Positions 1-19,086 of a stretch of DNA of 19,086 nt are shown piece after piece. This stretch comes from a bacterium (GTDB lineage Bacteria > Babelota > Babeliae > Babelales > JAUWHS01), in contig JBDRFY010000019.1 in the NCBI GenBank assembly GCA_043818275.1, positions 1 through 19,086 of the forward strand. Direction: 5' to 3'. The stretch's first letter is position 1. Each line of letters begins with the position of its first letter. A program made the position numbers and the translations under genes. The notes beneath the pieces were generated by a model. That model made no database searches. It saw only the letters and a list, made by a program, of their open reading frames with translations, and was not told where the DNA came from.

Positions 1-330
1 CTTTTTTTGATAACTTCTCTACTCTCTTCCTCATGGGCTTTCTCCTTTTTTGCTTACACGGTATTGTGTAAAATTGGAGGATAGCCCATTTTATTTAATT
101 GATCTAGACAGAACTTTCAAAGAACGCGTAACTCCTGTATAGAAGAAAAATTTATTGAAGAGAAACCTTCTTTTAAGGAGCGCGTGGCTAAATTTTGGAA
201 TTTTTTGATACATGAATATTTAGGATTTGAAAAAAAGATTAAAGCAATTGAAGATCCTGAAGTTAATATTTCTGGAGAAGGGTTAATTCAGGCAGCAGAT
301 TATGATAAAACGCTTGTTGTGTTTGCTTGA
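1..330 (+). pseudogene. Degraded or frameshifted coding remnant (3' part of an unknown gene)
   Basis: Frame 2 is open 14-139 (LLYSLPHG...DRTFKERVTPV*). Frame 1 is open 103-327 (...EEKPSFKERVAKFWNFL...DYDKTLVVFA*). The FKERV-coding 16-mer is repeated at 114-129 and 170-185 with only third-position differences, but the copies are 56 nt apart, i.e. out of frame. Confidence 0.35.
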
Positions 331-382
331 TGAGTTTTATATAAATTGAAATTGAAAAAATTTGAATATATTGAAGATCCTG

Positions 383-410
383 AAGCCGGAAATTTAAACC
401 CGGCTTTTTT
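383..410 (+). terminator. Intrinsic terminator hairpin at the 3' end of the convergent antiporter gene
   Basis: aagccgg (383-389) / ccggctt (400-406) stem, 10-nt loop, T-run 405-410 on the + strand. Confidence 0.7.
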
Positions 411-2163
411 AAATTTGAGTTTCGGTTGGTGGAAGATGATTTGGAATTAAATCTATATCCAAATCTAAAGATTTTTTCAACGCGGAGAGTAAATCATTAA
501 TTTGTTTTTCATTTCCTTCAATATAAATACCTTCTTCTGGTCTTAAGACAACTTTTAAATTATTACTTAAAGTTAACACTTTTTTGGCTTCAGCCAATTG
601 AACAACTGATTTTATTGGTGAGGGTAAATCAATCGTTGTGATAATATTAAAAATTTGGCGCGAAGATAAATAATTAAATGGTCCAATTTTAATTTTACGA
701 ATCTGTTTTGTTTCTTTTTCTTCTGCCTTTTTATCGAGCCATACAAAACCAATTGAGAGCATTATTGGGGTGACAATTGTAGTCAATACGATTACTGTTA
801 CGCAAATAACATATTGTTCCAAATTAATTAGCTGGGTTCCTTTTAAAATTGTTGCCAATACTAATCCAACTTCTCCCCGGGCGACCATTGAAGAACCAAA
901 TAAATAACTTTCAAGGTTGGACCATTTATTTTTTTTCTGAAACAGATTCGCTATTGTTGTTGAAAAATAACAACCAATCATTTTAGATATGGTTGCGACA
1001 AATAAGAGGAATAATACAATTATCCAGCTTGAAGAATTTACTTTTGAAATATCAACCTGCATGCCGACGGAGCCTAAGAAAAGAGGGAGTAAAAAAACAT
1101 TTACGTAAGGTGAAATAATTCTTTCAGCATTGTGTTTTTCGTCACCCATTCTTTGAAAAAGTCCGGCAAAATATGCTCCGGTAATTCCGGCAAGCCCTCC
1201 CAGAATTTCTGCCAGTGAGAAATATGCAAGCATCATTGCAATTGCAAATGGTGGGATAAGATGATTAAAGTGAAATTTTTTAAACCAGTGATTTGCATTT
1301 TTAATAAAAAATCGACCGATTAAGAACATTAAGACAAAAGATAAAATCATATATAACATGGACGACCAGATATTACACTGATGTCCACTAAACGTTGTTG
1401 AACAATAAGATTTTCCTAAAGTTCCACCTTGCAATAACACTGAAAAAACAGAAAATATTATAATTGCAAGAATGTCATCAATAATTGAGGCGCCCATTGT
1501 TGCCTTGGCAAATTTAAAATGCATTTTTTTTTGTGAAACAAGCATAGCGACAGGTATAGAAACGCTCGTAGCTGCAAAAACAACTCCGATACCAATACTT
1601 GAAACAAGGTTGTAGCTGTCTTTAAAAAAATAGGAAAGAGTTGAGGAAATCATCACTATTGGAGTGAAAGCTGCCAAAAATCCGGCAAGTGTGGAAACGA
1701 CGCCAACTTTTGCCATATCCTGAATATCAGTTTCATGACCCGCAATCCAAAGTAAATAAGCCACGGTTATTGTGGATGAAAGTAAAATTACAAAAAACAT
1801 AAAAAGATCAGTTGAAGCCAATATGTAAATTTTTTTACTGGCATAGTCGATAATATTTAATGGTTCTTCAAAGATTTTGAGGCCCTGAATATTTAAAAGA
1901 GATGGACCTAAAATTATTCCACCAATTATCCTTCCAGCAACAACTGGAAGGCGAAACAAAAGTCTTAAAATTTTTCCAACAGCAACTGTTACAAATAGAA
2001 TAGTTGCAATAAAAAGAGTAAATTTTGCAGCAAAGGCTGCCGTAGCCCCACCTCCAGAAAAAAGATCAAGGTTTTTGGTTGTAAACGGTGGGCTTGAATA
2101 AAGATTGGTTATTGTACATAAAATTAGGGGAGTAAAAAAATACAATGATTTTTTTAAATACAT
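409..2163 (-). CDS. Cation:proton antiporter, CPA2 family (NapA/KefB-like), with a ~100-aa soluble C-terminal extension
   Basis: Many TM helices. Motifs LPVVAGRIIGGIILGPS, AGHETD, AATSVSI, IIDDILAI, GAYFAGL, LPLFLGSVG, SKMIG, MVARGEVGL. Start is more likely the ATG at 2163, preceded by AAGGGA, than 2217. Confidence 0.88.
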   Translation of the reverse strand: MYLKKSLYFFTPLILCTITNLYSSPPFTTKNLDLFSGGGATAAFAAKFTLFIATILFVTVAVGKILRLLFRLPVVAGRIIGGIILGPSLLNIQGLKIFEEPLNIIDYASKKIYILASTDLFMFFVILLSSTITVAYLLWIAGHETDIQDMAKVGVVSTLAGFLAAFTPIVMISSTLSYFFKDSYNLVSSIGIGVVFAATSVSIPVAMLVSQKKMHFKFAKATMGASIIDDILAIIIFSVFSVLLQGGTLGKSYCSTTFSGHQCNIWSSMLYMILSFVLMFLIGRFFIKNANHWFKKFHFNHLIPPFAIAMMLAYFSLAEILGGLAGITGAYFAGLFQRMGDEKHNAERIISPYVNVFLLPLFLGSVGMQVDISKVNSSSWIIVLFLLFVATISKMIGCYFSTTIANLFQKKNKWSNLESYLFGSSMVARGEVGLVLATILKGTQLINLEQYVICVTVIVLTTIVTPIMLSIGFVWLDKKAEEKETKQIRKIKIGPFNYLSSRQIFNIITTIDLPSPIKSVVQLAEAKKVLTLSNNLKVVLRPEEGIYIEGNEKQINDLLSALKKSLDLDIDLIPNHLPPTETQI

Positions 2164-2273
2164 AGTTTGTCCCTTAAAATTGACTGTTATAAAAGGAATC
2201 ACCTTCATATATTTCATTAATACGATATATAAAAATTAGCATAAGTTTAATGGTTGTAGAAGCGGAAATTTAA

Positions 2274-2302
2274 TTGACATTTGTTATTTTTGTCGCTAAT
2301 TT
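2274..2302 (+). promoter_or_regulatory. sigma70-type promoter for tRNA-Gly
   Basis: TTGACA (2274-2279), 17 nt, TAATTT (2297-2302), about 20 nt upstream of the tRNA. Confidence 0.6.
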
Positions 2303-2321
2303 TTATCAATCGATCCAAGAT

Positions 2322-2396
2322 GCGGGAATAGCTCAGTGGTAGAGCATTGCCTTGCCAAGGCAAGGGTCGCGGGTTCAAATCCCGTTTCCCGCTCCA
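2322..2396 (+). tRNA. tRNA-Gly (anticodon GCC), CCA encoded
   Basis: Acceptor stem GCGGGAA/TTCCCGC plus TCCA, D arm GCTC-AGTGGTA-GAGC, anticodon arm TTGCC-TTGCCAA-GGCAA, T arm GCGGG-TTCAAAT-CCCGT. Confidence 0.98.
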
Positions 2397-2523
2397 TTTT
2401 TTTATCCTTTTTCGTTTGAAATTGCGATTTTCTTTTATTTTGGTAGTTTTTAGGTACTTTAAAGGTATTACAACGCAAGAAATCTATTATTTAAATTATT
2501 TATTGTGAAAAGGGTTTTTGTTG

Positions 2524-3168
2524 ATGAAATCTGTATCTGTTTTTGGGGAAGGTTCAAATATTTTGGATGCCATAAAAAAAGCATGGGAAAAGGCTGGTCA
2601 ACCGGATAATTTTACCGTAAAAATTATTACCTTTGGTAAAAAAGGGTTTTTGGGTTTTTGGGCAAAACCTGCTGTTGTGTCATTGTTTTGTAAGCTTAAA
2701 AAAGATTATAAAAATTTAGTTTCCCCGAGAGAAATTAGAAAAGACAATAAACAAGAAGACACTAAAAAAACCGCTTACACTCAAATATTTAAAAAAGGTG
2801 TTGATGATGTCAAAAGTAGCCCAGCATCTATTTCTAAAAAATTATCTCAGGGTGAACTAGCATCCAGAAAAACAAAAGATTTATTTTGGAATGATGAATT
2901 GATCCAGGAAATTTCTCAATATTGCAAACAATTGTTTAATATTATGGAAATAGAAACCCCATTTAAAGTTGATTTTAATAAGAAGATTTTGAATATTAGT
3001 CTGAAAAATAGTGTGTTAACTTCTAAAGAAGAAGAGAAAAGTTTTTATATAAGTTTATCTCACATATTGATGCAGTTTTTAAAGAAGGATCATAAGAAAA
3101 AATTCGAAGGTTTTCATATAATTATTAATTCTCCCTTAGTAGCAAATGAATCAACAAAACAAAATTAA
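2524..3168 (+). CDS. Jag N-terminal domain protein (KhpB/EloR-like, shortened, no recognisable R3H)
   Basis: N-terminal ...ILDAIKKAWEKAG...VKII...KKGFLGF..KPAVV matches the Jag_N pattern. It lies directly upstream of mnmE, the canonical jag position. ATG at 2524 follows AAGGG. Confidence 0.75.
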   Translation: MKSVSVFGEGSNILDAIKKAWEKAGQPDNFTVKIITFGKKGFLGFWAKPAVVSLFCKLKKDYKNLVSPREIRKDNKQEDTKKTAYTQIFKKGVDDVKSSPASISKKLSQGELASRKTKDLFWNDELIQEISQYCKQLFNIMEIETPFKVDFNKKILNISLKNSVLTSKEEEKSFYISLSHILMQFLKKDHKKKFEGFHIIINSPLVANESTKQN

Positions 3169-4672
3169 TCAGTTAAATAGTGATGAAGAATCTATAATTG
3201 CCCGCTGTACTCCAATGGGAAGTGGGGCAATAGCAATTCTGCGTATTTGTGGTGTTGATGCAATTTCGATTGCAGATAAATTTTCAAAATTATCCTCAGG
3301 TAAAAAGTTATCAGATTTACCAACGCATACAATTCATCATGGTTTTGTTGTTAGTAATAATGAAACAGTAGATGAAGTTTTATTTTTGTTGATGCATGGT
3401 CCCAAAACTTTTACGGGACAGGATACTGTGGAAATTAATTGTCATAATAATCCATTTATAATTGAAAAAATTATTAACCAGGCAATTGAATCTGGTGCCA
3501 GGTTGGCTCAAAGAGGTGAATTTACCAAAAGAGCATTTTTAAATAAAAAAATTGATTTAATTCAGGCGGAGTCAATTAATGAGATTATCGGAGCGCAGAC
3601 AGAACTTGCGTTGAAAAAATCAATGTCTCAATTAAAGGGAACTTTTTCCAGTTTTTTAAAAAAAACAGAAGAAGAGCTTATTGAGCTTTTAAGTATTGTG
3701 GAAGCAAGCTTTGAGTTTTTAGAAGAAGAACAACGTGATATAAATTTGCATAATTTGATTACAACAAAAATTGATTTATTTTTGAAAAATCTGAAAAAAA
3801 TAAAAAAAGATTTCAACACACAACAGCAAATTCGAAATGGTATAAAAATAGCAATAATTGGAGAAGTAAATGTTGGTAAATCTACTTTATTTAATTCTTT
3901 GTTAAATAAAGACAGGGCAATTGTTACAGATATTGAGGGAACAACAAGAGATAGTGTTGAATCAACTTTATATAAAAAAGGAAATTTTTGGTTATTAACA
4001 GATACTGCAGGATTGAGAGAGCCATCCTTCGCTAAAGCTTCGGAGGGTCTGTCCTTTGAAGCCTTGTGCGCAAGAGGAACTAAAGATCAAATAGAAAAAG
4101 AGGGCATTAATCGCAGTTTAAAAGAAGCTGCCATAGCTGATATAGTCCTTTTTGTTTTTGATGTAACAAAGGATTTGGATCAAAAAAAGATACAGATTTA
4201 TAATGAAATAATTAACAAATATAAAGATAAAGTCATATTGGTTTTTAATAAAATTGATACCCTTCGACCTCTCGATCTTTCGATAAACTCAGGACTCGAG
4301 GCTCATTGTGATTGGAATGAATTTGAAACTGTCTTAAACCAAATGGGAAATAATAATAAATATTTTATTTCTGTTTCTGCCAAAGAAAAAAAAGGGATTT
4401 CTAATTTAGAAAAAATGATACAATGTAAAATTCAGGAAATGTTTGAAAATTTGAATTCGCCTTTTTTACTCAATCAACGGCAATTTAATTTAATAGTTCA
4501 ATTGGAGCAAATGATGAATTTGATTGTAAAAAGCATTACTGATGGGCTACAATATGAATTACTTGCTTACCAATTAAAAGAAATGCTTGAAAATTTATCT
4601 GAATTAACAGGAAAAAATGTAACCGAAAAAATTTTGGATAATATATTTAACTCTTTTTGTGTAGGTAAGTAG
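3146..4672 (+). CDS. mnmE: tRNA modification GTPase MnmE (TrmE), with two in-frame palindromic insertions
   Basis: TPMGSGAIAILR, PKTFTGQDTVEINCH, GEFTKRAFLNKKIDL, G1 GEVNVGKS, G2 GTTRD, G3 DTAG, G4 NKID, G5 SAK, C-terminal FCVGK. Confidence 0.97.
   Translation: MNQQNKINQLNSDEESIIARCTPMGSGAIAILRICGVDAISIADKFSKLSSGKKLSDLPTHTIHHGFVVSNNETVDEVLFLLMHGPKTFTGQDTVEINCHNNPFIIEKIINQAIESGARLAQRGEFTKRAFLNKKIDLIQAESINEIIGAQTELALKKSMSQLKGTFSSFLKKTEEELIELLSIVEASFEFLEEEQRDINLHNLITTKIDLFLKNLKKIKKDFNTQQQIRNGIKIAIIGEVNVGKSTLFNSLLNKDRAIVTDIEGTTRDSVESTLYKKGNFWLLTDTAGLREPSFAKASEGLSFEALCARGTKDQIEKEGINRSLKEAAIADIVLFVFDVTKDLDQKKIQIYNEIINKYKDKVILVFNKIDTLRPLDLSINSGLEAHCDWNEFETVLNQMGNNNKYFISVSAKEKKGISNLEKMIQCKIQEMFENLNSPFLLNQRQFNLIVQLEQMMNLIVKSITDGLQYELLAYQLKEMLENLSELTGKNVTEKILDNIFNSFCVGK
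4022..4078. repeat. Inverted pair of family-A palindromic elements, 57 nt / 19 aa in-frame insertion in mnmE
   Basis: tccttcgctaaagcttcggaggg (4025-4047) is followed by an inverted copy, gtcctttgaagccttgtgcgcaagagga (4051-4078). Both align to the alaS copy at 13598-13627. The insert encodes PSFAKASEGLSFEALCARG between DTAGLRE and TKDQIE. Confidence 0.8.
4260..4315 (+). repeat. Family-B palindromic element with a nested second copy, in-frame in mnmE after NKID
   Basis: cccttcgac...gctcattgtgattgg matches the alaS copy (- strand cccttcgac...gctcagggtgatcgg). An inner ctcga/tcgag stem encloses tctttcgataaactcagga. Confidence 0.7.
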
Positions 4673-4705
4673 TTAATGATTATTTAAGGGGATTGAGGGG
4701 GAGTT

Positions 4706-5767
4706 ATGAAAAAACATTTTTTATTTTTTATTTTTATAATTTTTAATCAAAACTCATTTGCATCCTTTTCTTATGTTGCATCCAAGTTTTTAACCAGTAA
4801 TGATTTTACTGATGAAGAAGGTAATGTTTCAGGCCATTATGTTTGGACAAGTTCTTCAAAAAACCCGTTTACCGAATTAATTTTATCCTGGAATGCTTTA
4901 AGGCCTGAAAGAGGCAAATTTGTTTTTTTGGTAAGTGTCAAACATAATAAATGGACGCAGTGGTATAAACTTGCAGAATGGGGAGTTAAGAGTCAGCAAA
5001 CTTTTGTTAATTCAAGAGTTCCTATTGTACACGCAAAACATGTCCGAATGGTGCTAACTCGTGGAAAAAAAAGTAGTGCTTTCAGAATTAAGGTTTTAGC
5101 TCAAAATGGAGCTGATTTAAGAAATTTAAAATCATTGTTTGTTAACACTTGTGATATGAATAAATTTGTGGAAACAAAACCTGATTTTAAAAAAATGACA
5201 ACTTACATAAAAGGTTTTCCACGTCAATCACAAATGGTTGTTGGCCATCCCAGATTTAGAGATATCTGTTCACCAACATCTTTAAGTATGATTTTGGATT
5301 ATTATTTAAATCCAAAACGTTTAACTCCAAAAGTTGGTGGATTAACTTCATTTGTTGCAAGTTTTGCGGACTTGGTCCATGACGACAGTTATCTGGATAT
5401 ATATGGAAATTGGATTTTAAATACAGCTCAGGTTTTTGATTCATCGCAAGGAAGTGTTTTTTGTCGCGCGCAAAGGCTTAATAATTTTGATGAATTATAT
5501 GAATATTTAAAAAACAAAACTCCTGTCGCGGTAAGTATTCGTGGGTCATTGCGTGGGGGTAGAAAGCCTTATGATAACGGACATTTTGTTGTCGTTATTG
5601 GATGGAGTCAAAAGAAAAAAGCTGTTATTTGTGTTGATCCTGCTTTTTCGAGCAGTAATAAAACATTAAAAGCTTATCCTGTAAAAGATTTTTTAACCGC
5701 CTGGGGAAAATCCAGAAATTTAAGCTATATTGCAATTCATAAAAACGATTTTTATAAAATAATGTAA
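4706..5767 (+). CDS. Secreted C39-like (papain-fold) cysteine peptidase family protein
   Basis: Signal peptide MKKHFLFFIFIIFNQNSFA. SQM...ICSPTSLSMIL (Gln, Cys), GHFVVVIG (His), VDPA (Asp). RBS GAGGGGGAG. Confidence 0.8.
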   Translation: MKKHFLFFIFIIFNQNSFASFSYVASKFLTSNDFTDEEGNVSGHYVWTSSSKNPFTELILSWNALRPERGKFVFLVSVKHNKWTQWYKLAEWGVKSQQTFVNSRVPIVHAKHVRMVLTRGKKSSAFRIKVLAQNGADLRNLKSLFVNTCDMNKFVETKPDFKKMTTYIKGFPRQSQMVVGHPRFRDICSPTSLSMILDYYLNPKRLTPKVGGLTSFVASFADLVHDDSYLDIYGNWILNTAQVFDSSQGSVFCRAQRLNNFDELYEYLKNKTPVAVSIRGSLRGGRKPYDNGHFVVVIGWSQKKKAVICVDPAFSSSNKTLKAYPVKDFLTAWGKSRNLSYIAIHKNDFYKIM

Positions 5768-5784
5768 TTGTTAGCGAGGTTTTT

Positions 5785-6105
5785 ATGTTAAGTGAAAAAA
5801 CTTTAGAGGTAATCAAAAAAAGATTAATCAAGATTTATAATCCTTTAAAGATATATATTTTTGGTTCTTATGCCTGGGGTAATCCAACTGAAGATAGCGA
5901 TTTGGATCTTTTGATTGTTGTTGAGGATTCAAATGAAAAAACATATAGAAGACCAATAAAGGGACATGTTGCTTTGTCTGGGATTGATACGCCAAAAGAT
6001 TTGATTATTTATACAAAGCAAGAGTTTGAGGAGAGGTCTGGAGATATAACAACTCTTTGTTATAAGGTAAAAAATGAAGGAAAAGTGATTTATGCCAAAG
6101 CATGA
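5785..6105 (+). CDS. Minimal nucleotidyltransferase (MNT) domain protein
   Basis: IFGSYAWGNPTEDSDLDLLIV is a GSx10DxD motif. Third Asp in PKDLII. C-terminal EGKVIY. Confidence 0.9.
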   Translation: MLSEKTLEVIKKRLIKIYNPLKIYIFGSYAWGNPTEDSDLDLLIVVEDSNEKTYRRPIKGHVALSGIDTPKDLIIYTKQEFEERSGDITTLCYKVKNEGKVIYAKA

Positions 6106-6496
6106 GTTATGGCTTAAGATTGCATTGATTGATTTAAAATCAGCTAAAACTCTTTTAAAATCTGAGCTTTATTCTTCAGTGATGTTTCATTGCCAACAAT
6201 CAGCGGAAAAATCTTTAAAGGGTTTTCTTGTATTTAAAAAACAAAATATTAGAAAAACACATGATTTGATTTGGCTTATGGATTTTTGCGCAAAGTTTGA
6301 TATTCAGATTAACAAGCTTAAATTGATGCTTGGCACTTTAAATCCTTTAGAAACTAAATTCAGATATCCGGATGATTTTAGTATTCCAGATGAAAAAGAA
6401 GCATTAGAGGCTATAAAATTTGCTAACAGAATTTATAATTTTGTGCTTAAAAAAATTAAAGAACCAAAAACAGGCCAAAAAAATATTTTTGATTAA
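6092..6496 (+). CDS. HEPN domain protein, partner of the MNT (putative toxin-antitoxin pair)
   Basis: [28 protein letters not shown] and RYP motifs. Overlaps the MNT gene by 14 nt. Confidence 0.9.
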
Positions 6497-6516
6497 TTGT
6501 AACTGGAGATTTTGTT

Positions 6517-9078
6517 ATGAATGAACAAAATTTTACACATGCCTTTATCCAATTGTTACAAGAAGCATTCTCATTAGCGCAACAAAATAATCATTCTGTA
6601 ATGCAGCCTATTCATATTTTGGCAGCGGCTTTGCAGGATAATTTTTGTTTGTCAGGTTTTGATGCTTTGGGGATAAATACAAATCAGTTAAGTGATTTGG
6701 TTGGTCAAGAATTATCTAAAACACCAACCATTCAGGGCGCGCAGCCAACACCAGACTATTCTTTGCAACAATTTTTATCTGAATGTGATCAAATTGCAAA
6801 AAAATTAAAGGACGAATTTGTAAGTGTTGATGTTTGTATGCTTGCATTTGCAAAAACAAATAATCTACCAACATCAATTCTGAATTTTTTCAGACAAAAT
6901 AATTTTGAATATCAAAAAGTTTTAGACTGGGTTAATTCTTTAAGACAGGGGGAAACTGTGAAAGATCAGGGCGCAGAAAATCAATATCAGGTTTTAGAAA
7001 AATATTGTCAGGATTTAACCAAATTGGCCAGAGAAGGAAAACTTGATCCTGTAATTGGTCGCGATGCTGAAATTCGCAGGGTGGTACAAATTTTATCCCG
7101 TCGAACGAAAAACAACCCGGTTCTTGTTGGGGATCCTGGTGTTGGTAAAACAGCAATTGTTGAAGGGATAGCGCAAAGAATAATAAAAGATGATGTTCCC
7201 GAAAGTTTGCGTAATCGAAGAATTTTATCCCTTGATCTTGGAGCATTAATTGCGGGAACAAAATTTCGTGGAGAGTTTGAAGAAAGATTAAAAGCGATTT
7301 TAAAAGCGATTGAAAAAGAATCACAATCCATAATTTTATTTATCGATGAACTTCATATGCTTGTTGGCGCAGGGGCAACAAATGGTGGTATGGATGCATC
7401 AAATTTATTAAAACCGGCTCTTGCCAGGGGAATTTTGCATTGTATTGGAGCGACAACTTCAGTTGAATATAAAAAATATATAGAAAAAGATGCGGCTCTT
7501 GAGCGTAGGTTTCAAAAAGTGTTGATTGAAGAACCATCAATTGAAGATACAATTTCAATTTTGCGTGGAATTAAAGAAAGATATGAATTACATCATGGAA
7601 TAAGAATTAAAGATTCTGCTTTAGTTAAAGCTGCAACGTTATCAGCTAAATTAATTCCAGATAGATTTTTACCGGACAAAGCAATTGATTTAATTGATGA
7701 AGCAGCATCCATGGTTAAAATGGCAATTGATTCAAAACCGGAAGAAATAGATAAACTTGAACGAAAAATCAGGCAACTCGAAATTGAAAAAGTGGCTCTT
7801 GAAAAAGAAAAAGATGAACAATCTAAAAAAAGATTGAAAGATTTAAGCAAAGAATTGAGTGATTTAAAAGAACAAAACCGAAAATTAACACAAAAATGGA
7901 AATCAGAACGTGAACCGTTAGAAAAAATTCAAAAATTAAAAGAAGAACGGGATCAATTAAAAATTGAATATGACAAGGCTGAACGGGAAGGCGATTTTTC
8001 AAAAGCGTCTATGATTAAATATGGAAAATTGGTTGAAGTGGAGAAAAAAATTACGCAAGAACAGGAAAAATTAAAAAAAGTTGATGGTGATCACCTGATT
8101 AAAGAAGAGGTTGATGAAAATGATATTGCCTCAGTGTTGTCCCGCTGGCTTAAGATTCCTGTTGAGAAATTAAAAGCGGATGAAAGTGAAAAACTTATCA
8201 ACATGGAAGATTATTTACATAAAAGAATTATTGATCAAAAAGAGGCGATCAAAAAAATAGCTGATACAATTCGGGTTCATCGAACTGGAATCGCTGACCC
8301 GAATAAACCAATTGGTTCATTTTTATTTTTAGGGCCAACAGGTGTTGGTAAAACAGAGGTTGCAAAAACTTTGGCTGATTATCTTTTTAATGATGAACAT
8401 CAAATGATCAGAATTGATATGTCTGAATATATGGAAAGGCACGCGGTTGCAAGATTAATTGGCGCTCCTCCTGGTTATGTTGGTTATGAAGAAGGTGGAC
8501 AATTAACAGAGCAAGTTCGCAAACATCCATACAGTGTTGTTCTTTTTGATGAAATTGAAAAAGCGCACAATGATGTTTTTAATCTATTTTTACAAATTTT
8601 GGATGAAGGAACTCTAACTGATTCGCAAGGCAGAACTGTTTCATTTAAAAATTGCATAATTATTATGACATCAAATTTGGGTTCAGATTTAATTTTGAAA
8701 GCCGGTGATCTCACGGCAAAAGTAAAAGATGAAATAAATAAATTATTGTTCAAACATTTCAGACCTGAATTTTTAAACCGGATTGATGAAATTGTTTATT
8801 TTAATTCGTTAAAAGAAAAAGATGTTGAACAAATTGCAAAAATTCAGATCGATAAGTTAATTAAGCGCATGAAAGAACAGGATATTAATCTTGAAGTTTC
8901 TGACGAGGTAACTAAAAAGTTGGCTGAACTTGGATATGATAAAGAATTTGGAGCGCGCCCATTAAAGCGAACGATTCAACATTATGTTACAAATCCTCTG
9001 GCCGTTGAAATTCTTAAAAATCATGGTAAAAAGAAATTTGTTGTGAAATTGGTAAAAAACAATCTTGTAATAGCCTAA
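6517..9078 (+). CDS. clpB: ATP-dependent disaggregase ClpB
   Basis: Two AAA+ modules ([15 protein letters not shown] and [15 protein letters not shown]), [17 protein letters not shown], a long coiled-coil middle domain, [21 protein letters not shown]. Confidence 0.97.
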
Positions 9079-9108
9079 AACAAGTAGGGTTAAACCCGAC
9101 TTATTTTT
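9079..9108. terminator. Probable bidirectional intrinsic terminator between convergent clpB and USP genes
   Basis: aagt-a-gggt / accc-g-actt stem (9082-9102), flanked by an A-rich left side and a T-rich right side. Confidence 0.6.
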
Positions 9109-10489
9109 ATTCTTCTCTGCGTTTTTTTGTTATTGGGTTATCTGGTAACTGATTAATAAATTGATTTGCAACATCTAACAAATTATCTACATTCTCTTCA
9201 TTTATTCGATCTAAATCTTCTATTGTATTTATGTTTTGCCATGGGTTAGGAATATTATATGTAAATGGCCACCAATAAGTCCAAGTAACAGGTTGAAAGA
9301 TTTTTAAATTTTCTGGAATACCTTGTGCGTTAATTAATTGTTTTAGAAAAAATACCTTATCTTCTTTTGTTTTAAAAGTTGGAAATTCATTTTTTATCGC
9401 ATTGATAAAATTTAGCATGTTTTGTCCTGTTGTTTTAGGAATTTCAATTATTTTACGTTTTCGGGTTTCGGTTTGCGTTGTTGTAGTTTTTATTTCGGGC
9501 CGTGGTTTTTCTTTAGTTGTCATTTCTACATCTCTATGTTCCATATCTGATTTTTCGTAAAAAAGAATGTAAGGCATATAAATGTATCCATCATCTTCTT
9601 TTCTGTTACCCAAGGGTGGGGAATTTTGTTCTTGTATTGTTGTATCATCAAATTTATACCATTGATTATTTCGTTTTGTGTAAGCGATGTAGTGACCCGC
9701 TTCTAAGGTTCCGCCTGATTGAGAAACAACTCCAATAAGATTGTAATTTGCATTTTGGTTTTGAATGTTATTGTCTAAATAGTCAGATAAATTTAAATTT
9801 TCTTCGAATGTTATTGAGCGTTTGTTTTTTGTGAAAGTTTGTGTTTTGGTATCATATCTAAATCGCATTAACTGAATGATTAAATATTTTGGTAGAAATG
9901 AAATTTTAGATTGTTTAAAAAAATCTTGTCCTTCTGGGGCCTCTTTTTCAAAAAACTTATTTAAATATTTAGTTAAGGTGTTGTTATTTGTGATGGGAAC
10001 AGAAAGAATTGTTGTTTGTTCTGGTATTCCTAGCCATGAAACGTTATTTTGGGATAAGTGAGTTTGCAGCGTTATATAAATTAATTTTTTAAAATCAGCT
10101 TTTAATTTATAGGTATTTTTTTCGATATCTTTATCTGTTAAATGAAATAAAAGATTAGTTAAAAGTTCATGAGCGTCTTGTTGAGTTTTTTCAGGCCAAC
10201 GAAAATTCTTTTGCATTGATTCATAAAAAGCTTTTGGTTCAAAATAATTAGTTTCTATAATTTGTTTATAAATATTAAATAATTCTAGATATTCTTGAGA
10301 AATAGAATCTTTTTTATAAAGATTAATATTGTTTTCAGCTAACTGATTAAATTTATCCAGGCTGAAGAAACATTGCAGTGTTGCATTCATAAAACATGTG
10401 TTACCCAAATTATTTAATCCAACAGCTTTATCAAGCGCATTTATATTTGTGGTCAAAAAAAATATCAAAAATAAATTTTTAAATTTCAT
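9107..10489 (-). CDS. Secreted USP-family (peptidase C19) ubiquitin-specific protease / deubiquitinase
   Basis: Signal peptide MKFKNLFLIFFLTTNINA. Cys box GLNNLGNTCFMNATLQC (C32), QQDAHELL, LPKYLIIQLMRF, His box YNLIGVVSQSG..AGHYIAY (H266), WYKFDD (D281), YILFY. Confidence 0.92.
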   Translation of the reverse strand: MKFKNLFLIFFLTTNINALDKAVGLNNLGNTCFMNATLQCFFSLDKFNQLAENNINLYKKDSISQEYLELFNIYKQIIETNYFEPKAFYESMQKNFRWPEKTQQDAHELLTNLLFHLTDKDIEKNTYKLKADFKKLIYITLQTHLSQNNVSWLGIPEQTTILSVPITNNNTLTKYLNKFFEKEAPEGQDFFKQSKISFLPKYLIIQLMRFRYDTKTQTFTKNKRSITFEENLNLSDYLDNNIQNQNANYNLIGVVSQSGGTLEAGHYIAYTKRNNQWYKFDDTTIQEQNSPPLGNRKEDDGYIYMPYILFYEKSDMEHRDVEMTTKEKPRPEIKTTTTQTETRKRKIIEIPKTTGQNMLNFINAIKNEFPTFKTKEDKVFFLKQLINAQGIPENLKIFQPVTWTYWWPFTYNIPNPWQNINTIEDLDRINEENVDNLLDVANQFINQLPDNPITKKRREE

Positions 10490-10650
10490 AACAATCCTTT
10501 TTTATGAACTGATAACAAGTATTTAGATTAAAAAATAATTATGAATTTTATCAAATAATTATAAATTTTCTTTTTTAAACACTTTATTGATATCATTTTT
10601 TTTCATAAACTATGCGAAAAAGTTTAAAATTTTTAAAATTTAGGAATTTG

Positions 10651-11172
10651 ATGAAAAAAATGTTTGTTTTATTTTTTTTCTTAACATTTTCTTTGTTTAT
10701 TAATTGTAACTGTATGGAAGATGATGAAGAAATATTAATGTTTCAAGAAGGACATAATCTTACTGAACAAGAATTATTAAAAATAAAAAGGCAATTTGAT
10801 TGCATTCCTGGTAGTAGTTTCATTTTGAATGGTAATAGTCCATTTTTATTGGGTTATTTATGGCTTTACCCGTCAGTTGTTAAAACTAATAATCAATTAG
10901 GCAATACATTGTTGCACATGGCAGCATTTTTTGGTGAAGTTTATTGCGCTTATCTTTGTTTGTATTGGAATGCGGATATAAATAGTCAAAATTGTTTTAA
11001 GCAAACTCCTTTGCATTTGGCTGTTTTGACTAAGGATTTCGATATGATTAAGTTTTTATTGGAAAAGCGCGCAAAATTTGATATTCAGGATACTTCTGGT
11101 AAAACGGCAAAAGATCTGGCAAATGATTCAAATAATCAAAAAATAAGTCAATTATTTAAAAGATACGAATGA
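10651..11172 (+). CDS. Ankyrin-repeat protein with signal peptide
   Basis: GNTLLHMAA, ADINSQNCFKQTPLHLAV, AKFDIQDTSGKTAKDLA. Hydrophobic N-terminus MKKMFVLFFFLTFSLF suggests a start at 10651 rather than 10612. Confidence 0.88.
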   Translation: MKKMFVLFFFLTFSLFINCNCMEDDEEILMFQEGHNLTEQELLKIKRQFDCIPGSSFILNGNSPFLLGYLWLYPSVVKTNNQLGNTLLHMAAFFGEVYCAYLCLYWNADINSQNCFKQTPLHLAVLTKDFDMIKFLLEKRAKFDIQDTSGKTAKDLANDSNNQKISQLFKRYE

Positions 11173-11198
11173 ATTTTAAGGTGTTAGTTTTTAATATC

Positions 11199-11228
11199 TT
11201 GAAGATTATTCAAACTTTTTCATATAAT
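11199..11228 (+). promoter_or_regulatory. Possible sigma70 promoter for the second ankyrin gene
   Basis: TTGAAG, 18 nt, TATAAT. The AT-rich context lowers specificity. Confidence 0.35.
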
Positions 11229-11271
11229 AAAAATGTAATAGTTTTATTTTGTAATTTTAGACGGGGGATTT

Positions 11272-11838
11272 ATGATGATTTATTTTAGAAGAATTCTTTT
11301 TTGTATCTCGTTTTTTTCTTTATCATTTTTTAATGTTTTTGCAGATGATGTTGAGGATTTTAGAAGCGCTGTTAACGATTTAAACGTTGATCAAGTACGA
11401 TCAATTTTAAAAACTAAAAAAGACAATTCATCTGACGATGATTTTTTTGAGTTTGTTAACCATCCAGATAAAAACGGTAATACCGTTTTGCATTTGCTTG
11501 CAGATTTAGCGATTGAAAAAGAAGGTTGGAAATGGAATTCTGATAGAAATGATGAAGAAGAAGTTATTGGATTTGAAAAAACAGTTGAACCAAAGCCAGA
11601 AAGTTTAAAAAAAATCAATAAAATAATAATTATTTTATTGGAAAATGATGCAAGTAAATATGCTGAAAATAATAATGAAGAAACACCAGAAAATATTATT
11701 GAAACTCCTTTTCTCCCCGCGTCTAGGGAATATAAAGAGATTCAAAGCCTTTTAAAAATTTCCAGATTGGAAATTTTGAGGGATTTGTCAATAGGTTATT
11801 TTTATGATTTATGGAAATATTTTTTTCCAGAAAAATAA
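11272..11838 (+). CDS. Secreted protein with degenerate ankyrin repeat(s)
   Basis: Signal peptide ending ...NVFA. FVNHPDKNGNTVLHLLAD and IIILLENDASKYAENNNEETP. RBS GGGGA. Confidence 0.7.
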   Translation: MMIYFRRILFCISFFSLSFFNVFADDVEDFRSAVNDLNVDQVRSILKTKKDNSSDDDFFEFVNHPDKNGNTVLHLLADLAIEKEGWKWNSDRNDEEEVIGFEKTVEPKPESLKKINKIIIILLENDASKYAENNNEETPENIIETPFLPASREYKEIQSLLKISRLEILRDLSIGYFYDLWKYFFPEK

Positions 11839-12327
11839 TATTTCTTGTTTTGCGGTTTGCGGAGAATCTGATCCGTGAACCGCATTTTTTTCTGTATTTG
11901 TTCCAAAAATTCTTCGTAGTGTATTTTCTTTGGCTTTTTGAGGATTTGTGTCTCCCATTAGTTGGTGCCATTGTTCAATTCCATCTTCCTTTTGCAAAAT
12001 CATTACAATAATTGGACCTAAAGACATGAAATTTACAAGATCATCGAAAAAAGATTTGTCTTTGTGTATTGCATAAAAGTTTTGAGCTTTTTCTTCAGTT
12101 AATTTTAATTTTTTAATTTTAATTATTTCAAAGCCTTCATTTTCAATTCGATCGATTATTTTACCAGTGTATTTGGCTTCAACAGCATCAGGTTTGATCA
12201 TTGCCAACGTTTGTTCAATTTTTTTATCTGAATTTTTTTTAGAAAATATTTTATTGGTCAGATAGATATCTGTTATTAATAAAAGAATGCCTAAGATAAC
12301 TATAGAAAATAAAATTTTTGATTTCAT
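11809..12327 (-). CDS. ndk: Nucleoside diphosphate kinase with an N-terminal hydrophobic anchor/signal
   Basis: EQTLAMIKPDAV, FYAIHKDKSFF, GPIIVMIL, LMGDTNP, TLR, NAVHGSDS (catalytic His). About 37-aa N-terminal extension containing ILFSIVILGILLLIT. Confidence 0.93.
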   Translation of the reverse strand: MKSKILFSIVILGILLLITDIYLTNKIFSKKNSDKKIEQTLAMIKPDAVEAKYTGKIIDRIENEGFEIIKIKKLKLTEEKAQNFYAIHKDKSFFDDLVNFMSLGPIIVMILQKEDGIEQWHQLMGDTNPQKAKENTLRRIFGTNTEKNAVHGSDSPQTAKQEILFFWKKIFP

Positions 12328-12334
12328 TTTTAAT

Positions 12335-14956
12335 CTATTTTTTTAGCCAATTTATAATTTGTGTTTTAAGATTTTTTATTTTAATTCCGCCGCCCTGAAG
12401 TAAGTTGTCGCTTCCGCCTCCTTTTAATTGCAATTCATCTCTTAAAAATTTAACGAATTCTTTAAACGCTATCTTTTTTTCAACTGATTTGCTTAACCAG
12501 GCAACAAAATTAATTTGATCTTTTCCTGAAGTCAGGAAAAACAAACATTCTTTTTCTTTTTCAATATCAAGACAAATTTGTTTGAGCTCTATGTTGTTTA
12601 AATCTTCAAGTTCCAGGTATAAAAATGGAATGCCGTTTATTTCTTCAATTGAATTTATCCAAACAGGAATTTTTGATGAAATTATTTGCGCTTTTAAGTT
12701 TTTAATTTGTTTTTCTGTTTCGCGTAGATTGTCTTCCAATTTTTCAACTGCTGAAAGTATATTTTCAGATTTTACTTTAAATTTTTCTGATAAATTTTTT
12801 ATAGAATTAAAATCTTGCTGAAAAAGTTTTACTGCTTGAGGGCCAGTAACTCCTGTAATTCGTCTTACACCTGAAGCAAGAGCGGTATCGCTTAAAATTT
12901 TAAAACAACCAATTTGTCCAGTTCGTTTTAAGTGCGTTCCGCCGCAAAGTTCTGTTGAAAAATCTGGAATTTGAACAACGCGAACTTTTTCAGGATTATA
13001 TTTTTCTCCAAAAAAAGCCATTGCTCCAGCTTCTTTTGCTTTTTGTAAAGTTGTCCAAAATATTTTTAATTCCAGGTCTTCCTGAATTTTGTCGTTTACG
13101 ATTTTTTCGATTTGTTCAATTTCTTGCGGGGTTAATGCTTTGTTGTGAGTTAAATCAAATCTGAAGATTTTATCATCAACAAAAGATCCTGCTTGTTTTA
13201 TGTGTTTTCCTAAAATTTGATGCAATGCGGCTTGAAGCATATGCGTGGCGGTGTGATTTTTTGCCGTATTTATTCTTGAATAATAATCAACAACGCTATG
13301 CGCGATATTACCAACTTTAATTTTTGAATCTTTGCTTTGTTTTATTTTTAACGCGATTATTTTGTTGTTTTTATACAACTCTAATATTTTATAATTTTTG
13401 TCATTAACTGTTATCCAGCCAATATCACTTGCCTGTCCTCCGGATTCAACATAAAATGGAGATTCAGCTGTTATGACCCATAAAAAATCACCATCTATTT
13501 GAGTGAAAATAATTTTACTTTTATTTTCAAGTTCATCATAACCGGTAAATTTTGTTTCAAGATTTTCAGGAATATTTTTAATAATTGTTTTATCTTGCTT
13601 GTCCGCCGAAGCCTTGGCGGAGGAGGATTGTTGTTTTTTCATTTCAGATTCAAAACCTTTCATATCAACATCAAAACTATTTTCCTTTGCAATTACGGTT
13701 GTTAATTCTGGTGGAAAACCATAAGTATCATAAAGTTTAAAAATTTGTTCTCCAGATAATGTTTTTAAATTTAATTTTTTGTTTTCGTTGATATATTTTT
13801 CTAAAATAACTTGGCCTTGAAGTAAGTTTTCTGAAAAGCGTTCAATCTCATTTGTTAAAGTATCAAAAATTAATTGTTCACTTGCTTTTAATTCCGGATA
13901 AATCGGTCCCATTATTTTTATAAGTTCAATGCAAAGAGCTGGGAATAATTTTTGATTATCAGATAATTTTTGAGCAAAAAGAGCGGCGCGTCTTATAATT
14001 TTTCTTAAAACATATCCTCTTCATTCATTTGATGGTATACACCCATCTGCGATTAAAAAAGATGAAGAACGAATATGATCAGCAAGAACATTAAAAGCTG
14101 CTTTCTCTTTTTCGTCCCGATCACCCTGAGCATTCTGCGAAGCAGAATTTGTCGAAGGGGAGTAATTTTTCTTAGTTAATTCTTCTATTTTTTTAATTAA
14201 ATCTTGGAAAATATCTATTTCAAAAAGAGTTTGTTTTTCTTGGACAACCATGCAAAGGCGTTCAAAGCCCATTCCGGTATCAACTCCTGTTTGTTTTAAT
14301 GGTTTTAATTCGCCATCTTGTTGCCTATCGTATTGCATGAAAACAAGATTCCAAATTTCAACAAATCTTTTACAGTCGCATGAGGGATCGCAATTTTTGT
14401 TTTTACATTTTTTATCTACGCCGAAATCCATGTGAATTTCTGTGCATGGTCCACAAGGTCCTGTGTCGCCCATTTGCCAGAAGTTTTCTTTTTCACCAAG
14501 GCGGTAAATTTTGCTTTGGGGTAAACCTATTTTTTTATTCCATATTTCATAAGATTCATCATCTGTTGTAAAAACAGAAACAACTAATTTTTCAGCCGGT
14601 AGTTTTATTTCTTTTGTTAGAAATTCCCAGGCATATTTTATTGCTTCTTCTTTGAAATAATCCCCGAATGAAAAATTTCCCATCATTTCAAAAAATGTTA
14701 GATGTTTATTTGTAAAACCAACAGCCTCCAGATCATTATGTTTTCCACCGGCGCGCACGCATTTTTGAATAGAGCATGCTTTGTCATAAGATCTTTTTTC
14801 TTTTCCCAAGAAAACATCTTTAAATTGATTCATGCCGGCATTGGCAAAAAGCAGAGTTGGATCATTTGCTGGAATTAAACTTGAACTTGGAACAATGGTA
14901 TGATTGTTTTTTTTAAAGAAATTTAAAAATTTTTCTCTAATTTGAAAAGAATTCAT
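12335..14956 (-). CDS. alaS: Alanyl-tRNA synthetase, one reading frame interrupted by a single in-frame TGA (14021-14023)
   Basis: [105 protein letters not shown]. The two ORF-track pieces are in the same frame, joined by 36 sense codons. Confidence 0.95.
13598..13627. repeat. Family-A palindromic element in-frame in alaS ([10 protein letters not shown])
   Basis: cttgtccgccgaagccttggcggaggagga, with a tccgcc/ggcgga stem. GC-rich island in AT-rich coding DNA that aligns with both mnmE family-A copies. Confidence 0.8.
14117..14160 (-). repeat. Family-B palindromic element in-frame in alaS ([15 protein letters not shown])
   Basis: The + strand reads ccgatcaccctgagc-attctgc-gaa-gcagaat-ttgtcgaagggg: outer ccct/aggg ends with a perfect 7-bp inner hairpin (14132-14148). 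Confidence 0.8.
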
Positions 14957-15045
14957 ATTTAACTTTCAATTAAAAAATTTAAAAATAAGTTTTAAATTGC
15001 TTTTTAGCATAGCATTTTTGATTACTGGATCAATTGATATTGATT

Positions 15046-16051
15046 TTAGACTAAAAATTGAAGGTATTTAATAATTGTTATAATAATTATTGAAAAAAAT
15101 GCGGCGACAAGATCGTCAAACATTATTCCAAAACCTGAATCATATCTTTCTTCGATTTTATTTATGAAAGGAAATTTGGTTATATCGAAAAACCTGAATA
15201 AAATAAATGCGAAAACGTAGTAGGCTATAGTTCTTGGTGTGAAAAATAGGATAAGCGCCATTGCGCAAATTTCATCTATTACCACATATTTGGGGGTCGC
15301 TTATTTTGTCAACCTTTGATATTTTTTCAGCAGTCAGTATTCCCGCGATAAATAATATGACCACAAAAATGATTTTGGGATAAATTGGGGTTAGTTCTGT
15401 GAAAAAAAGAATTATGGTTGTTACTAAACTTGCAAATGTTCCGGGTGCGACTGGAAAATAGCCTATATAACTGCAGGTTGAGACAAACTCAAAAAAATCA
15501 TCATTTTTAATCAGATATATTATTCCTGATGAAATTGTAATCATAACGGTTATCGTAAATGAGGCAATTGCTATGCCAAAAGAAACATTAGACAGAAACT
15601 GATTTTTAAAAAATGTCTCAATTAAAACATAAAAAAGGATTAGATAAATTGATATAAACTGAATTGTTGTTTTTATTTTTCCTATATGCAGAGTATCAAT
15701 TTGCTTTCCAGTCAATATTGAATGAACTCTAAGACCTGTTATTAAAAATTCTCTAAAAATTATTATCAAAACTGGAAATAAAGGAATCAGTTTTAATACA
15801 TAGAAGGTTAAAAAAACAGAGGAAAGTAAAATTTTATCTGCCAGGGGGTCCAGGAAAGTTCCCAACATGGAAACAGATTTATACTTTCGCGCAAGTTTAC
15901 CATCATAAAAATCAGTCATAGCAGCTATTGTTATTATAATTAATGCCCCAATTGTATAAAAACCTCCAAGCAGCATTGTGATTACAAAGATTGGGGATAA
16001 TATAATCCGAAGAGTTGTAATTAAATTCGGTAAGGTTATTATTTTTGACAT
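15046..16051 (-). CDS. pgsA: Fused PgsA (CDP-DAG:glycerol-3-P phosphatidyltransferase) and PgpA (phosphatidylglycerophosphatase A), with an apparent 1-nt frameshift in a C5 run
   Basis: PgsA: LPNLITTLRI, TDFYDGKLAR, GTFLDPLADK, REFLITGLR, GKIKTTIQ. In the same frame follows the PgpA motif GYFPVAPGTFASL. Removing one C at 15292-15296 gives DPKYVVIDE, continuing to FILFRFFDITK and GIMFDDLVA. Confidence 0.88.
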
Positions 16052-16138
16052 AATTCTTTTGATTATTTTTAAATTATTATAAATTAGCTTCTAACCGATA
16101 TTAAACCATGATTTTAAGCGTAAAAAAAGAAAAACTCA

Positions 16139-16816
16139 ATGAATAAGAAAAAAATATATATCCTATTTTTTTATTTTATGTCGAATTTATCAGCATTTAA
16201 TGTATTGGAAAAACAACCCCTTGTCATGATTGATCCTGCTGGACATGCAAAAAATGTTGGTCGTAGGCTGATTGAGAGTTATGAAAGGGGTGAAACTTTT
16301 AAATTTGCGGAAAGATTAAAAGATGCATTAAGTGAGAAATATGGCATTCGTTCTGTGTTGACCCGGTTTCCCGGAGAAGAAATAATTGACTTACAGAATG
16401 CTTCTTTTGCAAACAGATTGCAGGTTGATTTTTATATAAGTTTGCATATTTATCGCCAAGATAATGTTAAACCCAAAATTTATATTTATTATTTAGTTTA
16501 TGATCCAGTTGTTGATTTGACTAAAAGAACAATTGATCCATTGAAATTTTTGCCCATTCAGCAGGCACACTTTCCAGGTATAGGAAATACTCTTTTTTCC
16601 TGTAAGAAAATTAAGGAATGTTTTTCTCAGATGGATAACCAAAAAAAGTTTGATTTTTATGGTCCGTATGGAATTCCATTTAAACCTCTGGTTGGTGTTA
16701 CAGCTCCAGCTATTGGTTTAGAAGTCGGTATTGATCAGGAGGATAAATGGTTGAATCTGGTTGAGCCAATAGTTGAAAGTTTAAGTTTTTTATGTGATAA
16801 TGATGGCTCTTGTTAG
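16139..16816 (+). CDS. N-acetylmuramoyl-L-alanine amidase (Amidase_3)-like protein with signal peptide
   Basis: VMIDPAGH, YERGET, VLTR, ANRLQVDFYISLH and PAIGLEVG correspond to the Amidase_3 Zn ligands and catalytic Glu. Confidence 0.75.
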   Translation: MNKKKIYILFFYFMSNLSAFNVLEKQPLVMIDPAGHAKNVGRRLIESYERGETFKFAERLKDALSEKYGIRSVLTRFPGEEIIDLQNASFANRLQVDFYISLHIYRQDNVKPKIYIYYLVYDPVVDLTKRTIDPLKFLPIQQAHFPGIGNTLFSCKKIKECFSQMDNQKKFDFYGPYGIPFKPLVGVTAPAIGLEVGIDQEDKWLNLVEPIVESLSFLCDNDGSC

Positions 16817-16927
16817 GTTCTTTCGCTATTTGTGTTTTAAATTTATTTATCTCATTGGGCGGTAATTTTTTTTGTATCTATTTTTTCTGTCGGTTTGGCA
16901 AAAAATTTAATTTTTAGGAGTATTGTC

Positions 16928-17389
16928 ATGTTTTATTTTACAACAAGTGCCAACTTTATACCTTATTTTTGGCTTATAATGGCAATTTTTTTGCTTCTGG
17001 CTGAAATTGGAACACCGGGTTTATTTGTGTTTATAGCATTTGCAATTGGTTGTCTGATTACAGGAATTGTCGCCTTTTTTGTTTTTTCTTTTGTTGTTCA
17101 GTGTTGGATAGCTTTAATAATTTCGGTTTTGGCTTTTGCTGCATTAAAGTATTTTTTTGCGTCCAGAGTAAAAAGTTTTGGTGAAAAGGAAACCAATTTT
17201 GATGCTTTGACTGGAAAAAAAGGTATTGTTGTAAAAGAGATTAATCCTAATGAAAAAGGTCTGGTAAGGATTGGCGGTGAAATTTGGTCTGCTGTTGTTA
17301 AAGGTGATGAAGTTTTGAAGAAAGATGTTGTTGTAAAAGTTGTTAATGTTGAAGGTAATAAACTGGTTGTAAAACCATTCAGGGAGTAA
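16928..17389 (+). CDS. NfeD family membrane protein (short, OB-fold type)
   Basis: LLLAEIGTPGLF, N-terminal TM helices, DALTGKKGIV, GLVRIGGEIWSA, VKVVNVEGNKLVV. AGGAG (16916-16920) precedes the ATG at 16928. Confidence 0.9.
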   Translation: MFYFTTSANFIPYFWLIMAIFLLLAEIGTPGLFVFIAFAIGCLITGIVAFFVFSFVVQCWIALIISVLAFAALKYFFASRVKSFGEKETNFDALTGKKGIVVKEINPNEKGLVRIGGEIWSAVVKGDEVLKKDVVVKVVNVEGNKLVVKPFRE

Positions 17390-17392
17390 ATC

Positions 17393-18352
17393 ATGATCAC
17401 AGGTATTTTTTTAACGTTTTTTGGCGTTTTATTTTTTTTCGTTTTAATTCTTTTATTTAAATCAACTTATTTAATTAAGCAGGCGGAAGTTGTTGTTATT
17501 GAAAGATTGGGAAAATATTACGAGACTTTAAAACCGGGTCTTCATTTTATCATTCCATTTATTGATAATACAAGAACTGTTTTGTGGACTTTCGTAAAAG
17601 AGGATCCCCGTGGAAAAGGTTATTACTATAGATATACAGAAGTAGTAGAACGAATTGACCTGCGTGAATCTGTTTATGATTTTCCAAAACAGAATGTTAT
17701 TACAAAAGATAACGTTTCCATGGAAATTAATGCTTTGCTTTATTATCAAATTACAGATCCTATGGCTGCAATTTATGAAGTAACAAATTTGCCACAGGCG
17801 ATCGAGCAATTAACGCAAACAACCTTGCGTAACGTTATTGGTTCTATGGATTTGGATGAGTCTTTAAGTTCTCGTGAACAAATTAATGAGAAACTTAGAA
17901 TAATTTTGGATGATGCAACTGATAAATGGGGTGTTAAAGTTAACCGTGTCGAATTAAAAGAAGTTAATCCTCCTGCCGATATCAGAATTGCAATGGAAAA
18001 ACAAATGAGAGCAGAGCGTGATAGACGTGCTTTGATTTTGGAAGCTGAGGGTGAAAAAGCTTCAGCTATTTTAAAAGCTGAAGGTGTAAAAATTGCAAAA
18101 ATCACACAAGCGCAAGGTGAAGCCGAGTCAAGGGTGCTTGTTTCGCAAGCCGAAGCGAAAGCTATTCAAATTATTCAACAGTCTGTTCCTGGCGCAGATC
18201 CATTGCCATATATGATTGCTTTAAATTACATCAAGGTATTACCTGAAATTACAAAAGATAAAGAAGGTAAATTAATTTTGATGCCTTATGAGACAAGTGG
18301 TCTTATGGGATCTTTAGCAACGATTAAGGAATTGTTTAAACAAACTAAGTAA
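17393..18352 (+). CDS. SPFH/Band 7 (stomatin-like, QmcA-type) protein
   Basis: VIERLGKY, PGLHFIIPFID, VITKDNV, TTLRNVIGSMDLDE, WGVKVNRVE, MEKQMRAER. Canonical pairing with nfeD. Confidence 0.93.
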   Translation: MITGIFLTFFGVLFFFVLILLFKSTYLIKQAEVVVIERLGKYYETLKPGLHFIIPFIDNTRTVLWTFVKEDPRGKGYYYRYTEVVERIDLRESVYDFPKQNVITKDNVSMEINALLYYQITDPMAAIYEVTNLPQAIEQLTQTTLRNVIGSMDLDESLSSREQINEKLRIILDDATDKWGVKVNRVELKEVNPPADIRIAMEKQMRAERDRRALILEAEGEKASAILKAEGVKIAKITQAQGEAESRVLVSQAEAKAIQIIQQSVPGADPLPYMIALNYIKVLPEITKDKEGKLILMPYETSGLMGSLATIKELFKQTK

Positions 18353-18367
18353 AGCGTATATTTGAAT

Positions 18368-18426
18368 AATAAAAAAAGATCTGTATATTAATCGGTTCAG
18401 TATTAATATATAGATCTTTTTTTATT
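18368..18426. terminator. Long inverted repeat / bidirectional terminator
   Basis: 25-bp arms aataaaaaaagatctgtatattaat (18368-18392) and attaatatatagatctttttttatt (18402-18426), one G.U pair, 9-nt loop. Confidence 0.75.
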
Positions 18427-18953
18427 TGTGGTGGTCAATGTTATCTAAAAAAGTTTTTTCTTTTTTATTTGTTATTTATACTTTTTTAAATTTGTTCTCA
18501 AATACACAAATTTCTGATTTGAATGTTTTAAATGAAGAAGTAAATCAAAGAAAATATAATTATTATCAAAAAGATTTAAATACAAGTTGTATTGGCAAAA
18601 TTAGACAAGATGTTTCTGATTTAAGGGATCGCCATCCGGTTTGGCCATATTTTACAAGTGTTTTAGTTGCTAATGAACGAAATCATCCTGAATTACATGC
18701 GATTATAGAAAACCTTTGTAATAAATTGAATATGACTAAACCATTAGTTTTAGTTTATGTAGGTAATAAAATTATAGATTTTATTGAAGATAGCGCGGGT
18801 GGTTTTTTAGGGGATATGAAAATTAATGCTTTTGCAACTGGTGGAGTTATACCAAAATTAAATCAAACTGTAGGAATTATAGCTATCGGTTTAGATTTGG
18901 TTGAGAATATGAATAAAGATGAACTTGAAGCTATTATTGCACATGAGTTATAA
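18426..18953 (+). pseudogene. M48 (HtpX-like) zinc metallopeptidase truncated at the HExxH motif
   Basis: HPELHAIIENLCNKLNMTKP, INAFATG, GLDLVENMNKDELEAIIAHEL then stop. The second His and the C-terminal half are missing. Probable start is the ATG at 18438, with a signal peptide. Confidence 0.8.
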
Positions 18954-19086
18954 CGCGCCCGCAAAGCGGGTGGCTTAATGGTTATGAGCAGTCTCAAAGA
19001 CTGCCGAATTATTAAAATTACTTATTCAACGTAAAATTTCATTACTCTTCAAATTCAAGAACATCATGTTTTTCTTGATGCTTAAC
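18950..19086 (-). mobile_element. Right end of a probable IS200/IS605-family element, including the tnpA C-terminus
   Basis: The - strand reads VKHQEKHDVLEFEE* (19086-19042), resembling the (Y)xxxQ tail of Y1 TnpA. Two GC hairpins follow, gcagtct/agactgc (18988-19004) and cccgc/gcggg (18958-18970), and the element ends TTAT at the junction with the interrupted gene. Confidence 0.65.

Follow-up and report, generated by a model that had tools for sequence, protein, structure and literature searches.

Hairpin repeats inserted in frame in mnmE and alaS of a Dependentiae bacterium, and the small GIY-YIG genes linked to them

The analysed stretch of DNA (the window, 19,086 nt) stems from a host-dependent bacterium of the Dependentiae and contains two housekeeping genes, mnmE and alaS, that carry copies of hairpin repeats in frame. 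The features are as follows.

3146..4672, plus strand: mnmE, tRNA modification GTPase, 508 aa (Pfam TrmE_N, MMR_HSR1, MnmE_helical), host of three element copies
4022..4047, plus strand: family A copy with tRNA-type arms CCATCC/GGAGGG, found with a profile built on copies elsewhere in the genome (E 2e-8)
4048..4078, minus strand: degenerate family A copy, second half of a dimer, read directly from the sequence
4260..4315, plus strand: degenerate family B copy directly after the G4 NKxD motif of MnmE, net +51 nt compared to the same-genus orthologue
12335..14956, minus strand: alaS, alanyl-tRNA synthetase, 873 codons read through, with two element copies inside
13598..13627, minus strand: family A copy, 30 nt (10 residues), in the AlaS linker after the aminoacylation module
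14021..14023, minus strand: TGA in the frame of alaS where an invariant Gly codon is expected (PSNE-G-RGY), outside any element
14117..14160, minus strand: family B copy of 43-44 nt that lengthens a loop between two helices of AlaS by 12 residues (net +36 nt)
14132..14148, minus strand: inner hairpin of the alaS B copy, 17 nt, with arms TTCTGC/GCAGAA as in full-length A copies elsewhere

The first-pass annotation had described four GC-rich, hairpin-forming islands of two families in these genes. All four exist, give or take a few bases: the A dimer at 4022-4078, family B at 4260-4315, the A copy at 13598-13627 and family B at 14117-14160. The GC content was 0.50-0.67 in the islands and 0.30-0.31 in the host genes, and the reading frame was kept at every island. 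Hairpin formation held at the level of the families, where the arms covary across copies, but not copy by copy, as folding was weak compared to shuffles. Only the A copy in alaS folded clearly better (z -2.7 and -1.9), and the B copy in mnmE folded no better (z +0.9 and +0.3). We therefore accepted the hairpin structure on the basis of covariation across copies and not of single-copy folding. Family B had also been described as translated in different frames in the two genes. This is the case for the 5' arm, but the 3' arm shares one frame (AHCDW versus AQGDR). The islands were absent from the top families reported by a generic repeat finder for the window.

The closest named matches of MnmE were from Babeliales/Dependentiae. 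The copy at 4022..4047 is the first half of a tail-to-tail dimer, the second half of which was missed by the strict pattern and by the profile. The dimer represents a 57-nt, 19-residue insertion in switch II of MnmE (net +57 nt compared to the same-genus orthologue). The loop at this site comprises 27 residues, versus 8 in 114 of 119 homologues, and the insert lies between the equivalents of R275 and E282 of E. coli MnmE (9hip). The B copy in mnmE harbors a second B-like unit (about 4269-4301) inside its loop. Logan contigs from runs of two studies, one of which may be the source sample, were identical to 4162-4456 and 4130-4299, and a 295-nt contig spanned the B copy without difference. We concluded that this copy is not a misassembly.

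The alaS gene at 12335..14956 is the only full-length alaS that was found in the genome. Its A copy takes the place of a conserved QSGKK stretch, with a net length change of 0. At the B copy AlaS has 57 residues, versus 42-45 in 28 orthologues. The arms of the inner hairpin recur, identical or nearly so, in full-length A copies at C62:45224, C78:7147 and C18:34703, and the hairpin may be an A copy that collapsed between its two TTCG repeats. Among the listed Logan contigs none covered the alaS TGA or bridged either alaS island, and the empty allele was not seen. The TGA, overlooked in the first-pass annotation, is located about 95 nt from the closest island and is probably an assembly error. 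Recoding of TGA was rejected as the cause. TGA is the stop codon in 140 of 960 long ORFs, and a long in-frame continuation followed 5 of these 140 versus 44 of 670 ORFs ended by TAA, a lower share for TGA.

A stop at an invariant glycine is also what one might see if the inserts were not tolerated and mnmE and alaS were impaired or decaying in this lineage. The MnmE insert fits with this as well, since it splits R275 from E282, and E. coli proteins substituted at these residues show reduced or no tRNA modification (PMC3695501). However, MnmE retains the residue in all 101 columns with a conservation of 95% or more, despite the decay of two of its three element copies, mnmG is intact, and no second full-length alaS was found in the genome. 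Moreover, of 11 genes that are split compared to the sister genome, 9 had no A or B island within 200 nt of the break. The split genes include the essential topA, valS, dnaX and polA (all but valS named by eye from the orthologue sequence), which suggests assembly errors. We consider decay of the two genes very improbable. The insert loops of MnmE and AlaS are likely translated and tolerated, not adaptive; translation is inferred from the open frames and the kept residues.

Both motifs occur throughout the genome. The A pattern gave 105 matches versus none in each of five shuffles, and a loose B pattern gave 150 matches versus 1-5 in three shuffles, with 131 surviving a stricter filter. Together the families form 215 islands, of which 63 are located in long ORFs and 152 outside. 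The first-pass annotation had found no intergenic copies; a profile search confirmed this within the window, but it does not apply to the genome, where coding copies are the minority. With 0.056 islands per kb of coding and 0.775 per kb of non-coding DNA, islands are about 14-fold sparser in coding sequence, which points to a purifying filter on coding copies. In ORFs, family A uses all six frame/strand phases, in agreement with the earlier claim that DNA structure and not peptide is conserved.

The inserts were absent from orthologues in the alignments for mnmE and alaS and at anchors across the genome. Of 40 anchored coding islands, 34 were longer than the same-genus orthologue and 6 were not; the sister genome covered about 1.1 of roughly 1.2 Mb, so that some of the 12 islands listed without orthologue may be misses. 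These comparisons argue for insertion rather than an ancestral loop and support the earlier view of lineage-specific mobile-repeat insertions of the Rickettsia-palindromic-element kind. The accompanying claim that the system is adding new peptide loops to essential proteins was overstated. In-frame insertions exist, but they do not appear to be the output of the system: coding copies are sparse, the A copy in alaS brings no net gain, and one gene elsewhere, at C89, is broken by a B pair, as seen in a split-gene test against the sister genome (both of its islands belong to the 63 in long ORFs). When the flanks of the 152 non-coding islands were tested for broken genes, three matches emerged, all beside tRNA genes and taken to be spurious, and the C89 case was missed.

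The family A unit has a length of 30 or 42 nt and consists of a 6-bp outer stem, a TTCG...CTTC core and a CARG tail. The outer stem varies in sequence while its pairing is kept: arm pairing was 0.815 versus 0.581 in shuffles, with 0 of 2000 reaching the observed value, and 0.771 versus 0.570 in the sister genome. The bias of A lengths in genes towards keeping the frame was mild (16/23 vs 44/82). Family A inserts just before CAG or CCA without loss or duplication of the target; a comparison of 13 filled with 38 empty B sites showed no duplication. Of the 17 A copies that lie within B, 13 (14 by a narrower pattern) are located at the T^CAG junction in the B stem, and all have 30 or 42 nt. The two families are thus both real but not independent, as A inserts into B and the B loop in alaS resembles a collapsed A. 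At the CCA ends of tRNA genes the first bases of A rebuild the CCA; 18 of 46 tRNA/tmRNA ends carried A by a strict and 27 by a relaxed count. In precursor trailers, A pairs with the tRNA CCA in 23 of 46 cases.

This pairing would fit with hairpins that have a function as RNA, or that are excised from or skipped in the transcript, leaving proteins of normal length, and a 19-residue insert in switch II is indeed hard to accommodate. Against such a role, the coding copies are overwhelmingly in open frames in both orientations, as expected if they are translated, the distribution across the order is patchy (of 41 genomes, 17 have at least three copies of A and 15 at least three of B), and an Rfam search of the window matched only one tRNA, a tRNA-Gly. 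An RNA-level explanation is extremely unlikely in our view.

The family B unit is a bulged hairpin of 26-27 nt with a CCG-N-TC head (71 of 91; TGTC in 1 of 91) and a variable loop. Its ends inside genes are ragged, with net gains that differ from the element lengths. Of 21 head-inward B pairs, 19 had spacers of 34-37 or 95-110 nt, and the other two enclose nuclease genes. The gene-less doublets have inverted ends and share their orientation with the inverted pair that flanks a UPF0213-like gene.

Each family was tied to its own small GIY-YIG gene. The partner of B is a UPF0213-like gene of roughly 90 residues between an inverted B pair, which also occurs in other phyla; the partner of A is an SLX1-like gene of 80 residues associated with a position behind tRNA genes. 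A B-type gene lies at C75:30799-31074 and an A-type gene at C50:67836-68078. The best PDB matches were UPF0213 proteins for the B-type and SLX1 for the A-type, and none of six small GIY-YIG proteins exceeded a family cut-off in NCBIfam. Within Babelota, 16 of 19 B-type genes had B at a distance of up to 300 nt, 11 of them as the full inverted-pair cassette, while A-type genes had a tRNA upstream in 9 of 10 cases, A upstream in 9 of 10 and B at 0 of 10. Among GTDB B-type loci outside Babelota with full flanks, 19 of 32 had B (9 as an inverted pair around the gene) and 13 lacked the repeat; A was upstream of 0 of 34. Metagenome A-type loci had A upstream in 46 of 55 and a tRNA upstream in 36 of 55, with B at 1 of 48. 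Family A lacks the flanking by inverted pairs and is only found upstream of its gene, together with the tRNA. Across the 41 genomes, which as kin are not independent, co-occurrence paired each partner with its own repeat and not crosswise. One query found no partner in 5 of 15 genomes rich in B and 2 of 17 rich in A. The B-type proteins did not resolve as one clade; Ssn-like rows nest among them on a long branch. This separate GIY-YIG clade is flanked by GTCAT repeats and, going by its sequence pattern, is presumably Ssn-like.

A REPIN has an enzyme gene between inverted hairpins and gene-less doublets at fixed spacing. The layout of the B cassette and its gene-less doublets are similar, but the central gene codes for a GIY-YIG nuclease and not for an HUH Y1 transposase, there is no GTAG tag, and neither A nor B flanks a Y1 gene in the manner of REP/RAYT repeats. 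Spread in trans by a Y1/RAYT or another transposase, as the first-pass annotation had suggested for RAYT, gains some weight from six Y1_Tnp matches in the genome, from the other strand of A, which reads as a 5' tetranucleotide tag followed by a hairpin like a REP, and from A copies nested inside the repeats flanking one Y1 gene, the only A copies near Y1 genes. Yet the six Y1 genes sit between other repeat families, with no B seen in their flanks as read by eye, and the linkage to GIY-YIG genes is specific and extends across phyla. CGTC-type repeats are likewise tied to no transposase in what PMC3733652 reports on them. We regard a transposase as quite improbable. Family A also differs from a MITE, as its sites show no target-site duplication.

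Among known systems, Rickettsia palindromic elements (RPE; Ogata 2000, 2002; about 150 bp as first reported, via PMC10969869 and PMC3733652) are similar in that the palindromes of a host-dependent bacterium sit in frame in mutually unrelated housekeeping genes and are missing from orthologues. Other copies are intergenic, and the host genes include those for tRNA synthetases, tRNA modification and uvr functions. In contrast to the RPE as described there, A and B have 26-45 nt, many frames, no single conserved peptide and adjoining candidate enzymes. Peptides of the A or B type were absent from the intragenic table and four supplements of PMC3733652. The CGTC-tagged REPs treated there (Di Nocera et al. 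2013) share the layout of tag and stem-loop, dimers, intragenic copies and the lack of a linked transposase, but B has neither a CGTC, TGTC or CCTC tag adjoining the 5' side of a stem of 8-9 bp nor a CCA tail, and A is unrelated in sequence, going by the text of that paper. The genome's own family C (TGTC-ATCCTGAA...TTCAGGAT-CCA), with the TGTC tag in 18 of 18 counted, fits the CGTC-REP description in the text of that paper and resembles the B stem.

The Ssn (cd10448) single-strand nucleases with their NTS/SRM hairpins (Chenal et al. 2025, PMC11893778) are similar in that a small single-domain GIY-YIG gene lies between two inverted, oriented hairpins whose 5' head is unpaired and that the hairpin has expanded genome-wide in symbionts. 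Differences from the published description are the CCG-N-TC head and bulged stem of B and the UPF0213 proteins as best PDB matches of its partner. For A and the SLX1-like gene linked to it and to tRNAs, no counterpart was apparent there. NTS copies are in genes in 2%, versus 63 of 215 islands here. The published SRM pattern matched 0 of 150 B matches and nothing genome-wide. This is a weak test: the pattern recovered the NTS control, but it also missed family C and four of five Ssn-like loci, and at 2 of the 32 GTDB B-type loci it did match in the flanking DNA. The core words of A and B did not occur in files 1 to 12 of the 14 supplements of PMC11893778, and none of the papers returned by literature searches dealt with family A, family B or the partner genes. 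We concluded that the system works like Rickettsia palindromic elements and Ssn/NTS, with partners not found in the literature.

Altogether, we give a probability of about 60% to the reading that the islands are copies, in frame, of genome-wide hairpin repeats, each linked to a small GIY-YIG gene that likely spreads it, the coding copies likely being rare survivors that keep the frame. By analogy to SsnA (PMC11893778), each nuclease would bind the single-stranded form of its own hairpin and cut next to it, and host repair may then copy the hairpin into a new site. We know of no joining activity for these GIY-YIG proteins. Some coding insertions would survive because the A lengths are multiples of three and the A and B units are open in most frames; others would break the gene or be purged.

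Alternatively, the repeats are selfish and merely recognized by the GIY-YIG proteins, while host recombination, gene conversion or template switching spreads them. The ragged net lengths at B sites and the lack of a target duplication at A are in line with this, and so is the published account of SsnA, which acts on transformation and was shown to cut its repeat, not to move it, the mobility of the cassette being only a hypothesis (PMC11893778). But junction and unit lengths of A are fixed in unrelated targets (family B, families C and D, tRNA ends), and the B doublets are shaped like the cassette, both of which point to a boundary set by an enzyme. Recognition without mobilization is unlikely. 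The spread of the repeats by the nucleases thus remains our preferred reading. In its widest form it would state that minimal GIY-YIG nucleases of a single domain, distinct from the Ssn family as described, mobilize a broad cross-phylum class of REP-like hairpins, and that one of them drives a precise, duplication-free and frame-preserving 30/42-nt element which homes to tRNA CCA ends and other hairpins and has placed a tolerated 19-residue loop within the catalytic switch II of an MnmE that still works. For this combination as a whole we have only a tentative expectation and would not bet on it.

The phenomenon of in-frame palindromes is already known from Rickettsia. To the question of how such palindromes multiply, for which no transposase was found with RPE-like and CGTC-type palindromes as covered in PMC3733652, this genome adds two further repeat-nuclease pairs. 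The filled and empty sites of family A fix the junction to the base, which reduces the question to a simple oligonucleotide assay. If the A- and B-type proteins cut their hairpins, they would be new site-specific single-strand nucleases of only 80-90 residues. The mnmE allele also provides a natural experiment on whether a loop of 19 residues can be accommodated in switch II of a dimerization-activated GTPase.

The four islands proposed in the first-pass annotation (family A at 4022-4078, a dimer, and 13598-13627; family B at 4260-4315 and 14117-14160) were seen in the sequence, and the frame was kept in both host genes:

3146-4672, plus strand, mnmE (Pfam)
12335-14956, minus strand, alaS (Pfam), with one in-frame TGA at 14021-14023 that splits the ORF

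Their high GC content, also proposed there, was 0.50-0.67 versus about 0.30 for the host genes. Hairpin formation held in part: the best copy reached a z value of -2.7, single copies folded weakly, and 4260-4315 gave a z value above zero. In the source genome (assembly of 1.33 Mb, 31% GC, 94% complete, with the window as contig C19; the nearest named matches of the window MnmE are from Babeliales/Dependentiae) both families exceeded chance by far. The family A pattern had 105 matches compared to 0 in five shuffles, the loose family B pattern 150 compared to 1-5 in shuffles, and 131 were left by a stricter filter. Profiles made from genome copies detected no additional A or B copies in the window; the two window copies that have decayed furthest escaped them as well. 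The islands are real, and their extent is greater than the window reveals. The window also harbors a nucleotidyltransferase and HEPN gene pair of the MNT-HEPN toxin-antitoxin type (5785-6496, plus strand) upstream of a clpB-like ORF, and two gene types typical of host interaction, a eukaryote-like ubiquitin carboxyl-terminal hydrolase (9107-10489, minus strand) and an ankyrin-repeat protein (10612-11172, plus strand). An AT-rich 25-bp inverted repeat (18368-18426, 96% complementary) after an SPFH-like gene is likely a terminator with no relation to A or B.

Merging of A and B copies resulted in 215 islands, 63 of them within ORFs of at least 120 codons (49 ORFs) and 152 outside. The islands were depleted from coding DNA, with 0.056 per kb versus 0.775 per kb in non-coding DNA. 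Comparison of the 63 coding islands to the same-genus sister genome anchored 40 on both sides, while 11 were unanchored and 12 had no match in the 1.1 Mb searched. The gene was longer than its sister homologue at 34 of the 40 anchored islands and equal or shorter at six; at five anchored sites the homologue, in one case a paralogue, had element-like sequence at the same position. Host genes, named via sister orthologues, include gltX, leuS, valS, pheT, pth, tilS and tsaB, and also uvrA, uvrC, mutL, priA, glmS, murB and lpxB. A B pair adds 68 residues to uvrA, uvrC carries three islands (contig C38:4582-5135), and a 660-aa ORF (C21:4353-5584) has four islands plus a fifth loose copy.

In the family A unit, a 6-nt arm and TWCGY precede a loop, which is followed by RCTWC, the complement of the first arm and a tail of CARG; the unit measured 30 nt in 33/60 copies and 41-42 nt in 16/60. 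Among copies collected without requiring pairing, arm pairing was 0.815 compared to 0.581 after shuffling (reached in 0/2000), although related copies are not independent; the same restriction applies to the sister genome (0.771 versus 0.570). C-G, T-A and A-T alternatives occurred at identical arm positions. Thirteen of 17 A copies nested in B shared a T^CAG junction, all of 30 or 42 nt, and comparison with 38 empty B copies revealed insertion with neither loss nor duplication of the target. In the remaining four cases, A makes up the loop in a subfamily of B. Family A was also present inside two other repeat families, family C (5 copies, 29-30 nt) and family D (6 copies, 30-41 nt). Since the most frequent units are stop-free in 4-5 of 6 frames, their survival inside genes is likely. 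Family A began at the 3' end of tRNA or tmRNA genes in 18/46 cases by a strict rule and in 27/46 by a relaxed one; there the first bases of A provide the CCA, with which the far A arm pairs. A function or removal of the hairpins at the RNA level is nevertheless highly improbable. The genome has two tmRNA genes (C34, C78) whose tag peptides differ slightly; family A starts after both, and the pair may reflect the 4% contamination of the assembly.

Read head first, family B consists of CCG-N-TC (71/91), RYCCTGAG, a variable loop and TCGAAGG. Head-inward pairs (n = 21) had related, AT-rich spacers of 95-110 nt in 13 cases and spacers of 34-37 nt in six, and two pairs enclose a GIY-YIG gene.

In MnmE the spacing from DTAG to the catalytic glutamate was 27 residues, compared to 8 in 114/119 homologues (four of the remaining five were unmatched, one was a pattern slip), and the gain is exactly the 57-nt A dimer. 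In the alignment to E. coli MnmE (9hip), the 19 inserted residues separate the positions equivalent to R275 and E282 (R291 and E317 in the window protein). Both lie in switch II, where E282 is catalytic and is stabilised by R275 (PMC3695501). The loop past NKxD varies among homologues and was 51 nt longer than in the sister genome. B-like peptides were present in three Dependentiae homologues (P0004, P0055, P0069), in two of them in this same loop, and these peptides alone suggest a tolerant site that may have been struck independently. Two of the three element copies in mnmE have diverged from consensus, but all 101 columns conserved at ≥95% among 99 homologues were retained and mnmG is intact, which argues indirectly for a working mnmE gene. 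A phosphonopyruvate decarboxylase gene (C89:10218-11584) was broken by a tail-to-tail B pair with about 170 nt between the copies. Impairment of the host genes as the explanation appears very unlikely.

The AlaS B site comprised 57 residues, whereas 28 orthologues have 42-45 there. At the A site the length was 27 compared to 22-27 in 25 orthologues; as this site was not longer than in the sister genome, the A copy took the place of a QSGKK stretch without lengthening the protein. Within the B copy of alaS, the inner hairpin combines arms as in full A copies elsewhere with a loop of three bases, and may be an A copy collapsed between its own TTCG repeats. The TGA falls at the invariant Gly of PSNEGRGY in the sole full-length alaS found in the genome. 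Besides the C89 case, ten genes were split relative to the sister genome, nine without an A or B island within 200 nt and the tenth being alaS. A natural tandem pair may account for one of these ten. The others showed either a shift by one base, frequently within a homopolymer, or a lone stop codon, so an assembly error is the most likely source of the alaS TGA. Recoding of TGA was unsupported. At 15046-16051 (minus strand) a frameshift near 15281 splits a gene that is a single 348-residue ORF in the sister genome (by eye, CDP-alcohol phosphatidyltransferase-like and PgpA-like parts).

A RAYT/Y1 enzyme, suggested earlier as partner, did not fit: six Y1 transposase matches lie between other repeat families. 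Two further palindromic families, both abundant, flank four RAYT-like genes and build long nested composites with family A. The four genes are:

C59:329-778, Y1 gene
C60:13439-13888, Y1 gene
C76:3807-4256, Y1 gene
C36:2799-3260, Y1 gene

That a transposase acting in trans moves the hairpins is thus a poor candidate explanation.

The seven GIY-YIG matches of the genome were UvrC, two B-flanked genes (B-type) and four 80-residue genes behind tRNAs (A-type); the best PDB matches of the small genes were UPF0213 proteins and SLX1. Stand-alone bacterial GIY-YIG domains were placed with Slx1 before, and the accessible text of that paper links no repeat to them (PMC1564403). In loci of the order, B lay within 300 nt of 16/19 B-type genes (two from the source genome), with the full cassette at 11. 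A-type genes had a tRNA upstream in 9/10 cases, A upstream in 9/10 and B in 0/10. Five further GIY-YIG genes, which we take to be Ssn-like, formed a separate supported clade with GTCAT-type repeats and no B. In the tree, the Ssn-like clade falls within B-type rows whose branching is not resolved, with the A-type rows placed outside. In GTDB loci (Proteobacteria, Nitrospira, Dehalococcoidia), B was present at 19/32 B-type genes with full flanks; neither an upstream A nor a tRNA was present at the B-type loci. Metagenome A-type genes had A upstream in 46/55 and a tRNA in 36/55 cases. Across 41 genomes, in which kin are not independent, the A-type gene occurred in 15/17 A-rich genomes (three or more copies) versus 9/24 others and the B-type gene in 10/15 B-rich genomes versus 5/26 others, and crossed pairings were weaker. 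We consider it unlikely that the GIY-YIG proteins recognise the repeats without mobilising them. One Gammaproteobacteria genome carries at least eight near-identical B-type genes (L231, L233, L235, L237, L239-L241, L247); B in cassette orientation was absent at these loci, hinting at another mobile form.

Palindromes inserted in frame are known from Rickettsia (PMC10969869), intragenic REPs from synthetase and uvr genes (PMC3733652), and the hairpin-nuclease-hairpin layout was also described (PMC11893778). Direct tests here covered the linkage of A and B each to its own partner, the position of A within B to the exact base, and the site in switch II. The data establish insertion, the layout of the units, the junction, the linkage to nuclease genes and the scarcity of copies in coding DNA. 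For A with its tRNA-linked partner, no counterpart was found in the mainly open-access literature searched. Unlike CGTC-tagged REPs, family B has no CGTC tag. It was not matched by the SRM pattern of Ssn nucleases, but this pattern is insensitive here; B works like an SRM and is at most a candidate member. Family C (e.g., C75:6319-6474) comprised 18 TGTC-tagged repeats of the CGTC type; despite these, none of the seven GIY-YIG matches was Ssn-like. SsnA cuts a few bases upstream of its hairpin NTS (PMC11893778), and by analogy each nuclease would bind its own hairpin as single strand and cut next to it. Insertion would be completed by host repair, and the inserted loops would be translated. 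With a probability of about 0.6, the hairpin repeats are each spread by their own GIY-YIG nuclease, and the copies surviving in coding DNA would persist as translated loops.
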